A stretch of DNA of 64,000 nt from a virus (taxonomy: Duplodnaviria; Caudoviricetes): IMG/VR virus record IMGVR_UViG_3300031992_000030. One strand, written 5' to 3'. Under the pieces are notes generated by a model. That model did no database searches. It saw only the letters and a program-made list of their open reading frames with translations, and was not told the origin of the DNA. Positions 1 to 64,000 of the stretch are shown here, in pieces. Positions within the stretch are counted from its first letter, which is position 1. Every line of letters begins with the position of its first letter. Both the position numbers and the translations under genes were made by a program.

Positions 1-411
1 AATATTACGGAAAGTTGTTTCCCACTCCTTCTTTACTTTGGCCCAACCATTCTTGGTCCAGCCGCCGTCACCAATATTCTCAATGTCAAGCTGAGAACAA
101 ACATACTTTTCACAAAGTTGTGAAGCAATATCTACTGTATCAATAACGACACTCTTAAAGTTCTCCTTGACTTCTGGGTCATCTAACTGACGAAGAACTT
201 GCTTCATTTCTGCCCAAGAAGTAATATCTTGAGCAATAACTCCTGGCAATGCGTTATATCCACGCTCAAATGCAAGTAAGAGTGGACTGGGCATTTGGGA
301 GCCGAAAGTTGTCTTTCCGGCTCCACCCGGTCCGTAGATATAAGTAATATAGCCAGAAAGATCTCTACTTACCTTGTGAGGTTTTAACCCCTTAAGATTA
401 ATAGTTGCCAT
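1..411 (-). CDS. Sak4-like / AAA_24 P-loop ATPase (putative ssDNA-annealing recombinase), runs off the window
   Basis: Not in the ORF track. Manual translation from ATG at 411 gives MATINLKGLKPHKVSRDLSGYITYIYGPGGAGKTTFG..., with Walker A GPGGAGKT and Walker B-like VVIDT. GGAGG RBS upstream. Confidence 0.8.
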   Translation of the reverse strand, partial: MATINLKGLKPHKVSRDLSGYITYIYGPGGAGKTTFGSQMPSPLLLAFERGYNALPGVIAQDITSWAEMKQVLRQLDDPEVKENFKSVVIDTVDIASQLCEKYVCSQLDIENIGDGGWTKNGWAKVKKEWETTFRNI

Positions 412-431
412 ATTATCTTATACCTCCAATA

Positions 432-1346
432 TTAGAAATTAAATCCGCCTGAAGTAACGGGAGCAGCAGTACTCTTGGCTGCCTTTCTCTCTTCATATCC
501 AGCCTTGATAGTAGTGAGATAAGTCTCTCTATCTGCAAGAGCCTTTGTGAGTTCACTAGCAAGAATTGTTTCCTCTGAATCCCAAACATAAACATCCTTC
601 TGTGCGCTATAAACAACCCACTTCTTTGTTTCTCTTGTGGTCTCAGTTACTACGTTATCACCGAAAGCAGTCTCCTCAACCTTTTCTTTCTTAACTGTCT
701 GAGATACAACACGAACCCAAATCTTTGTGAAAACAGGGCTCTTTTTAGAAGCGTCAAGTCCCTCAAAATAAGCAATAGCATTAGGATTCTCTACTTCAAA
801 TTCAACAGGAATGAAGTCCTTTCTGTAAGGGCCAAATACACCACCATGTATAAATGTTCTCTGAGGATAATTTTCAGTAGCCTCAAGAGTTCTCATACCA
901 GAGATAATCATATCTATCTCAATAGTATTTCTCTTATTAACATCCTTATCAATATCAGTTACGGCGTGAACAAACTTACCCTCAATTCTCTTTGCACTTA
1001 CAAGTTCAGTCTTACCATCACGATCTGTGTAGAAGTCATTTACTCCAACTTCACCATCAATCTTAACCATTGTGTTACCACCATCCATCTGAGTAGGAAG
1101 TACACCATCAATAATCTTCTTAAGAACTGTGTAAGTTGCATTCTCCTTACCAGCCTTAGTTGTGGCTGTAAGATATGTAAAATGAACTGGTACAATGTTG
1201 TTGGTATCAGGATCAGTCAATACTCTAATTTCACCTGTAATGTACTCAGTTCCGGGATTCTTTGAATTTTCACCTGTTACCTTCGCCTGAAGCTTGTGCT
1301 CGTACAAAATACCTTCTACATGGGCTCTATTAACAATACTCTTCAT
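432..1346 (-). CDS. Putative single-stranded DNA-binding protein (tandem OB-fold-like)
   Basis: 304 aa, beta-rich, flexible tail ending GGFNF, directly upstream of the Sak4-like gene. Confidence 0.55.
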   Translation of the reverse strand: MKSIVNRAHVEGILYEHKLQAKVTGENSKNPGTEYITGEIRVLTDPDTNNIVPVHFTYLTATTKAGKENATYTVLKKIIDGVLPTQMDGGNTMVKIDGEVGVNDFYTDRDGKTELVSAKRIEGKFVHAVTDIDKDVNKRNTIEIDMIISGMRTLEATENYPQRTFIHGGVFGPYRKDFIPVEFEVENPNAIAYFEGLDASKKSPVFTKIWVRVVSQTVKKEKVEETAFGDNVVTETTRETKKWVVYSAQKDVYVWDSEETILASELTKALADRETYLTTIKAGYEERKAAKSTAAPVTSGGFNF

Positions 1347-1367
1347 AAAATTTTTCTCCTTTTTTAA

Positions 1368-1709
1368 TTAATCAATTTCAATATTTCTACCTTTTTCGGT
1401 GATACAATAAATAATTGGATCCTTACCAATCTTTTCAACAAAACCATCGTTGCACAGCTTTCGCATGGCTCCAGATACGGATCTTGATGAAATGAACATT
1501 GCTTCTGCAATATCTGATGCCTTACCCTTATCCATTGTGGTTTGCATAAATTTAAGAATAGGCTTACCATTTTCAGAAAGGATAGGCTTTTCCTTATCTT
1601 CCTGATTCTTTAAAGCGTACCAGTAATCAGCAACATCACTATCTAATTCATTACATTTTGACATCAAATTCTGTTCTACAAATTCAATAAACTTTTCTTT
1701 CTTTGACAT
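1368..1709 (-). CDS. Winged-helix (MarR-like) DNA-binding protein
   Basis: KASDIAEAMFISSRSVSGAMRKLCNDGFVEK...YCITEKG wHTH pattern. Confidence 0.7.
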   Translation of the reverse strand: MSKKEKFIEFVEQNLMSKCNELDSDVADYWYALKNQEDKEKPILSENGKPILKFMQTTMDKGKASDIAEAMFISSRSVSGAMRKLCNDGFVEKIGKDPIIYCITEKGRNIEID

Positions 1710-1775
1710 TTGTTAATTTCTCACTTTCTTAATTGCTATACTATTATTATAACATATTTTTTTAAAATTGTCAAA

Positions 1776-2444
1776 TTAAACTTTTTTGTCCGCTTTGCAG
1801 GAATGAGTTTCTGGGCAACGACCTAAATACACACATTTTGGAACCATATAATTTTTTACTATATATGCCCATTCCTCTGAATACTCTGATAGAGCGTTCA
1901 TTAAATCGTGCATTAAATCTCTAAATTCCCAATAGGCTCTATTACAAAGTCTTTGATGAGACATATCAATAATATTACGCAAGTTAGTTCTGCAAACAAT
2001 TTTAGTAGTCATACCAAGAGGAAGAATATTAGCAATATCTTCTTTAGGAATACCAATGTTAATTAGTTGCTCATAGCAACCAAGGATTTCTCCCATTGTT
2101 TTTTCATATCTCCATTTTGCGTAAGCATTATCTGCAATAGAAGGAGGAGTTACAAATTTAAAATGGTCATAATCGATATAACGAGTAGAGGCTTGTAGAC
2201 GAGTAGGCCCTCCAGCGATGTGCGTATAAAATTCCCTAATTACCCTTGCGGAATAGCCATCAAGCACCATATAAACTTGAGGAAATTCAAATGTGCGGCC
2301 GTGGCCACTATTGATATTTTCTAGTCCTCGCTTGTAGTTCTTCTCGTCATTTGTTACATCAGAACCATAACAAACGCCACTTTCATATCCTATTAATGAA
2401 ATAGGATTTTTTGTGGTCATATCTTGAATAATTACTTTTCCCAT
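1776..2444 (-). CDS. thyX: FAD-dependent thymidylate synthase (ThyX), divergent motif
   Basis: GH-x-x-F-E, S-T-R-Y, PKEDIANILP, NLR and RLCNRAYWEFR segments typical of ThyX. Confidence 0.85.
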   Translation of the reverse strand: MGKVIIQDMTTKNPISLIGYESGVCYGSDVTNDEKNYKRGLENINSGHGRTFEFPQVYMVLDGYSARVIREFYTHIAGGPTRLQASTRYIDYDHFKFVTPPSIADNAYAKWRYEKTMGEILGCYEQLINIGIPKEDIANILPLGMTTKIVCRTNLRNIIDMSHQRLCNRAYWEFRDLMHDLMNALSEYSEEWAYIVKNYMVPKCVYLGRCPETHSCKADKKV

Positions 2445-2445
2445 T

Positions 2446-3396
2446 TTAACCTCGCTTCATATTGTAACCAAATTCCATACCTTGGTAGAAAGTGATCCAA
2501 TATTTTTCTTTTTCATTAAGTTCTGCTCTTGAACATTCTTCTATAATTTCAAAAGTAAAATTGTCTACACCTTCTTTAAGCATGGCGGGGTATAATTTAT
2601 TTTGTGTTGGTGCATCGGCTCCCATGCCCCTCTTAATGTGCTGCTTCCAGCGCTCGGCAATGTTGACCGCTTGACCAACGTAACATTTACCAGAAGTCAT
2701 ATTAGTAATTTTGTAAATTCCGGTTTTAATAGAATTGCCCACAACTCTACCAATTAAATCGGTATATGGTTTCTCATAATAAGTTTTCCATATTACTTTG
2801 TTGAGAGGTTCTGGATTACGGAAATGACTTAATAATTCCTGTAATTCTTTTATCTCCTTTTTATCTTCTTCTGATAAAACTATTCGATAAAAGTCTGCTT
2901 TATCTTTTTCTGCGGCGGCTCGCTTATTAACTTCAACTGCTGCATCTACTGCGGCCTTAGTGGTGCGGATCTTCTCCTGCAAGCCCGCAAGTTCTTCTTT
3001 TTGTTCTTCTACTTGCTTTTGGAAGTTTACTGAAAACTCCTCAAGAGTTGTCAGGTATTCTTCTTTTCCTTCTTCCTTGGCTTTTGAATATAGATTATCT
3101 AATTCCTTAACCTTAGCATCAAACTGAGCATTAGCAGTTTCTACTTTACTGTTCAAATACTTTTTAGCATAATCGTCAGCATTATTTTGTTTTTGTTGTA
3201 AAGTATCTGTTAAGTCTATCAACTTTTGGTTTAATTCATCAACATCTTTTTTTCGTTGATTATAGAGTGCTAATTCCGTGCGGTTTTGCTGTTCTATTTG
3301 TTTATCAAGTTGTTTTGTTTGTTTGAGTTTCGGAAGGAAGAATATGGCACAAAGAATAATTCCAATAACAAGTCCTAAAATTATTCCTATCCACAT
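2446..3396 (-). CDS. Membrane-anchored coiled-coil protein with C-terminal GIY-YIG nuclease domain
   Basis: N-terminal hydrophobic helix, long coiled coil, then GIYKITN...YVGQA...RWKQH...F.FEIIE...E.YWI...GYN. Confidence 0.8.
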   Translation of the reverse strand: MWIGIILGLVIGIILCAIFFLPKLKQTKQLDKQIEQQNRTELALYNQRKKDVDELNQKLIDLTDTLQQKQNNADDYAKKYLNSKVETANAQFDAKVKELDNLYSKAKEEGKEEYLTTLEEFSVNFQKQVEEQKEELAGLQEKIRTTKAAVDAAVEVNKRAAAEKDKADFYRIVLSEEDKKEIKELQELLSHFRNPEPLNKVIWKTYYEKPYTDLIGRVVGNSIKTGIYKITNMTSGKCYVGQAVNIAERWKQHIKRGMGADAPTQNKLYPAMLKEGVDNFTFEIIEECSRAELNEKEKYWITFYQGMEFGYNMKRG

Positions 3397-3399
3397 AAT

Positions 3400-3430
3400 A
3401 AAAGAGGGGGTGAAGTGTCCCCCACCCCCT
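3400..3430 (-). terminator. Intrinsic terminator
   Basis: AGGGGGTG/CACCCCCT inverted repeat followed by a U-run on the minus strand. Confidence 0.6.
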
Positions 3431-3452
3431 ATCTCCTATATCTTAATTCAGA

Positions 3453-3728
3453 TTAAGCCTCAGCAGCATCGGGATCGAAAGCCAAGCCTTCCTCAGTAAG
3501 AGAGAGGAACTTAACCTCGCTAGTAGAACCATCCTCATTCTGGACAGTAGCAGGTGTACGAACACCATAACCCTTTCTCTGAATAGCAGAAGTAAAAGCA
3601 CCATCAACTGTCTTCTTAGGAAGGTCAAGTGCATTAGCTACATCTGCAGCAGTTACCTTCTCACCATTGATTTCCTTGAGGTAGTTAAAAATCTTCTTTG
3701 AGTTCTCTGACATTGCCATAATTTTCAT
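3453..3728 (-). CDS. Small winged-helix DNA-binding protein
   Basis: VTAADVANALDLPKKTVDG...LTEEG pattern; RBS; own promoter. Confidence 0.65.
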   Translation of the reverse strand: MKIMAMSENSKKIFNYLKEINGEKVTAADVANALDLPKKTVDGAFTSAIQRKGYGVRTPATVQNEDGSTSEVKFLSLTEEGLAFDPDAAEA

Positions 3729-3797
3729 TTCTCCTTTAAATAAATTTAATTTTTCTTAAGCCTTAATGCTTATGTAAATATTATATCAAAAAATTTT

Positions 3798-4007
3798 TTA
3801 TAAACCAAGTTTTTTCTTTTTGTCTTGAACATACACAAGTGTAAGTTCTTGTATATCATCCAAGTCTGTAAATGAGTCAATCTTATTGGTAAGATTTATA
3901 ACCTTATCTTTTGCTTGTCTCACCTCTTCGGAATTAGAACTGGTCATAATGATGATTTCGGCATCTGCGATTTGAGTAGCCATTCTAATCTTCTCTTTTT
4001 TAGTCAT
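3798..4007 (-). CDS. Hypothetical protein
   Basis: 69 aa ORF with upstream RBS and promoter, co-oriented. Confidence 0.55.
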   Translation of the reverse strand: MTKKEKIRMATQIADAEIIIMTSSNSEEVRQAKDKVINLTNKIDSFTDLDDIQELTLVYVQDKKKKLGL

Positions 4008-4061
4008 AAAAAGTTTCTTTCCTTATAATATTTATAAGATAATTATAACACTTTTTTATTT

Positions 4062-6002
4062 TTATCCCAAAAATTTGTTGATGAATTCTTCTTCAGTTAG
4101 AACGGGTATTCCTAACTTTTGAGCAGCTAAGTTTTTACTCGAAGTGGAAGTGTTATCATTGTTAATTAAATAATTAGTTTTTGCACTAACTGATGAAACC
4201 ACTTTGCCCCCAGCTGCTTCGATCTCGGTCTGCAAGGCCGCACGATTCTTATAATGTATTAGTTTACCCGTAATACATACACTTACTCCAGCAAGAGAAT
4301 CGTTGGTTGTCTCCTTTATCTCTACTTTTGGTATAGATAAATACTTGTAAACTTCATCGGCTTCTGTGTAATCAAAATTCCATAAAGCCTCAGTTTTACT
4401 TTCTGCAAAACCTTCGTAAATAGAAAAGTCAAATCGAGAATTAATAGCATTTCTAAATTCCTCATAAGTGGGATAATACTTTACGATTTCTTTAGAAACT
4501 CCATTTCCGATTAAAGGAATTCCAAGAGAGCAAATAAATTTCTCAAGTGTTGTTGTGCGGGCTGCCTCAATGGCGTTTAAAATCTTGTCGACAGACGTTG
4601 GTCCAAACCCGGGAAGTTTTATCCACTGAGAACGATATTGATTTAATTCAAAAATCGAACTCAAAGATTTAACCCAATCATTATCTATCAATTTTTCCAA
4701 AGTCGCAACTGACAGGCCTTTAATGTCTAAACCCTTCTTGCCCACAAAATGGTCTAATCTGTTAATTAGTTTAAATGGGCAAGCGGGATTAGTACACACA
4801 AGAGTAACTGTACCACTCTCTGACTTTACTAACTCTGTTTCTCCACCACAATTACATTTCTTAGGTAAAGTTATCAGCTTGTCCCCGTCATAATTGTCGC
4901 ATTTATCTGCATTCTCGATATAAGGAATTATCTGATTTCTTTTGGATACACAAACTCGTTGACCTTGATAAGGGGTCGCACCCAAAGTATCATATAATGT
5001 ACTTATATTGGATAGTGAAGCTCTGTTAATTGAAGTACCATCGATGTCGATAGGTTCAAATACAGCGACTGGAGTTAGAACGCCACGTCTACTGGTATCA
5101 TAGGTGATACCAAGCAAATAAGATTCATAACTTTCATCATAAAACTTATAAGCAATAGCGTTTTTAAAGTGATGCTCTGTGCTACCAAGTGATTTTCCAT
5201 ATTCAATATCATCAAATTTAAATACTATTCCATCAATAGGATAGTAAAAATTCTCTGCTATTGATTTAAGAAATTCAATCTTATCTTCTGTTGACATAAA
5301 ACTGTCTTTGATATGAGGGACAACTCTGAAACCAAGTCTCCAAAGTGACTTTAAGTTTTCAATAAAGCTGTTTTTACCATTGTCTGGCCCCTTAATCATG
5401 TCCCAGGCCACGAAAGATAACCCCCTGGCCGCACACTCTTCGGATTTAAGTAATCTAATAGAACCCGACGCGAAATTGCGAGGGTTCTTATATTCTTCAC
5501 TCCATTTCTCAAAGTTCTTATAAGTGCAGATAATTTCTCCATCTACAATAAGTTCTTCTTTGTAAGAAATAGTTTGAGGGATATTACTGATTACTTTGGC
5601 ATTATGAAGAACATCTTCTCCAATAACACCATTTCCACGAGTTTCAGCACTTACTAATGAACCATTCAAATATCTTAATGAACAAGTTAAACCATCCATT
5701 TTACACATGGCGGTATATTCTTGCCCATGCAAAAACTGGTCAACTTCCTCCACACTTTTGGTTTTATCCAAAGAAAGCATAAGATGATTATGTTCCACCT
5801 TCTGCAGACCATTTTCCCTTGCCTCGTATGAAATACTCTGTGTCGGAGAATCAGGGTAGATAATGCCAGTATCCTCTTCCAGTTTAACCAGTTCAAAATA
5901 CTTATTATCCCACTCTTGGTCTGAAATTGTAGGACATCCTTCATCATACAACTTTGTGTGTGAATTAAGAAAGTCAATCAGTTCTCGAATTCTTTCGTTC
6001 AT
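4062..6002 (-). CDS. ligA: NAD-dependent DNA ligase
   Basis: HLMLSLDK, KMDG adenylation motif, TRGNGVIGEDV, NPRNFASG, IDGIVFK, Zn finger, HhH, C-terminal BRCT. Confidence 0.97.
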   Translation of the reverse strand: MNERIRELIDFLNSHTKLYDEGCPTISDQEWDNKYFELVKLEEDTGIIYPDSPTQSISYEARENGLQKVEHNHLMLSLDKTKSVEEVDQFLHGQEYTAMCKMDGLTCSLRYLNGSLVSAETRGNGVIGEDVLHNAKVISNIPQTISYKEELIVDGEIICTYKNFEKWSEEYKNPRNFASGSIRLLKSEECAARGLSFVAWDMIKGPDNGKNSFIENLKSLWRLGFRVVPHIKDSFMSTEDKIEFLKSIAENFYYPIDGIVFKFDDIEYGKSLGSTEHHFKNAIAYKFYDESYESYLLGITYDTSRRGVLTPVAVFEPIDIDGTSINRASLSNISTLYDTLGATPYQGQRVCVSKRNQIIPYIENADKCDNYDGDKLITLPKKCNCGGETELVKSESGTVTLVCTNPACPFKLINRLDHFVGKKGLDIKGLSVATLEKLIDNDWVKSLSSIFELNQYRSQWIKLPGFGPTSVDKILNAIEAARTTTLEKFICSLGIPLIGNGVSKEIVKYYPTYEEFRNAINSRFDFSIYEGFAESKTEALWNFDYTEADEVYKYLSIPKVEIKETTNDSLAGVSVCITGKLIHYKNRAALQTEIEAAGGKVVSSVSAKTNYLINNDNTSTSSKNLAAQKLGIPVLTEEEFINKFLG

Positions 6003-6096
6003 TAGTAATTTTCCTTTTCACTTTTCTATATATATATTATATCAAAAAAAATAAGAAAAGTCAACTAAGATTTTTTGACTTAGTTGACTTTGTATC

Positions 6097-8418
6097 TTAT
6101 GTTTTAGATATCGAATTAATATCGCCCTTAATAAGTGCATTACCAACAGAGGTTCTACTTAAAAGAGGAATTTCTTTGGCAGAGATACATATGGAGTTAT
6201 TCGTACCTATAATGAGAACTGAGTCTTCATCTGAGATTAAGGCACCCCCCGCAATCTCTGTCTTTGTTAACTTTATACCCTTGCCACCACGTTTCTGTGT
6301 AACAAGTTCAGTTAACTTAATTTTCTTACCGGTACCATTTGTATTAAACAAACCAAGAGTGTCATTAGTATCTCTAATAGGAAGAGCAGATACTACATAA
6401 TCTTCTGGATTTAAGTTGATACCCTTTACACCCGCGGCTGATCTGCCGGTAGGAGTTATATCTGTACTCTTAAACTTAATGCCCATACCATTTCTGGTTA
6501 TGATTACTATATCTTCGTCTGAAAGAAGACTTACAGATACAAGATGGTCTCCTTCTGCAAGGTTAATTGCGGCGAGGCCTGTTTTCTTTCTTGTTTTAGT
6601 AAATTCTTCCAACTTTGTTTTCTTAACGACACCATTTTGAGTTACAAACAGTACATATTTTGCTTCTGTACCATGAACTATTGAATAAATCAAACTTGGC
6701 TCTTCACCCTGTTCCATCTCGACTAAAGCATGAACAGAAGTACCAACAGATGTATTAGTTCCTATAGGGATGTTATCTACAAGAATCCTATACATCTTTC
6801 CCTTATTTGTAAATATCATAAGAGAATCAATAGTATTTGTTCTAATGGTTGCAACTGTAATATCACCTGTTGTCTTAACTCCCTTGCCATTTTTACGTTG
6901 TGTGCGGAAGCTCGTCGCTGGGATCCTCTTGATCAGGCCAGATTCGGTCATTGTTACGATGCACTTTTCCGGTTCAACATAAACAATTTCCTTCTCTTCC
7001 TTTGTTGGAGTATCCAATTGAAGTAATTCTGTTCTTCTATCGTCTCCATACTTTTCAACGATTTTGTGAAGTCTTTCCTTAATAATGTCTTTAACTCTTT
7101 CAACATCAGAAAGAATAGCCTTCATGTCGGCTATCTTTTCAATCAACTCCTTCTTCTCTTGCTCAAGTTCAATCTTCTCCAACTTAGCAAGACTTGACAA
7201 TCTCATAGCGAGAATAGCTTTCGCCTGTACGTCATCCAGACCATACTTTGCACAGAGGGCACTGGCCGCACAGGTGCTATTTTCAGATTTCTTAATTAAC
7301 TGAATAACATTATCAATATCTTCAAGAGCAATTAACAAACCTTCAACAATATGAAGTCTTGCTTCGGCTGCATCCAAATCAAATTGAATTTCTTTTCTAA
7401 TGCACTCAATATTATGCTCAACATATGTCTTACAACAATCCTTAAGACTCATTAAAGTAGGAACCTTGTTTACTAATGCCACTTGGTTATAAGCATATGA
7501 CTTCTGTAAATCAGTCTTTGCGAATAACTTTCTCATTACTACTTCTGGGTTGGTGTCTTTGTTACATTTAATTAAAATCTTAACACCCTTATTATTAGTC
7601 TGGTCTAATACCTCACTAATTCCCATGTTATCAGTTTCAGTAACACTATCAATATCATCAAGAATTTTCTCAATAGTGGTTTCATAAGGAATTTCAGTTA
7701 TAGTAATAATCTGTCCCTTAACTGAATATTTTGCTCTTACTTTTACTGAACCCTTACCCGACTTCATAATATTAGCAAAGTCATTCTTATTTATAACTAC
7801 TCCACCTGTTGGGAAATCAGGACCGGGAAGTGTAGGTTCCTCGCCATCCATATATGCTAAAATTGCTTTTTCAACTTCTCTTAAGTTATGACAACCCCAC
7901 TTACAGGCCATTGCGACTCCAATTCCTGCATTTGGGTTACATAACAAATTGGGGAAAATAGCCGGAAGAATAGTAGGCTCTTCATCAGCATCATCATAAG
8001 TTGGCATAAAAGGAACATTATTCTTTTTAATTCCAGCTAACATTCCTTCTTCACTTAACTTGGCGAGACGTCCTTCTGTATATCTATGTGCGGCTGGGCC
8101 ATCTCCATTAATTGAACCTTGGTTACCATGGAAATCAATCAATGGATATCTCATTACCCAATCCTGAGATAAACGAACAAGTGCTTCATAAATTGAACTA
8201 TCTCCGTGAGGGTGAAATGAACCCATTACATCTCCGACAATTCTTGCATTTTTTACATAAGGCTTATTAGATGTTCTACCATTTGCATAAGCACCATATA
8301 AAATTCGTCTTGCAACTGGTTTCAAACCTGTTACGTCTGGAATAGCACGATCCATATTTACCGCAGCAGCATAGTCTATAAAGTTTTGTGACATTTCATG
8401 TGTTAAATCTAAACTCAT
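6097..8418 (-). CDS. gyrA: Type IIA topoisomerase subunit A (DNA gyrase A-like)
   Basis: RAIPD.TGLKPV.RRILY, HPHGDSSIYE, catalytic AAHRYTE, GyrA-box-like QRKNGKG, beta-pinwheel repeats. Confidence 0.95.
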   Translation of the reverse strand: MSLDLTHEMSQNFIDYAAAVNMDRAIPDVTGLKPVARRILYGAYANGRTSNKPYVKNARIVGDVMGSFHPHGDSSIYEALVRLSQDWVMRYPLIDFHGNQGSINGDGPAAHRYTEGRLAKLSEEGMLAGIKKNNVPFMPTYDDADEEPTILPAIFPNLLCNPNAGIGVAMACKWGCHNLREVEKAILAYMDGEEPTLPGPDFPTGGVVINKNDFANIMKSGKGSVKVRAKYSVKGQIITITEIPYETTIEKILDDIDSVTETDNMGISEVLDQTNNKGVKILIKCNKDTNPEVVMRKLFAKTDLQKSYAYNQVALVNKVPTLMSLKDCCKTYVEHNIECIRKEIQFDLDAAEARLHIVEGLLIALEDIDNVIQLIKKSENSTCAASALCAKYGLDDVQAKAILAMRLSSLAKLEKIELEQEKKELIEKIADMKAILSDVERVKDIIKERLHKIVEKYGDDRRTELLQLDTPTKEEKEIVYVEPEKCIVTMTESGLIKRIPATSFRTQRKNGKGVKTTGDITVATIRTNTIDSLMIFTNKGKMYRILVDNIPIGTNTSVGTSVHALVEMEQGEEPSLIYSIVHGTEAKYVLFVTQNGVVKKTKLEEFTKTRKKTGLAAINLAEGDHLVSVSLLSDEDIVIITRNGMGIKFKSTDITPTGRSAAGVKGINLNPEDYVVSALPIRDTNDTLGLFNTNGTGKKIKLTELVTQKRGGKGIKLTKTEIAGGALISDEDSVLIIGTNNSICISAKEIPLLSRTSVGNALIKGDINSISKT

Positions 8419-8429
8419 TCTTTTCTCCT

Positions 8430-10334
8430 TTATACTTCATACTTCGCTTCTGCAGAATGCTTTTGGATAAATTCTTTTCTTGGTGTTACACTTGTACCCA
8501 TAAGGTCATCAAATAATTTATCTGCTTTCTTGGCATCTTCAACAAGGACTTGGTTAATTATTCTTTGCTTTGGGTCAACTAAGATCATTGTCTCGTCCTT
8601 GTCCATCTCACCTAACCCCTTCATTCTGGTCAGAGTTAACTTCTTCCCGGGATGCGCAGCACGATATTCTTCAAGAGCCTTATCGTCTTTTAAGTAAACA
8701 TATTTGTCTTTAGTTTCTGTTACTCTATAAAGAGGAGGGATACCGGCATATACATATCCTTGTTCAATGAGTTCTGGGCAGAAAGTCCAGATAAACGTAT
8801 AGAACAAGTTCTTGATATGAGCACCATCTACATCGGCATCTGACTCAATGATAATCTTACCATATCTCAATTCATCTGGTTTAAAAGTTAATTTCATTGT
8901 CTTGGGATTAACAGTTAAACCAAAAGCATCTATCATAGTCATAATTTCTGCATTTTTCTGAATGTCTGACAAACTTGCCTTTCTTACATTTAAAATCTTA
9001 CCACGAATAGGAAGTACCGCCTGATACTCATTATCTCTTGCAAGTTTTAAATTACCAGAAGCAGAATCTCCCTCTGTAATATAAATTTCGCACTTCTTTC
9101 TATCTTTTGAACTTGCATCGGCAAGTTTACTATCAAATTTAAGAGCCTTTTGCTTCTTCTTTTCAGTTCCAGTTCTCGCTGCATCTCTTGCTTTTCTTGC
9201 AGCCTCTCTCGCCTTCCTTGCGTTGATAGACTTGTCAGCAATTAATTTAATTTCTTTCTCATTAACCAACATCCAATTATATAATTCTGTTGCAATTGCT
9301 GATGTAAAAGGAAGCATATCAATTTTAGTTACTGTACTCTTAACCTGTGCATCATAAGAAACATTAGGAGTAGTAACATTAAATACTACATACATTCCCT
9401 CTTGAAGGTCATCGCCAGAAAGGTTTTCATCTTTTTCTTTAAGCCAACCCTTTTCCCTAAAGAACTTATTAAATTCTCTTGTAAAAATTGTTTTTATTAA
9501 GGTAATATGAGTACCCTTTTCTGTTAAACCTGTATTTACATATGGTATTAAAGTAAGACTATAATTAGAAGTATAAGTTAAAACCATATCTAACTTATAT
9601 TTACCACTTATAAAATTCATATTAAATCTATTCTGAATTAATTCAGTATCTTTAACACCAGCAGTAACTAAGTCATTAAGTCCATTTTTAGAATAATAAA
9701 CTACATTTGTACCATTATCATTTAAGTTAATGATTAAACCAGGACATAAACAAGCCAAAGTATTAAATAAAGATTTAATTTTACTTATTTCTACTTCAGT
9801 ATGAGTAAAAAATTCTTCACTTGGGAGCCAAGAAACCGTTGTTCCATGTTCACTCTTGTCACAAGTACCTTTTTCTCTTTTTTCAAATATGCCCTCTTTG
9901 AACCAAACTTTTTCTGTTTTACCATCTCTTTTGGTTTCAACAATAAGCCAATGTGAAAGAAACGTAGTAATTTTACTTCCAATACCAAAACTACCAAGAG
10001 ACGTGCCCTCATAGGTGCCATCCTCTCTATATTTTCCCGAGGTGTTTAATACACTAAAAGCAGCTTCAAGAATTGACTTTCTATCTTCTCTAAATTCATT
10101 GGGAATAAAACCTTGACCAAAATCTTGTACTGTTATTTCAGAATTATTAATAGAAACATTAATTTTATCACCGTGACCCAATCTAAACTCATCAATAGAG
10201 TTAGAAATTATCTCTACCAAAAGTTGTGTACTATAATTTGTGTCACCACAATATACACCAGGCTTTAATCTCGTAAAAGACAATGGATCAAGTGACTCAA
10301 TAGAATCTTTATTATATAAATTCTTATCAGTCAT
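8430..10334 (-). CDS. gyrB: Type IIA topoisomerase subunit B (DNA gyrase B-like)
   Basis: GHKL motifs (EIISNSIDE, DFGQG), EGDSA, PIRGKILN, DADVDGAHI, KGLGEM; start placed at the ATG at 10334 after the RBS. Confidence 0.95.
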   Translation of the reverse strand: MTDKNLYNKDSIESLDPLSFTRLKPGVYCGDTNYSTQLLVEIISNSIDEFRLGHGDKINVSINNSEITVQDFGQGFIPNEFREDRKSILEAAFSVLNTSGKYREDGTYEGTSLGSFGIGSKITTFLSHWLIVETKRDGKTEKVWFKEGIFEKREKGTCDKSEHGTTVSWLPSEEFFTHTEVEISKIKSLFNTLACLCPGLIINLNDNGTNVVYYSKNGLNDLVTAGVKDTELIQNRFNMNFISGKYKLDMVLTYTSNYSLTLIPYVNTGLTEKGTHITLIKTIFTREFNKFFREKGWLKEKDENLSGDDLQEGMYVVFNVTTPNVSYDAQVKSTVTKIDMLPFTSAIATELYNWMLVNEKEIKLIADKSINARKAREAARKARDAARTGTEKKKQKALKFDSKLADASSKDRKKCEIYITEGDSASGNLKLARDNEYQAVLPIRGKILNVRKASLSDIQKNAEIMTMIDAFGLTVNPKTMKLTFKPDELRYGKIIIESDADVDGAHIKNLFYTFIWTFCPELIEQGYVYAGIPPLYRVTETKDKYVYLKDDKALEEYRAAHPGKKLTLTRMKGLGEMDKDETMILVDPKQRIINQVLVEDAKKADKLFDDLMGTSVTPRKEFIQKHSAEAKYEV

Positions 10335-10458
10335 TCTTTTTCTCCTTTTTATAGTTTTCAATAATATTATAACATAAAATTTCAAAATTGTCAAATTAGA
10401 ATTTTATGACCAAGAATTTTGGAATTTTTCAAAAAAATTGTATAATATTTTTAGGCAT

Positions 10459-10506
10459 AAAAAAATCCCTCGATAGATAAAGACAAACATCTAAATCTAT
10501 CGAGGG
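10459..10506 (-). terminator. Intrinsic terminator after the endolysin gene
   Basis: CCCTCGATAGAT/ATCTATCGAGGG inverted repeat plus U-run. Confidence 0.65.
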
Positions 10507-10549
10507 TAGTAATAATAATTAAATTAAATGTATATAATATTTATCTTTA

Positions 10550-11530
10550 TCAAATTTTAGTAGTATATTTAAGTGAAATATATTGTTCTGTTTCAATTTT
10601 TCCCCAACCATTTATTTCTTCAAGAATAGTTACAACATAACCAAAAGGAAGTGGACTTCTTACAGTAGGATAATTTGTACCTGGGCCTTTTCTTACATTA
10701 AGACCTGACTTTGAATTTACTTTTGCTTTGTAACCTATTGTAGTCTTTGCGGCAATTGCTGCTGCGAGAGCAGCTTCTGACTTAGGTCCCCATAATCCGT
10801 CTGGATCCATTCCAGCCTTTTTCTGGAAATCAAGTACAGCAGCTTGAGTATTCTTACCCCAATCACCATCTTCTGTAAGTTTATATCCTACCTGATTTAA
10901 TCCATGCTGAATCTTCTTAACTTCCTCTCCCTTTGAACCAAGGTGTGGATAAGGAATTGGGTCAGAAGTAGGCACTGGTGAAACTTCTGCTTTGGAGCCG
11001 TTCTCAATAGCAATTGCAACGTGGTGCTTTTCATTAAGAATAATATCTCCTTCAAGTAAGTAATCACCTGATGTAAGGTACTTCTTCTCGGTCAGAATCG
11101 TGAACTCGCCACTGGCCGCACACAAACTCTTCAAATCGCCAGTATATGCCAATTTATTTTCTCTATTTTTATTTCTCATTTTCTCTTCTGGTGTACCGGT
11201 AGCAACAATAACGGCAGCAACGAGAGCGCTACAATCTGTTTCTGTTGGTTTTGTAATTTTAGAAAAATCATTACCAACTTTTTTAACTTCTGTTAAAAGT
11301 TTTTCTCTCTCCCACTGGTCATATCCAATATTGTCATTTGCACAAGCGGCTTTCATTGCTTCAGCCATTCTATGTGCCTTTTTTCTATCTTTTGGTCGTA
11401 TAACTACGTCCCAACCAGTTTTACCATAACTATACCAATTAGTAATTTTTACCTCTTTTCCATTTTGGTCTCCGGCCTTGCCGCCGTGAGCCTGTCCCTT
11501 TTCATCTATTGAGGCTTGTGCTATTCTCAT
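10550..11530 (-). CDS. Endolysin: NlpC/P60-like cysteine amidase, PG_binding_1 and SH3b domains
   Basis: DCSALV...HHVAI catalytic Cys/His; GSKGEEVKKIQ..DGDWGKNT..AV..FQ..DG.WGPKS; LNVRKGPGTNY...GWG. Confidence 0.85.
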   Translation of the reverse strand: MRIAQASIDEKGQAHGGKAGDQNGKEVKITNWYSYGKTGWDVVIRPKDRKKAHRMAEAMKAACANDNIGYDQWEREKLLTEVKKVGNDFSKITKPTETDCSALVAAVIVATGTPEEKMRNKNRENKLAYTGDLKSLCAASGEFTILTEKKYLTSGDYLLEGDIILNEKHHVAIAIENGSKAEVSPVPTSDPIPYPHLGSKGEEVKKIQHGLNQVGYKLTEDGDWGKNTQAAVLDFQKKAGMDPDGLWGPKSEAALAAAIAAKTTIGYKAKVNSKSGLNVRKGPGTNYPTVRSPLPFGYVVTILEEINGWGKIETEQYISLKYTTKI

Positions 11531-11545
11531 TTTTCATTTCCTCCT

Positions 11546-11710
11546 TTACCAATATGTTTTTTGTAAACCCAATGTACAAAGACATATACCTGAACCACCA
11601 TTTTTAGGATTATTAGAACAGGTATCACAAGGACTTATAGTTTTATCTTCTTGTGTTATGTAATTATAAAAATTTAAATCTTTAAATTCAAAATCTTCAT
11701 ACTTGTCCAT
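11546..11710 (-). CDS. Small Cys-rich hypothetical protein
   Basis: MDKYEDF...CDTC...GSGICLC, with GGAGG RBS. Confidence 0.55.
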   Translation of the reverse strand: MDKYEDFEFKDLNFYNYITQEDKTISPCDTCSNNPKNGGSGICLCTLGLQKTYW

Positions 11711-11711
11711 A

Positions 11712-12944
11712 TTACATCTCCTCCGCCTTTTGGGCAATCTTACTTCTGTGACAATTCTTCAAATAAGCAGTACCAAAATATGGCTCATTTTTAAAGACCT
11801 GACACAATCTTTTTAATCCATTATTTGCACCTTCATAATCTACCATATCAACTTGTGTGAAATCATCGCCGCAGATAACACAAACTGAATCTTCTCCGAT
11901 TCTCTGTAACATTAATTTCATCATTTCAACAGTTGAGTTTTGTGCTTCATCTATATAAATTCCACAATTCATACCCGTACTATCAAAACCTCTAATATCA
12001 GATACGGGTAGTAATAGTAATTTATCTTCTGCAATAAGTTTTTCTACCGCAATCATATCTCCAAGTTTACTAGCTAATAAGTTACCAACCTGCGAGTCCA
12101 GAAGTTTTTCGTCTCTGGTGCCAGGATAGAAACCGAGCTTAGCACTTCCCTTCGTAGCGACCGTGTTGCAGAAAACAATGATTTTGTCAATTTTTCCATT
12201 ATCCAACAGGGCAAAAAGATATCCAAGACCTAGGTAGCTCTTACCTGTACCAGCAGGGCCGCGCAAAACAGTTAACTTATTTCTAACTAAACTATCACAC
12301 GCCATTTTCTGATATATATCATCTTTTAAAGGTTTTACTTCACCAAAATAATTAGAGAAAAAAGCATTAGTTTTAATTCTTTTATGCTCTTCTCCATTCC
12401 ACATATATAAGTCTAATATGTTTCCCACAATATCTTTGATAACTACATATTCATTAACAAAGAGATTGAACATATTATCTCCCAAATTAGAATAAAAATC
12501 ACACATTTGAGTATCAGTAAGCATAACTTCTCTGTATCCAAAATATTCTTCTTCCTTGACTTCTTCTACTGGTGTTACGTGTTTTAGTACCAGTTGCGCA
12601 ATATTGCGGCAAGCCCTATCTCCGGTTACAAACTCTATATCCTTACTCTTGGAGTAAAAATATGGTTTGTTTAAGTAACACGCACAAGCAACGATTTTAG
12701 CATCATCGTTGATTTCCAAATCAAGTTTCTTTAATGGTTTAAGCATTTTGTTTTGAAAAGTTACTACTTCGTGATCGACTATATCTAAATCACGTAGTGC
12801 TCTTCTTGCCTTGTATTTCACTTCGTCACTTTTTCTTTCAGAGTTCTTTATATTCTCCAATTCTTTTAAAGTAATTGAAGATATTGCAAAGTTCTCTGCA
12901 GGCAGATTTCCAGATAACAAAGCGTTAGTATCTAAGAATTTCAT
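11712..12944 (-). CDS. phoH: PIN domain plus PhoH-like ATPase
   Basis: N-terminal LDTNALL...ELE...NDDAKI...VTGD (PIN); GPAGTGKS, LGFYPG, IRG, IDEAQN, RIGEDS, GD..QVD, HRS (PhoH). Confidence 0.9.
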   Translation of the reverse strand: MKFLDTNALLSGNLPAENFAISSITLKELENIKNSERKSDEVKYKARRALRDLDIVDHEVVTFQNKMLKPLKKLDLEINDDAKIVACACYLNKPYFYSKSKDIEFVTGDRACRNIAQLVLKHVTPVEEVKEEEYFGYREVMLTDTQMCDFYSNLGDNMFNLFVNEYVVIKDIVGNILDLYMWNGEEHKRIKTNAFFSNYFGEVKPLKDDIYQKMACDSLVRNKLTVLRGPAGTGKSYLGLGYLFALLDNGKIDKIIVFCNTVATKGSAKLGFYPGTRDEKLLDSQVGNLLASKLGDMIAVEKLIAEDKLLLLPVSDIRGFDSTGMNCGIYIDEAQNSTVEMMKLMLQRIGEDSVCVICGDDFTQVDMVDYEGANNGLKRLCQVFKNEPYFGTAYLKNCHRSKIAQKAEEM

Positions 12945-13195
12945 TCTTCTTCTTCCTCCGGTTCTTCTTCTTCATCATCTTCTTTACAAATATAACAACC
13001 TGTATCAAAGCCAATAGCTGGAGCGCGCTCCACTTCGTCATTGTCTATTTCTTGTTGTATTTTCATCATTTGTAATTGAATTTTTCCTTTTGATAATTCA
13101 AATTTCATACAAATAAATGATATAAAAGATTCAACAACCGGTAATGCAATTTCAGCAAATGCTATACCAAGGATAAAATATAACAATTCTGTCAT
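12941..13195 (-). CDS. Small membrane protein with acidic tail
   Basis: N-terminal hydrophobic segment, PAIGF motif, poly-Glu C-terminus. Confidence 0.6.
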   Translation of the reverse strand: MTELLYFILGIAFAEIALPVVESFISFICMKFELSKGKIQLQMMKIQQEIDNDEVERAPAIGFDTGCYICKEDDEEEEPEEEEE

Positions 13196-13265
13196 ATTAT
13201 GTCCTCCTTTTTTCTCTTACTTCTGGGAATATTCCCTAATATATATAAAAAATAAGGAGGGTTTT

Positions 13266-13706
13266 TTAACCCCCCTTGACCAATCCTCTATGTTTACGAG
13301 CTTTTTGATAAAATTCTTCTTTTAACTTAATATATTCAGCAGTTTCTTGTAACTTAAAATTCTTAAATTCGTTAAGTTCGGCTATATCGGATTTGATTTC
13401 GTGCATCTTTTTACGCATACGTCTTGCTTCGAAAGACTTAGAATTGAATTTTTTACATTGAGTCATTTCATTATATAGAGATTCGATTGCTTTAAGTTGG
13501 GGTTTAAGTTCTTTATTTATAATATAAGTTAAATGCTTAACCTGAGCCCTGTTGAGTGCTATAAAAGTTCCAACTTTTTCGCTTTTCATATCTTGATCCT
13601 GTTCGTGACATTTAGCAGTACCTACAAAAGTCATTCCATTTTCGTGAATTGTAACAATGGCCAAGCCTAACTCCTCTTCCCAACTATATATATATTTTAC
13701 TGACAT
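13266..13706 (-). CDS. Hypothetical phage protein
   Basis: 146 aa, G.AKCH..D motif, RBS. Confidence 0.65.
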   Translation of the reverse strand: MSVKYIYSWEEELGLAIVTIHENGMTFVGTAKCHEQDQDMKSEKVGTFIALNRAQVKHLTYIINKELKPQLKAIESLYNEMTQCKKFNSKSFEARRMRKKMHEIKSDIAELNEFKNFKLQETAEYIKLKEEFYQKARKHRGLVKGG

Positions 13707-13830
13707 AGAAAACTCCTTTTATCATTTTCTAATATTTTAACATTTTTTTTGACTTTTCCAAAGAAAAATTTATATAGGTGCGGGCGTTGGTCAGGACGAT
13801 CGCGGGGGTCAGTTAAAACCCCCGCATTAG

Positions 13831-14019
13831 TCAGTTCTTTAATCCCATAGATGTTACAAATCGTTCATAACAACTTGCACAAATATCCAATTCTGGCTCG
13901 ACTATACCACCATAAAGATCAATTTTCTTTCTTATAATATATTTCTGCTTACTATAATTATCTCTTTTATTGTCCAATTCTTTATTGCAAATATCGCAAT
14001 AATAAACTTCCTTTTTCAT
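13831..14019 (-). CDS. Zn-ribbon protein
   Basis: CDIC...DICASC. Confidence 0.6.
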   Translation of the reverse strand: MKKEVYYCDICNKELDNKRDNYSKQKYIIRKKIDLYGGIVEPELDICASCYERFVTSMGLKN

Positions 14020-14022
14020 TAA

Positions 14023-14289
14023 TTACCTCCAACTTGATCTAACTATCCAGTGCTTTCTTCCTCGTTCAAGATACAAAATACCGTGATCATCAAGGTCATA
14101 CTCTACCATACTATCAAGCGTAGCCATAGCCTCTTCCTTTGTGTCGCAAACTATATCACTATGCAAAGTCAAGTTGCCGTGATATCCATTACTAAGACCA
14201 GGGGTATACGCAAACGCGTTCAAGTGTCTAAGTATCTTAGATTCAGAAGTATTAAAATCATATGTAGTATATCTGTAATTAAGTAACAT
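14023..14289 (-). CDS. Hypothetical protein
   Basis: Operonic spacing with neighbours. Confidence 0.55.
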   Translation of the reverse strand: MLLNYRYTTYDFNTSESKILRHLNAFAYTPGLSNGYHGNLTLHSDIVCDTKEEAMATLDSMVEYDLDDHGILYLERGRKHWIVRSSWR

Positions 14290-14291
14290 AT

Positions 14292-14609
14292 TCAGTTCAC
14301 CCCCATTATCTTGTTCTCGTTCTTGAGTGTCGCATCGACCCTCGCCGCAAGCTCTCCATAAGTTAAAACCCTATTTTGATGCTCGTCAAAATTACCATTT
14401 TTAAACTCGAATAAAAAATCTTCGTAAGTGTAATTATCATCACACTCACAAAAATTAACTTCTTGTTTACAATGGATACAATAAAGTCTTTTTAAATGTC
14501 CTCGTTCTCGATACTGATTTCGTTTCCGAGCGACACTTATACCCTTATTCCCGCACTTGCAACAATAAAATTCGTGCGAGAAATCAAAGCCTCTGTTTTG
14601 TTTTCCCAT
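14292..14609 (-). CDS. Zn-ribbon protein
   Basis: CCKCG...GHLKRLYCIHC; own sigmaA promoter. Confidence 0.65.
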   Translation of the reverse strand: MGKQNRGFDFSHEFYCCKCGNKGISVARKRNQYRERGHLKRLYCIHCKQEVNFCECDDNYTYEDFLFEFKNGNFDEHQNRVLTYGELAARVDATLKNENKIMGVN

Positions 14610-14721
14610 TTATTATCACTTCCTTTATTTTTTCTATACATATATTATATCATAAAAAAATAAGTCTGTCAAGGTAAATTTTTATAATAAAAAAAGGGAC
14701 TCATTACTGAGTCCCTACTGT

Positions 14722-15957
14722 TTAACTTTGTGGATAATAACTATTTATTAATTCTTGAGCATAATTATACTCTTCTTTTGTACTTCTTATAAGAGAGAAA
14801 ATCTTGTTTCCTGTCTCTTCATCTGGTGTAACTAAATATACTTGTTTAATTAATGTCATACAATCTTGCAAGTCCTGTTTCAAATTAGCGACTGTAGCAT
14901 CAAATTCTTCTTGTATAGCATAATTTCCAAAATTATTATGTGTTTGAGGCTCAAGAGTGCAGAAAGTAAAATATGTATTATAGCCTACGATACCATCATG
15001 TTCGTATACATAATCTATGAGAGTTTTCATTTGTCCATTTGTATCATTTGCTACCGGTTTTGCCTCTTTAACTCTTTGTACTAAAGCGGTTAATAAACTC
15101 TCTGTCTGCCATTTGGTTCCAGATGGTTCACCAGAGATAGTAGTACCTTGAATATAAGCGTTTTGTGCGTCGATAGCATTAGCTAAAAGTATATTTGATA
15201 CATAATTCTGTAAATAATTTGTTTGAAGACCGCTCTTAAGGTCGGCTACATCCTCTAAAGATTCATAAGTAAAATCAATATACACAGGAATTTCGGTAGC
15301 ACTTGTAATTAAATTATTATATACACCATATGTAGTATTAAAAGAGTCAATCAAGTTCTTTTGAGCCTGATATTCTGTATCCCAAGAGTGGACACTATCT
15401 ATACCAAATCTAACTGTTTTAAATTTATAGTCAAAGTTATACTTTTTGGTATTCCAAGTGCTTTTTTGGGTAATATCAGGGTTATCTATATTATTAGAAT
15501 AAATAGCAACCAATTCATCGCCTAAACTTTTCATTTGGGTTCTGTATTCAGAATTTGAGTTTTCATATACAGTAGTATAGTTATGTTGATTATCTTGAGC
15601 ATACATATATTCCATATACTCAGCCATTTCTTGCAACCATGCGGCAGCTTCTTGGGTTCTCCACATAATACCTTTTGTACTATTTGCCCAGATATACCAC
15701 TCTGCACCGGTTTCATCAACAAGAATTATTTTATCAAATTTGTTATTTTCTTTTGCTTCTTCAATTTCTTGTTTTATAGTTTTGTTATTATCAGAAACAC
15801 CAAATTTGGAAAAAATTGCTTTTCCTATATCTCTTAAAGAAATTTTTCTTGAAGCCTTTGCTCTATTTGAATTTAATGTGCAAATTTCAAGAGTATCACT
15901 TGAATTTACAACATCTGAACTTACAGAAGTAAGTTGTGATATTTTCTTTTGTGGCAT
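14722..15957 (-). CDS. Virion fibre/appendage-like protein with KIS(E/Q)L N-terminal adaptor
   Basis: N-terminus resembles those of the three adjacent fibre genes; helical C-terminal region of unknown function. Confidence 0.55.
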   Translation of the reverse strand: MPQKKISQLTSVSSDVVNSSDTLEICTLNSNRAKASRKISLRDIGKAIFSKFGVSDNNKTIKQEIEEAKENNKFDKIILVDETGAEWYIWANSTKGIMWRTQEAAAWLQEMAEYMEYMYAQDNQHNYTTVYENSNSEYRTQMKSLGDELVAIYSNNIDNPDITQKSTWNTKKYNFDYKFKTVRFGIDSVHSWDTEYQAQKNLIDSFNTTYGVYNNLITSATEIPVYIDFTYESLEDVADLKSGLQTNYLQNYVSNILLANAIDAQNAYIQGTTISGEPSGTKWQTESLLTALVQRVKEAKPVANDTNGQMKTLIDYVYEHDGIVGYNTYFTFCTLEPQTHNNFGNYAIQEEFDATVANLKQDLQDCMTLIKQVYLVTPDEETGNKIFSLIRSTKEEYNYAQELINSYYPQS

Positions 15958-15972
15958 TTACTTACTCCTTTC

Positions 15973-17190
15973 TTAAGTCCAACTATAAGTCGGAATTCCA
16001 TTAGTTACTGTGCAAGTTAAAGTATATGTTCCATCTGTTGTAGGGGGGTCTGGAAGCATTGTATTAAGACTTTTACTTCCCATAAAAGTTAAATCACCAG
16101 CAATCATCTCATTACCAGACCAATCAAGAGTGCGGGCATTACTACGAGTGGTAACAGCGGGTGTTACAGAAGAATCATAAGTTCCATTTCCAATAATTTC
16201 AGCATATACATCTTGATTATCTTCTATATTATATCTACCACCAGCGTGTTGATTTTCACTAGCTGCTATGGTACCATAACCTTCTGCGTGAGAATTTTGT
16301 GCCGTTGCTTTACAACCTGCACCTTCCGCATGTGCTTGTGCAGCCGTAGCTTGAGTACCTCCACCTTCTGCGTGAGATTGCATACCAGAAGCAAGTGTAC
16401 CTGCACCTTCTGCGTGAGAATCATCGCCAGTTGCTCTACAACCTGCACCTTCTGAGTGTGACTGTGCTCCACTTGCAATGCTACCAGCACCTTCGGCATG
16501 GGCACTAGTATTTGAAGCTTGTGTAAAAGTACCTTCAGCATGGGATGAATTACCAGAAGCTGTAGTACTAGTACCCTCAGAATGAGCATTTGCACCAGAA
16601 GCTGTAGTACTAGTACCCTCAGAATGAGTATTTGCAGCAGAAGCGGAAGTACTTGAACCTTCAGCATGTGCATTTGTAGCAGAAGCAGTACAACCATTTC
16701 CTTCAGCATGTGCTCTTTGCGCTGAAACAGTATTATTTTGTCCTTCTACATGTGAAACTGCTCCATTAGCAGTTATAGTATTACTATAACCTTCTGCATG
16801 AATGTTAGCAGATAAAACAGTAGGGTCTATTGTGTGATTAGCACCTTCTATATATTGCTTATTTTCCCATTTTTCAGTTGTAGAATTATATTGTAAAAGC
16901 TGATTTGCGGCGGGGTTAGTTATCGTCACGTCGGTTAGGTCACTGAGTACCTCACGACCGCCGGCCGCAAGTTCGTCAATTGCTCCTTGTACATTGGTTG
17001 CGGTTAATCCAGATTCAGAATTATCATATTCCATATCTTCTGTTGGTAATGCTCCCGCAAGTGCTTCAATATTTATTCTTCTATCTTCATATGTTTCTGG
17101 GTTATCACTAACTTTGTGAGCCAAATATAAGCCATCTTGTGAACCAACTTCACTTGAACTAATAGTTTCTAAACTACTCAATTTTGCCAT
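15973..17190 (-). CDS. Tail fibre/adhesin with YadA-head-like (HAEG) repeats
   Basis: Many tandem 14-aa repeats xASGxxSHAEGxxT; SGLTATNVQGAIDEL motif; start placed at MAKLSS after GGAGGT. Confidence 0.8.
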   Translation of the reverse strand: MAKLSSLETISSSEVGSQDGLYLAHKVSDNPETYEDRRINIEALAGALPTEDMEYDNSESGLTATNVQGAIDELAAGGREVLSDLTDVTITNPAANQLLQYNSTTEKWENKQYIEGANHTIDPTVLSANIHAEGYSNTITANGAVSHVEGQNNTVSAQRAHAEGNGCTASATNAHAEGSSTSASAANTHSEGTSTTASGANAHSEGTSTTASGNSSHAEGTFTQASNTSAHAEGAGSIASGAQSHSEGAGCRATGDDSHAEGAGTLASGMQSHAEGGGTQATAAQAHAEGAGCKATAQNSHAEGYGTIAASENQHAGGRYNIEDNQDVYAEIIGNGTYDSSVTPAVTTRSNARTLDWSGNEMIAGDLTFMGSKSLNTMLPDPPTTDGTYTLTCTVTNGIPTYSWT

Positions 17191-17237
17191 TTTGTATTTT
17201 ACCTCCTTCTTCTCTATTTTATTATTCAATAATTATG

Positions 17238-17272
17238 AAAAAAAATAAGGGTAGATTATAATAATCTACCCT
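17238..17272 (-). terminator. Intrinsic terminator, near-identical to the one at 20346-20382
   Basis: AGGGTAGATTA/TAATCTACCCT hairpin plus U-run. Confidence 0.65.
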
Positions 17273-17278
17273 TTTAAA

Positions 17279-18637
17279 TTATGTACCTTTATAAAGACAA
17301 AAATAAGGTCTGAAATATTCACTTGAGTTAGAATCATATATATAAAGTGAACTATATAATTGACATATATGTAATTTGTTTTTACCGGTTTCAACATCGT
17401 TAACACTATCTGACCAATTTATTTCTTCTTCATGATACTGATCCCTTAACCAAACCGGTGTATTTAAATTATCAGCATTAATAAAAAAGGGATTAAGCTT
17501 AAATAAAGGAAATTGAATTGAATCTGCTGTTGTTTCAAACCTTTTTCTATTATAATGAAAATGTCCATCGGTATATACAATATCTGTTTCAAAATTGTTA
17601 TCTACCCCTGCAGTTCTAACTCCATAGCATTGTTGTTCCGTCATGACCTCTACTCGCCCATTCATCCATCTAGTAGTTATTAAACCTGGTTGATTTGTAG
17701 AATCTATTGTTGCTAATAAAGGAAAATCTAAAATATTATTTTTTGAAGTAAATGTTTGTTCAATAATATCCTCACTATGAATTAGTCCTTCTCCTCCTGA
17801 AGTAACAGAAAAATCGTTACCTAAGTAATAAACAAACACAGCGGTATTCTTTGGTATCCCATTTGAATTAAAAGTAGAATTAGGGTTAGAAGGATGAAAA
17901 TTTTTTCCTCCCTTAATTTTTACTGTATAGTCGTTACCTGTTGGTTCTTCGGCTATATCCCAATAAATTACTCCATCATCAACAGTTGGATCTGATATAT
18001 ATACACAACAGATGAAACTTACTTTTATTTTTGATATGTTAGAATAAAAAACCGTTTCATTTTCTTTTAAAGTAGTAGTAGAAAAACGCCAATTGAGATA
18101 CCCTTTCCAAGTTGAAAAGGTATATCTTCCACGAGTATTACTATATGGAACACCTGCGTTTAAAGTTTGATCAGGTACTATAACCGCATGATGTTTATTA
18201 CAAGGTTTTTTACCTACTCCATAATAATAATCAAAGGCTGCAATTCGATAGTTTATGCCAGAATTACCAGACCAATAATCACCTATAAATAAATCTTTAA
18301 AAGTTCCATTTTCTATTGCCTCTAACTGTTTTTCAGTGGGAGATTCACCTAACCATTTTCCACGATAAATGGAATTGTGGAAGCCGGCTCCAGCAGGCTC
18401 TTTGTCCTTGTTAAAAATTTCATTTATAGCACCTATTATTGTTTTTATTTTTGTTTGTAATTGTGTTGAAAAATTAAAAATAGAACATAACCAATTACTA
18501 AAATTTTCAATAGAAGAATGTTGAGATAAATAATTGAAATAAATAGCAGAAGCAGGAGAGGTTATTTCCATTAAATCTGAATTATAAATATGAGTTGATT
18601 CTTCTAATTCTGAAATTCTTTTTGTTTCTTGTGCCAT
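17279..18637 (-). CDS. Receptor-binding/fibre protein with putative C-type-lectin-like (DUF6273-like) domain
   Basis: LQT..K.IIGAINE, HNSIYRG, FIGDYW, YRIAAFDYY, QFPLF, WLRD, RPYF; paralogue of 18651-20300. Confidence 0.65.
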   Translation of the reverse strand: MAQETKRISELEESTHIYNSDLMEITSPASAIYFNYLSQHSSIENFSNWLCSIFNFSTQLQTKIKTIIGAINEIFNKDKEPAGAGFHNSIYRGKWLGESPTEKQLEAIENGTFKDLFIGDYWSGNSGINYRIAAFDYYYGVGKKPCNKHHAVIVPDQTLNAGVPYSNTRGRYTFSTWKGYLNWRFSTTTLKENETVFYSNISKIKVSFICCVYISDPTVDDGVIYWDIAEEPTGNDYTVKIKGGKNFHPSNPNSTFNSNGIPKNTAVFVYYLGNDFSVTSGGEGLIHSEDIIEQTFTSKNNILDFPLLATIDSTNQPGLITTRWMNGRVEVMTEQQCYGVRTAGVDNNFETDIVYTDGHFHYNRKRFETTADSIQFPLFKLNPFFINADNLNTPVWLRDQYHEEEINWSDSVNDVETGKNKLHICQLYSSLYIYDSNSSEYFRPYFCLYKGT

Positions 18638-18650
18638 TTTAACAACCTCC

Positions 18651-20300
18651 TCAATTAGAAACCATTGGAGGGATAAAAGGGTTTTGAGTATAAGCGAGAT
18701 TAAAAATAGGTCTAATCCCAAAAGAGCTCAATCCTCCAGTACCAGATTGTGCGGTGACTTCACCTGTGGCATTAACCCCCAAAAATAAGGTATTAAAGGC
18801 ATTTAATTCAGATATTACATAAGGGTCTTGACTCAGCGGAGTTGCATGACATCTGTCTCTTAACCAATATCCTTTTCCACAACAACGTAAATCAGGACGT
18901 AATGTAAAAAGCGGTAATTGAGAACATTCTCCATTTGGTTCAAAATTACCATCACTAACGGTATTTGATGTTTGAATAGTAAAATTATCTTCAACTCCAA
19001 TAGTTCTATTTCCTGTAATTTGCTGTTCTGTTGGTATTTCTACATCTGAAGTACAATATCGATAACCAAATTGTCCTAAATGTATCCATTTCCCTGCACT
19101 AAAAATACGACTGGTTTGCATAATATGACTATTTAAACCAAATGCTCTTTCAATAATTCTTTTTGCTTGGTTAAGTCCTCCATAATTATTACCATATTTA
19201 TAAGTAACTTTTATAGTTTGTGCATTTTTAAATGACGTACTAGCTAATTGATAACCATTAAGTCCTAACTGCCAATATAGAATTTGCTGTCCATCTACTA
19301 ATATTTCTACTATAGAAGGAACACGATTACCTCCAGTGTCAGCATTATAGGTAGGAAGTAAAGCTTGATGTGATAAAACTACATAACTTGAGTCAAATTC
19401 TCCGTAAGATGTTTGTACGTCAGAACTTGAAAATGTTTCTTCAACTGTTTGAATATCAGAATCATTCATATAAGCATACATGAGAATAATTTCATTAAAA
19501 GTTGGGGTAATAGGACTAGTTCGTGGAAAACCATAAACTAATTTATTTCCATAATTTATGTGCCAAGTATTAGAAGAATAACTTATTACATTATTATCCA
19601 CTATTAAAAATCCATTAACTGGATAATGGTCTAAATCAATAGCAAAAATTTTCGTTCCATTACCTACATCGAATAAATATCCATCACTATTTGAATGAGT
19701 TTCTGAAACAGATTTATATCCTCGCATATCGCTCCAAGTATATCCACTCATAGCTCCAATACCAGTGGAAGTAAAGATTTGAGTTGGGCCAGGAACTATA
19801 ACTTCATCAGGGATGACAGTAATATGAGGTGCAGCATTTCCTTCATAACCAACCCCTCTAAAATAATCAAAGGCGGCTATACGCCAAGTGATCCATTGGT
19901 CGGTTTCTTGGTCATAAGTTTTCCAGAAATCTCCAATGAACATATTGTGGAACTTGTCTTGAGCGATAGTATTCCAGTCTATGTTAGCAGGGTCACCCAA
20001 GTCCGCGCCTCTAAAAAAGGAATTGTGAGCACCTGGGCCGTCGGGGACTGAATTCCAAAATCCTCCATCTGAATTCAATTCATTAATAGCACCAATTATA
20101 TTTTTTGCATTAGTTTGAAGTGAATCAAAATTTAATACAGAACCTATCCAATTACCCAAGCGCGATAAGGTTAATTTTTTAGATTTATATGGATGTTCAG
20201 AACCTTCTGGTTGAGGCGAAGATATTTCTATTACTTCATTTCCATTTAGATTATCAGTTCCTAAAGGTAATTCAGAAATTTTAACATTCTCTTTAGACAT
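18651..20300 (-). CDS. Receptor-binding/fibre protein with putative C-type-lectin-like (DUF6273-like) domain
   Basis: KISEL N-terminus, HNSFFRG, FIGDFW, WRIAAFDYF, QLPLF, YWLRD, GIRPIF. Confidence 0.65.
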   Translation of the reverse strand: MSKENVKISELPLGTDNLNGNEVIEISSPQPEGSEHPYKSKKLTLSRLGNWIGSVLNFDSLQTNAKNIIGAINELNSDGGFWNSVPDGPGAHNSFFRGADLGDPANIDWNTIAQDKFHNMFIGDFWKTYDQETDQWITWRIAAFDYFRGVGYEGNAAPHITVIPDEVIVPGPTQIFTSTGIGAMSGYTWSDMRGYKSVSETHSNSDGYLFDVGNGTKIFAIDLDHYPVNGFLIVDNNVISYSSNTWHINYGNKLVYGFPRTSPITPTFNEIILMYAYMNDSDIQTVEETFSSSDVQTSYGEFDSSYVVLSHQALLPTYNADTGGNRVPSIVEILVDGQQILYWQLGLNGYQLASTSFKNAQTIKVTYKYGNNYGGLNQAKRIIERAFGLNSHIMQTSRIFSAGKWIHLGQFGYRYCTSDVEIPTEQQITGNRTIGVEDNFTIQTSNTVSDGNFEPNGECSQLPLFTLRPDLRCCGKGYWLRDRCHATPLSQDPYVISELNAFNTLFLGVNATGEVTAQSGTGGLSSFGIRPIFNLAYTQNPFIPPMVSN

Positions 20301-20345
20301 AAAAGAGACCTCCTTTTCTCTTATTTTTGTTCTTTATAAAATATA

Positions 20346-20382
20346 AAAAAAATAAGGGGTAGATTACAATAATCTACCCCTA
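20346..20382 (-). terminator. Intrinsic terminator
   Basis: AGGGGTAGATT/AATCTACCCCT hairpin plus U-run. Confidence 0.65.
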
Positions 20383-21095
20383 TTAAATTTTATAATAGAT
20401 TTTAATAAGTTTCCATCTTGTGCTATATAAGTTACATCTTTATTCAAACAATGAGAATTCCAATAGGGAGTATCTCTATAAACATAAGTATGTGATGGAT
20501 TAACTCGTGGGTCTAAAATGAATAATTCTCGTAATTCTTCATAGTCCAGTCCATATTTGTTGCATATATCAAAAAACTCATTACAAAAACTGACCTTTGC
20601 GGCCAGCCATGAGTTCTCCATGAACTTGACCATTTCCGCGTATTGACTGTCTACGATTCTAAATTTGTGCGACCCATCGTAACAATGTTGCAGGATTTGT
20701 TGTACATCAATACAATCTTTTCTATCGCCGCCAAGTATTGTAAAATTAAAATCACAATTATTACAATGTTGTGTATTGCCATAATATTCTGGACTAACAA
20801 CAATATGTTTACCGTATTTCTCTCTCAATCTATCACAAGTACCGATTGGACACGTAGATTTAATTACATAGATTTTACTATTATTTTCTTGTATAGCATT
20901 TTCTACCTCTGTCGTATCCAAAGTAGTACCCTTCAACGGGGTGTCAACACAGATAAACGCCAGGTCATATTGTTCGCAGGACCTATGGCCGCACCGGTAA
21001 CCCTCATACTTATCATATACTTCTGGTTTTAATCTTTCTAACTCTTTATAAAGATTTCGACCGACAACGCCATATCCTACAATTAGAACATTCAT
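20364..21095 (-). CDS. UDP-glucose/GDP-mannose dehydrogenase family protein (short, lacks the C-terminal domain)
   Basis: GYGVVG Rossmann motif, FICVDTP, IKST, SPE, AEMVKFMENSWLA.KVSFCNE, DPR, HCLNKD. Confidence 0.85.
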   Translation of the reverse strand: MNVLIVGYGVVGRNLYKELERLKPEVYDKYEGYRCGHRSCEQYDLAFICVDTPLKGTTLDTTEVENAIQENNSKIYVIKSTCPIGTCDRLREKYGKHIVVSPEYYGNTQHCNNCDFNFTILGGDRKDCIDVQQILQHCYDGSHKFRIVDSQYAEMVKFMENSWLAAKVSFCNEFFDICNKYGLDYEELRELFILDPRVNPSHTYVYRDTPYWNSHCLNKDVTYIAQDGNLLKSIIKFNRGRLL

Positions 21096-21667
21096 TTTAT
21101 TTCGCCTCTCTTTTTTCTCCAAGTTATACTACCTTCTCTATTGGAATTATAGAAATAAAGCAATCTTCTTAAATAGCCTCTACTATGAGGAATTTTACTT
21201 AAATCTTTTTGAAATTGAGCATCTGTATTACACTCAAGTTTTTCATCAAATTTAGGTACTATTTCTCTACGATAAATAGCTTTCCAAATTGCTCTGTTTA
21301 TTGGACGTTCCATAATTTGCATTGTTCTGGGGTCTGCCCAACTAAAAAGAATTTCATCTTTCCCAATTTCATCAATAGCTTTTAATAATTGTTCTACATA
21401 GTCCATAGAAATCATATCGTCACTATCTATAAAGGCAATATAATCTCCAGTAGCTTGTGCGATCCCAGCATTCCAGGCCGCACAAGCACCGAGATGTTCT
21501 TTATGTTCTATTATAAATTCGGAGAAAACATCAAAACGAATTTCATTACAACCATCATCAATAAGAATTACCTCAACCTCTTCTGTCTTTTGGATTTGTA
21601 ATTCTTTAAGAAGTTTAATTGTATATTCATATGTGTTGTAATAAGGAATTATAATAGAAAGTTTCAT
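21092..21667 (-). CDS. Glycosyltransferase family 2
   Basis: LSIIIPYYN, LIDDG, NAGI..ATGDYIAFIDSDD. Confidence 0.9.
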   Translation of the reverse strand: MKLSIIIPYYNTYEYTIKLLKELQIQKTEEVEVILIDDGCNEIRFDVFSEFIIEHKEHLGACAAWNAGIAQATGDYIAFIDSDDMISMDYVEQLLKAIDEIGKDEILFSWADPRTMQIMERPINRAIWKAIYRREIVPKFDEKLECNTDAQFQKDLSKIPHSRGYLRRLLYFYNSNREGSITWRKKRGEIK

Positions 21668-21670
21668 TTA

Positions 21671-23731
21671 TTATTCTCCTTCGGGGTTGTAACCATAAAC
21701 TACAAATGAAGGTGGGATTCCAGCATTTACTTCTGGCCCTTCTCCCTCTTCCCATGGAACTAGTATCATATTATATCCAGAATCATCAAAAGCTGTAGAA
21801 CTAACACTATTTGGCGTTCCTAAAAACTGTAATTTATTTATTTTGTTGTAAGGTAATGTAGAAGATTCCATTAAACCTCTCCAAACATCTGAATTATATT
21901 CTCCTGTTACTGGAATAGGACTAATACATACCATCCACTGAGGGTCATAACCTTCTTCACTTTCAACTACAACTACATCACCAGCTAAATAAGTTCTAGT
22001 TGAATCGTAAACTCCTAAGGAATCTGGGAGCCAACCTGATATCAATACAATCTGTTCACCACCGCCATTGAGAATGGTTTTAAAGTTATCATCTTCATAA
22101 ACTATGTCTCCCAAATTGTAAGTGGCAGAATCGTCAAATATTCCAACTACATCTGGGTCGTATTGATCATATGAAGACCAGTAAGAAGTATGAGTGTAGG
22201 AATCTGGTTCATTACCTGTGGTTGGTGCTATACAAGTATGTATGTTACCATTATAAACTACTGTATCTCCTATATTATAAGAAACAGAATTACTATAAAC
22301 AGAAATTTCTGGATAATAACCATCTTTCCATTTATTATAATCAAATTCTTCTGGAGCTGTAACAGGAACAATACAAGTACATGCTTTTGCTGCCACACCT
22401 CCATTATTAACAATTACTACATCGCCAATATCATAAGTCCTTGTTGAATCATACAATCCTTCATTTAATGGACAATAACCCTCTGCCCAATAATTACTGA
22501 TTATACCAGAACCAATAGGTGGTGTAGCATAACAAGTATAATCACTATGATAATCATGACTAAAAATATAATCTCCAATTTGATATTGGGTTTCAGAATT
22601 ATAACTTCCTTCAATATATGGATAGCTGTTAGACACCCACTCGAATTCGCCCTGATCTTCAGGAGGTGACATAGAGGGATTATCAACTAAACAAGTATAA
22701 ATTTGACTGTTGTTACTAGAGCGATCCATTACCACTTCACCGCTGCTATAAGAATTATTTGAATTATAATATCCTTTAAAATTTTTATAATAACTTGTTG
22801 TTTGAGGTTTTACAAACATTTCAACACAAGTATAACTTTCATAGACATCATAGAGTTCATTATAAACAATAACTCCATCTCCCTCGACATAAGTGTTATC
22901 AGGGTTATATAATCCTACAACACCCGGAGCATAAATATTTACCCAATGATCAGAATTAAACTCTTCAGGTGTCTCAATATTATAAATACATGTATAATAA
23001 TTCACTTCTGAATCACTATTATTAATAATTACATCTCCTATTGAATAGGTTGAATTTGGATCATAATTCTTTGCTCCCGCTTGAGGGTTATTAGAATTTA
23101 CAAAAGCATTTATACCAACTTCTTGCACGCTTGCAGGAATGTAAGAAAACTTTAAATTAGAACAACCATAAAATGCTTCTTCTTGTATCTGTTCAACTCC
23201 CTCTGGCAATTCATCAATTTGCAACAATTTTTGATTATAAAAAGCTTTTTCTCCTATTATTGTTGGGGTAGTTTTAAAAGTTAATTTATTGATAAAACTC
23301 GTAGATACTTCACCATGTGGAGGAAAGTTGTCGTCCCACCAAGTTTCAGAAACATCTATACTTTCTGGTATATTTGTTTCTAATATTAAATCTTTATATT
23401 CTCCACATTCATAATCTAAACTACTGTATAAAGCATAAGGCATTATGTCGCCATAACTATCAGCTGAAAGGACAAAACCGTTATCAGCAAATTCAGTAGG
23501 AACAATGCCACACCCGGGCACTGTTCCACCTCCTTCCTGTTTTCCCATTGACTTTTCTTCCCACTTTCCTTCAGTGGTAAAAACATATGTTTTTGAATTT
23601 TCAATACAAAATATTTCACTACCCGGCACGATTCCTACAACTGGAGCCGATTCTATATCGGAGGCATTGTCCGCGCAGAACTTCTTGATGCCGTGCGCAA
23701 TATGATTTCCATTTTGTGTAACTGAATACAT
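21671..23731 (-). CDS. Adhesin: BspA-type LRR interrupted by tandem CBM5/12-like carbohydrate-binding repeats
   Basis: IGEKAF / IQEEAFYGCSNL / VGINAF LRR units; about nine Y...TY..GD.V...Y.C...W repeats. Confidence 0.7.
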   Translation of the reverse strand: MYSVTQNGNHIAHGIKKFCADNASDIESAPVVGIVPGSEIFCIENSKTYVFTTEGKWEEKSMGKQEGGGTVPGCGIVPTEFADNGFVLSADSYGDIMPYALYSSLDYECGEYKDLILETNIPESIDVSETWWDDNFPPHGEVSTSFINKLTFKTTPTIIGEKAFYNQKLLQIDELPEGVEQIQEEAFYGCSNLKFSYIPASVQEVGINAFVNSNNPQAGAKNYDPNSTYSIGDVIINNSDSEVNYYTCIYNIETPEEFNSDHWVNIYAPGVVGLYNPDNTYVEGDGVIVYNELYDVYESYTCVEMFVKPQTTSYYKNFKGYYNSNNSYSSGEVVMDRSSNNSQIYTCLVDNPSMSPPEDQGEFEWVSNSYPYIEGSYNSETQYQIGDYIFSHDYHSDYTCYATPPIGSGIISNYWAEGYCPLNEGLYDSTRTYDIGDVVIVNNGGVAAKACTCIVPVTAPEEFDYNKWKDGYYPEISVYSNSVSYNIGDTVVYNGNIHTCIAPTTGNEPDSYTHTSYWSSYDQYDPDVVGIFDDSATYNLGDIVYEDDNFKTILNGGGEQIVLISGWLPDSLGVYDSTRTYLAGDVVVVESEEGYDPQWMVCISPIPVTGEYNSDVWRGLMESSTLPYNKINKLQFLGTPNSVSSTAFDDSGYNMILVPWEEGEGPEVNAGIPPSFVVYGYNPEGE

Positions 23732-23804
23732 TTATTATTCCTCCTTTTGGTTAGATTTTACTTTAATATTAACACTTCTATTTTTTCTACACAGCCTTTT
23801 GGAA

Positions 23805-24422
23805 TTATACCGGGACAAAAACCTTCATACTATTAATACGGGCTGTAGTTTCTGATATACGAATATAACTTGTTCCTTCCGGTATAGTAATAGCAAACCC
23901 GTTTATTGTGAGCCGTACACGTGTAGGTTCTTTATTTGCATTATAAGCACAACAATATTGACTATCCATTCCAGAACCCCAACTCGTTGATGGAGATACA
24001 TATACCGTATCTACTCCTTCAACATCGATAAAGTCCGTAAGAGACCAACCATTGTAGTTGGATATAGTCCCATTGTTGTCGACATACTTATTTTCTGTGT
24101 TATTATCCGGGTCGTATCTATCGTCCGTAAAGTTTCCACCAATTGGTGCTGGACTGCTTGAAGTAGATGAAAAAGTGGCTTTAACCCATACATCCTCTGT
24201 TTGAACAGGAAATACGAATGTTAAACTATGATTTCCTTCTATTTTGTCTGTCGGCACCAATCCAAATTTAGAAACTTCCCAATCTACTGTCACACTATTA
24301 GTTATACATTTATCAGCAAATGTTACAGAGGTTTCTCCGGCAAAAAGTTTTTCTTTAAGAGTCTTTGTATATCCAGCATATGGTGCTGAATATGAAACTC
24401 CATTTTTCATTAAAATTCCCAT
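23805..24422 (-). CDS. Fibre-associated protein
   Basis: MGILMKNG..Y N-terminus plus L.AGETSVT domain shared with 24441-25967 and the C-terminus of 27297-29330. Confidence 0.55.
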   Translation of the reverse strand: MGILMKNGVSYSAPYAGYTKTLKEKLFAGETSVTFADKCITNSVTVDWEVSKFGLVPTDKIEGNHSLTFVFPVQTEDVWVKATFSSTSSSPAPIGGNFTDDRYDPDNNTENKYVDNNGTISNYNGWSLTDFIDVEGVDTVYVSPSTSWGSGMDSQYCCAYNANKEPTRVRLTINGFAITIPEGTSYIRISETTARINSMKVFVPV

Positions 24423-24440
24423 TTATTACCTCCTTTCATT

Positions 24441-25967
24441 TTATGGTACACAATTAAGATAAACTCTAATTACATTCTTGGTCCAAGGTTTTGTTTGAGT
24501 GGAAAAAAGACCTGCTTGTTCTGGCCATTTTGTACTCCACGCTCCAAGTCCAAGTATAAAACCATCAGTTATTTCAGGTTTATCTATATCACAATTGTCT
24601 CCAGCATATCTTCCATTTGTTACATAATCTATCGCAGTTGGAAAAAAAGCATATTTTGTATAAGTTACTTCAATAACATTTTTACCCCAATTACTGCTTC
24701 GTGGATAAGCTGGGCCTTGTAAATAATTTGCTGAATCTTCATAATTATAATCGTTATAACCAGAACTATCAACATTACTACGAGTTAATTTATAGCGATA
24801 TGTACTGTTTCTATTATATTCACCTATCCAACCCATTTTATCGCCTTGTGCGATAAAATGTTCCATACCAAACATTTTTACTCCATCAGTAGTATAATTA
24901 TTAATTCCATAAAACATTCCCTTTTTATTTAAATCTCCCGTTATTTGAGATCTGCTTTCACGTCCTGTTCCAATCTTATCTTGAATATTATTTGATTTTA
25001 ACATTAGTACGGAAAGTAAAGTAATAAGAATATAATTATTGAATTGAAATAAATACCATTTGTCTGCTCCACAAATATTATTTAATTGACTTCCTTCTAT
25101 GTGCTCTTGCATTGTATATTGTTCAGTAGGCTCTTCGGATTGGTAAAAATCTTTATAGAAATAGCTTTGTTGATTTAAACCGCTTAAACTTCTTACTCTA
25201 CCAGTTGTATCACGGGTGGGAGAATAAATACCCGTATAAAAATGATCTTTTAATTCGCCTTTTGCATCATAAAATGACCAGGCTTCATAATCTTCATCAG
25301 CTTTATAATTTGCTATATAAATATTAGCTGAAGTAGAACTTGTACCATTATCAGGAACAATTTTATACCAGATTTTTTGACCATTTTGTCCCCATTCCAT
25401 CATAGCATTACCCGGAAAGTCAACATTATCAACATCAGAAGGTGTACCATCTTCTTTCTTGGTATAGTCATTAGGATCTAAGTAATAAGCTACTTTACCA
25501 CTATATTTTAACATACAAGGTCTTGGCATAAAAAAAGCATTTTCCCAAGAACCATAGTTAAATTCTCCAGTTGAAAAATTCATTGCGGCAGGGGCCATTC
25601 CTACTGCATCTGCCAAGTATGTTATACAGTTATCTGGATGATTTATTGAGTTATCTATGCGGTAACCGTAGATGATGGGCTCGACAACTGATTCAGATCC
25701 AATATTTGGATTAGTTACTACAATTTTAACGTTGTGTTCAAGTTCTCTTGAGAACAAGACCGCATTTAAAGTACGATCATTTATTTTTTTACTAACCAAT
25801 ATCATATTCTTATCAGACGAATAAAATTTAACAATTGAATCTGAATTTATAAATTTATCAGTAATAGTAATGGTAGATGAGCCGCCAAGAAGAGTTCTTT
25901 CAAAAATTTTACTCTTTACATTACTACTTCTGGTATATTCTATACCGTTTTTAGTAATAGTTGCCAT
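24441..25967 (-). CDS. Phage tail/receptor-binding protein
   Basis: Shared N-terminal adaptor; YGYRID...TYLADAVGM...RPCMLK...GNAMME...VRSLSG...KMFGMEH motifs seen in phage minor tail proteins. Confidence 0.6.
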   Translation of the reverse strand: MATITKNGIEYTRSSNVKSKIFERTLLGGSSTITITDKFINSDSIVKFYSSDKNMILVSKKINDRTLNAVLFSRELEHNVKIVVTNPNIGSESVVEPIIYGYRIDNSINHPDNCITYLADAVGMAPAAMNFSTGEFNYGSWENAFFMPRPCMLKYSGKVAYYLDPNDYTKKEDGTPSDVDNVDFPGNAMMEWGQNGQKIWYKIVPDNGTSSTSANIYIANYKADEDYEAWSFYDAKGELKDHFYTGIYSPTRDTTGRVRSLSGLNQQSYFYKDFYQSEEPTEQYTMQEHIEGSQLNNICGADKWYLFQFNNYILITLLSVLMLKSNNIQDKIGTGRESRSQITGDLNKKGMFYGINNYTTDGVKMFGMEHFIAQGDKMGWIGEYNRNSTYRYKLTRSNVDSSGYNDYNYEDSANYLQGPAYPRSSNWGKNVIEVTYTKYAFFPTAIDYVTNGRYAGDNCDIDKPEITDGFILGLGAWSTKWPEQAGLFSTQTKPWTKNVIRVYLNCVP

Positions 25968-25968
25968 T

Positions 25969-26676
25969 TTATCCCTCCTTTGTTGGTATGAATTTCAAAC
26001 CAGTTACATAGTACCACAAGTGCGAAGAAATAGAATGATTAGTTAAATCAACGAATGTACTATTGTTATAATATAACACTCTCCAAGTATTTAACTGATT
26101 ATTTATGTCTGAACTTCCATAATAACTACTACAAGGTTTCATAAAAATTGAATTGTTTATTTCACATTCATCGTTTGTGGGGCTCGTACAGGTTAAACTA
26201 AGAATCATATTAAAATCAAATAAATTCAATTCTGTATTTATTTCGGTCCAGCTATCACTTTTTTGTCTGCTAAAGATTTTTGTTTCTACAATAGCACCAT
26301 TAGTACATTTAAGTCCAATAATCTGCGTTATATAAACGTAATTGCCCCTTATACGACTTAATGAAGTATCTGAATCTATCCGAAATACTACATGATGTCT
26401 AGTATTTATCATATTACAATTTACGTATGTACTATTTTCATTTGCTACAAAATCCAATATACCAGGTGTAGCATAAGAATGGAAAATAGCATTGTCTGAA
26501 CCTGTATCACAACATACTATTTTAATTATATCATAGTTATGAAAATTATCAGATAAAGTAATTTTTTGTTCTCCTGCAGTACTTTGGTTTTGATATATTA
26601 CTGTTTCAGAAAATTGTGGTTCGATATCAACCACAGATGAGGGATTTACCTCATTTATACATCTATAAAATTTCAT
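25969..26676 (-). CDS. Fibre-associated protein (internally duplicated domain)
   Basis: ET.I...L...F..Y/F..I...GLK pattern occurs twice; lies in the fibre cluster. Confidence 0.5.
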   Translation of the reverse strand: MKFYRCINEVNPSSVVDIEPQFSETVIYQNQSTAGEQKITLSDNFHNYDIIKIVCCDTGSDNAIFHSYATPGILDFVANENSTYVNCNMINTRHHVVFRIDSDTSLSRIRGNYVYITQIIGLKCTNGAIVETKIFSRQKSDSWTEINTELNLFDFNMILSLTCTSPTNDECEINNSIFMKPCSSYYGSSDINNQLNTWRVLYYNNSTFVDLTNHSISSHLWYYVTGLKFIPTKEG

Positions 26677-26821
26677 CTTCTCTCCTTTCTTGCGACAAGC
26701 CGGTCCTGAGAACTTTTTGATTAATTCTTGAGTGTCTCAGGACCACCGGCCGCACATATCTACCTCCTGTTATGTCAAAGATTTGGTGTATCAAATGGTC
26801 ACCTTGTATTTTATACCTCCA

Positions 26822-27310
26822 TCAGTGAACTATTAGATTACCTCTATAAGCTAATGTATTTCTTGCTGTTGTTATCTCTACATCATTCTCTTGATTAAGC
26901 AAGTAAGCATTTATAAAAGATGAATCATTGGAACCATATACTTTCCACGATATAGGATCTCTACCGGGATAATCATTTGCTGTGAACCAAGCAAACTTTT
27001 TGTAAATAGATATATCAAGTCCACCTTGACCAACATCAATGATTACATCTGATCCTGAACTTGGATTCCATACGATAGCAACCTTTGATTTTACACCTCC
27101 ATCAATAAGGGCTGCTCCACTATTTCCATCAAAAGTACACGATGCGGAATAATTGAAAGGATATCTATTATCATTCTCGTCTTGAAACTGAATATCACTC
27201 ATTTGAATATATCCATCAGAATTACCTAATTTAGAGATGTGCCATTTAAAATAGCGAAAAACAGTTCCGGATCCTCCGCCATTTCCACCCATACACTTAA
27301 ACCACGCCAT
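26822..27310 (-). CDS. Discoidin/F5-8-like carbohydrate-binding protein
   Basis: FRYFKWHI...QMSDIQF...LIDG...TANDYPGRDPISWKVYGSND. Confidence 0.65.
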   Translation of the reverse strand: MAWFKCMGGNGGGSGTVFRYFKWHISKLGNSDGYIQMSDIQFQDENDNRYPFNYSASCTFDGNSGAALIDGGVKSKVAIVWNPSSGSDVIIDVGQGGLDISIYKKFAWFTANDYPGRDPISWKVYGSNDSSFINAYLLNQENDVEITTARNTLAYRGNLIVH

Positions 27311-29330
27311 CGTCCCAAACCCTCACTTTCACTCCTAAATCTGACGACCTTTCCTCAAAAGTTAATGTGATTTGCCCTGTTCCAACTACCGCTCCAATAG
27401 GATTAACACCGAAAACATCGGTGTAAAAATCAATCGTGCTGTCAGTAGTTATCGAACTGTCAGTTATTGTGATAGACGTTTCCCCTGCTTTGAGAGTATC
27501 TACCAAGTCGGTGTAGTTTGCACCACTAAGATTTGACATATTATAATTTAATTCGTCAATAGCGTTCTGTACATCAGAAGCAACTAAACCAGAATCTTCA
27601 TTGTCGTAGAGTATGCTTGCAGCTTCGACTGGAGGATTTGTCCCATCTGTAATAAAATATTCTGTTCCATTTAATTTCTCTTCTGGTGTTAATGCATTAT
27701 ATTCTGCTTGAGTTAATTCAATTACAGCTAAATCATTAAGAGCATTCCCAACTGAGCGATTACCATTGATTATAAGGTCACCAGCGAGTACCTCATTACC
27801 TTGCCAATCGAGTGTACGAGCATTAGAACGAGCATCATCAGCAGTACCATTACCTATGATTTCAGCATAAGTATCGTTATTATCACCAACATTATATTTA
27901 CCACCAGCATGTTGGCTTTGACCTGCGGCTATTGTTCCATGGCCCTCTGAGTGAGAATAATCACCTACTGCTAGTGAACCATTACCTTCAGCATGAGATT
28001 GTGCACCAGTTGCTCGGCTTCCAGCACCTTCAGCATGTGACTGTAAGCCACTGGCTACAGAACCAGCACCTTCAGCATGGGATTGATTACCTACTGCTTG
28101 TGAGCCTGCTCCCTCTGCGTGGGAATCAGTTCCAGTTGCAGTTGTACCACTACCTTCTGTATGTGAATTATTTCCTCTTGCATTTGTGTAATTTCCTTCA
28201 GCGTGACTATAATCTCCTATGGCATTAGTACCATTACCTTCCTTGTGTGAAGAAACCCCAGAGGCATTTCCTCCTGAACCTTCGGCGTGAGAATTTTCAC
28301 CAGAAGCGGTAGTTCCACTGCCCTCTGCATGAGAATCTATTCCTGAAGCAGTAGTTACTCCGCCCTCAGAGTGTGCAGCGGAAGCTGTTGCTTTGGTATC
28401 AAGTCCTTCAGCGTGACTATATTGTCCTGTTGTGGCTGAACTTCCTTCAGAATGAGAATATTGACCCTCTGCTATACTGTTATTTTCAGCGTGAGAAGCT
28501 CCTCCTTTTGCTTGTGAACCGTATCCTTCAGCGTGTGATCCATTGTTACCAGAAGCAATTGAACTATATCCTTCTGCATGTCCTGCGTTGGCACCTTCTG
28601 TAGTTTTGCTCTGGTGACCTTCTGCGTGGGAATCAGACCCTTTGGCTTCTGTTTCATTATTTTCAGTATGAGTATGATGGCCTAAGGCTTTTGTGTGCAT
28701 TCCCTCACTGTGAGAATTTGGGCCAGAAGCAATAGTAGTTTCTCCTTCTGCGTGAGAATAAATTGCTGAAGCAGTAGTAGTGCTACCTTCAGCGTGTGCA
28801 TATAACCCAGTTGCTTTTGTAGCGCATCCTTCTGCATGAGAATAATCACCCGAAGCTATTGTACCAGATCCCTCTGCATGGGCATAGCTACCCGATGCTG
28901 TTGTGCTAAGACCTTCTGCAAAAGAATAAGAACCAATAGCAGTATCGGCTTTTCTATTTAAACTAAAACTACCACTACCTGTTGGATTTACCTTATCCAT
29001 TTTGTCATTAGCACTATTCTCTACATTGACCCAAGTGCCAGTGGTTTCATCATATGCTAAAATTTGACCCTCTTGCGGGCTTGCTATTGTGACGTCACTG
29101 AGCTGGTCAATGCTAGAAGCACCACCGCCTCCGCTGCCCTCGGTAATCTCAACCCATTGGCCAACAGTATTAAGCATATATGTTTTCTTTTCATCAGTTA
29201 CATATATCTTACTACCTGGAGCTATTTCTTCTCCATTTACTTCAACAGGAATGTCTTCCATGGTTTTGCAAATGTATCTTTTTATACCATAGCCGACTTT
29301 CCCGCTATTTTCAACTATAAATATAGCCAT
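27297..29330 (-). CDS. Tail fibre/adhesin with YadA-head-like (HAEG) repeats
   Basis: More than 20 xASGxxSHAEG repeats; shares YAEIIGNG..RSNARTLDW.GN with 15973-17190; start at MAIFIV after RBS. Confidence 0.8.
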   Translation of the reverse strand: MAIFIVENSGKVGYGIKRYICKTMEDIPVEVNGEEIAPGSKIYVTDEKKTYMLNTVGQWVEITEGSGGGGASSIDQLSDVTIASPQEGQILAYDETTGTWVNVENSANDKMDKVNPTGSGSFSLNRKADTAIGSYSFAEGLSTTASGSYAHAEGSGTIASGDYSHAEGCATKATGLYAHAEGSTTTASAIYSHAEGETTIASGPNSHSEGMHTKALGHHTHTENNETEAKGSDSHAEGHQSKTTEGANAGHAEGYSSIASGNNGSHAEGYGSQAKGGASHAENNSIAEGQYSHSEGSSATTGQYSHAEGLDTKATASAAHSEGGVTTASGIDSHAEGSGTTASGENSHAEGSGGNASGVSSHKEGNGTNAIGDYSHAEGNYTNARGNNSHTEGSGTTATGTDSHAEGAGSQAVGNQSHAEGAGSVASGLQSHAEGAGSRATGAQSHAEGNGSLAVGDYSHSEGHGTIAAGQSQHAGGKYNVGDNNDTYAEIIGNGTADDARSNARTLDWQGNEVLAGDLIINGNRSVGNALNDLAVIELTQAEYNALTPEEKLNGTEYFITDGTNPPVEAASILYDNEDSGLVASDVQNAIDELNYNMSNLSGANYTDLVDTLKAGETSITITDSSITTDSTIDFYTDVFGVNPIGAVVGTGQITLTFEERSSDLGVKVRVWDDGVV

Positions 29331-29495
29331 TTCGGTTTTCCTCCTTTTCAAATTTTTACCTTCATTGAATTTGAAATTTTATAGATATAAGTTTGTATTT
29401 TTTGTCCAAATAAAAAAAGGACAGAAGATTTAAACTCTTCTGTCCAATTTATTACCAATATCTTGTTCCACAAAATTCACAGTAATTGTTTTTTC

Positions 29496-29942
29496 CTATC
29501 CTTCCTCCACAATAAGAAACCTACCTGTTTTCTGTTCTATTCTATCTGTTTTATACAACCCTTCTGGTTCTATTATATAAACGTGAACATAATCAGGATT
29601 GAGAGTAGAGAAATTAAGACCATATTCATTCACTATCTTCTCTCTCTTGGGTGATAAAATATTAGTTCTATCAGAAACTTGCCAGAAACCCTCGGTATCT
29701 CTCCAAACAAGAACACATTTTAGACTCATATACGGGACTTCCCAACATACAGGGACTAGTCCATTCAGATCTATAGTCAGGCCGCACGCTTCTGCAACAA
29801 GAGGAATTTTGGTATCTGAATTTTCAGTATAATCGAATTTGACAAAATGACTTGTTCTTGTAATTGCCAAACAATAGGGAGAAGCAGTTAATTCTTGTAA
29901 CCAATTAGGATTAACTCTTACATAATCACATATTAAACTCAT
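29496..29942 (-). CDS. Degenerate Rnl1-like RNA ligase N-terminal homologue
   Basis: L...PY...F.Y...SD...V.E..GL.ID...PVC resembles the N-terminus of Firmicute-phage RNA ligases, but no KxDG follows. Confidence 0.4.
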   Translation of the reverse strand: MSLICDYVRVNPNWLQELTASPYCLAITRTSHFVKFDYTENSDTKIPLVAEACGLTIDLNGLVPVCWEVPYMSLKCVLVWRDTEGFWQVSDRTNILSPKREKIVNEYGLNFSTLNPDYVHVYIIEPEGLYKTDRIEQKTGRFLIVEEG

Positions 29943-30008
29943 TTTTTACTCCTTAATTTTTCCTTGCTTTATCAACTTTAATTCTGAATTTACACTTACT
30001 TTCGGACA

Positions 30009-30272
30009 TTATACATCTCCTCCCATATCAGCTCCACAATTTGGACAAAAATTATCAGGAATTACTAAGCTATGCTCCCAGCTGCAATTTGAACATTTTC
30101 TTATCTTATATATTATTCCAAATGCCCCTTGTTCTTCTCCTACTATTATCCAATATCCTTTTGATCTTTCTGATATTCTTATACCTTGATTAACTCCATC
30201 TTTAAAACCCTCATTATAGGCTTTATGTTCCGCTTTGGTTAATTCGCTTCTATTGATTAAATCATCATTCAT
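30009..30272 (-). CDS. Zn-ribbon protein (GxW...CSxC...FCPxCGADM family)
   Basis: Motif visible; paralogues at 30909 and 31584. Confidence 0.65.
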   Translation of the reverse strand: MNDDLINRSELTKAEHKAYNEGFKDGVNQGIRISERSKGYWIIVGEEQGAFGIIYKIRKCSNCSWEHSLVIPDNFCPNCGADMGGDV

Positions 30273-30531
30273 TTTCTGCCTCTTTCGTTGCTATATAGAT
30301 TAACCCCTCAGTATAATCCATATCTTTTATTTCTTCCTCATACTCCTCATATATTTCTGGTATATTATCATAACCAAAGCCGCACTCAATCGCCCATTCA
30401 ACCAAAAGTTTTAATCCTTTGATTTCCTTGATAGCCTTGTCAAGCACTTCATTACTCATATGTAAGTTTAGTAAGATGTTTGTTTCTTTTATAAATTTTA
30501 AATCATCTATTACTTCTTTATCAGTCATCAT
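30265..30531 (-). CDS. Hypothetical protein
   Basis: Operonic, RBS. Confidence 0.55.
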   Translation of the reverse strand: MMTDKEVIDDLKFIKETNILLNLHMSNEVLDKAIKEIKGLKLLVEWAIECGFGYDNIPEIYEEYEEEIKDMDYTEGLIYIATKEAENE

Positions 30532-30544
30532 TATTTACTTCCTC

Positions 30545-30745
30545 TTACTCATCTGTGTCATACTCAAAAAATAACCAAAGTACCAGAAGAGCAAACTCAA
30601 GACCTGCTATACACAGAAGTATTGTAGCAAAAAACCCATACTCTTGTGTTTTTCCAAATGCAAATATTAGGGTAAGACAAATAGGACACGCAAATAATAA
30701 ACAAGCGAGTACAAAACTTCCAATGCCTCTAATTAGTTTATTCAT
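30545..30745 (-). CDS. Small two-TM membrane protein
   Basis: Two hydrophobic helices, RBS. Confidence 0.6.
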   Translation of the reverse strand: MNKLIRGIGSFVLACLLFACPICLTLIFAFGKTQEYGFFATILLCIAGLEFALLVLWLFFEYDTDE

Positions 30746-30747
30746 TT

Positions 30748-30912
30748 TTAACCTCCATCAGAAAAAGGACTTGACAAATCTTCCTTAAGATAGATGGATT
30801 TATCATTATATGTCATTGTTAAATTTGCCCATCCATCACCGCAGTCAAGAAGAATCATCTTGTCTCTGTCTTTCTCTATATCTACTCTTTTCAAAAAATC
30901 ACCTAATGTCAT
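30748..30912 (-). CDS. Hypothetical protein (54 aa, below the ORF-track cutoff)
   Basis: MTLGDFLKRVDIEKDRDK...; overlaps the upstream stop as ATGA. Confidence 0.55.
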   Translation of the reverse strand: MTLGDFLKRVDIEKDRDKMILLDCGDGWANLTMTYNDKSIYLKEDLSSPFSDGG

Positions 30913-31073
30913 TTTTTATTACCTCTCATATCTGCACCACAAGTAAGACAAAAGTCTAATATTTTATTGGGATCTGAATATGATCCACAATTAGAACATA
31001 TTAAACATTCAGATTGATTAGAATTAATTTTATATCTTATCCAATGTCCTGTCGGTCTCTTATGTTTTAACAT
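30909..31073 (-). CDS. Zn-ribbon protein (54 aa, below the ORF-track cutoff)
   Basis: MLKHKRPTGHWI...CSNCG...FCLTCGADMRG. Confidence 0.6.
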   Translation of the reverse strand: MLKHKRPTGHWIRYKINSNQSECLICSNCGSYSDPNKILDFCLTCGADMRGNKK

Positions 31074-31282
31074 ATTGATTCTTCTCTTTTACTTTTCAAT
31101 TTAGTTTGAAGATATATTATAAATTCATATATACAATCTTCGCAAATATGATGTGTTCTATTATCAGAGCAACTACCCGCATAGCCAATAAGATAATTTT
31201 TACTTTTAATTATGTAATAACGCTTATTTACTCCAACACGTTCTCCGCAAATATCACATATTTTATGCTTTGGTATAATCAT
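31067..31282 (-). CDS. Zn-ribbon protein
   Basis: CDICG...HICEDC. Confidence 0.6.
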   Translation of the reverse strand: MIIPKHKICDICGERVGVNKRYYIIKSKNYLIGYAGSCSDNRTHHICEDCIYEFIIYLQTKLKSKREESIC

Positions 31283-31452
31283 TCTTCTCCTCCAATCATA
31301 AGATATAACAGATTTCCTTCAAATTTTGAATGGTTATTAGATAAACAATCGTGAAACTCTTCGTCTGATAAGATACAGACTGCTTCAGGAACACAATTGG
31401 AATTCTTTGGCGTGATAATTTTTGAATAAATACATTCTTTACAATTTTTCAT
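31279..31452 (-). CDS. Small Cys-rich protein
   Basis: MKNCKEC...; internal start chosen. Confidence 0.45.
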   Translation of the reverse strand: MKNCKECIYSKIITPKNSNCVPEAVCILSDEEFHDCLSNNHSKFEGNLLYLMIGGEE

Positions 31453-31603
31453 TTTTATTCTTCCTCTGAAACTTTTTGTAAAATTTACAATTCTCATCGT
31501 CTGGGAGTCGTTCAAACCGGTGGCAACGACAACAAACCCAATCTTCATAGTCAAAATCTCCGAGATTTTCTCCTTCTTCACAACTATAACAAAGACTTTT
31601 CAT
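31439..31603 (-). CDS. Small Cys-rich protein
   Basis: MKSLCYSC...CCRC after GGGAGG RBS. Confidence 0.5.
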   Translation of the reverse strand: MKSLCYSCEEGENLGDFDYEDWVCCRCHRFERLPDDENCKFYKKFQRKNKNEKL

Positions 31604-32009
31604 TTTTTTCCTCCCTATTGTCATTTAAGTTTATATGACTTACTACCCGACCTTCAAAATTAATAATATCTCCATTACTTGTAACAAAAAGTTTATCTGT
31701 CCATCGAATTTCATTATTGCCTTTTTTATATCTCATGTCTGCTCCGCAAGTCGGACAAAAGCTGTAATGAGGTTTTTGATTATAACCACCGCCATAATCA
31801 ATATATCTACATTCTGAACAATGCCAATTACCAATGTTTGGATTTCCATCATATTGATTATATTCCCATTTACCTTTTGGTCTTTCTTCGTAAAGTTTAC
31901 CATTACGAACTGCTTGGTCAATTGCTTTTCTATCTTCCAAACTTGTGTTTACCCCATTATCAAATAGTCGAGTAAATACATTCTCATCAATATCAATTAC
32001 AATTTTCAT
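31584..32009 (-). CDS. Zn-ribbon protein
   Basis: GKW...CSEC...FCPTCGADMR. Confidence 0.65.
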   Translation of the reverse strand: MKIVIDIDENVFTRLFDNGVNTSLEDRKAIDQAVRNGKLYEERPKGKWEYNQYDGNPNIGNWHCSECRYIDYGGGYNQKPHYSFCPTCGADMRYKKGNNEIRWTDKLFVTSNGDIINFEGRVVSHINLNDNREEKNEKSLL

Positions 32010-32297
32010 TTTTCATTCTCTTCTCCTTCTATTGGTTCTCCGTATTACATACTCACTTGTTATTCTTATTCTATTCTATCTTCATATATATATTATAACA
32101 TATTTTTATTTATTTGTCAAGATGAATTTTTACAAAAATTTATAAAACCATTTTTATTTGGACAATTTGGTCTCAAAATTTTGAAGAGTGGTTTTTTAGC
32201 TGCGAGACGATTTGTGCGCTTGGGCGCGGTGCGAGCAACCCATGTAAACTTTTTTACCAAATAAAAAAAGGGAGATTTCAATTAAGAAATCTCCCAT

Positions 32298-32370
32298 TGG
32301 AGTGCCCCGTGGGAGTTGAACCCACCCCAACGGTTTTGCAGACCGCTTGCCCTCCGCGAACATGAGGCAC
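32298..32370 (-). tRNA. tRNA-Cys(GCA)
   Basis: GTGCCTC/GGGGCAC acceptor, CTGCAAA loop, TTCAACT T-loop, U73, CCA; short atypical D-arm. Confidence 0.85.
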
Positions 32371-32371
32371 A

Positions 32372-32581
32372 TTACTCTAACTTATCATCATAATCATCAA
32401 CATAAAATCTATCATCATCGTAATAAGTGCTTAACATATATCTTAAATCAAAAGCTAAATCTTGGATATGAGATTCCTGACTTTCGTTTTCTATTTTAGT
32501 CAAACCACTCCAACATCTCTCTATAAGAGCATCACGATTATCAGCACCTAATTTATTGTTTAATTGATATTTAGTTTTCAT
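32372..32581 (-). CDS. Hypothetical protein
   Basis: RBS, operonic. Confidence 0.55.
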   Translation of the reverse strand: MKTKYQLNNKLGADNRDALIERCWSGLTKIENESQESHIQDLAFDLRYMLSTYYDDDRFYVDDYDDKLE

Positions 32582-33111
32582 TATAAATGTCCTCCAGTAA
32601 CCGTATCAAACCAAAAGTTCCAGTTAATTAATTCGCATATAATTAGATTGTGATACTCACCGTACTTATCTCTCATATATCCTGTCAACTGGAACAGATT
32701 TTTATTATACCCACCGGCCGCACTTTCAACTATCTTCTGGTAGCCTTTTCCAGCCTTGTTATCAGCAACATATCTAAACTCAACTCTACGAGGTTTCATA
32801 GATAAAATTTCCTCAATAACTTTTGCTATTCCAAGAGCCATAGTCATCTTATACTTTGGATTTTGATTAAGACAAATCAAACCAAAATTACAAACTTGAT
32901 GTGCATAAAAATCAACTCTATAACTGATATATCCTACTACTACATTGTACTCTTGATTTACAATGGCATACTGATAACATCCATTTTCTTCTTTAATAGT
33001 CCATTCATAATTCTCAATACATCCATTATAAAAGAGCATTGCTTCAGAATATTGATTCATCTTGAACAAAGTTTCAAGTTCGTTTTTACGAGCCATAGCT
33101 GGGACTAACAT
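32581..33111 (-). CDS. GNAT-like acetyltransferase
   Basis: QYAIV...VGYISY...RRVEF...N.A..GY...RDKYGEYHN pattern of RimJ/RimL-like proteins. Confidence 0.55.
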   Translation of the reverse strand: MLVPAMARKNELETLFKMNQYSEAMLFYNGCIENYEWTIKEENGCYQYAIVNQEYNVVVGYISYRVDFYAHQVCNFGLICLNQNPKYKMTMALGIAKVIEEILSMKPRRVEFRYVADNKAGKGYQKIVESAAGGYNKNLFQLTGYMRDKYGEYHNLIICELINWNFWFDTVTGGHL

Positions 33112-33292
33112 AAATATCTATTCTCTCCTCGACTATCATTATCTTACTAACATAATAATCTATATATTCATAAGGAACATCTTTTACAAAACCTTTGTAC
33201 ACCAATTCACCTAAAAGATGAATTCCAATTTTATCTCCAAGTTTTGGAATTAAATTGAGTAAATCACCAAGTTGAATTGCTTTATACTCCAT
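33086..33292 (-). CDS. Hypothetical protein (similar to 54830 and 59719)
   Basis: L.DLL...YKG...DVPY pattern. Confidence 0.45.
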   Translation of the reverse strand: MEYKAIQLGDLLNLIPKLGDKIGIHLLGELVYKGFVKDVPYEYIDYYVSKIMIVEERIDIYVSPSYGS

Positions 33293-33530
33293 GACCGAAT
33301 ACCTCATTAAGTACATCATATACTTCTTCTGGAGTATTGCAGATATTATATGCTTTTTGGATAGTGTATAACTGTTTCAGCCAGTCTGCCATATGTCTAT
33401 CGTGGTCAGCATATCTTAATTCTTGACCCGCAGAACTATCAAAACCATCTCTTGCGAATCTATGGGCTTGTTCTACGTGCTTTGTAGCAGAATTGTAAAA
33501 ATTTTCTATTTCTTTTTCAATATCATTCAT
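33282..33530 (-). CDS. Hypothetical protein
   Basis: RBS, operonic. Confidence 0.55.
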   Translation of the reverse strand: MNDIEKEIENFYNSATKHVEQAHRFARDGFDSSAGQELRYADHDRHMADWLKQLYTIQKAYNICNTPEEVYDVLNEVFGHGV

Positions 33531-33798
33531 TTTTTATTTCCTCCATTTTAGTAAAATAAACATTTACTTGTTCTTCACTTATATATTCAAAATTAGCACG
33601 AAAACCACAATCTTCAGCAATATTGTTAAGTTCTTTTACAAGTTTTTTAAAGCCTTCGATAGGAGCGAAGTGTGGACAAGTTAGTTCATCAGGGTCGGTT
33701 GAAAATTTAAATGTATTACAATGCTTTTGAGAGTAATGAGCGCAATCTTCACAAAATTTAATTCCAAGTTCTTTTGTGGTTCCTACAATTTTCTTCAT
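33523..33798 (-). CDS. Hypothetical Cys-containing protein
   Basis: Operonic overlap. Confidence 0.55.
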   Translation of the reverse strand: MKKIVGTTKELGIKFCEDCAHYSQKHCNTFKFSTDPDELTCPHFAPIEGFKKLVKELNNIAEDCGFRANFEYISEEQVNVYFTKMEEIKNE

Positions 33799-34301
33799 AT
33801 AAATTGAGCCCTTTCTTTAAATTTCTTTTTGGCAAATTCTTCTGCTTCTGTATCACCGACTTTTACTATTAAACCCCTATCGAGTCCACTTTTAATCCAA
33901 TAATAAAACTTACCCGCATAGGCTTTTTCATCTATAATAACCTTACATTCATATTCTCCATCTGTTTCTGGTAAATGAGTGATATAGCATCCATCAAAAC
34001 CATTTTCTTTTTCTAATTCGCCGTGAAGATAAATATATGGAGTTGCTTTGAAGGTATAATCTTTAACCCCTATAACTTTTACATCTTCTTCCACAGTAAC
34101 CAAGTGTACAGACCAAGAGCCGAAATCACAGTAAGTTTCTCCTTTATCTCCTAACCAACCACGAGTAAAACGAGGATTAGGAAAACCCCATTTTGCCATT
34201 TCTTCTAAACAGGCTTGATGATATTCTTCATAGGAGAAATACTCACCTATTTTAGTACGGTCTTTGTTTGGGTACTCAAGATATAATATATATTTTTTCA
34301 T
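33795..34301 (-). CDS. Hypothetical protein
   Basis: Own promoter and RBS. Confidence 0.6.
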   Translation of the reverse strand: MKKYILYLEYPNKDRTKIGEYFSYEEYHQACLEEMAKWGFPNPRFTRGWLGDKGETYCDFGSWSVHLVTVEEDVKVIGVKDYTFKATPYIYLHGELEKENGFDGCYITHLPETDGEYECKVIIDEKAYAGKFYYWIKSGLDRGLIVKVGDTEAEEFAKKKFKERAQFI

Positions 34302-34420
34302 AAAGCATATTTCTCCTTTATTTTATATATATATTATATCATAATTTTTTATTTTTGTCAATAAAGTTTTTATTGTTTGCGGCGGGGCGTTCCTGAGATC
34401 CTCATGACCAAGGACCGCAC

Positions 34421-35212
34421 TTACTCATAAAGATAAAAAATCTTTTCATCTTCAAGTCTGATGCAAGCCAAGTTTCCGTTACGGCCATCCTCATCGTCTG
34501 GATAATTCTTTCCGTACACCAGGCCGCAATCTATATTTATAAAACGACGATTTCTTTCGTTATATAAAGTACAAACTTTACCTTTATTATAAAACATTTC
34601 GGTCGGTATAATGGTTGGTGTATGACCAAAAATTATTGTTGCATTTGGTTTTCCGCCATATTTAATTCCCTCTTCTCTTGCCCAAATATAAAAATCTTCT
34701 ATATCTTCAGCAAGATAATCAAAAGGTTTTTCTTCTGTAAAAGCAGTAAAGTCTTCTGGTGAGATAAAACCGCCATGAATAACAATAAATTCTTTACCAT
34801 TTATTTCTAAATCAAAATAATAGGGCATATCAGTAATCATCTTGTTCCAACGCTGGAAATCAGTAGCACTTAAATTATGTTCATTTACAAGTTTTTCTAC
34901 TGTACCATAATAATCATATACGCCACTATTCCATACATCTTCAAATTGTATCACTTCACTTTTATTATGAGCATTATTAAAAATCTTACTACAATATCTT
35001 GCAAAATCTATATCATGATTGCCCTTGATAAACTTAACTCCTTTTGGTTTACTATGAGCATATTCAAGCATTTCGTATGACTGAGGTCCACGATCCACAA
35101 TATCACCCGCAATAATAAGTTCATCTACTTCTGGGTTAAAATTAATTTTATTTAACATTTGTTGAAATTCATTATAACAGCCGTGAATATCAGCCATAAC
35201 ATAAGTAGACAT
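34421..35212 (-). CDS. Calcineurin-like metallophosphoesterase (Ser/Thr phosphatase / ApaH-like)
   Basis: DIHG, GDIVDRGP, GNHD, HGG, FGHTP, IDCG motifs. Confidence 0.92.
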   Translation of the reverse strand: MSTYVMADIHGCYNEFQQMLNKINFNPEVDELIIAGDIVDRGPQSYEMLEYAHSKPKGVKFIKGNHDIDFARYCSKIFNNAHNKSEVIQFEDVWNSGVYDYYGTVEKLVNEHNLSATDFQRWNKMITDMPYYFDLEINGKEFIVIHGGFISPEDFTAFTEEKPFDYLAEDIEDFYIWAREEGIKYGGKPNATIIFGHTPTIIPTEMFYNKGKVCTLYNERNRRFINIDCGLVYGKNYPDDEDGRNGNLACIRLEDEKIFYLYE

Positions 35213-35350
35213 AATTATTTCCTCACTTTATTTTTTTCTATATATATTGTACTATAATTTTTAATCATTGTCAATAAAGAATTTTGAATCTTGTCCATGA
35301 TTAATCAAATCATATTTTTTAGTTAGACATACACATAGTTCCTTAAATAC

Positions 35351-35376
35351 AAAAATGGGGAGGCACAACCCTCCCC
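35351..35376 (-). terminator. Terminator of the tRNA operon
   Basis: GGGGAGG/CCTCCCC hairpin plus U-run. Confidence 0.7.
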
Positions 35377-35379
35377 CGC

Positions 35380-35531
35380 AGCAGTATATCCACTGGAGTT
35401 CCCTCTGTTCAATTTATATACCGCAGATATGAGGTGGGTGGACCCGTACCAAAGGGTAACACGACCTTTTTAGGAGTTGGTCCTCCAGTGTCCCTATTTT
35501 ATTCTCTTCGTGATACAGGCCCAATGCGGTT
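35380..35531 (-). ncRNA. Unidentified structured RNA with pseudoknot
   Basis: ACCGCA/TGCGGT, 12-bp GGGCCTGTATCA/TGGTACGGGTCC, loop CACTGGAG pairing downstream CTCCAGTG. Confidence 0.5.
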
Positions 35532-35535
35532 ACAA

Positions 35536-35687
35536 TCTTGAAGATGAGGATTTGCACCTCATATAGCAATACTATTTCAACTATGGATTCGTGTTGTCGT
35601 TTCACCAACATCAGTTTAGTTTCTTGTCTTTTCAACAATCAATAATTGCCTTACCTTTAAGCGTCTACCTATTCCGCCACCTCAAGA
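35536..35687 (-). ncRNA. tRNA-like RNA with about 90 nt in place of the anticodon arm
   Basis: 8-bp acceptor-like stem, Leu-type D-arm GGCGGAATAGGTAGACGC, T-like arm ATGAGG-TGCAAAT-CCTCAT, no CCA. Confidence 0.65.
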
Positions 35688-35691
35688 TATT

Positions 35692-35767
35692 TGGGTGATA
35701 TAATCAGATTTGAACTGATATCTTCAAGAGCCACGGTCTTGCGTTTTACCATTAAACTATATACCAC
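35692..35767 (-). tRNA. tRNA-His(GTG), C33 variant
   Basis: G-1:C73, CAAGA-CCGTGGC-TCTTG, CCA. Confidence 0.85.
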
Positions 35768-35772
35768 ATATT

Positions 35773-35864
35773 TGGCGATGGTACTCAGATTCGAACTGAG
35801 ACGTCGCTTACACGACTACTCATGGTTTAGCAAACCACTGCCTTACCATTAGGCTTATACCATC
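35773..35864 (-). tRNA. tRNA-Ser(GCT)
   Basis: TTGCTAA loop, long variable arm, G73, CCA. Confidence 0.9.
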
Positions 35865-35868
35865 ATTA

Positions 35869-35934
35869 ATGACAGCGTGTGCACCTTGTACTTTGGCATT
35901 GAAACTGTTAATTCGGATTGCTGCACATCTGGCC
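35869..35934 (-). ncRNA. Possible divergent member of the CAGCAA-stem RNA family
   Basis: TGTGCA-GCAAT...TGCACA...GTCAT; outer stem imperfect. Confidence 0.35.
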
Positions 35935-35984
35935 TTCCATCCTATAAAACCTATGTTTTTCTGCATACTTTAATTCTCACTTCT

Positions 35985-36060
35985 TGGCAGCCGCGAAAGG
36001 AATCGAACCTTTATCTTCTGGTTCAGAGCCAGATATACTAAGCCTTTATACGACACGGCC
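35985..36060 (-). tRNA. tRNA-Gln(CTG)
   Basis: TCTGG-CTCTGAA-CCAGA, TTCGATT T-loop, CCA. Confidence 0.88.
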
Positions 36061-36084
36061 ATTTTAGAAAGGGTAAAGCCCTTT

Positions 36085-36576
36085 CTACTTACTATACTTA
36101 TTAGCAATACCACTTGCGGTATAACTATAAGGCTTAATCAAACAAGTGTAACCGCAAGCAGTTACCCACTTTGTGATTTCATTTATTAACATAGAAGTCT
36201 TTCCATCTTGTCCAATATCACAATGAATTTGGAAAGTTAAGTCGAGATTATTTATATCAATATCATATTCATATAAAGCCAACTCTAACTTATCAACCAA
36301 ACCATTGGCAATCTCAAGACTTCTTGATGTTTCGGTACTGATTTTTTGCTTCAAATTAGAAATCTTATGCATATACTCTATGTTATAGAAATATATACCA
36401 CCATTTCCTTGTCTATGTACCGCTATTACCTCAACCATTTTTGTTTGTCTATGGTTTTGGCTATCAGTACCAACAGTGAACTCATAAGTTGCATTAGGTT
36501 GGTCAGCGATGTACTTAGCTATCTTGTTAATAATTTGATCTTCGGTCATTTCTTGACCAGATGCTGACCTAAACAC
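36085..36576 (-). CDS. RNase H-like YkuK (DUF458) family protein
   Basis: VGTDSQ, E..RSL, IHCDIG..G.T, IKP.SY.AS..AN.YSK. Confidence 0.8.
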   Translation of the reverse strand: MFRSASGQEMTEDQIINKIAKYIADQPNATYEFTVGTDSQNHRQTKMVEVIAVHRQGNGGIYFYNIEYMHKISNLKQKISTETSRSLEIANGLVDKLELALYEYDIDINNLDLTFQIHCDIGQDGKTSMLINEITKWVTACGYTCLIKPYSYTASGIANKYSK

Positions 36577-36621
36577 GACAACTTATCTCCTTTCATTTTT
36601 GTTTTGTATGTCCTTGCGGAC

Positions 36622-36698
36622 TGGCACACCGGGAGGGATTTGAACCCAGTCATCGTGCGGTTTTGGAGACCGCTGTTTTACCGTTAAACTACCGGTGC
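36622..36698 (-). tRNA. tRNA-Trp(CCA)
   Basis: GCGGT-CTCCAAA-ACCGC, CCA; T-stem imperfect. Confidence 0.82.
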
Positions 36699-36704
36699 AT
36701 ATTT

Positions 36705-36780
36705 TGGTTGGAAGTGTGAGAGTCGAACTCACCGCAACCGCTTTATAAGAACGGCCCCATAACCGCTTGGGTAACTTCCA
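36705..36780 (-). tRNA. tRNA-Ile(TAT)
   Basis: CCGTT-CTTATAA-AGCGG, A73, CCA. Confidence 0.85.
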
Positions 36781-36789
36781 GTAAATAAA

Positions 36790-36900
36790 TGGTGCACGAG
36801 GTAGGACTCGAACCTACACACTATCCATAGTATCTAACATATACCGCGAATCTAATATTAGACTTGTGGATTAGCCGTCTTCCTATTGCGGCACTCGTCC
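36790..36900 (-). ncRNA. tRNA-Leu-like RNA with elongated anticodon arm and no canonical anticodon loop
   Basis: Leu-type D-arm, long variable arm, TTCGAGT T-loop, ACCA end; anticodon region is an extended hairpin capped by TCTAATATTAGA. Confidence 0.7.
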
Positions 36901-36907
36901 ATGAATT

Positions 36908-36992
36908 TGGTGGGCAGGGTGAGTGTCGATCTCACTATTCCCGAAGGAGTCGGATTTACGGTCCGATGCAGTTGCCGATTTGCTACCTACCC
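36908..36992 (-). tRNA. tRNA-Tyr(GTA), C33 variant
   Basis: TCGGA-CCGTAAA-TCCGA, long variable arm, T-loop ATCGACA, CCA. Confidence 0.85.
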
Positions 36993-36996
36993 ATGT

Positions 36997-37070
36997 TGGA
37001 GCCGTATACGAGGTTTGAACTCGTACTATCTGCTTGGAGGGCAGAGGTGCTACCATTACACCAATACGAC
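36997..37070 (-). tRNA. tRNA-Gly(TCC), C33 variant
   Basis: TCTGC-CCTCCAA-GCAGA, U73, CCA. Confidence 0.85.
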
Positions 37071-37076
37071 ATTTGA

Positions 37077-37150
37077 TGGTGGCTTTACCGGGAGTCGAAC
37101 CCGAATAGACAACCTTATGAGAGTTGTTTGGGAACCAGACCCATAAAGCC
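37077..37150 (-). tRNA. tRNA-Met/Ile2(CAT)
   Basis: CAACT-CTCATAA-GGTTG, CCA; compact D-arm. Confidence 0.82.
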
Positions 37151-37241
37151 ATATCTCTTATTTTCTATATATATTATAACATAAAAAATTAGAGTTGTCA
37201 AGAAAAATTTTTGGGGCCAACACTAATTGTGCGGCCCCCGT

Positions 37242-37316
37242 TGGAGCAAGTAGTGGGAGTTGGACCCACATCTCAACCTTGGCAAGGTCGAATAATAACC
37301 GTTATACTATACCTGC
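37242..37316 (-). tRNA. tRNA-Gly(GCC)
   Basis: TTGCCAA loop, U73, CCA; T-loop TCCAACT. Confidence 0.87.
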
Positions 37317-37323
37317 ATTTAAT

Positions 37324-37401
37324 TGGTGCTCGCACAAGGATTCGAACCTTGGACCCCTTGCTTGTAAGGCAAATGCTCTCGACCAGCTGAGCTATGCGAG
37401 C
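37324..37401 (-). tRNA. tRNA-Val(TAC)
   Basis: Canonical cloverleaf, CTTACAA loop, CCA. Confidence 0.92.
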
Positions 37402-37407
37402 ATATAA

Positions 37408-37509
37408 ATGACGCTTTAAAGAGCCTCCCATAGGCGATTACAAAATTGAATGGCTTGTAATATAAGAATCGAACTTATTGTTATTATTTTGTATTGCTGT
37501 AAGCGTCAT
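37408..37509 (-). ncRNA. CAGCAA-stem RNA (Y-RNA-like candidate) carrying a T-arm
   Basis: ATGACGCTT-ACAGCAAT...ATAAG-TTCGATT-CTTAT...AAGCGTCAT. Confidence 0.65.
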
Positions 37510-37525
37510 ATAAAATTTAATTAAA

Positions 37526-37615
37526 TGACCCGACCTACGGAATCGAACCGATATATTTGATTTGCAGTCAAATTGTTTACCATAAACGAGCGTTTTGATT
37601 TGCTGATAAGGGTCA
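37526..37615 (-). ncRNA. CAGCAA-stem RNA carrying D, anticodon (GCA) and T arms
   Basis: TGACCC-TTATCAGCAAA...GTTTATGGTAAAC-A-TTTGA-CTGCAAA-TCAAA...CGG-TTCGATT-CCG...GGGTCA. Confidence 0.7.
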
Positions 37616-37629
37616 CAAAAAAATAAATT

Positions 37630-37765
37630 GGGGGAGAGGGAAGATAGGCGTTCCCCAACGCAATAGTTCCCTCAGGTGGGCTCTTTGGCACCCGGTCACC
37701 CAAATCCGGGGCGGTACATTGACGGCTGTCCGCAAGCCTCTGGTGGGGATTTTGAAGTGTCCCTA
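37630..37765 (-). ncRNA. Unidentified GC-rich structured RNA
   Basis: GAGGGAA/TTCCCTC, GCGTT/AACGC and CCGG/CCGG hairpins in an AT-rich operon; no credible ORF. Confidence 0.4.
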
Positions 37766-37881
37766 AACTTTAGAATGAGAAAAGTTAAGTTCAAATTTGA
37801 TATTGCGATACTGCCCCGCACCTCTTGAATAAGTATTCTTCTCTATTAAACTATCACAAATTTGATACTTAAAGTCCTCGT

Positions 37882-37961
37882 TGGTGGAGAATACGGGCAC
37901 CGACCCCGTCTGAATTTCCTGCTTGCAAGGCAGGCGACCACTCCGAGCAGTCCCATTCCCC
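37882..37961 (-). tRNA. tRNA-Ala(TGC)
   Basis: G3:U70, CCTGC-CTTGCAA-GCAGG, CCA; atypical T-loop GTCGGTG. Confidence 0.85.
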
Positions 37962-37968
37962 ATAATGA

Positions 37969-38027
37969 ATGACGCACATAAAAGAGAATTCAGGTCTTTT
38001 TTGTTTTTGCTTTGCTGTTGGCGTCAT
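37969..38027 (-). ncRNA. CAGCAA-stem RNA (minimal member)
   Basis: ATGACGC-CAACAGCAAA...AAAAGACCTGA...GCGTCAT. Confidence 0.65.
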
Positions 38028-38034
38028 ATAAAAG

Positions 38035-38110
38035 TGGTGTCTAGAGTAGGGATCGAACCTACCACGCAGGGATTTTCAGTCCCTCGCTCTTCCAACTGAG
38101 CTATCCAGAC
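38035..38110 (-). tRNA. tRNA-Phe(GAA)
   Basis: Canonical cloverleaf, CCA. Confidence 0.92.
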
Positions 38111-38115
38111 ATAAT

Positions 38116-38191
38116 TGGTGGGTGTGAGAGGACTCGAACCTCCACTCCCTTGATTAAGAGTCAAGTGCATTAGCCATTTTGCTACACACCC
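38116..38191 (-). tRNA. tRNA-Lys(CTT)
   Basis: CTTGA-CTCTTAA-TCAAG, CCA. Confidence 0.92.
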
Positions 38192-38194
38192 ATT

Positions 38195-38271
38195 TGGTGC
38201 TTGACAAGGGAATCGAACCCTCAAAAAACTGATTTTGAGTCAGTCATGTCTGCCAGTTGCATCAATCAAGC
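38195..38271 (-). tRNA. tRNA-Leu(CAA), short variable loop
   Basis: ACTGA-CTCAAAA-TCAGT, Leu-type D-arm, A73, CCA. Confidence 0.88.
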
Positions 38272-38275
38272 ATAT

Positions 38276-38351
38276 TGGTACCCCGACAGCGACTCGAACG
38301 CTGAACCTACACTTTAGAAGAGTGTTGCACTTCCAGTTGTGCTACCGGGGC
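38276..38351 (-). tRNA. tRNA-Arg(TCT)
   Basis: ACACT-CTTCTAA-AGTGT, CCA. Confidence 0.9.
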
Positions 38352-38356
38352 ATAAT

Positions 38357-38433
38357 TGGTGTCTCCGGAGGGAGTTGAACCCTCAAAACCTGCGTCCTTA
38401 GCGCAGTACCTATGCCAATTCGGTTACGAAGAC
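38357..38433 (-). tRNA. tRNA-Leu(AAG), short variable loop
   Basis: CTGCG-CTAAGGA-CGCAG, Leu-type D-arm, CCA. Confidence 0.88.
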
Positions 38434-38544
38434 ATATAATGTCATTTGCTTTCTCACTCGCAAGTGGTTTAATGCTAACTGCCAATGACTTGACGGGGAG
38501 TAGGTTTTCATCTCCCGTGAACTCCTCGAAGTCCACCCGCTATT

Positions 38545-38620
38545 TGGTGACGCGTGCCGGACTCGAACCGACATCTCCAGCTTGAGAGGCTAGCCACCTA
38601 TTCCATTAGTAGAACGCGCC
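38545..38620 (-). tRNA. tRNA-Glu(CTC)
   Basis: CTAGC-CTCTCAA-GCTGG, CCA. Confidence 0.88.
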
Positions 38621-38624
38621 ATAT

Positions 38625-38700
38625 TGGTGCGGGTGACAGGGATCGAACCTGCGGCTTTCTGCTCCCAAAGCAGACACTCTTCCACCTGAGCTACACCCAC
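38625..38700 (-). tRNA. tRNA-Pro(TGG)
   Basis: TCTGC-TTTGGGA-GCAGA, CCA. Confidence 0.9.
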
Positions 38701-38742
38701 AAATAATTCCCGTCGTTTATTACGCTCTGACGGGTTGAGCCG

Positions 38743-38819
38743 TGGCTCCCGGAGTGGGACTTGAACCCACAAACCACCTGATTAACAGTCAGTTGCGCTA
38801 CCGATTGCGCCACCCGGGA
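38743..38819 (-). tRNA. tRNA-Asn(GTT)
   Basis: CTGTTAA loop, G73, CCA. Confidence 0.92.
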
Positions 38820-38857
38820 ATATTCGGAGCCGTTTAACGTCATTGCTCAGGACACGC

Positions 38858-38932
38858 TGGTTGCAGAGGTGGGAGTCGAACCCACTACCTCAAGGTTATG
38901 AGCCTTGTGAACAACCGTTGCTCTTCTCTGCT
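38858..38932 (-). tRNA. tRNA-Met(CAT), initiator-like
   Basis: CTCATAA loop, 1-72 mismatch (A/A), ACCA. Confidence 0.85.
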
Positions 38933-39168
38933 ATATTTCTTATCTTTTTTACATATATATTATAACAAATTTTTTCAAGTTTGTCAATAATGATTTTTTT
39001 AATAGGCTGTTTATCAAATCCATTTAACGTTTCGCATCGATGGGGGCCCAAATGTAGCTCAAATACAAGTCCGCCTAATCCATCAACCAAAAGCACCTTA
39101 ATTTATTATAATAAAATAGGTTATTGTTCCATTATCAACTACTTACAGGGTCCTCTTACCCAAGCCTG

Positions 39169-39247
39169 TGGTTGGGGTGGTGAGATTCGAACTCACGAAA
39201 ATACATGGGTCAAAGCCATGCGCCATTAACCACTAGGCGACACCCCA
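39169..39247 (-). tRNA. tRNA-Gln(TTG)
   Basis: CATGG-CTTTGAC-CCATG, CCA. Confidence 0.9.
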
Positions 39248-39261
39248 ATATTTTTAACAAT

Positions 39262-39339
39262 TGGTGGGTTTGAGGAGGCTCGAACTCCCGGCCCTCTGAT
39301 TAAAAGTCAGATGCTCTAACCAATCTGAGCTACAAACCC
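39262..39339 (-). tRNA. tRNA-Lys(TTT)
   Basis: TCTGA-CTTTTAA-TCAGA, CCA. Confidence 0.92.
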
Positions 39340-39436
39340 ATAAGATATGTTTACAAACGAAGAAGAAAAGTTTCAAAAAGAACTATCGTTTGTTGAGTTA
39401 CTTTTTATGAAAAATAAGTGAGGTACGAGATATTGT

Positions 39437-39521
39437 TGGTGCGAGTAACGGGAGTTGAACCCGTATGAATTTCTTCGATGAATTTTAAGTCCATTGTGTA
39501 TGCCAATTCCACCATACTCGC
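39437..39521 (-). tRNA. tRNA-Leu(TAA)
   Basis: CTTAAAA loop, variable arm, CCA. Confidence 0.92.
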
Positions 39522-39545
39522 ATATTGGAGAGGGCACGAGCCCTC

Positions 39546-39950
39546 TCAAACTTCATTTATTATTACTGTACCTGAGCCAAAGCAAATTATGTGTCTTTGT
39601 CCATCCTCATCATCAAAAAGTATCTGATTTGAATTGTATTCAACATCAAACTTACCTTGATATTCTTCAATTATATCACCATTAGCATCATATACAATAA
39701 CTTGTCTTTCAATGCCACCATTGAAATTGCTATCCTGTGTTTTAAGTGCTCTTGCACCATCTTCAGTATTACCATAATACCAAAAACCACCGGCCCATAT
39801 GGCAACAGTTATCGCCAAGGTAACAACAATAGAAATTATTGTTCCAATTATACTAGCGCCCATATCATAGGCTCCATATGCAATAAGACCACCGATAATC
39901 ACAATTACAACCGTAAATACGAGACAGGTAATAATTGCTCCAATTGTCAT
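39546..39950 (-). CDS. Two-TM membrane protein
   Basis: Two hydrophobic helices followed by a soluble beta domain. Confidence 0.7.
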   Translation of the reverse strand: MTIGAIITCLVFTVVIVIIGGLIAYGAYDMGASIIGTIISIVVTLAITVAIWAGGFWYYGNTEDGARALKTQDSNFNGGIERQVIVYDANGDIIEEYQGKFDVEYNSNQILFDDEDGQRHIICFGSGTVIINEV

Positions 39951-40189
39951 AGCAATCCATTCTCCTCTTCTTCCGCAACTTCTTTAGAGACAGCAGAACT
40001 CATCATATTAAAGAAAGTGATTGGGTCTACGTTATGGTCATCGCACCAAGTATGCACAACTGCACAAATGGCTGCGGCCAATCCGGTTTCAGAATTATAC
40101 TTACTAATGGCCCGAGTCAATTCGTCAAAATTCTCAAAATCAGGAATAAGTATGCTTTTAAGAAAGGTGTCAAAATCCATTTCATTCAT
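39947..40189 (-). CDS. Hypothetical protein
   Basis: Own sigmaA promoter; overlaps the next start. Confidence 0.55.
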   Translation of the reverse strand: MNEMDFDTFLKSILIPDFENFDELTRAISKYNSETGLAAAICAVVHTWCDDHNVDPITFFNMMSSAVSKEVAEEEENGLL

Positions 40190-40273
40190 AGGTATATACT
40201 CTCTTTCATTTTTCTTACATATATATTATATCATTTTTTTCTTTGTTTGTCAAGAAAGATTTTTCTGTGGAGA

Positions 40274-41770
40274 TTATTTCTCCACAAAAATCTGTGCATA
40301 TCTGTCACTTAAGATAGTAGCAAGCATAGCCTCATAAGGTGTCTTATCAAGGTTAGCAAGTAAAGTCTTAAATGTAGTTGCAGAATGACCTGACAAAAGT
40401 TGGACGCCCTTTCTGTTAGCATCTGCGTGGAATGTATTAGACTGACTATTTACATTCCAGAAGATAACGTTAGGGATTTCATAGCCATATACAGCAAACT
40501 TTCTTTTCCAATCATCATAGAATGTACCGGAAGTGCGAACCGCTCCGTTAATCTGCATATCAGAGATAATTACGAGTGCCTTAGGAAGTTCCTTAGCATT
40601 TACTCTATTTCTTACCGCAGTATCGAGAATTACCTCAAAAGCAGCGTCGAGGTTTGTAGACATATTCCAGTCTGCGCTAACCATATTACGAATTCTATCA
40701 CACACAGTTGCTCCTGCAATAGAAACCAACTTAGGTGAAGAAGAGAATGTCATAAACTTGTTATGGAAAGGGCCGGCCGCACGCTCTGCAAAATACATAG
40801 CCAAGCCTACTGAAGAAGCCAAAGGCAACTTATTGCAACAAGTCATTGAACCAGATACATCTGCCATAACAAGTACATTAGTACCATCTTCAACATAGTT
40901 AGGGAGAGCCTTCCACTGAGCCTCAAGTACTGAATCAGCAGGTATGTCGTTATAACCCCATATACTGCGGTTAAGATTCAAATACTTCTGAACAATATCA
41001 TAAGGGAAAAGGGTATTAGCCTTAATCTCCTTTTTACCAGAAGTCACGTCATTAAGATACTCAACAAATCTTTCGCCGTCCTTGTGGGAGAACAAGACAC
41101 GATACTTTGTCATAGCATTAGAAGGAACCTTATCATATGCAATAGTGCTAAACTCATTTGCAGAGATAGCGATCTCAACAATATTAAGGTACTTACGAAG
41201 TGCCTTAAGAGGTATCTTAAATGAACGAACATTCTTATATCCCAACTTCTGGGAAGTCAAAATGCCTAACTTACGAGTTGTAGGTGAAGATGCATCAGGT
41301 GTCTTGATCCACTTTGCAAGAAGTGAAACAGGCTTACCCGCGAGCATTGCCGCTCTATCCTTTTCAAACTGTGCCTTCATAACTTTCCACATATCATCTT
41401 CACACTTGGTTCCAATAAGGAAATACAAGTCATCAAAACGACCATAAAAGCCGATAAGGGCAATATTAGGTCTTACAATCTCAGGGTATCTATCTGCTGC
41501 ATATCTGAGCAAAGTACGGAAAGTATCTCTCTCTCCAAGTCCCTCACGAATATCTCTTCCATAGAAGAGAATCTTTGCGGCGAGCTCCTTGTCTTCTGCG
41601 CAGGCCTTGTCGAAAAGCTCGTATCTACGAGCATCGGAAGTATTACGAAGTGCTCCAATAGTTGCAAAAAGGTCTACAAGACCTTCTCCTGAAGATGATA
41701 AGCACTTTCTGCCATTAGCAGTATAAGTCCAAGAAGTTTCTCTGCCGAGTAAATCTGCAAAATTTGCCAT
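40274..41770 (-). CDS. DUF2828-type protein: TROVE/Ro60-like helical domain plus C-terminal vWA domain
   Basis: T.NG...SS...DLF, RDIR.GLGER, GRFDDL, SLLAKW, VPSNAM, TLFPYDIV, QW; MIDAS DVSGS, TFS, TNL, ISDMQ, FWNV. Confidence 0.85.
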   Translation of the reverse strand: MANFADLLGRETSWTYTANGRKCLSSSGEGLVDLFATIGALRNTSDARRYELFDKACAEDKELAAKILFYGRDIREGLGERDTFRTLLRYAADRYPEIVRPNIALIGFYGRFDDLYFLIGTKCEDDMWKVMKAQFEKDRAAMLAGKPVSLLAKWIKTPDASSPTTRKLGILTSQKLGYKNVRSFKIPLKALRKYLNIVEIAISANEFSTIAYDKVPSNAMTKYRVLFSHKDGERFVEYLNDVTSGKKEIKANTLFPYDIVQKYLNLNRSIWGYNDIPADSVLEAQWKALPNYVEDGTNVLVMADVSGSMTCCNKLPLASSVGLAMYFAERAAGPFHNKFMTFSSSPKLVSIAGATVCDRIRNMVSADWNMSTNLDAAFEVILDTAVRNRVNAKELPKALVIISDMQINGAVRTSGTFYDDWKRKFAVYGYEIPNVIFWNVNSQSNTFHADANRKGVQLLSGHSATTFKTLLANLDKTPYEAMLATILSDRYAQIFVEK

Positions 41771-41797
41771 TGTTTTTTCTCCTTTTCACTTTTCTGT

Positions 41798-41890
41798 TGG
41801 CGCCGCCTCTGGGACTCGAACCCAGACACCGTTTGACCAGCTACTACATGTTTTCAAGACACGTTCCTTACCAATTAGGATTAAAGCGGC
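41798..41890 (-). tRNA. tRNA-Ser(TGA)
   Basis: CTTGAAA loop, long variable arm, G73, CCA; lies between a promoter and the DUF2828-type gene. Confidence 0.9.
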
Positions 41891-41950
41891 ATATTCTTAA
41901 CTTTTGTATATATATTATATCAAAATTTTTAATCTTTGTCAATTAGAATT

Positions 41951-42109
41951 TTAATCAACGAGAGCATTTTTCTCCCTTATCTCTTTCTTGGCTTCATCAA
42001 GCCATTCACAATATTGAGTGAAAGAACACTCTGAATAAAAACAATTTGGTGAGTGTCTATGAGGACACAAACAACAATGTCTTATATAAACTATATCTTG
42101 AGCTTCCAT
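41951..42109 (-). CDS. Small Cys/His-rich protein (52 aa, below the ORF-track cutoff)
   Basis: MEAQDIVYIRHCCLCPHRHSPNC... with AAGGAG RBS. Confidence 0.5.
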   Translation of the reverse strand: MEAQDIVYIRHCCLCPHRHSPNCFYSECSFTQYCEWLDEAKKEIREKNALVD

Positions 42110-42138
42110 AGACACTCTCCTTTTTGTTTAGTTCTAAA

Positions 42139-42214
42139 TGGTACCTCCGACAGGACTCGAACCTGCAACTGACCGGTTCGTAGCCGGGTAGTCTTCCAAT
42201 TGGCTTACGGAGGC
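42139..42214 (-). tRNA. tRNA-Arg(ACG)
   Basis: CCGG-CTACGAA-CCGG, CCA. Confidence 0.88.
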
Positions 42215-42220
42215 ATATTA

Positions 42221-42344
42221 TGATGGAAACTGTTGGACTCGAACCAACACTACTGCGTCCCAAACTGCATAGAAAAATAGGTTGCTGTCTTAATCACAAA
42301 ATATGATTGTGTCATTAAGCGTGCTACCCTTACACCAAGTTCCC
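42221..42344 (-). ncRNA. Interrupted tRNA-Pro(TGG)-like RNA containing the ACAGCAA motif
   Basis: GGGAACT/AGTTTCC acceptor, D-arm, insert of about 47 nt with TGTGATTAAGACAGCAA, TTTGGGA loop, GTTGG-TTCGAGT-CCAAC, ends ATCA rather than ACCA. Confidence 0.7.
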
Positions 42345-42345
42345 A

Positions 42346-42423
42346 TGGTGCGTACACCCGGACTTGAACCGGGGACCTCTCGCTTATCAGACGAAAACTC
42401 TATACCAACTGAGCTATGTACGC
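42346..42423 (-). tRNA. tRNA-Ile(GAT)
   Basis: CTGATAA loop, CCA. Confidence 0.92.
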
Positions 42424-42470
42424 ATAAAATGCTGGTTTGGTTTAACCTCCTGAAACCAGCAAATGGGAGG

Positions 42471-42546
42471 TGGAGCTTCCGGTGGGGCACGATCCCACGA
42501 CCTAGTGATTACTAATCACTCGCTCTGCCAACTGAGCTACGGAAGC
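42471..42546 (-). tRNA. tRNA-Thr(AGT)
   Basis: AGTGA-TTAGTAA-TCACT, CCA; T-loop ATCGTGC. Confidence 0.87.
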
Positions 42547-42552
42547 ATTAGA

Positions 42553-42629
42553 TGGGGCCAGCGAAGGGACTTGAACCCTTACTTTCTTGATTACAAGTCA
42601 AGCACATTAGCCAATTATGTTACGCTGGC
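42553..42629 (-). tRNA. tRNA-Thr(TGT)
   Basis: CTTGA-CTTGTAA-TCAAG, CCA. Confidence 0.9.
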
Positions 42630-42634
42630 ATTTG

Positions 42635-42717
42635 ATGACCCCAAGAGCGGCTTCTTCAAAACCGCTTAAAAAACAATGGCGAAGAAAAAATCTAAATTGT
42701 TTTGCGGTTGAGGTCAT
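42635..42717 (-). ncRNA. CAGCAA-stem RNA (ACCGCAA variant)
   Basis: ATGACCTCA-ACCGCAAAA...GCGGTTT/AAGCCGC hairpin...TGGGGTCAT. Confidence 0.6.
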
Positions 42718-42725
42718 AAAAAAAT

Positions 42726-42883
42726 ATGATTGGTAGGGACTACTTAATCAGGTCTTTTGGCGAGTCTACCCCAGTAAGCCATTTCTGGACAAAAGTTTCG
42801 TAGGAACGATTTTAGCACTTTTGTCAACTTGCATTTCCCTATAAATCATCTGTAATAATAGGATTTGCTGTACAACCAATCAC
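42726..42883 (-). ncRNA. CAGCAA-stem RNA (long member)
   Basis: GTGATTGGT-TGTACAGCAAAT...internal hairpins (CCTAT/ATAGG, GACAAAAGT/ACTTTTGTC)...AAAAGACCTGA...ACCAATCAT. Confidence 0.65.
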
Positions 42884-42887
42884 TAAA

Positions 42888-42962
42888 TGGCGGTGATACG
42901 GGGAGTTGAACCCCGATCTACCGGCTGACAACCGGTTATAATGTCCGCTATACGATACCACC
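42888..42962 (-). tRNA. tRNA-Asp(GTC)
   Basis: ACCGG-TTGTCAG-CCGGT, G73, CCA. Confidence 0.9.
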
Positions 42963-43016
42963 ATATAAAATACTCCTTTTTTCCAATTTTGGCTGGAGGG
43001 TAAGGAGCCAACCAGA

Positions 43017-43094
43017 TGGTGACGCGTGCGGGATTTGAACCCAGCGAATACTGCCTTGAAAGGGCAGCGAGTTTGACCACTTCTCCAACGCGCC
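43017..43094 (-). tRNA. tRNA-Glu(TTC)
   Basis: CTGCC-CTTTCAA-GGCAG, CCA. Confidence 0.88.
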
Positions 43095-43099
43095 ATAAA

Positions 43100-43250
43100 C
43101 GATGGTCGGGTGGTTTTAAGTCATTATTCAACTCTACCTGTCCCGACTTACAGACCACCCAAAGTGTTAGCCGTTGAATAATGACTGTATAAGTTACTGG
43201 CTTATTTAACGTCCACGACCTTTAGAAACTTATTAGAAGGACAAACGCTT
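43100..43250 (-). ncRNA. Structured leader RNA of the tRNA operon
   Basis: 14-bp AGTCATTATTCAAC/GTTGAATAATGACT, GGGTGGT/ACCACCC, GTCC/GGAC-GTTAAA. Confidence 0.45.
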
Positions 43251-43333
43251 TATCATATCTCTTAACTTTCTTACATATATATTATATCATATTTTTTGAA
43301 AGTTGTCAATTACGATTTTTTGGTTAAGAATTT

Positions 43334-43467
43334 TTATCGGCTCACACGAGGCCAGGGGGATTTGAACCCCAGTTCTCTCTCTTTTGTAACGAGTATACGG
43401 CTAATCACTTTCGTTTACCTGCCACAGCTACCCCGATGCTGCATTCTGGCTTCCTATCAGCCGATAA
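43334..43467 (-). ncRNA. Independently promoted tRNA-like small RNA
   Basis: Terminal stem TTATCGGCT/AGCCGATAA, inner GCCAG/CTGGC, T-arm GGGG-TTCAAAT-CCCC; TTGACA..TATAAT promoter at 43484-43518. Confidence 0.6.
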
Positions 43468-43483
43468 CTTTCTTAACTTTTAT

Positions 43484-43518
43484 ATATATATTATATCATA
43501 AATTTTTCAATTTGTCAA
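43484..43518 (-). promoter_or_regulatory. Representative copy of the repeated sigmaA-type promoter TTGACAAA-N-TATGATATAATATATA
   Basis: Near-identical copies at about 1740, 6028, 10365, 14636, 32086, 34324, 35239, 37166, 38952, 40220, 41907, 43275, 44083, 44970, 48210, 49818, 49926, 51737, 53538, 54473, 56526, 57447, 58564, 59475, 59664, 59990 and 60262 (a few with TTGACG or TTTACA at -35). Confidence 0.85.
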
Positions 43519-43665
43519 TTAAAAGTTTTTTGTCTTACTTTTCCATCAGCATCTACTACAAAATAGTAGGTAGGTTTTATATTAAAAGGTAAGGCTTTAA
43601 TCTTTGCACAAACAGTATCAATTTGCTTTAAAGACAATTTACTAATTGAGCCAAAACTCATTAAC

Positions 43666-44055
43666 TCATTCCTCCTCTGACTTACCATACTTTTTAATAG
43701 TTTCATCCGGGTCTTGACAGAACATAAGGTCGAGTTCATCAGTAGAAATATCAGAAGCTTTTTCTTCATTTACTTCAGTTACTTTCCAACAAGTGGATTC
43801 ACTCTCTAAATCACAAAGAATTTCATCAAAATCGTCCCAATAATCTCCCTCATTATCATAATCACAAATATCAATTCTTTCTTCTGCCATTCTTCTATAT
43901 TCTTCTTCACAGTAAGAGTCAATGACATCAAAAGATAATTCAAGAGCATAATTACAAGCATCTTCATACGAAGAGCATTCTTTAACTCTATAAGTTTCTA
44001 TACCGTGAAGGCCTTCATACAATTGTTCAGCTGCCCAAATGAAATATCTTGCCAT
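43666..44055 (-). CDS. Acidic hypothetical protein
   Basis: Start at MARYF after promoter and RBS. Confidence 0.6.
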   Translation of the reverse strand: MARYFIWAAEQLYEGLHGIETYRVKECSSYEDACNYALELSFDVIDSYCEEEYRRMAEERIDICDYDNEGDYWDDFDEILCDLESESTCWKVTEVNEEKASDISTDELDLMFCQDPDETIKKYGKSEEE

Positions 44056-44151
44056 TTTTCTTACCTTCTTTCTTATCTTTTGTATATATATTATAACATA
44101 AAAATTTTTCTTTGTCAAAGAAGATTTTTTGATGGTGTATAAATATATAAA

Positions 44152-44946
44152 TTATTCCAATATCTCTTTTAACATCTTTGCCCTAAGAGGATTACGTAAT
44201 TTTCTATATGCTCTCATTTCTATCTGTCTAATACGCTCCTCACTTCTCTGAAATGTCTTAGCTATCTCTGCAATAGACTTTTCCTCAAAAAAGTGCATTG
44301 TAAGAATCTGTGCTTCTCTATCTGAGAGAGATCCAAATATCTTCTTGATCCTGTCCATACGATCCGCTTCTTCAGCCGCCGCAACCGGAGATTCAATAGA
44401 AGTATCCTCAATCAATACATCAAAACCATCATCTTCATCATCACTAATTTGAGCATTTAAACTTGTAGGCTCATGCATCAAAACCATCAATTCTTTTACT
44501 TTATCAAGTTCGAACTTAGTCTTGTCTGCTATTTCTTCATCTCTTGGTTCTCTCTGTAAAGTCGCATATAACTCTCTCTTAGCATCTTTAATTTTCTTCA
44601 AATCAGCACTTACATTTTCAGGTCTTGTAATCATATGTCCCTGTTCATATAATGCTCTTGTTATTCTCTGTCTTATCCACCAAGTGGCGTGTGTACTAAA
44701 CCTACATCCTCTTTCGGGATTATATCTCTTTGCCGCTTCAATGAGGCCTACATTTCCCTCTTGGATTAAATCCAAAAGGGAAAGACCTCTATTCATAAAC
44801 TTCTTTGCAATAGAAACGACCAATCTCAAGTTACTATTTATTAACTTTTCTGTATCTCCTGATTTCGCAGCCTCTACTTCTTCACCAAAAGTAAGAAGAG
44901 GAAACTGAGAAATTTCTTTCAGATACATCTGAATAGATTCGTCCAT
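44152..44946 (-). CDS. RNA polymerase sigma-70 factor (RpoD-like, regions 1.2-4)
   Basis: YLKEI, NLRLVVSIAKK, DLIQEGNVGL, RFSTHATWWIRQ, ERIRQIE..A.RKLR. Confidence 0.95.
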   Translation of the reverse strand: MDESIQMYLKEISQFPLLTFGEEVEAAKSGDTEKLINSNLRLVVSIAKKFMNRGLSLLDLIQEGNVGLIEAAKRYNPERGCRFSTHATWWIRQRITRALYEQGHMITRPENVSADLKKIKDAKRELYATLQREPRDEEIADKTKFELDKVKELMVLMHEPTSLNAQISDDEDDGFDVLIEDTSIESPVAAAEEADRMDRIKKIFGSLSDREAQILTMHFFEEKSIAEIAKTFQRSEERIRQIEMRAYRKLRNPLRAKMLKEILE

Positions 44947-45021
44947 TCAATTTCTCCTTTATCTCATTCTATATTTATATTATATCATAAATAATAATAC
45001 TTGTCAAGAGAAATTTTTCCA

Positions 45022-45348
45022 TCAAAGACCAAACTTTGCCAACATATTTGCCAAGTTATCCATTTCCTCCTGAGAAGGCTCTGTTGGAGTGGGCGCGGCC
45101 GTTGGTGTGGGGGTCTCCTCCCACGGGGGCGTTGCGTCCGAAGTAACAAGATTAGATGTCGCCGGTGCGGCCGGGGTCGCCCCAACCATGTTCTTGACTC
45201 CGGTGAGTGAGATCGCGATCTGGACCTTTTCGCCTCCATCGTCTGCCCACACATAAATCTTCTTATCTTGGGTCGTGATGTACGCATCACCGAACGCCGC
45301 AATAATCTGCTTTTCTACTGCCTCTTTCGCTGTACTGAATTTAGCCAT
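45022..45348 (-). CDS. Hypothetical phage protein with Pro/Thr linker
   Basis: 108 aa, abuts the upstream stop codon. Confidence 0.65.
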   Translation of the reverse strand: MAKFSTAKEAVEKQIIAAFGDAYITTQDKKIYVWADDGGEKVQIAISLTGVKNMVGATPAAPATSNLVTSDATPPWEETPTPTAAPTPTEPSQEEMDNLANMLAKFGL

Positions 45349-46712
45349 TATTCTTCTTCTCCTCTCTCTCGCATGGTTTCATCATAACAACTAGAACACA
45401 ACCACAAACCATTTATTTCTTGCATTGGCTCTGAATCGTCGGCAAACCATTGATTACAACCTTCGCAATATGTATGATGTTCCATCCAACAATATTCACA
45501 CCAGTCATTACCATCATCATCAGTCCATCTCTCATCTATATCGGTACGCTCACCGCAGTTACAACAATAGAAGATATGACTATCATAGTCTGCACAATCC
45601 TCACAGAACATATATTCTGGGTCTGTTATATATTCATTATTACAACTTAAACACTTAACCTCACTACCAACTACAAATTTGGTATTAGGGCTAACCCACA
45701 AGTATTCATTAAAAGTATAAACCGGGTCATAACAGGTTGATTTTAACAAATCGTTATAATGTAAGCAACAACCATCGTGACAAGTATCTACAACCAACTT
45801 CTTAATAGACTTCAATTTGTGTCCTACCGGGATATAGGGGGCATCAAGGTAAACTTCTCCTGTTTCGGTCTCAACACTAGTTACCTTCTTTGAACGCCAC
45901 AAGTTTTCCCATCTTCTAAATGGACATACCTTTCTCGCAATATCAAGCCCAACTGATGATGCAAACGGATACTGGCGGCCCGCAAACATCATATCTTCTT
46001 TGTCGGAAAAGAAGAGTAATACTCTCCACTTCTTATTATTCCAAGGTACATCACTTGGAAAACGAGGAAGTTTTGTATTTTCATCTGACCTTAAATAGCA
46101 AACAATCGTACAAGCGTCACCCATGTATGACAGATTTCCAGCCTTATATTCTCCATCAAGAGCGTGGCAAGAACGCCAGCCATGGTCATTTTCACTTGTA
46201 CTTAAAAAGTCAAGAGGGTGAACTGAAAAACAGAGAGTACCCTCAACTTTATTCAACTGAATAATTCTACTTGCTTCGTTTATAAAACTTTCTCTTATTT
46301 CCTTATCTTTAACGAAGAACTTAAAGCACTTCATAAGTTTTGTGCCTACCTGTATCTTCTGGTCGCCTTTTTCGGTTTTCACTATCAGATTAGGCTTAGT
46401 GATTCTATTCTCAAAAAAACCTTGTACACCATTTGCAACAAGAAAATCGTGCAAATCTAAAAATCTATAATCTATTACCCTATGTAAAAAATCATTAAAA
46501 TACTTTTCCTGTGCTTTGTCATTAAGAGTAATTGCTACTTTCTCAGGATAAGTCCAAATTAATCCATCAAAAGCTTTAATATATTTCTGTTTATTTTCCT
46601 GCCATTTTTCAAATAAATCATCAGAATTTATTTTCTCAATTGGATAATCTTGAGAATAAGCAATTACCTTATTAAATTGTTTTTGAATTTCTTTATATTC
46701 TTCTTTAACCAT
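45348..46712 (-). CDS. Uncharacterised WxSC-family protein with C-terminal Zn ribbons (paralogue 1)
   Basis: GTLCFSVHPLDFLSTSEN..GWRSCH...GEY.AG...KKWR; CxxC repeats. Confidence 0.75.
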   Translation of the reverse strand: MVKEEYKEIQKQFNKVIAYSQDYPIEKINSDDLFEKWQENKQKYIKAFDGLIWTYPEKVAITLNDKAQEKYFNDFLHRVIDYRFLDLHDFLVANGVQGFFENRITKPNLIVKTEKGDQKIQVGTKLMKCFKFFVKDKEIRESFINEASRIIQLNKVEGTLCFSVHPLDFLSTSENDHGWRSCHALDGEYKAGNLSYMGDACTIVCYLRSDENTKLPRFPSDVPWNNKKWRVLLFFSDKEDMMFAGRQYPFASSVGLDIARKVCPFRRWENLWRSKKVTSVETETGEVYLDAPYIPVGHKLKSIKKLVVDTCHDGCCLHYNDLLKSTCYDPVYTFNEYLWVSPNTKFVVGSEVKCLSCNNEYITDPEYMFCEDCADYDSHIFYCCNCGERTDIDERWTDDDGNDWCEYCWMEHHTYCEGCNQWFADDSEPMQEINGLWLCSSCYDETMRERGEEE

Positions 46713-47754
46713 TTATACTCCCTGAAAATTTGTAACCACATATTGGGCATTCATTATGTTCTTTTGCTTTAAACGCTATATCACACTTAGGACACCAAAC
46801 AACATTATCTATGCAACATTCTGCACAAACTATCTTGGGTTCTTTTTCTCCATAGATATCAAGAGGGACTATTTCATTTTCATAAAACTTTCCATTACAG
46901 AAATAACACTTATAAGTTGCTGGTGTTAACTTATGACCACCCATTTTCCCATATGTATCATACCAATCCTCTTCATCATCCCAACCGGGATAAGAATATG
47001 GTATACTTGGCTTGTACCATCTGTTCATCATTGTAATATTTTCAACATAAATGAACTTCTTTAAGTCTTTAGTCTTTAAGATATTCTCAACCTTATTAAT
47101 CGTATCATACATATGGTCAACGTGGAGGACTTCTGCAACACTATGTTCTCTTACATAACCAATAGAGAGATTAACTCCCGCAATTCCCCATATTGGACAC
47201 AAAACACTAATATCAGTAAAACTACCAAAGTTTTCCTTGAAACCATAACTTTCAATAAAATCTACAAAATCCCTATTATCACAATCATAGAATACACAAT
47301 CTTCACTACCTCTGCGGTCAAGCTGAATAAGAAACTTTAAATCAGACAAAGGCTTATCAATTTCATCTGCTAATTGAAATGCTCCTACACCACCTATTTC
47401 TTCATCAGTAGTAAAAATAATTGAAGGAAGCAACTTAGTTTGCTGAAGGATTTTCAAAATTGCAAAAACTCCGGCTCTATCGTCAGCTCCCAATCCTTGC
47501 GGACTCCATATTACATTTTGTCTTGTATCATAATAAATTTCTTCTGGAGGTGCCTTAAATACTGTATCCATATGAGCTAATAAACCAACAGGAACATCAC
47601 CTACTGCATAGATATAATCTTCTGTTGCTATTATCTTTTTGTACTTTCTTTTAAGATGTGCAAACAAAAGATTTCTCAACTGTTCTTGTGTTAATTCTGC
47701 CAATGCTCTAAATAATTGATAATCGTTTTCACTCATTACTTTCTTTTTTTCCAC
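46705..47754 (-). CDS. M20/M28 Zn-peptidase-like protein with C-terminal Zn ribbon
   Basis: AHMDTV, GADDRAG, DEEIG, QLDRRG, SFTDI, NLSIGY..EH. Confidence 0.85.
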   Translation of the reverse strand: MEKKKVMSENDYQLFRALAELTQEQLRNLLFAHLKRKYKKIIATEDYIYAVGDVPVGLLAHMDTVFKAPPEEIYYDTRQNVIWSPQGLGADDRAGVFAILKILQQTKLLPSIIFTTDEEIGGVGAFQLADEIDKPLSDLKFLIQLDRRGSEDCVFYDCDNRDFVDFIESYGFKENFGSFTDISVLCPIWGIAGVNLSIGYVREHSVAEVLHVDHMYDTINKVENILKTKDLKKFIYVENITMMNRWYKPSIPYSYPGWDDEEDWYDTYGKMGGHKLTPATYKCYFCNGKFYENEIVPLDIYGEKEPKIVCAECCIDNVVWCPKCDIAFKAKEHNECPICGYKFSGSING

Positions 47755-47758
47755 AACG

Positions 47759-48184
47759 TCACCACCAATCTGTATACATTACCACTTCTGTATCCCAGTT
47801 AACCGTCTGTAAAGCGTTTTCACATATTTTTATTGTTTCCTCAAGAGTTTCAAAATACAAATCGTCATAATCAGTATTACCGAAGAAGAAACCAGAAGAA
47901 GTAGGGAGAAGTTCCGGAGCCTTATCACGATATTTAAGAACAAATTCACAAGTTTCCTTCAAGCGTTCCAATTCTCTTTTAGAAACCTCAACATATTCAC
48001 AATTTCCATTTTCTGAATAACCGCAAACATCTACAAACCAACGTCTAATAGCATTAGCTTTTCTCCAATAACCAATCTCTTTAAGAGGAAAATCACACTC
48101 TTTCTGTTCGTCTTGTGTAAGTTCTTCAAAATAGGTTTTCACCATTTTACAATTACCATATTTCAAGTACATATCAAGTCCCAT
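47759..48184 (-). CDS. Conserved phage protein (MGLDMYL...YWRKAN family)
   Basis: MGLDMYL, YWRKANAI..WF, LPT.SGFFFG..DYD. Confidence 0.7.
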   Translation of the reverse strand: MGLDMYLKYGNCKMVKTYFEELTQDEQKECDFPLKEIGYWRKANAIRRWFVDVCGYSENGNCEYVEVSKRELERLKETCEFVLKYRDKAPELLPTSSGFFFGNTDYDDLYFETLEETIKICENALQTVNWDTEVVMYTDWW

Positions 48185-48254
48185 AAATATATCTCCATTT
48201 TTATTTTTCTATATATATTATATCATAAAATAAGTATCTTGTCAATTAAGATTT

Positions 48255-49064
48255 TTATGGTTGAGTATCTAAAGGGTATTTTTCAAAATATTTCTTTGCT
48301 TTCTCTGGATCTGCCATGCGGAACGCCAGATCACACATGTGACATGTACCAGTCTTAGTACATTTTTGACCGCAGAACATACGGGTTCTTGTAAATTCTG
48401 GAATTATCATTCGATTTGCGGCGTCCTTGTCCCCGAGATTGTTGATGATCTGGGACAAGTTTCCCGGCCACTCGTGTTCTTCTGCGTAAATTCTATACAA
48501 TGCCCTTTCCTTTTTGAGCCAATTATTTAAATCCTTGTCAATTGAGGGAAAGAACTCAACAACAGAAACATATTCTTCATAGAGGGCCAGATCCTCCGGT
48601 CTTATCCACGGGCCGCACAGTCCATTTGCTCTTGGTAATCCATCTACGTTTGCTTCATTTGCATATACCCTAACTTCTGGTATATCTGGTAAATGTTCTA
48701 AATCAAAAAAGAGGGGCGCCGCAATATACACATACTCCACTCCGAGTTCACGTAGGGCCTGGAGGTCGTAATAATTAGAAACTGGTCGTGCGTGATAGAA
48801 GTCAATTCCTTCTTCTTTTGCTCTTAAACAATCTTGAATATTATCAAGACAAAGTACAAAACCCTTTTTCTTAACACTATTCAAGGCTTTAATTTCTTTC
48901 CAATCAATTTTATCATTATTTCTATCGTGTCTTAAAATAATAGTTGCTTCTGGGTAATCATCAAAATAAGACTTGATACCCTTTCTATCATTATACATAA
49001 ACATAATTTCATCTGCTTTAGCCAGATATTCTTTTGTTTGCTTTGCTGATAAACAAAACTTCAT
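48255..49064 (-). CDS. Peptidase U32-like protein (divergent)
   Basis: FDL..L...R...N, WIRPEDL..Y, terminal C.QKC...C..C cluster. Confidence 0.45.
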   Translation of the reverse strand: MKFCLSAKQTKEYLAKADEIMFMYNDRKGIKSYFDDYPEATIILRHDRNNDKIDWKEIKALNSVKKKGFVLCLDNIQDCLRAKEEGIDFYHARPVSNYYDLQALRELGVEYVYIAAPLFFDLEHLPDIPEVRVYANEANVDGLPRANGLCGPWIRPEDLALYEEYVSVVEFFPSIDKDLNNWLKKERALYRIYAEEHEWPGNLSQIINNLGDKDAANRMIIPEFTRTRMFCGQKCTKTGTCHMCDLAFRMADPEKAKKYFEKYPLDTQP

Positions 49065-49079
49065 TCCTTTACCTCCCCT

Positions 49080-49283
49080 TTATTTTAAGTCTAAATTACT
49101 TTTAATACGGTTCTTTACATCTTCTATCCCTTTCATACGCCCATCAAAATAGCCTTGGTCATATGCGGCTTTTCTTACAGCCTCAATATACTTTATAGCT
49201 TCTTCCGATAAAATTTCTGTGCATACGGGGGTGTTTTTTTCGGCGGTTGCGGTACTACTTTCTAACAAATCCTTAAATTTCAT
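49080..49283 (-). CDS. Hypothetical protein
   Basis: GGAGG RBS. Confidence 0.55.
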   Translation of the reverse strand: MKFKDLLESSTATAEKNTPVCTEILSEEAIKYIEAVRKAAYDQGYFDGRMKGIEDVKNRIKSNLDLK

Positions 49284-49353
49284 ATTTGTTCCTCCTTATA
49301 CTCGAAAAGGGGTCTCAGGTGAGACCCCTCATTAATTTGATATTTAAGACTTA

Positions 49354-49776
49354 TTAAGCAATCTTATAAGCCTTAACAGTTCTTGCTCTCTTACCCTCGC
49401 CACCGGGGATCTTTACGTCAGTCTTTTCAGCATTACCAGCCTCAACAAGTGCGTTCAATCTGTATGTGACCTTGGCTATTGTAGCCTCAGGGTCCTCGAT
49501 CTTAGCGGCGATGTCAGCGATTGTAGCAAAGTTATCTGTAAGAGCTGCAACTACTGCATCTGTAAGAGCATCGGGTTCAGCAGCCTTCTTAGCCTTTCTC
49601 TCCTTGGCCTTGACTGCCGCATTGTCAAGCAACTCAATCTCGTGCTTAGCGAATGTAGCAAGAGCCTCAGCAGGAACCTCTACCTTGGCACCCTCTGCAT
49701 CTGTGTAGGCGAATTCGCCATTCTCAACATAGTTTACGATTGCTGCGAATACATTTCTCTTTGTGAACTTCTCCAT
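49354..49776 (-). CDS. Winged-helix DNA-binding protein (family with 59072 and 63676)
   Basis: TIADIA...TIAKVTYRLNALVEAG; strongly biased codon usage; flanked by promoter and terminator. Confidence 0.65.
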   Translation of the reverse strand: MEKFTKRNVFAAIVNYVENGEFAYTDAEGAKVEVPAEALATFAKHEIELLDNAAVKAKERKAKKAAEPDALTDAVVAALTDNFATIADIAAKIEDPEATIAKVTYRLNALVEAGNAEKTDVKIPGGEGKRARTVKAYKIA

Positions 49777-49975
49777 AATGTTACCTTTTTTAACCTTTCT
49801 GTTTTTCATTTTCTTTTATATATATATTATATCATTTTTTTACTTCTTTGTCAACGACTTTTTTATTATCTTGTCAAAGAAGTTCACTCTTTATAAAAAG
49901 TATATCTTTCTTACTTTTTACACTTATATTATAACATTTTTTTGTTTCTTTGTCAAGAAGAATTTTTCAAACCAC

Positions 49976-51709
49976 TTATAAATTTGTTTTTATGACAACG
50001 TCAAGGTGTTTAGTGGTTGAAGTAGGATGACATTCATATCTACGGGCATAACTTGTAGCCTCATTTGGATTATCAAAAGTATTATCTGCTTTAATAATTC
50101 TATATGTCAAGTTAGAGGTAAGTGTTGTAATAAGTTCTTGAGACAAAAGGCCCCATAACTTAATATCACATTCTTCCCCATATTTATCCACAAGTTCACA
50201 TCCACGCTCAGTAAGGTCTTCATAATAAATTATAAATCCCTCTGAATAACTATATCTGTTCGGAATATAGGTGTGGAAATGATGAATTGTTGAAGTAAAA
50301 TCTTTGAGGTATTCATTGAAGTTATGGTAGAAATTATCAAAATCTACAAAAAACTTGTAATACTTTTTATTTTTTCTATCAACAATGTTCAAACTTATTG
50401 GGTCTGCCAACTTCACTTCGCCATCATCAAAGGGGTTATCATGTAATTCATCATAACAACTATCGCAATAATAGCAATCACCTATTCTATGTAATTCATT
50501 AAGATCATACTCCCACTCTCCGCAATTATCACAGTAATACTTGGTAGGAGCACAATCTTCACAAACAAGGCTGCCCTCATTACCTTCATCAAGATAACCA
50601 ACTTCGCCACAATACATACAAACAAAGTTGCCGGAATATGTACAGTACAAACTATCATCTTTGTGGTCACCATTGGTTATATAGTAAAAATGACGAGTAT
50701 ATGACTCGTTAATGTCATTATACATATAACCAGTGTCAAAAGTTACGTAATCATAACCACCAAAAGTCCAATTATCATAGTCGGGGATCCATTTGTCGTA
50801 CTCAGTCTGGAAATCATTCCAACCAAGATTCTTCTCAACAAGCTCTCTAATCCAAGTAAGACAAGCCAAAGTAAGTTCATCACTCTCGTAAGGATAGGCC
50901 TTAATATCCATAATGAGTTCAGGCTTAACAATAAACAACTCACGCCATTTCTTGCTATTCCACTCACTACCACCGGGCATAGTCATAGTCTTATTATCAG
51001 ACTTAAAATATCCAACAACAACCATTTCAGAATTCATCATTTCAACTGTGCCACTTCTGTAACAACCCTTTTTCTTCCAAGACATACAGGAATCCCAATT
51101 TGACTCATTATCACTCATTGTCATATAGTCGAGGGGGTGAATTGAAAGACAAAGTGTCCCCTCAAGCTTTGCGGTATTCAGAGCCATAGAATGGTCTATT
51201 CTAAACTCCTCATATCCCTCATCTATTCCAATCCACTTTGCTATCTTACCAATGAGAGGTACAACCTTTGAGTTCTTCTGTGCAGAAAACTTCTTGATTT
51301 CTCCATTGGGGTTAATAGCCTCAAGAATAAACTCATTTTCAATTCTATTCTTTGCAAGAGTTTCAACTCTTGTTACCTGCTCAAGTACCCAGTTGGGAGA
51401 ATCAGATCTTACCTTAGAATAATCATATAAGGCACTCATAAATCTTGAAATGAACTTTTTATGCTTTGTTGCAACTTCATACATTCTATCTCTAACAGCT
51501 TTAAACGGTTCACGAATTGCAAAAGGCTTCTCGATAATGAAATTATTGCCGAGCATCCTATAAAGATAGGAGTCCTTATACTCATTCCAATAACGCATAA
51601 TTTTCTCAAGTGAGGCTCGTCTCTGATAACCCTCCGGGAGAGCATATTCATCAATATAATCTTCCATCATTGTCTTCTCATTAGCAGGAATCAAATCAAA
51701 TAAATTCAT
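49976..51709 (-). CDS. Uncharacterised WxSC-family protein (paralogue 2)
   Basis: GTLCLSIHPLDYMTMSDN..NWDSCMSW...GCYRSGTVEMMNS...KKWRELF...KAYPY. Confidence 0.75.
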   Translation of the reverse strand: MNLFDLIPANEKTMMEDYIDEYALPEGYQRRASLEKIMRYWNEYKDSYLYRMLGNNFIIEKPFAIREPFKAVRDRMYEVATKHKKFISRFMSALYDYSKVRSDSPNWVLEQVTRVETLAKNRIENEFILEAINPNGEIKKFSAQKNSKVVPLIGKIAKWIGIDEGYEEFRIDHSMALNTAKLEGTLCLSIHPLDYMTMSDNESNWDSCMSWKKKGCYRSGTVEMMNSEMVVVGYFKSDNKTMTMPGGSEWNSKKWRELFIVKPELIMDIKAYPYESDELTLACLTWIRELVEKNLGWNDFQTEYDKWIPDYDNWTFGGYDYVTFDTGYMYNDINESYTRHFYYITNGDHKDDSLYCTYSGNFVCMYCGEVGYLDEGNEGSLVCEDCAPTKYYCDNCGEWEYDLNELHRIGDCYYCDSCYDELHDNPFDDGEVKLADPISLNIVDRKNKKYYKFFVDFDNFYHNFNEYLKDFTSTIHHFHTYIPNRYSYSEGFIIYYEDLTERGCELVDKYGEECDIKLWGLLSQELITTLTSNLTYRIIKADNTFDNPNEATSYARRYECHPTSTTKHLDVVIKTNL

Positions 51710-51784
51710 ATTAAATATACCTCTTTATCATTTTTCATATATATATTATATCATATTTTTATAAAGTTGTCAATATTGCTTTTT

Positions 51785-53512
51785 TTAAAGCGATATATTA
51801 AATATATGAACTCCTTTTGTTGCTATCTCTTTTATACGAATACAGATAGCTCTTTCCCACTTGTCGATTTCTTTTGCCGATTCAATGCTTTTTGTTTCAA
51901 CAGAAGAGTTAATATCAATAGGAAAATCATATCTACGACCTTCCATCTTTTCACCATATTCCTCGCACTTATTTTTTCCTGCTTCGGTCAACTCATCTTC
52001 GTAAACAAAATAACTTTTTGCAGCCTCATATATTCCAAATCCATCAGATTCTATTCTGGAATAAAGATGTATCGCTTTAAGATAGTCACTCATTTCTTTC
52101 TGATTATTACGTAAAGTGCTATAAGTTGTAAACATTGTTGTCCTAAGTTCTTTAGTTTCTCTATCTAATACATAAAGAAGTGAATTGTCATAAATAGGCA
52201 ATTTTTCACCCGTTACAAAATCGGTATGAAGTTCATTATAACATACTTCACAATATGGTACTTCATTCTCTCCAACAAAACAAATACTGTCAATATCAGG
52301 AATTAAAGAACAACCACAACACGAACACTCTGTGGGCCTACATCCATCACAAATGATAGTACCACCATTATCATTACAATCGTCATAATTATTACCTACG
52401 TTACCACAAGCCATACAAACAAAAGGGCCCGAGTAGATAATATAACTTCTCTCACCTACTTTATGATTTACACCTTCATAAATGAAGTGTCTATAATGTT
52501 CATCTTGTGCTATATCGTTATACATATAATTGGTCTGAAAACAATATCCCTCATTTATAAGGAAATCATTATCACCACTCTTGCAATCATTCTGATATTT
52601 CCAACCAATATTCTCGGTTACAAGTTCTTTTAACCAATTCATACAAAACATAGTTAAGTCATCACTCATAAAAGGGTAAGACTTTACATTAACAATACAA
52701 TCTTCATTTACAATAAAAAGTTCTCTCCACTTTTTATTATTCCACTTTTCATAGTTAGCACCATTCCAGCATAAATTCATATCATTCTTGCTCTTAAGAT
52801 AAGCAACAACTACATAGGGAGAATTCATCATTTCGATAGTGCCCTGTCTATAACACCCCTCTTCCTTCCAAGACATACAAGAGCTCCAATCACTATCATT
52901 ATCACTCATAGTCATATAATCCAAAGGGTGGATAGAAAGACACATAGTACCCTTTAAAGTTTTTGTATTCATCGCCATAGACTGAGCAAGTCTTACCTGC
53001 TCAAATAAGTTCTTGTCTATATCATAGTAATCTACAATTTTAGAAAGAATACGAATTACTTTTGCGCCCTTCTGAAGATGTATTTTTATAGGGGGTTTTG
53101 TTGCACTCTCAAGCGTAAGAATATCTCCGTGGTCAGCCAAGTAGTCTTGATCCAAACGACCTAAAGACAGCAAATATGCTCCTGAAAATGAAGCAATCAG
53201 ATTTCTTATCCAAATATACTCTACTGTTTCACTTACAGCATCATAAATTAAATCGTGTAATGTATTCACGACCTGCTCTTTCCTGAGTTTTCTCTCAATA
53301 TCGAGTTGTGTCTCTGTATAACAAACCTCACGCTGAAGGATAAACTTATCCTTAAATATCTGAGCCAATAAAGATTCGCTCTTACAATAATCCCACTCTT
53401 TTAAAACCTTTTCAACAGAAGCTGTTCTCTTTACATTTATTTCAAGATTTTCATCAATATATTTACCAATCTTCTTCTTATCTTCAAGTGTAAGTCTATC
53501 AATCAAACTCAT
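51785..53512 (-). CDS. Uncharacterised WxSC-family protein (paralogue 3)
   Basis: GTMCLSIHPLDYMTMSDN..DWSSCMSW...GCYRQGTIEMMNS...KKWRELF...KSYPF. Confidence 0.75.
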   Translation of the reverse strand: MSLIDRLTLEDKKKIGKYIDENLEINVKRTASVEKVLKEWDYCKSESLLAQIFKDKFILQREVCYTETQLDIERKLRKEQVVNTLHDLIYDAVSETVEYIWIRNLIASFSGAYLLSLGRLDQDYLADHGDILTLESATKPPIKIHLQKGAKVIRILSKIVDYYDIDKNLFEQVRLAQSMAMNTKTLKGTMCLSIHPLDYMTMSDNDSDWSSCMSWKEEGCYRQGTIEMMNSPYVVVAYLKSKNDMNLCWNGANYEKWNNKKWRELFIVNEDCIVNVKSYPFMSDDLTMFCMNWLKELVTENIGWKYQNDCKSGDNDFLINEGYCFQTNYMYNDIAQDEHYRHFIYEGVNHKVGERSYIIYSGPFVCMACGNVGNNYDDCNDNGGTIICDGCRPTECSCCGCSLIPDIDSICFVGENEVPYCEVCYNELHTDFVTGEKLPIYDNSLLYVLDRETKELRTTMFTTYSTLRNNQKEMSDYLKAIHLYSRIESDGFGIYEAAKSYFVYEDELTEAGKNKCEEYGEKMEGRRYDFPIDINSSVETKSIESAKEIDKWERAICIRIKEIATKGVHIFNISL

Positions 53513-53610
53513 ATCAATTTACCTCTCTTATTTTTCTATATATATTATAGCATAAAAATAAGGTTTTGTCAATATAATTTTAAGCCACCAGAAAAACCGG
53601 TGGCTTAAAA

Positions 53611-53733
53611 TTAGAAAGCAGGAATCCAATGACCGCAAGCCGGACATACGAAGTGCGGCCATGGTTCTACCCAGATTTCGTAATCCTCAAATTCCCAAAG
53701 TCTTCCACAAGTACACTGCTTTACATAACGCAT
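53611..53733 (-). CDS. 40-aa Zn-ribbon protein (below the ORF-track cutoff)
   Basis: MRYVKQCTCG...CPACGHWIPAF with GGAGGT RBS, followed by a terminator hairpin. Confidence 0.6.
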   Translation of the reverse strand: MRYVKQCTCGRLWEFEDYEIWVEPWPHFVCPACGHWIPAF

Positions 53734-53734
53734 C

Positions 53735-54448
53735 TTACTTCACCTCCGAGCATCTCGTGAGCACGGTCTGGCGCACGTTTCTATAAGTCTTATGTTCTTT
53801 TACAGTTCCCTTTATATTCTTTTTGGAACCTACCGCCCAATCTTTAGCCGTTGTTGACCAAACAAATACATTTCCGTCATCAGACCGCATAACGTGCATG
53901 TGCTGGATTCCGTAGTAACCCTCGAGTGTGATATTCTTCTCTACTGTTACTTCAACGACAATTCTCTCTCCAACTGTTCCAACGAACTGAGATTCATCTT
54001 CAGGATAAATAAGAGATTCAAGATAAGCCTTAATCTCACTTTCCTTCTTGAGAGTTTCATCATTGACGGCTACCTTTTCCCATTCAACCTTTTTAGTTGT
54101 AAGTCCCTCGGGAAGTTCCAAGTCCTCAACATTGATGTCACTTACAAAATACCAATTAAAAAGGTTGTTAAATCTACCGCCGTGCTCCTTGATCCAGTCC
54201 TTGTGCTCATAGGACTCGCCGCACACTATGTTTATATAACCCTTATCAAAACCGAGGATGTTCTTTAGAGGCTTTAACTTCTTAGTCATTGCTTCTTCTG
54301 GGTACATCTTAGCATACTGAGCATCAGAATACCATCTTACTTTCTTTTTTGTATCTACATTTGTATAAATGTATACATAAGACTTTCCATTTTCTACAAA
54401 AGGCTCACCTATAATTGTATACTTCTGATAAGATTTCGCAACAGGCAT
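53735..54448 (-). CDS. Phage protein with C-terminal OB-fold-like domain
   Basis: S.FVG.VGER...GNVFVW.T...IKGTVKEH..YR.V.QT.LTR. Confidence 0.65.
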   Translation of the reverse strand: MPVAKSYQKYTIIGEPFVENGKSYVYIYTNVDTKKKVRWYSDAQYAKMYPEEAMTKKLKPLKNILGFDKGYINIVCGESYEHKDWIKEHGGRFNNLFNWYFVSDINVEDLELPEGLTTKKVEWEKVAVNDETLKKESEIKAYLESLIYPEDESQFVGTVGERIVVEVTVEKNITLEGYYGIQHMHVMRSDDGNVFVWSTTAKDWAVGSKKNIKGTVKEHKTYRNVRQTVLTRCSEVK

Positions 54449-54642
54449 ATTAAAAACCTCACTTTCATTTTCTATATATATTATAGCATAAAAAGTGAGG
54501 TTTGTCAATATAAATTTATTTAATACGACATTTTCGTTGTCGTAAATAGTCCTTGAGATGATACTTTGCCCAAATCAAAAACTCTATTAACCCATAAAAA
54601 ACAAAACTACCGATAAGGGTTAAAATTAAAAATACAAGTAAA

Positions 54643-54837
54643 TCATTTATTATCATAACTATATCTATATAAATCTATACAAGTAATAAAAAACCATAAT
54701 CCAGCAGCTACAAACCACCCAATACCGCCTTGTCCGCTAATCATATACTGCAAAGCATTATAGAGGTTTAACATAAATAATAAGCTATCAAATCCTAACT
54801 TTAAGCATATGAGTAAACAAGTTTTAATATCATTCAC
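54643..54837 (-). CDS. Small membrane protein
   Basis: Two hydrophobic segments. Confidence 0.5.
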   Translation of the reverse strand: MNDIKTCLLICLKLGFDSLLFMLNLYNALQYMISGQGGIGWFVAAGLWFFITCIDLYRYSYDNK

Positions 54838-55057
54838 CGTCTTTTACCTCCACTACAAGGGCTCCAAATGTTACCCCATGTTCATTAACATATTTAGCAG
54901 TACACAGATCTCCAACTATTGTCATATCTAAAAGCCAATAAGGCATATCACAAAGAAAACCCCTGTAAGCTGGTTCTTCCTCATCATCTTCTGGTTTCCA
55001 CACTATGATATTAGTGTCGAACATATCAAAAAGTTTAAGTAATTTTCTTAATTTCAT
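54830..55057 (-). CDS. Hypothetical protein (similar to 59719)
   Basis: MKL..LL...W...D.E.P...G...D.P..L. Confidence 0.55.
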   Translation of the reverse strand: MKLRKLLKLFDMFDTNIIVWKPEDDEEEPAYRGFLCDMPYWLLDMTIVGDLCTAKYVNEHGVTFGALVVEVKDGE

Positions 55058-55059
55058 AT

Positions 55060-55260
55060 TTAAATCTCCTCCTCACATACCGGACACTCATGTCCATTCT
55101 CCATAAATACCTCGGGGTAGTCTGCAAACAGAATCGGCTCGCCGCACTCTGGACACTCGAACCAGAGATCTTCTTGTGCTACTTCATCCTCATCACAATA
55201 GCAAGACCGCACTCCATATGTATCAACCATATACTTTACATACTCTTCTGGTGTCATCAT
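55060..55260 (-). CDS. Zn-ribbon protein
   Basis: CPECG...CPVC. Confidence 0.65.
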   Translation of the reverse strand: MMTPEEYVKYMVDTYGVRSCYCDEDEVAQEDLWFECPECGEPILFADYPEVFMENGHECPVCEEEI

Positions 55261-55274
55261 GTTCTTTTTCTCCT

Positions 55275-55529
55275 TTAAGCCAAGTCCTTTATAAGAATTG
55301 TATAAGCGTGTCCTTCCTCGTCTTCATGTCCTTCCTTTTTATACAGAAAATATACATTAATATATTTCCCATTTTTAGACATTTCCGTTCTCAAAAACTC
55401 TATACTATCCCAATATGTACCTTTTCTTTTGTTACAATAGCAGTCAATGGCATGTTCTGTCGCTTTTTCCGCTGAAGCAAATACGCCACAATATTCATCA
55501 TTACTATCTATCAAAACATAAGCCTTCAT
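55275..55529 (-). CDS. Hypothetical protein (tandem family, copy 1)
   Basis: MKAYVLID...YCGVFASAEKA. Confidence 0.6.
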   Translation of the reverse strand: MKAYVLIDSNDEYCGVFASAEKATEHAIDCYCNKRKGTYWDSIEFLRTEMSKNGKYINVYFLYKKEGHEDEEGHAYTILIKDLA

Positions 55530-55534
55530 ATATA

Positions 55535-55780
55535 TCACCTATTATGCTGCAACCAAGTCCTTAAAATTGCAAAATCACTATATGACAAATCAAATTTTTT
55601 GTTAATAGCAATAACTTCTGTTATATCTTCGTTAATTTCATTAAATTTTATTTCCAGATACTCATTATTTAAACGCTCTTTGTAAAGTTTAAAAGCATCA
55701 GCTACGGCATCTTCTTTTGAGGCATATGTACCGAAACATTCGTTGTCATTATCTGTTATGGTATAATAATAAAATCCCAT
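55535..55780 (-). CDS. Hypothetical protein (tandem family, copy 2)
   Basis: YYTITD...FGTYASKEDA. Confidence 0.6.
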   Translation of the reverse strand: MGFYYYTITDNDNECFGTYASKEDAVADAFKLYKERLNNEYLEIKFNEINEDITEVIAINKKFDLSYSDFAILRTWLQHNR

Positions 55781-55785
55781 AAAAT

Positions 55786-56019
55786 CTACTCCATTTCATC
55801 TATCTCTCTTATAAAGATTGTAAAAGGATTCACTTCCCTTTCTTCATCAAACGGATTTGTAACTGTAAAATAAACTTCAATTTTTCTTCCATCTTCAGAC
55901 TTTTCCGTTCTTGAAAACTTTGTTTTTGAATATTGCTCAATAGCGGCCAGTGCCTTTTCTACAGAGGAGTATACACCATTATAACCGTTATTCCAATCCA
56001 TCAAGACATAAACTTTCAT
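55786..56019 (-). CDS. Hypothetical protein (tandem family, copy 3)
   Basis: MKVYVLMD...YNGVYSSVEKA. Confidence 0.6.
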   Translation of the reverse strand: MKVYVLMDWNNGYNGVYSSVEKALAAIEQYSKTKFSRTEKSEDGRKIEVYFTVTNPFDEEREVNPFTIFIREIDEME

Positions 56020-56034
56020 ATATATCGTCCTTTC

Positions 56035-56175
56035 TTAAACTAAATCCTTAAAATCACACCACTCCATATCCTTAAGGAATTCAACTGCGGGGGATCTGAA
56101 TGTTCCCTCAACAAGTTGCTTTGTTCCCTGTGTATCTCTCGTATAAAGTGTCTCAATCTTTGTGTACTTGTGCAT
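56035..56175 (-). pseudogene. N-terminal remnant of an RNA-ligase-like gene
   Basis: MHKYTKIETLYTRD...L..G.FR...VEFL...EW, then a stop where EKxDG would be expected; GGAGG RBS. Confidence 0.5.
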
Positions 56176-56575
56176 ATTTTCCTCCATTATTGATGAACAT
56201 ATTCTTCGCAAGCTCTTGGATACCGAGTACCTACATATTCTTCTCCATAACGACAATTACCTCTATCGTTATAATGACATCTAATACAAAATTGTTTTAC
56301 TTTTTCGTTAGTTTCCATATTTTATTCTCCCTTAAGTGCATCTACTATATCTTTCGCCTTAGCCGGAAATAAATGTTCTTTTCCATCAGAAGTGCATATT
56401 ACAGAATATTTATTAGGGTTATTCTCATAAGGTTGAATTGAAGTTATTTGTTTGATATTTATATATTTTTGATTCCACGAAAGAAATACCATTTTTATTC
56501 ATACCTCAATCTTTATTTTTCTTACATATATATTATATCATAAAAAATGATTTTTGTCAACAAAAATCTCTGGGT

Positions 56576-57007
56576 TTAGTCCCAGAGATCTCTGTATGCG
56601 TTTTCTAACATTTTAAAACCAAGAGCAAGTTCAACATCTTCTTTATCTGAAGCGTCTTTGTAATCCTGTAAATTTCCTTCTTCATTATAGTAATCTTCAT
56701 ACTCCATAGCGTTTTTGAAATGATTCACTATTTCATTAAGATAGTCTATCCACTGCCCATCAGTTTTTATTTCAGTACCATCTTTGAGACTCATTGGGAC
56801 GCCACAGTGATTATTTGCTAAAGAAGTGAGTGACTGTACAATCAATTCAGAATGATATGTAAAATAATCCCATAAATCCGCATCACAATATCCACGTGTT
56901 ATTCTCTGATAACACCACTTGATACATCTGAAGAACATTTTAATATTTCTCAACCAAAACCGGGGAGACTTATAAAAACAACCAGAAAACACATTGAGTT
57001 TATTCAT
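56576..57007 (-). CDS. Hypothetical phage protein
   Basis: QR..RGY.D.DLWD...LWD motif. Confidence 0.65.
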   Translation of the reverse strand: MNKLNVFSGCFYKSPRFWLRNIKMFFRCIKWCYQRITRGYCDADLWDYFTYHSELIVQSLTSLANNHCGVPMSLKDGTEIKTDGQWIDYLNEIVNHFKNAMEYEDYYNEEGNLQDYKDASDKEDVELALGFKMLENAYRDLWD

Positions 57008-57413
57008 TCTTAAAATACTCCTCTTTCAGAAAATAGTTCTCTTCTGCATTAAGTAAGTTGTGCGGCACGGCGGTCTTGCGATAGTCACGTACTCGATCAC
57101 GCGGATTTTCTGAACGCCAAGCCGCACAATCAACAGTTATAAACTTGTTTACTATCTCCCACAGCTTCCAATCCCAATATTGACCGGCATATTCAAAGCG
57201 ATAGTCCTTGTAATACCCGGTTGCCTTATCAAATACTCTCATTCTGCAATACAGAACACCGCCAGAATTGTCGTCCCACTTCAAAAAGTGAGTTGCACCC
57301 TGTCTGATTTCAAATCTACCAAGCCAGAGTTCATCGTTTCTTATTGCTCTATTGACTATCTTAAGGGCAGAAGTTAAATTCTTCTGATACTTCTTTCTCA
57401 TCTTATTCTTCAT
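57000..57413 (-). CDS. Hypothetical phage protein
   Basis: ND.LWLGRF motif; own promoter. Confidence 0.65.
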   Translation of the reverse strand: MKNKMRKKYQKNLTSALKIVNRAIRNDELWLGRFEIRQGATHFLKWDDNSGGVLYCRMRVFDKATGYYKDYRFEYAGQYWDWKLWEIVNKFITVDCAAWRSENPRDRVRDYRKTAVPHNLLNAEENYFLKEEYFKNE

Positions 57414-57538
57414 ATTAAATCACCTCATTTATCTTTCTTATCTTTTCTATATATATTATAACATAAAATGCGGTCTTTGTCAACGAAGATTTTTTGTGCC
57501 AAAACGAGGGATCCCGTGGACCCCTCGCCGCACTTTCC

Positions 57539-58009
57539 TTATTTATTCTGTTCTTCTGGTTCTTCCCCAACTTCTATTCCACAATAGAGATATTTGTTTT
57601 CATCATATCTATTATCCCATGCTACAGAATCAATAATCTCTTCAAGAGAAGCAATATAACCTTCACTTGATTGTAATTCTGCTTTAATATTAAGCCACTC
57701 TTCAATATCTGAATTGAGATTATGAATTTCTTCCAACTTGTCCTCAATTGAATTGTTGCAACCAGCAATTATAGTGATTGTTTTTTCAACCTCAACTACC
57801 TTTTGGTCTACTTCTTTAATTTTGGATTCAAGGCCATTTTTAACATAAGTCAAGTCCATAATAGTTACAGGTGCAACATTACCATAAGGGACAACAAAAG
57901 GACAAAAATCATCAAATGCAGTAAAAATACTACAAATTTTACTAAAGTTGCCAATAGGGAGAAATTCACCATTTAAGCCCTTTATAAAAAACTGAATATA
58001 CTGTGACAT
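57539..58009 (-). CDS. Coiled-coil hypothetical protein
   Basis: GGAGGT RBS; terminator downstream. Confidence 0.65.
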   Translation of the reverse strand: MSQYIQFFIKGLNGEFLPIGNFSKICSIFTAFDDFCPFVVPYGNVAPVTIMDLTYVKNGLESKIKEVDQKVVEVEKTITIIAGCNNSIEDKLEEIHNLNSDIEEWLNIKAELQSSEGYIASLEEIIDSVAWDNRYDENKYLYCGIEVGEEPEEQNK

Positions 58010-58036
58010 AATTACCTCCTTAAGAACCGCAGGTTC

Positions 58037-58534
58037 TTACCAATTCTGCTTAACCTTTAGACCCCAAGTACCGCACTTTTTGCAACCACAATATTGAGGC
58101 TCTCTGACTGTTCTACACATTCTACTATAACCCCCGATGACGCCGCAGTTAGGGCAGATGAGATCGTACTTGTTCTTGACCTCGGTGTGTCTTTCAACTT
58201 CACCTGCTGCCTTGGTAAGGGGGCAACCCAGCTTGCCACACATTCTCTTGAAAACTGCGTCGTGGCCGTGAGACTCTTTTGTAAGTTCTGTTACTATTGC
58301 GTGGGCAGCCTCGTGAAGAATAACATCGTGGATTGACTCATCAGTAGCAGTTTCAATAAGCTGCTTGGAAAATTCTGCTCTATTGGGAATAAGGTCGCTA
58401 CCCTTCCAATCACTTATTACTCTTGCGTGAGTACGAGTAAGTCTACCATTAAGAGAAACAGGAATTTCTCTTGTCATTCCACCTTTGCGGCAAGCCTCAT
58501 AAAACTCATTCTTAATTCTATCAATATCATACAT
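58037..58534 (-). CDS. SprT-like zinc metalloprotease
   Basis: RLTRT, LHEAAH, HGHD..FK, C-terminal CPNC/CKKC ribbon. Confidence 0.88.
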   Translation of the reverse strand: MYDIDRIKNEFYEACRKGGMTREIPVSLNGRLTRTHARVISDWKGSDLIPNRAEFSKQLIETATDESIHDVILHEAAHAIVTELTKESHGHDAVFKRMCGKLGCPLTKAAGEVERHTEVKNKYDLICPNCGVIGGYSRMCRTVREPQYCGCKKCGTWGLKVKQNW

Positions 58535-58617
58535 ACTTAAATTTACCTCTTTTATTTTTCTTACATATATATTATATCATAAATTTAGGTTATCGTCAAT
58601 ATAGATTTTTAGAAATA

Positions 58618-59050
58618 CAAAAAGAGAGGTTTGCAACCCTCTCTTAACGAACATATTGGTTTACCAGACCTTATATTTTCACACATATGTCAGATGCTAT
58701 TGGTTTCTTTCACCCAGAATCCAAGCAAGGGGGCAGCACCTTTTTCATTAACGCACCGGCTGCAGGTCGACTGTGCTATATGCCGCTTTCAGTAAGGCAC
58801 TCTTGTGGTAATAGGTGAGCGTACCTAAATAGGTTTTTTCCCGTTTCCGCGGATGGACGAACCTATAAGAACCAAGTGGGTTAGGAGTTTTATGGAGAAA
58901 CTCCTACAAAAACCTCAAGTTTATTTTAACCTCTCTGACCCACTTGTAAAGATTGAGGGTTCCGCCTCATTTGTAAGGGTTTAACGTCCACGAGCCTTGG
59001 GGCGTGCGGATTAGGATCGACGGGTCGGTCTGCTTGGGGGCCGCCACCCT
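58618..59050 (-). ncRNA. Large structured intergenic RNA candidate (about 420 nt) ending in a terminator
   Basis: No ORF; many helices (CAAGTGGGT/ACCCACTTG, TAGGAGTTT/AAACTCCTA, ATAGGTT/AACCTAT, GCAGC/GCTGC, long-range CCAAGCA/TGCTTGG). Confidence 0.55.
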
Positions 59051-59071
59051 TTTGATAGAGCTTACGCTCTA

Positions 59072-59428
59072 TCAAACTCGAGTGAACAGAGTCTTTCTGT
59101 CCTTACCAGAAGTCTTAGACTTCTCGATACCCTCAATAGTACGGATCAGACCGGAGAGCTTCTGAGTGGAGAAGTTCTCGCCGATAAGCTCGTTGATGTC
59201 AGAGAGGGTGTAAGCCTTGCCGGGCTCCATAGCCTCATAAATCTTTGCACGGAGTGCATCGTTAGCAACCTGCTCCTTAGAGGGCTTACGCTCTCCAGAT
59301 GCTCTACGCTCAAGGGAAGCCTTGAGAGCCTCAAGCTTTGCGATCTCGTCAGGGGAGAAACCCTCAACGCCCTTAAGGGACTCGATACCAGAAGTAAGTG
59401 CAGAAATGTAAGTAATCTTCTCAGCCAT
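59072..59428 (-). CDS. Winged-helix DNA-binding protein
   Basis: N.ALR..I...MEPGK.YT.SDI...STQKLSGL; paralogue of 63676. Confidence 0.7.
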   Translation of the reverse strand: MAEKITYISALTSGIESLKGVEGFSPDEIAKLEALKASLERRASGERKPSKEQVANDALRAKIYEAMEPGKAYTLSDINELIGENFSTQKLSGLIRTIEGIEKSKTSGKDRKTLFTRV

Positions 59429-59718
59429 AATTTTCACCTCATTTTTTTTCTTTCTTTTTTATTTTTCTTACATCTATATTATACCACAAATTTTTAAGTT
59501 TGTAAAGTATAATTTTTTGAACCTCTTTGTAAGATTTCCGACTTTGGAATTAGGGTTCTTACTAACGCCTTCTCGAACTTGTACTTAACCAACTTGATAG
59601 GAACGCATTCCTCTAACGACAAGTAGGTTTTCAGAACCTTTATTTTCTTCTTTCTTTATCTTACATATATATTATATCATAAATTTGGCTTTTTGTAAAG
59701 ACAAATTTTTTGAACTAC

Positions 59719-59970
59719 TTAATCCTCTTCCTTTACGAAAATAGCAACGTGCTGTCTAATTCCATCCTCAAGAGTATAACCACAAGCCTTATAGCGGAGT
59801 TCAAAGTAAGTTCCTTCTTCGCCTTTAACAAGTTCGCGGTTAGCAAGATACATAGGAGCATCTTCAATATATCCCTCAAAGAGAGGAGAATTTTCATCAT
59901 CTCCCCATATTCTTACCCAAGTACCAAGAGGGAGGAAGTTGAGTACATCTATTAACTTCATATTTATCAT
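59719..59970 (-). CDS. Hypothetical protein
   Basis: Own promoter; similar to 54830. Confidence 0.6.
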   Translation of the reverse strand: MINMKLIDVLNFLPLGTWVRIWGDDENSPLFEGYIEDAPMYLANRELVKGEEGTYFELRYKACGYTLEDGIRQHVAIFVKEED

Positions 59971-60042
59971 TACCTTCCTTATCTTTCTTACATATATATT
60001 ATATCATAAAAATAAGTATTTGTAAAGTTAGATTTTTTGATT

Positions 60043-60234
60043 TTAATACTTAATACTATCGTGTGCTATAATTCTTGCAGCATTATCAACTTCTGTAATA
60101 GAAACAATTTTTTCGGTAGAAACTGTGAATTTTGCTTCTGCTAGCATCTGTGCTTCTTCTTTATTATGAGCCAATATAAGCATTTTATAATAATCAGAAT
60201 AAGGGTTAGATGTATAAACTTCAAATAACAACAT
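60043..60234 (-). CDS. Hypothetical protein
   Basis: Own promoter; ILAHNKEEA motif. Confidence 0.55.
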   Translation of the reverse strand: MLLFEVYTSNPYSDYYKMLILAHNKEEAQMLAEAKFTVSTEKIVSITEVDNAARIIAHDSIKY

Positions 60235-60583
60235 AATATTTTCTCTTTTCTTATCTTTATACATATATTATAGCATAAATTTAGATTATCGTCAATATAG
60301 ATTTTTCAATCTACTTGACATTTGCGGGAGCCCGTCCATGTAGATCCGCAGGAGCAACCGCCGCAAGGTTTTTCTAAATCCACTTTTGGTTTGGTGAGAC
60401 GAGTGTTGCGTGTGCCAGCGGGGCGACGCCCGCAAGGTTTGAATTCTTAAAAATTTATGTTATAATATATATAGGTAATTTTATAGGAGGTTTAAGGAGA
60501 CGGAGTTAATAGACGGAGCATTAGTTTTATAAGGGGAGAGTATAGAATTAGTGTGTGTTCTATTGGTTATGTCTTAATGGAAT

Positions 60584-60775
60584 ATGGAAGAAAAAAATAA
60601 CAGAATTCAATGCGAAATTGTATGTATGTTATGCGAAGATGTAATAAAAACAGTAAGTTATGAGGAGTTTTGTTGCAAATATTCCAACAACCCGTTCATT
60701 GTGTGTCCCAGCTGCAAGGCCGCATGGAAAATCGTGAAAAAAGAAAAGTCGGCTCGGGAAGAAAAGAAGGAGTAA
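60584..60775 (+). CDS. Small Zn-ribbon protein
   Basis: CMLC...CPSC; first gene of the short plus-strand unit. Confidence 0.5.
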   Translation: MEEKNNRIQCEIVCMLCEDVIKTVSYEEFCCKYSNNPFIVCPSCKAAWKIVKKEKSAREEKKE

Positions 60776-60793
60776 GGAAAAAGGCTCGGAGTC

Positions 60794-61000
60794 GTGTTAA
60801 AATTTTGCGTTGTAGTGTTAAAAATTTAGGTTGTAAATAAGGTGTTAAAAATTTGGTTTGTAGTGTTAAAAAAAAGGTTTGTTCTGTTAAAATTTTGGTT
60901 TGTAGTGTTAAAAAAATGTGTTAAAAAAATAGATAGGGTTTGTTAAAATTTTGCGTTGTAGTGTTAAAAATTTGGGTTGTTCTGTTAAAATTTTGGTTTG
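60794..61000 (+). repeat. About ten iteron-like direct repeats of ~21 bp (GTGTTAAAATTTTGGTTTGTA)
   Basis: TGTTAAAA cores near 60795, 60816, 60843, 60864, 60885, 60906, 60919, 60941, 60962 and 60983. Confidence 0.85.
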
Positions 61001-61588
61001 TTGAAAGGAGGTGAGAAATTAAAAGTGGGTAGAAAAAGACAAATACCTAAGATAAAAGAAATTTGTGCAAGTAAATTGTATAATGATTTGGTTTATAGTT
61101 ATTTGCAGACTATTTCTGATGAAGAAGGAAGAATATTTCGGTTTAATATGAATAATAAGGAAATAGGAGATAAAGTGGGGTTATCAAGACAAACAGTTGC
61201 TACAAAAATTAAGAATTTGGAAGAATTAGATTTATTAAAATTTATTGAAGAAACTGACGAATATGAGTTGATTATATTAGAGCCTAATATTGCAGCACTT
61301 ATACCAGAAGAAACTTTGAAGTTGTTAATTGATACAATGAATGAGAAAACTATTTCTATTTATGTCTATTTGTTTAAGAGATTTTATGCGAATAAAAATA
61401 AGCCGTATACAGTTACTTACACACAATTGAAGGACTGGATAGGAGTTTCTACCAAGTCTACCTCTAACAACCGGGTAGTATCGAATATATTAACCGTGTT
61501 GGAAAAATTGGGGTTATTGGAGTATGAAATGTCAGAGGCTGGTCGCAAAGTGTTCTGTGTGGTGAAGAATGTAAAGTTAAAAATTTGA
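60998..61588 (+). CDS. Tandem winged-helix protein, putative replication initiator
   Basis: NNKEIGDKVGLSRQTVATKIKNLEELDLL HTH and a second wHTH; flanked on both sides by iteron-like repeats; true start may be the GTG near 61025. Confidence 0.65.
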   Translation: MLKGGEKLKVGRKRQIPKIKEICASKLYNDLVYSYLQTISDEEGRIFRFNMNNKEIGDKVGLSRQTVATKIKNLEELDLLKFIEETDEYELIILEPNIAALIPEETLKLLIDTMNEKTISIYVYLFKRFYANKNKPYTVTYTQLKDWIGVSTKSTSNNRVVSNILTVLEKLGLLEYEMSEAGRKVFCVVKNVKLKI

Positions 61589-61672
61589 GTTGTTGTGTTA
61601 AAATTTTGGTTTGTATTGCGTGTTAAAAATTTGGGTTGTTGTGTTAAAATTTTGTATTGTTGTGTTAAAATT
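61574..61672 (+). repeat. About five further copies of the 21-bp repeat
   Basis: GTTAAAA cores near 61576, 61597, 61622, 61643 and 61664. Confidence 0.85.
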
Positions 61673-62148
61673 TAAGATAGTATATTTAATATAGGGGAGC
61701 TTTCCCCTCCCCTAGAACCCTTTCCCTGGGTCGAGTTTTGTAGTTCGCTTCGCTCACTACAAAACTCTCCCGGGCGGGGAAACTCGCTTTTATTGGGGGG
61801 CGGGGGCCAGAGAAAACTGAGGGGATTATAGGGAGGAATATTTAGAGAAGTGAAACGAAAATTGATTTTTGAATTAGAAGGAAATTCTCTGGTTTTGAAA
61901 CTTATGGATGGGGAAATAGAAGTAAAAGAAGAGGTTATGAAAAAGGATATGAGATAGAAGCTTATGTGGCAATTTAGATTTAGGACTTTATGCAAAGGTA
62001 GAATTAGATAGAATAGAAGATGAAATGAGAAGAATAAAAAGTTGTGGAGTGTGAGGAAAAGAGGGAAGTTGCCAGGGCGACACGCCCCTGCGATATGCCA
62101 TCACTGGCCGCAAAGACGAATTCGGGCATAAAAAAAAAGGACTCTTAT

Positions 62149-62472
62149 TCAGAGTCCAAAATAATATCCACCATCCATCATCTTCACTATGATCTTAGCC
62201 ACCCCCTGGGCCGCACTCTTACTCACAGGTTCGTACTTATCTAACTTGTCTTCGTAGTACTTTCCTACCCACTCGTCAAATGCCATTATAAGCCCAACCA
62301 TCTCTTCTTCCTTTTGGTTGCTGCGCTCCTGCTCTTGTTCTTGCTTCTTCTTGGCCTCGGCTCGATTAGCGGCGTCTGCAATCTTGTCTAATATTGCTTC
62401 TGCATCCTCTTGGTCTTGCTGTATAAGCAACTCAAACATTCTATCATACCAATCATCAGTTAATCTTCCCAT
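62149..62472 (-). CDS. Hypothetical protein
   Basis: GAGGTG RBS, upstream -10 box. Confidence 0.6.
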   Translation of the reverse strand: MGRLTDDWYDRMFELLIQQDQEDAEAILDKIADAANRAEAKKKQEQEQERSNQKEEEMVGLIMAFDEWVGKYYEDKLDKYEPVSKSAAQGVAKIIVKMMDGGYYFGL

Positions 62473-63489
62473 AGTAATAATTCACCTCTTTTTATTGTTA
62501 TACTTATATTATAACATAATATTTTTTAATTTCCAAACCGTAGCTCGAAAAATTGAGAGCAAAATGAAGTCGTAGACTTAAAAATGGAGAATGATTCATC
62601 CGCCTTATAGAAGGTTATGTTTCTGAGGACAAAAATAAGTCTGGAGCGCGAATCGAGTGGAAAGGGTATGAGCAATTTTTCGCCTTTCCCGGAAATATAT
62701 ATTTCTTGCGGCGACCCGTCCAAAAAATCGCACTTGACAAGGGCCGCGAGTTATGCTATATATTTATATTTATATTTCCCCTTTTATTATATCATATTTT
62801 TTAAGTGCTGTCAATAGAGATTTTTTCTTCTTACTCTTGGTTTTATTTTGGGGCTTGTTAAAGCCCCAATTTTCCAAAATTTGCTTATCTTCTTTTGGTT
62901 TCCTTGCAACTTTTCATACGACTATTTTTGTCTTTACTAGACTTCACTCTAGCTCTCTGATGAAATGGAAAAGTGGAAGGTCTGTGGGCTAAATTTAATA
63001 TGCGGTTTTCCCGTTGGCGAGATCGTAGGGTTACGTTGAAAAAATCTCACTTGACAAGGCGCGCAAAATATGATATAATATATAGGGGGAAGATTTTTGC
63101 TCTTGTCTTACTTCTGGTCTTGTTAAATAAATCTTACTTGACAAGGAGGTGTCAATAGGGATTTTTTGGACTGGCCGGTGGAAGATCAAGTGCGGGGAAA
63201 AATTGTGTTTTTTTATTATATGAAAAATATAAGGTAGTAATTGAGGAGTGTTGTCCAAAGAATTTTTTGAACGGGGCAGCGCATATTGGGAAGATTAAGT
63301 CACGGGTGGTCAGAGGCCCGGCCATATGGGAAATTGTGCATGTTGCGGGGGTAAAAAATGTCGGAGACGGATTTCGGGATTTGGGAGGTGTGAGGCACGT
63401 GTGAGCATATGCTCGGCCATATGTGCTGAGGGGTCGCGTTGGTGGGAAACGGGCCAGACTCGCTCGCTCACGGCCCGCCGAGCAGGCCC

Positions 63490-63601
63490 TGTCAATAGGT
63501 ATTTTGCACAAAATTTCAAAAAATTTTTTGTGCAGTATGCACAAAACTCGATCTTGTCAAGAGGCAAATTGCACAAAATCTCGATAAATTTTTTGTGCAA
63601 T
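63490..63601. repeat. Operator-like inverted repeats (TGCACAAAA...TTTTGTGCA)
   Basis: TGCACAAAA three times and TTTTGTGCA twice within about 110 bp. Confidence 0.6.
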
Positions 63602-63675
63602 TTATAGAATTTTTGTGTACCAAAAAAGGGACTATCCGAAGATAGTCCCTTTAATAGGTCGGTTAGGGGTTGACC

Positions 63676-64000
63676 TTACACCTTGCGGAACCAAGCAACA
63701 CGCTTGATTTCAACACGCTCAACCAAGCCGTCACGCTTCAGCGGAGTAAGCAAGGCAGATACCTTGTGGGTCGATGCGGTTTCAAGCCCAGGCACAACCG
63801 CAATAAGGTCGTTAATGCGGTAGAGTTTGCCCTGCTCCATAGTGGCAAGGATAGCGTCACGCAGTTTTGCGTTTTCCTTTACTTCAGCGGATACCGCACG
63901 GGGTGCGTTAGCCTTCTTTTCGAGCGACTTGATAAGGCTCTCAACCTTATCTTTTACCTCAACGGGCAACTGCTCACCATAAGTAGCAACAACAAATTCG
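63676..64000 (-). CDS. Winged-helix DNA-binding protein (5' end outside the window)
   Basis: Frame is open to the window edge (EFVVATYGEQLPVEV...); ENAKLRDAILATMEQGK.Y...STHKVSALL. Confidence 0.7.
   Translation of the reverse strand, partial: EFVVATYGEQLPVEVKDKVESLIKSLEKKANAPRAVSAEVKENAKLRDAILATMEQGKLYRINDLIAVVPGLETASTHKVSALLTPLKRDGLVERVEIKRVAWFRKV

Follow-up and report, generated by a model that had tools for sequence, protein, structure and literature searches.

Ro60 and the Y RNAs are conserved from bacteria to humans, and the role of the tRNA-like modules is still open. YrlA is a partner RNA of Ro60 with a tRNA-like domain, and its Ro-binding stem contains a GNCGAA(N)G motif (Chen et al. 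2014, PMC4201824). In the Thermus phage phiLo, the Ro60 protein binds the phage-encoded Y-like RNAs Yrl1 and Yrl2 and recruits the host PNPase (PMC12135203). The dictyostelid Class I RNAs, products of eukaryotic nuclear genes with lengths of 42-65 nt, have a stem at the RNA ends and bind an RRM protein (PMC7919456). They share a conserved unpaired 11-nt motif with near-invariant T3, C6, C9, A10 and A11 (Kjellin et al. 2021, PMC7919456).

The window analysed here, a 64,000-nt stretch of DNA, comes from a phage with genes for gyrase A and B, an NAD-dependent ligase, a PhoH-PIN protein and a sigma-70-type factor. The nearest protein relatives are found in human faecal samples and in MAGs labelled Lachnospiraceae, Roseburia and Acetatifactor. 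A tRNA island of 31 genes called by ARAGORN (32298-43094, minus strand) encodes the 3′ CCA in every gene, and a gene of the Pfam families DUF2828 and DUF7788 (40274-41770, minus strand) is located within it. The element under study is a complete tRNA-shaped RNA of 121 nt, from G1 to the discriminator base A73, on the same strand (42224-42344). Its first base is 1 nt past the CCA of tRNA-Ile(gat), and its discriminator base is separated by 9 nt from the downstream tRNA-Arg(acg); the DUF2828 gene lies 454 nt downstream of the element. Two sigma-70 promoters match the consensus TTGACA-17-TATAAT at 12 of 12 positions on the minus strand, one upstream of the tRNA unit with the element (43309-43281) and the next at 41942-41914. 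Thus, the promoter positions make the element part of a polycistronic unit. The intact Pro(TGG) gene that the earlier note had placed at 38625 is called by ARAGORN at 38625-38700 in the same island. A megablast search with the region of the element against 50,697 phage records gave no match. A small Cys-rich ORF of ~51 aa (41955-42109, minus strand) lies between tRNA-Arg(acg) and the promoter at 41942, and a 53-aa gene is called at the corresponding site upstream of the DUF2828 gene in three related contigs (L175, L177 and L178).

The 498-aa DUF2828 protein is the presumed protein partner of the element. Its AlphaFold model, built from 31 homologues, has a pLDDT of 87.9 and a pTM of 0.88. A fold search with the model showed that the top 12 PDB matches are all Ro60/TROVE proteins, aligned over the full length with a probability of 1.0 and TM scores of 0.46-0.63. 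The matches are the phage phiLo Ro60 (9kop, 9l5y), Xenopus Ro (1yvr, 2i91, 1yvp), Rsr (2nvo) and human Ro60, and isolated vWA domains rank after them. The protein thus models as a Ro60-like ring. A sequence search against the PDB chains gave no match, and Pfam detected DUF2828 and DUF7788 only, not TROVE; the Ro60 relationship is therefore invisible to sequence methods and a fold search was needed. A full-text literature search for "DUF2828" returned unrelated papers only.

The arms of the element were assigned by direct reading, with the tRNA model and the alignment of relatives. From the 5′ end, the acceptor strand GGGAACU (42338-42344), which pairs with 42225-42231, is followed by UG, the D arm GUGU-AAGGGUA-GCAC (42321-42335), a single G and C27 U28 (42318-42319). 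These two bases are the outer part of a split anticodon-stem 5′ strand and pair with A42 and G43. The strand is interrupted by an insert of 49 nt (42269-42317), close to the ~47 nt that had been proposed to lie between the D arm and the anticodon arm. The insert consists of a 5′ spacer, a capped 6-bp handle hairpin AAUCAU-AUUUU-GUGAUU (42292-42308), three nucleotides (AAG), the motif ACAGCAA (42282-42288) and a pyrimidine-rich 3′ spacer. The inner anticodon-stem bases GCA, a Pro-like loop GUUUGGGA and the 3′ strand CGCAG follow (42253-42268), and UAGU leads to the T arm GUUGG-UUCGAGU-CCAAC (42232-42248). The acceptor 3′ strand AGUUUCC (42225-42231) and the discriminator A (42224) complete the scaffold. 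In the place of CCA the element reads UCA (42221-42223), as the earlier note had seen, followed by the spacer UAAUAU before tRNA-Arg (together 42215-42223), whereas all 31 tRNAs of the island have an encoded CCA; CCA could be added to the element after transcription. It is this 3′ stretch that supplies the partner strand of the second fold considered below.

With relaxed filters, the Rfam tRNA model (RF00005) scores the element at 40.3 bits against a gathering threshold of 29 (E 2e-6 over 3 kb) and places the insert in the loop and variable regions of the model. The scaffold of acceptor, D and T arms is thereby borne out, and the earlier description, a tRNA-Pro-like scaffold with the family handle, is correct wherever it could be checked. 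The element was missed by ARAGORN and by an Rfam run at the default gathering threshold. Its anticodon stem is not the contiguous 5 bp with a 7-nt loop of a tRNA, the 5′ strand being split by the 49 nt. In one register, CU and GCA face CGCAG with four pairs, an A.C mismatch and the 8-nt loop GUUUGGGA; an alternative register gives the anticodon GGG. Automatic parsing of the split stem assigned inconsistent registers to the element and its orthologues, with UGG or GGG as the anticodon. The free-energy z-score of -1.19 is unremarkable, so the support for the fold comes from the comparison with relatives rather than from thermodynamics. The unconstrained minimum-energy fold gives the hairpin the register CUUAAU..ACACAA / UUGUG..AUUAAG; it is not kept in relatives and was rejected in favour of AUCAU/GUGAU. 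A basal helix between the A-rich 5′ and U-rich 3′ spacers of the insert showed no excess over shuffled sequences (4.08 vs. 4.10).

The element resembles YrlA and the phiLo Yrl RNAs in its architecture. A small RNA is encoded beside the gene of a ring-shaped Ro60-fold protein, the ring being a model on the protein side here; a putative protein-docking stem is combined with a tRNA-like module of T, D and acceptor arms; and the RNAs occur in phages, several of them per protein. The T, D and acceptor arms of the element and the Ro60-fold gene downstream of it correspond to the tRNA-like domain next to a Ro60 orthologue that characterizes YrlA. However, the protein of the window belongs to DUF2828/DUF7788 and not to TROVE, and the putative docking stem is RUGA/UCAU with ACAGCAA, with neither GNCGAA nor CGAA seen on reading the 121 nt by eye. 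In contrast to YrlA, the tRNA of the element is not permuted, ends in an open acceptor stem, carries a capped handle and keeps an anticodon-like loop. The YrlA model (RF02553) did not match the element at E values up to 10, and the sole match of this model, at 18.1 bits, covers two Thr tRNAs. A resemblance to the dictyostelid Class I RNAs was noted in the short covarying stem and the unpaired motif just 3′ of the 5′ strand of the stem. By description, UAAGACAGCAA of the window keeps four of their five near-invariant positions (C6, C9, A10 and A11). However, their stem is terminal whereas that of the element is capped, and they have no reported connection with DUF2828 or tRNA (PMC7919456).

The insert is the handle of a family of stand-alone CAGCAA RNAs in rotated order, namely AAUCAU, a 5-nt loop, GUGAUU, AAG and ACAGCAA. 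The stand-alone elements lie in the spacers of the tRNA islands and have the form 5′-RUGA(N)n ... CAGCAA ... (N′)nUCAU-3′, in which the inner pairs covary. Five of them are present in the window on the minus strand (37409-37508, 37526-37615, 37970-38026, 42636-42716 and 42727-42882, with C(A/C)GCAA as the motif), some of which enclose a T-arm-like GGUUCGAUUCC. At least seven are present in a 394-kb relative (L001) with a DUF2828 protein 65-67% identical. CAGCAA follows RUGA by ~5 nt in most stand-alone copies of the two phages. By itself the heptamer ACAGCAA shows no enrichment in the window (12 found vs. 8.3 expected); the signal is the motif together with its stem context. No Rfam family matched the stand-alone elements within the stretches scanned. 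The handle-bearing tRNA has its parent family in the five stand-alone elements of the window. Both have the invariant RUGA/UCAU pairs, covarying inner pairs, the spacing to (A)CAGCAA and a DUF2828 gene in the neighbourhood on the same strand. They differ in that the handle stem of the tRNA-shaped RNA is closed by a loop, not terminal, and opens into a whole tRNA. In the Bacillus phage PBC2 (KT070867.1), an unannotated 566-nt gap before the DUF2828 gene (L264 2929-3494) contains three stand-alone ACAGCAA elements, and a 'tRNA-Pseudo' is annotated nearby. Their stems are of the type AGAC.../...GUCU and not RUGA/UCAU, so the stem end is clade-specific and ACAGCAA is shared.

Orthologues of the element were found at the same site, after tRNA-Ile(gat), in four contigs (L175-L178). 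They are 86% identical to it, and their DUF2828 proteins are 87% identical to that of the window. Canonical tRNAs of the window's phage and that of L175 are 58-100% identical, and a value of 86% is unremarkable by itself. The L175 copy differs at 17 positions, yet the acceptor, T and D stems, UCAU/UGA and ACAGCAA are all free of changes; arithmetic from these counts gives P ~0.001 for zero change across those 47 nt at 14% divergence. The changes within the handle preserve pairing (A-U to G.U and U.G to U-A), and the handle of L175 reads AUCAU-GUUU-AUGAU, in which the U.G pair of the element is U-A. The anticodon region of L175, GCA-CUUGGGG-A-GCAG, has an A.A mismatch and a 7-nt loop in which UGG is the anticodon; one further pair is broken in L177 and in L178. 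Judged from these comparisons, the anticodon region is less constrained than the stems and motifs.

Two pairings of the GUGA strand can be drawn in the element, the local AAUCAU/GUGAUU, which had been pointed out before as TTGTGAT with ATCATA, and a pairing of UUGUGAU with AUCAUAA at the 3′ end. The four orthologues read ACCAAUAA at the 3′ end (...AGUUUCC-A-CCA-AUAAAU); they lack AUCAUAA and cannot form the second pairing. The CCA of the orthologues also indicates that the UCA of the element is a private C74-to-U change. Across the class of related RNAs described below, the GUGA strand is no more complementary to the 3′ trailer than in shuffled controls (4.71 vs. 4.56), and the 7-bp trailer pairing was found in the element alone. 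Enforced folding gave -27.4 kcal/mol for the acceptor stem with the capped handle and -22.2 kcal/mol for the 3′ pairing, ~5 kcal/mol worse. By these comparisons the local capped hairpin is the conserved fold and the second fold, proposed as an alternative, is an accident of one substitution, which settles the question of the two folds for this element. The description of the element as a permuted family member holds for the capped local hairpin, which is conserved; the tRNA itself is not permuted.

The design of a tRNA with a capped handle is common. A total of 63 distinct copies were parsed, all with the core of the insert. Three are in L001, where the Rfam tRNA model detected them and their inserts measure 54-63 nt; scanning viral contigs with patterns added copies in at least eight more virus records and a second site in the contig of L001. 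An exact 16-mer of the insert used as a probe of the viral contigs gave 13 matches, all in unrelated coding sequence, and among the ~80 loci listed for a looser gapped pattern two were real and the rest mostly chance. Across the 63 copies UCAU-N4-GUGA is invariant, with the closing pair U.G in 61 and U-A in two. The next handle pairs, toward the tRNA body, covary (GC 33 and AU 30; then AU 37, UA 10, GC 10, GU 3 and CG 2). The handle stems have 6-8 bp followed by 1-3 free nucleotides, and ACAGCAA, present in 60 of the 63 copies, always lies 5 nt after GUGA because the sum of stem length and linker is constant. The handle loops are short, mostly GUUU or GUUC. In an alignment of 15 copies, 91% of the stem cells are paired compared with 67% in shuffles, a value that none of 500 shuffles reached. 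All seven acceptor pairs have changed on both sides with 98% of the cells paired, and the T stem is 100% paired. The insertion point ranges from 26/27 to 31/32 and is most often 29/30, that of the element being after C27-U28. The split anticodon strand covaries with its 3′ partner (GUA-CC with GGUAC vs. AUG-CC with GGCAU, the hyphen marking the split). At L150 6048-6149 (plus strand) the D arm is missing from a shorter variant that otherwise retains the acceptor stem, the T arm and the capped handle.

The insert is thus present and non-random in relatives, as a comparison of orthologous loci was expected to reveal for a real feature. The suggestion that this copy shows how tRNA genes get recruited into the family did not survive the comparison, the design being old and common. 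The body of the element is only 60% identical to the Pro(tgg) of the same phage, and its closest relatives besides the orthologues are other handle-bearing Pro-like bodies (71-73% identity). By sequence, the element is a member of an established lineage and not a tRNA caught during recruitment. Three features set it apart from the norm of this large class: its handle loop has 5 nt, its anticodon stem is imperfect and closes an 8-nt loop, and CCA is replaced by UCA. It is thus a slightly degenerate member and could be drifting. The anticodon loops of the class have 7 nt with U33 in 58 of the 63 copies (AUUACAA 20, AUGCUAA 9, AUGGUAA 7, and loops of Pro, Asp, His and Asn types). Retention of 7-nt loops in most copies indicates that the anticodon loop is under some selection, which simple docking does not explain.

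The handle-bearing tRNAs are closely linked to the DUF2828 gene. Among 80 DUF2828 loci fetched from viral contigs, 68 contain at least one capped-handle tRNA. All 46 distinct copies in these loci are on the strand of the gene, typically starting ~0.2-1.3 kb upstream of it (in loci where the gene starts at 6001). Conversely, of nine virus records picked out solely by the RNA pattern, six encode DUF2828, one has a remnant of it and two are fragments (estimated to be 22% and 46% complete), against a background of 708 DUF2828-encoding records among 50,697 phage records. In the record with the remnant (G005, complete, 332 kb), DUF2828 is reduced to 25 C-terminal residues adjoining a TnpB/IS605 OrfB gene and an HNH endonuclease gene (L174 243-1367 and 1701-2222), whereas the upstream CAGCAA RNAs and two handle-bearing tRNAs are intact. 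Searches of G005 for TROVE (PF05731) and DUF7788 found nothing. The arrangement points to a recent loss, in which an IS605-type insertion destroyed the gene.

Taken together, the element probably (a probability of roughly 0.6) serves the Ro60-like DUF2828 protein as a Y-RNA-like partner whose tRNA shape is not permuted. The grounds are the fold with its covariation, the linkage with DUF2828 and the Ro60-like model of the protein; binding and expression are predictions from these and from the analogy with YrlA. Three observations count against this reading: the selection on the anticodon arm, the survival of the RNAs in G005 despite the destroyed gene, and the departures of the element from the class norm. 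The 43309-43281 promoter would drive transcription of the element as part of the tRNA operon. Since the acceptor stem and T arm are kept, its ends would be cut as in a tRNA, probably by RNase P at G1 and by 3′ trimming or RNase Z, followed by CCA addition. The 49-nt arm leaves the body between C27-U28 and the remaining anticodon stem, with ACAGCAA single-stranded and the U/C-rich spacer leading on to the Pro-like anticodon loop. The handle is equivalent to the stand-alone stem (5′-RUGA ... UCAU-3′) with its termini joined by a loop. By analogy with Y RNAs, whose conserved stem docks Ro60, the handle may dock the Ro60-like protein. The tRNA body may then be the displayed module, a tRNA mimic toward tRNA-binding enzymes as in YrlA. 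The arm should block normal ribosomal use, which suggests a non-decoding RNA. Candidate downstream roles are those of a tether, a decoy for tRNA-cutting defence enzymes and a part in RNA repair.

The class is widespread, probably of the Ro60/Y-RNA kind, and was not found described in Rfam or in the literature searched. DUF2828 proteins form a second, very common phage branch of Ro60-fold proteins, whose presumed partner RNAs are whole tRNAs with a putative docking arm at a near-fixed site of the anticodon stem. As a simple system defined by sequence, they make it possible to ask how a Ro60-type ring handles a tRNA shape. The "tRNA pseudogenes" and unannotated gaps of many phage tRNA arrays are likely to be functional RNA genes.

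There is an outside chance that the handle-bearing tRNAs are chargeable, and that the Ro60-like protein holds them by the arm as a guarded reserve or as bait, or that the arm is removed on demand. The canonical loops, of Val, Ser, Thr, Pro, Asp and His types, may in the first case be offered to host anticodon nucleases or shielded from them, and with removal on demand one gene may give both a tRNA and a Y-like RNA. If true, either version would tie Ro60-type particles to the phage-host conflict over tRNA.

Unlikely, too, is a working five-armed tRNA-Pro with a tolerated or regulatory arm, charged and decoding CCN codons. The element does share with tRNA-Pro (RF00005) the acceptor, D and T arms, A73 and U33-NGG-G37, with G35, G36 and G37 kept on a complete scaffold; it also lies in an array of tRNA genes, spaced from the adjoining genes as a tRNA would be. 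Once the insert is deleted, ARAGORN calls Pro(ggg) or Pro(tgg), and the 7-nt loops with U33 in most of the class point the same way. However, the ribosome grips the anticodon stem at 28/29, where the arm of the element leaves. The element further differs from tRNA-Pro in its 49-nt arm, the imperfect stem and 8-nt loop, UCA and the lack of an ARAGORN call, and the stem is degraded further in L177 and L178. A32, a base seldom seen in genuine tRNAs, occurs in the common loops of the class, and a normal Pro(tgg) is present in the island.

Quite unlikely is a new type of tRNA intron, excised with ligation of the halves into a normal tRNA and perhaps release of a free handle RNA. Archaeal-type tRNA introns are defined by a bulge-helix-bulge, with two 3-nt bulges around a 4-bp helix, and a splicing endonuclease. 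Excision would fit the ARAGORN results, in which a tRNA was called in none of 62 copies with the insert present, in 59 after its deletion and in 58 in intron mode, and it would fit the clustering of the insertion points. However, no self-splicing fold fits the 49 nt, RtcB was not found in five related phage records, the invariant sequence of the insert is common to RNAs outside tRNAs, and in the window the restored stem of the element is still imperfect.

A decaying tRNA pseudogene that lacks a function and was entered by chance by a repeated or selfish handle cassette would account for UCA in the place of CCA, the degenerate anticodon stem and the atypical handle loop. It is very unlikely given the unchanged acceptor, T and D stems and both motifs relative to L175 despite 14% divergence, the recurrence of the design with covariation in 63 copies, and a body that is no recent copy of any tRNA in the window.

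The capping loop occupies the very position of the 5′ and 3′ termini of the stand-alone RNAs, and an enzyme that frees these RNAs might nick it to leave a two-piece tRNA held by the handle and acceptor stems. This is highly improbable, as the enzyme is only hypothetical and the short loops, mostly of two sequences, look like structural caps.

Barely credible is an ~80-nt RNA that starts at UUGUGAU, pairs it with AUCAUAA and carries the 3′ half of tRNA-Pro as cargo: the 7-bp pairing in the copy of the window and the UCAU ends of the stand-alone members favour it, but the orthologues, the trailers of the class and the folding energies all contradict it, and under it the acceptor 5′ strand and the D arm would serve no purpose despite their perfect conservation.

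Other unusual RNA genes were observed in the window and its relatives. A further spacer tRNA-like gene of the window (36793-36900, minus strand) has a T arm GUAGG-UUCGAGU-CCUAC, a body of ~108 nt without a CAGCAA handle, six of seven acceptor pairs and an encoded CCA, and scores only 22.6 bits with the Rfam tRNA model. A GOLLD-like RNA (RF02032) lies inside the tRNA island of L001 (7722-8158, plus strand), with 90.9 bits and an E value of 8e-23, below the gathering threshold of 150. The same 394-kb phage has a suppressor-type tRNA with the anticodon UUA (19073-19144, plus strand). In gut phages of ~80 kb, ARAGORN reports a tRNA with the 4-base anticodon ACCA (L201 3107-3180 and L195 2795-2868, plus strand).
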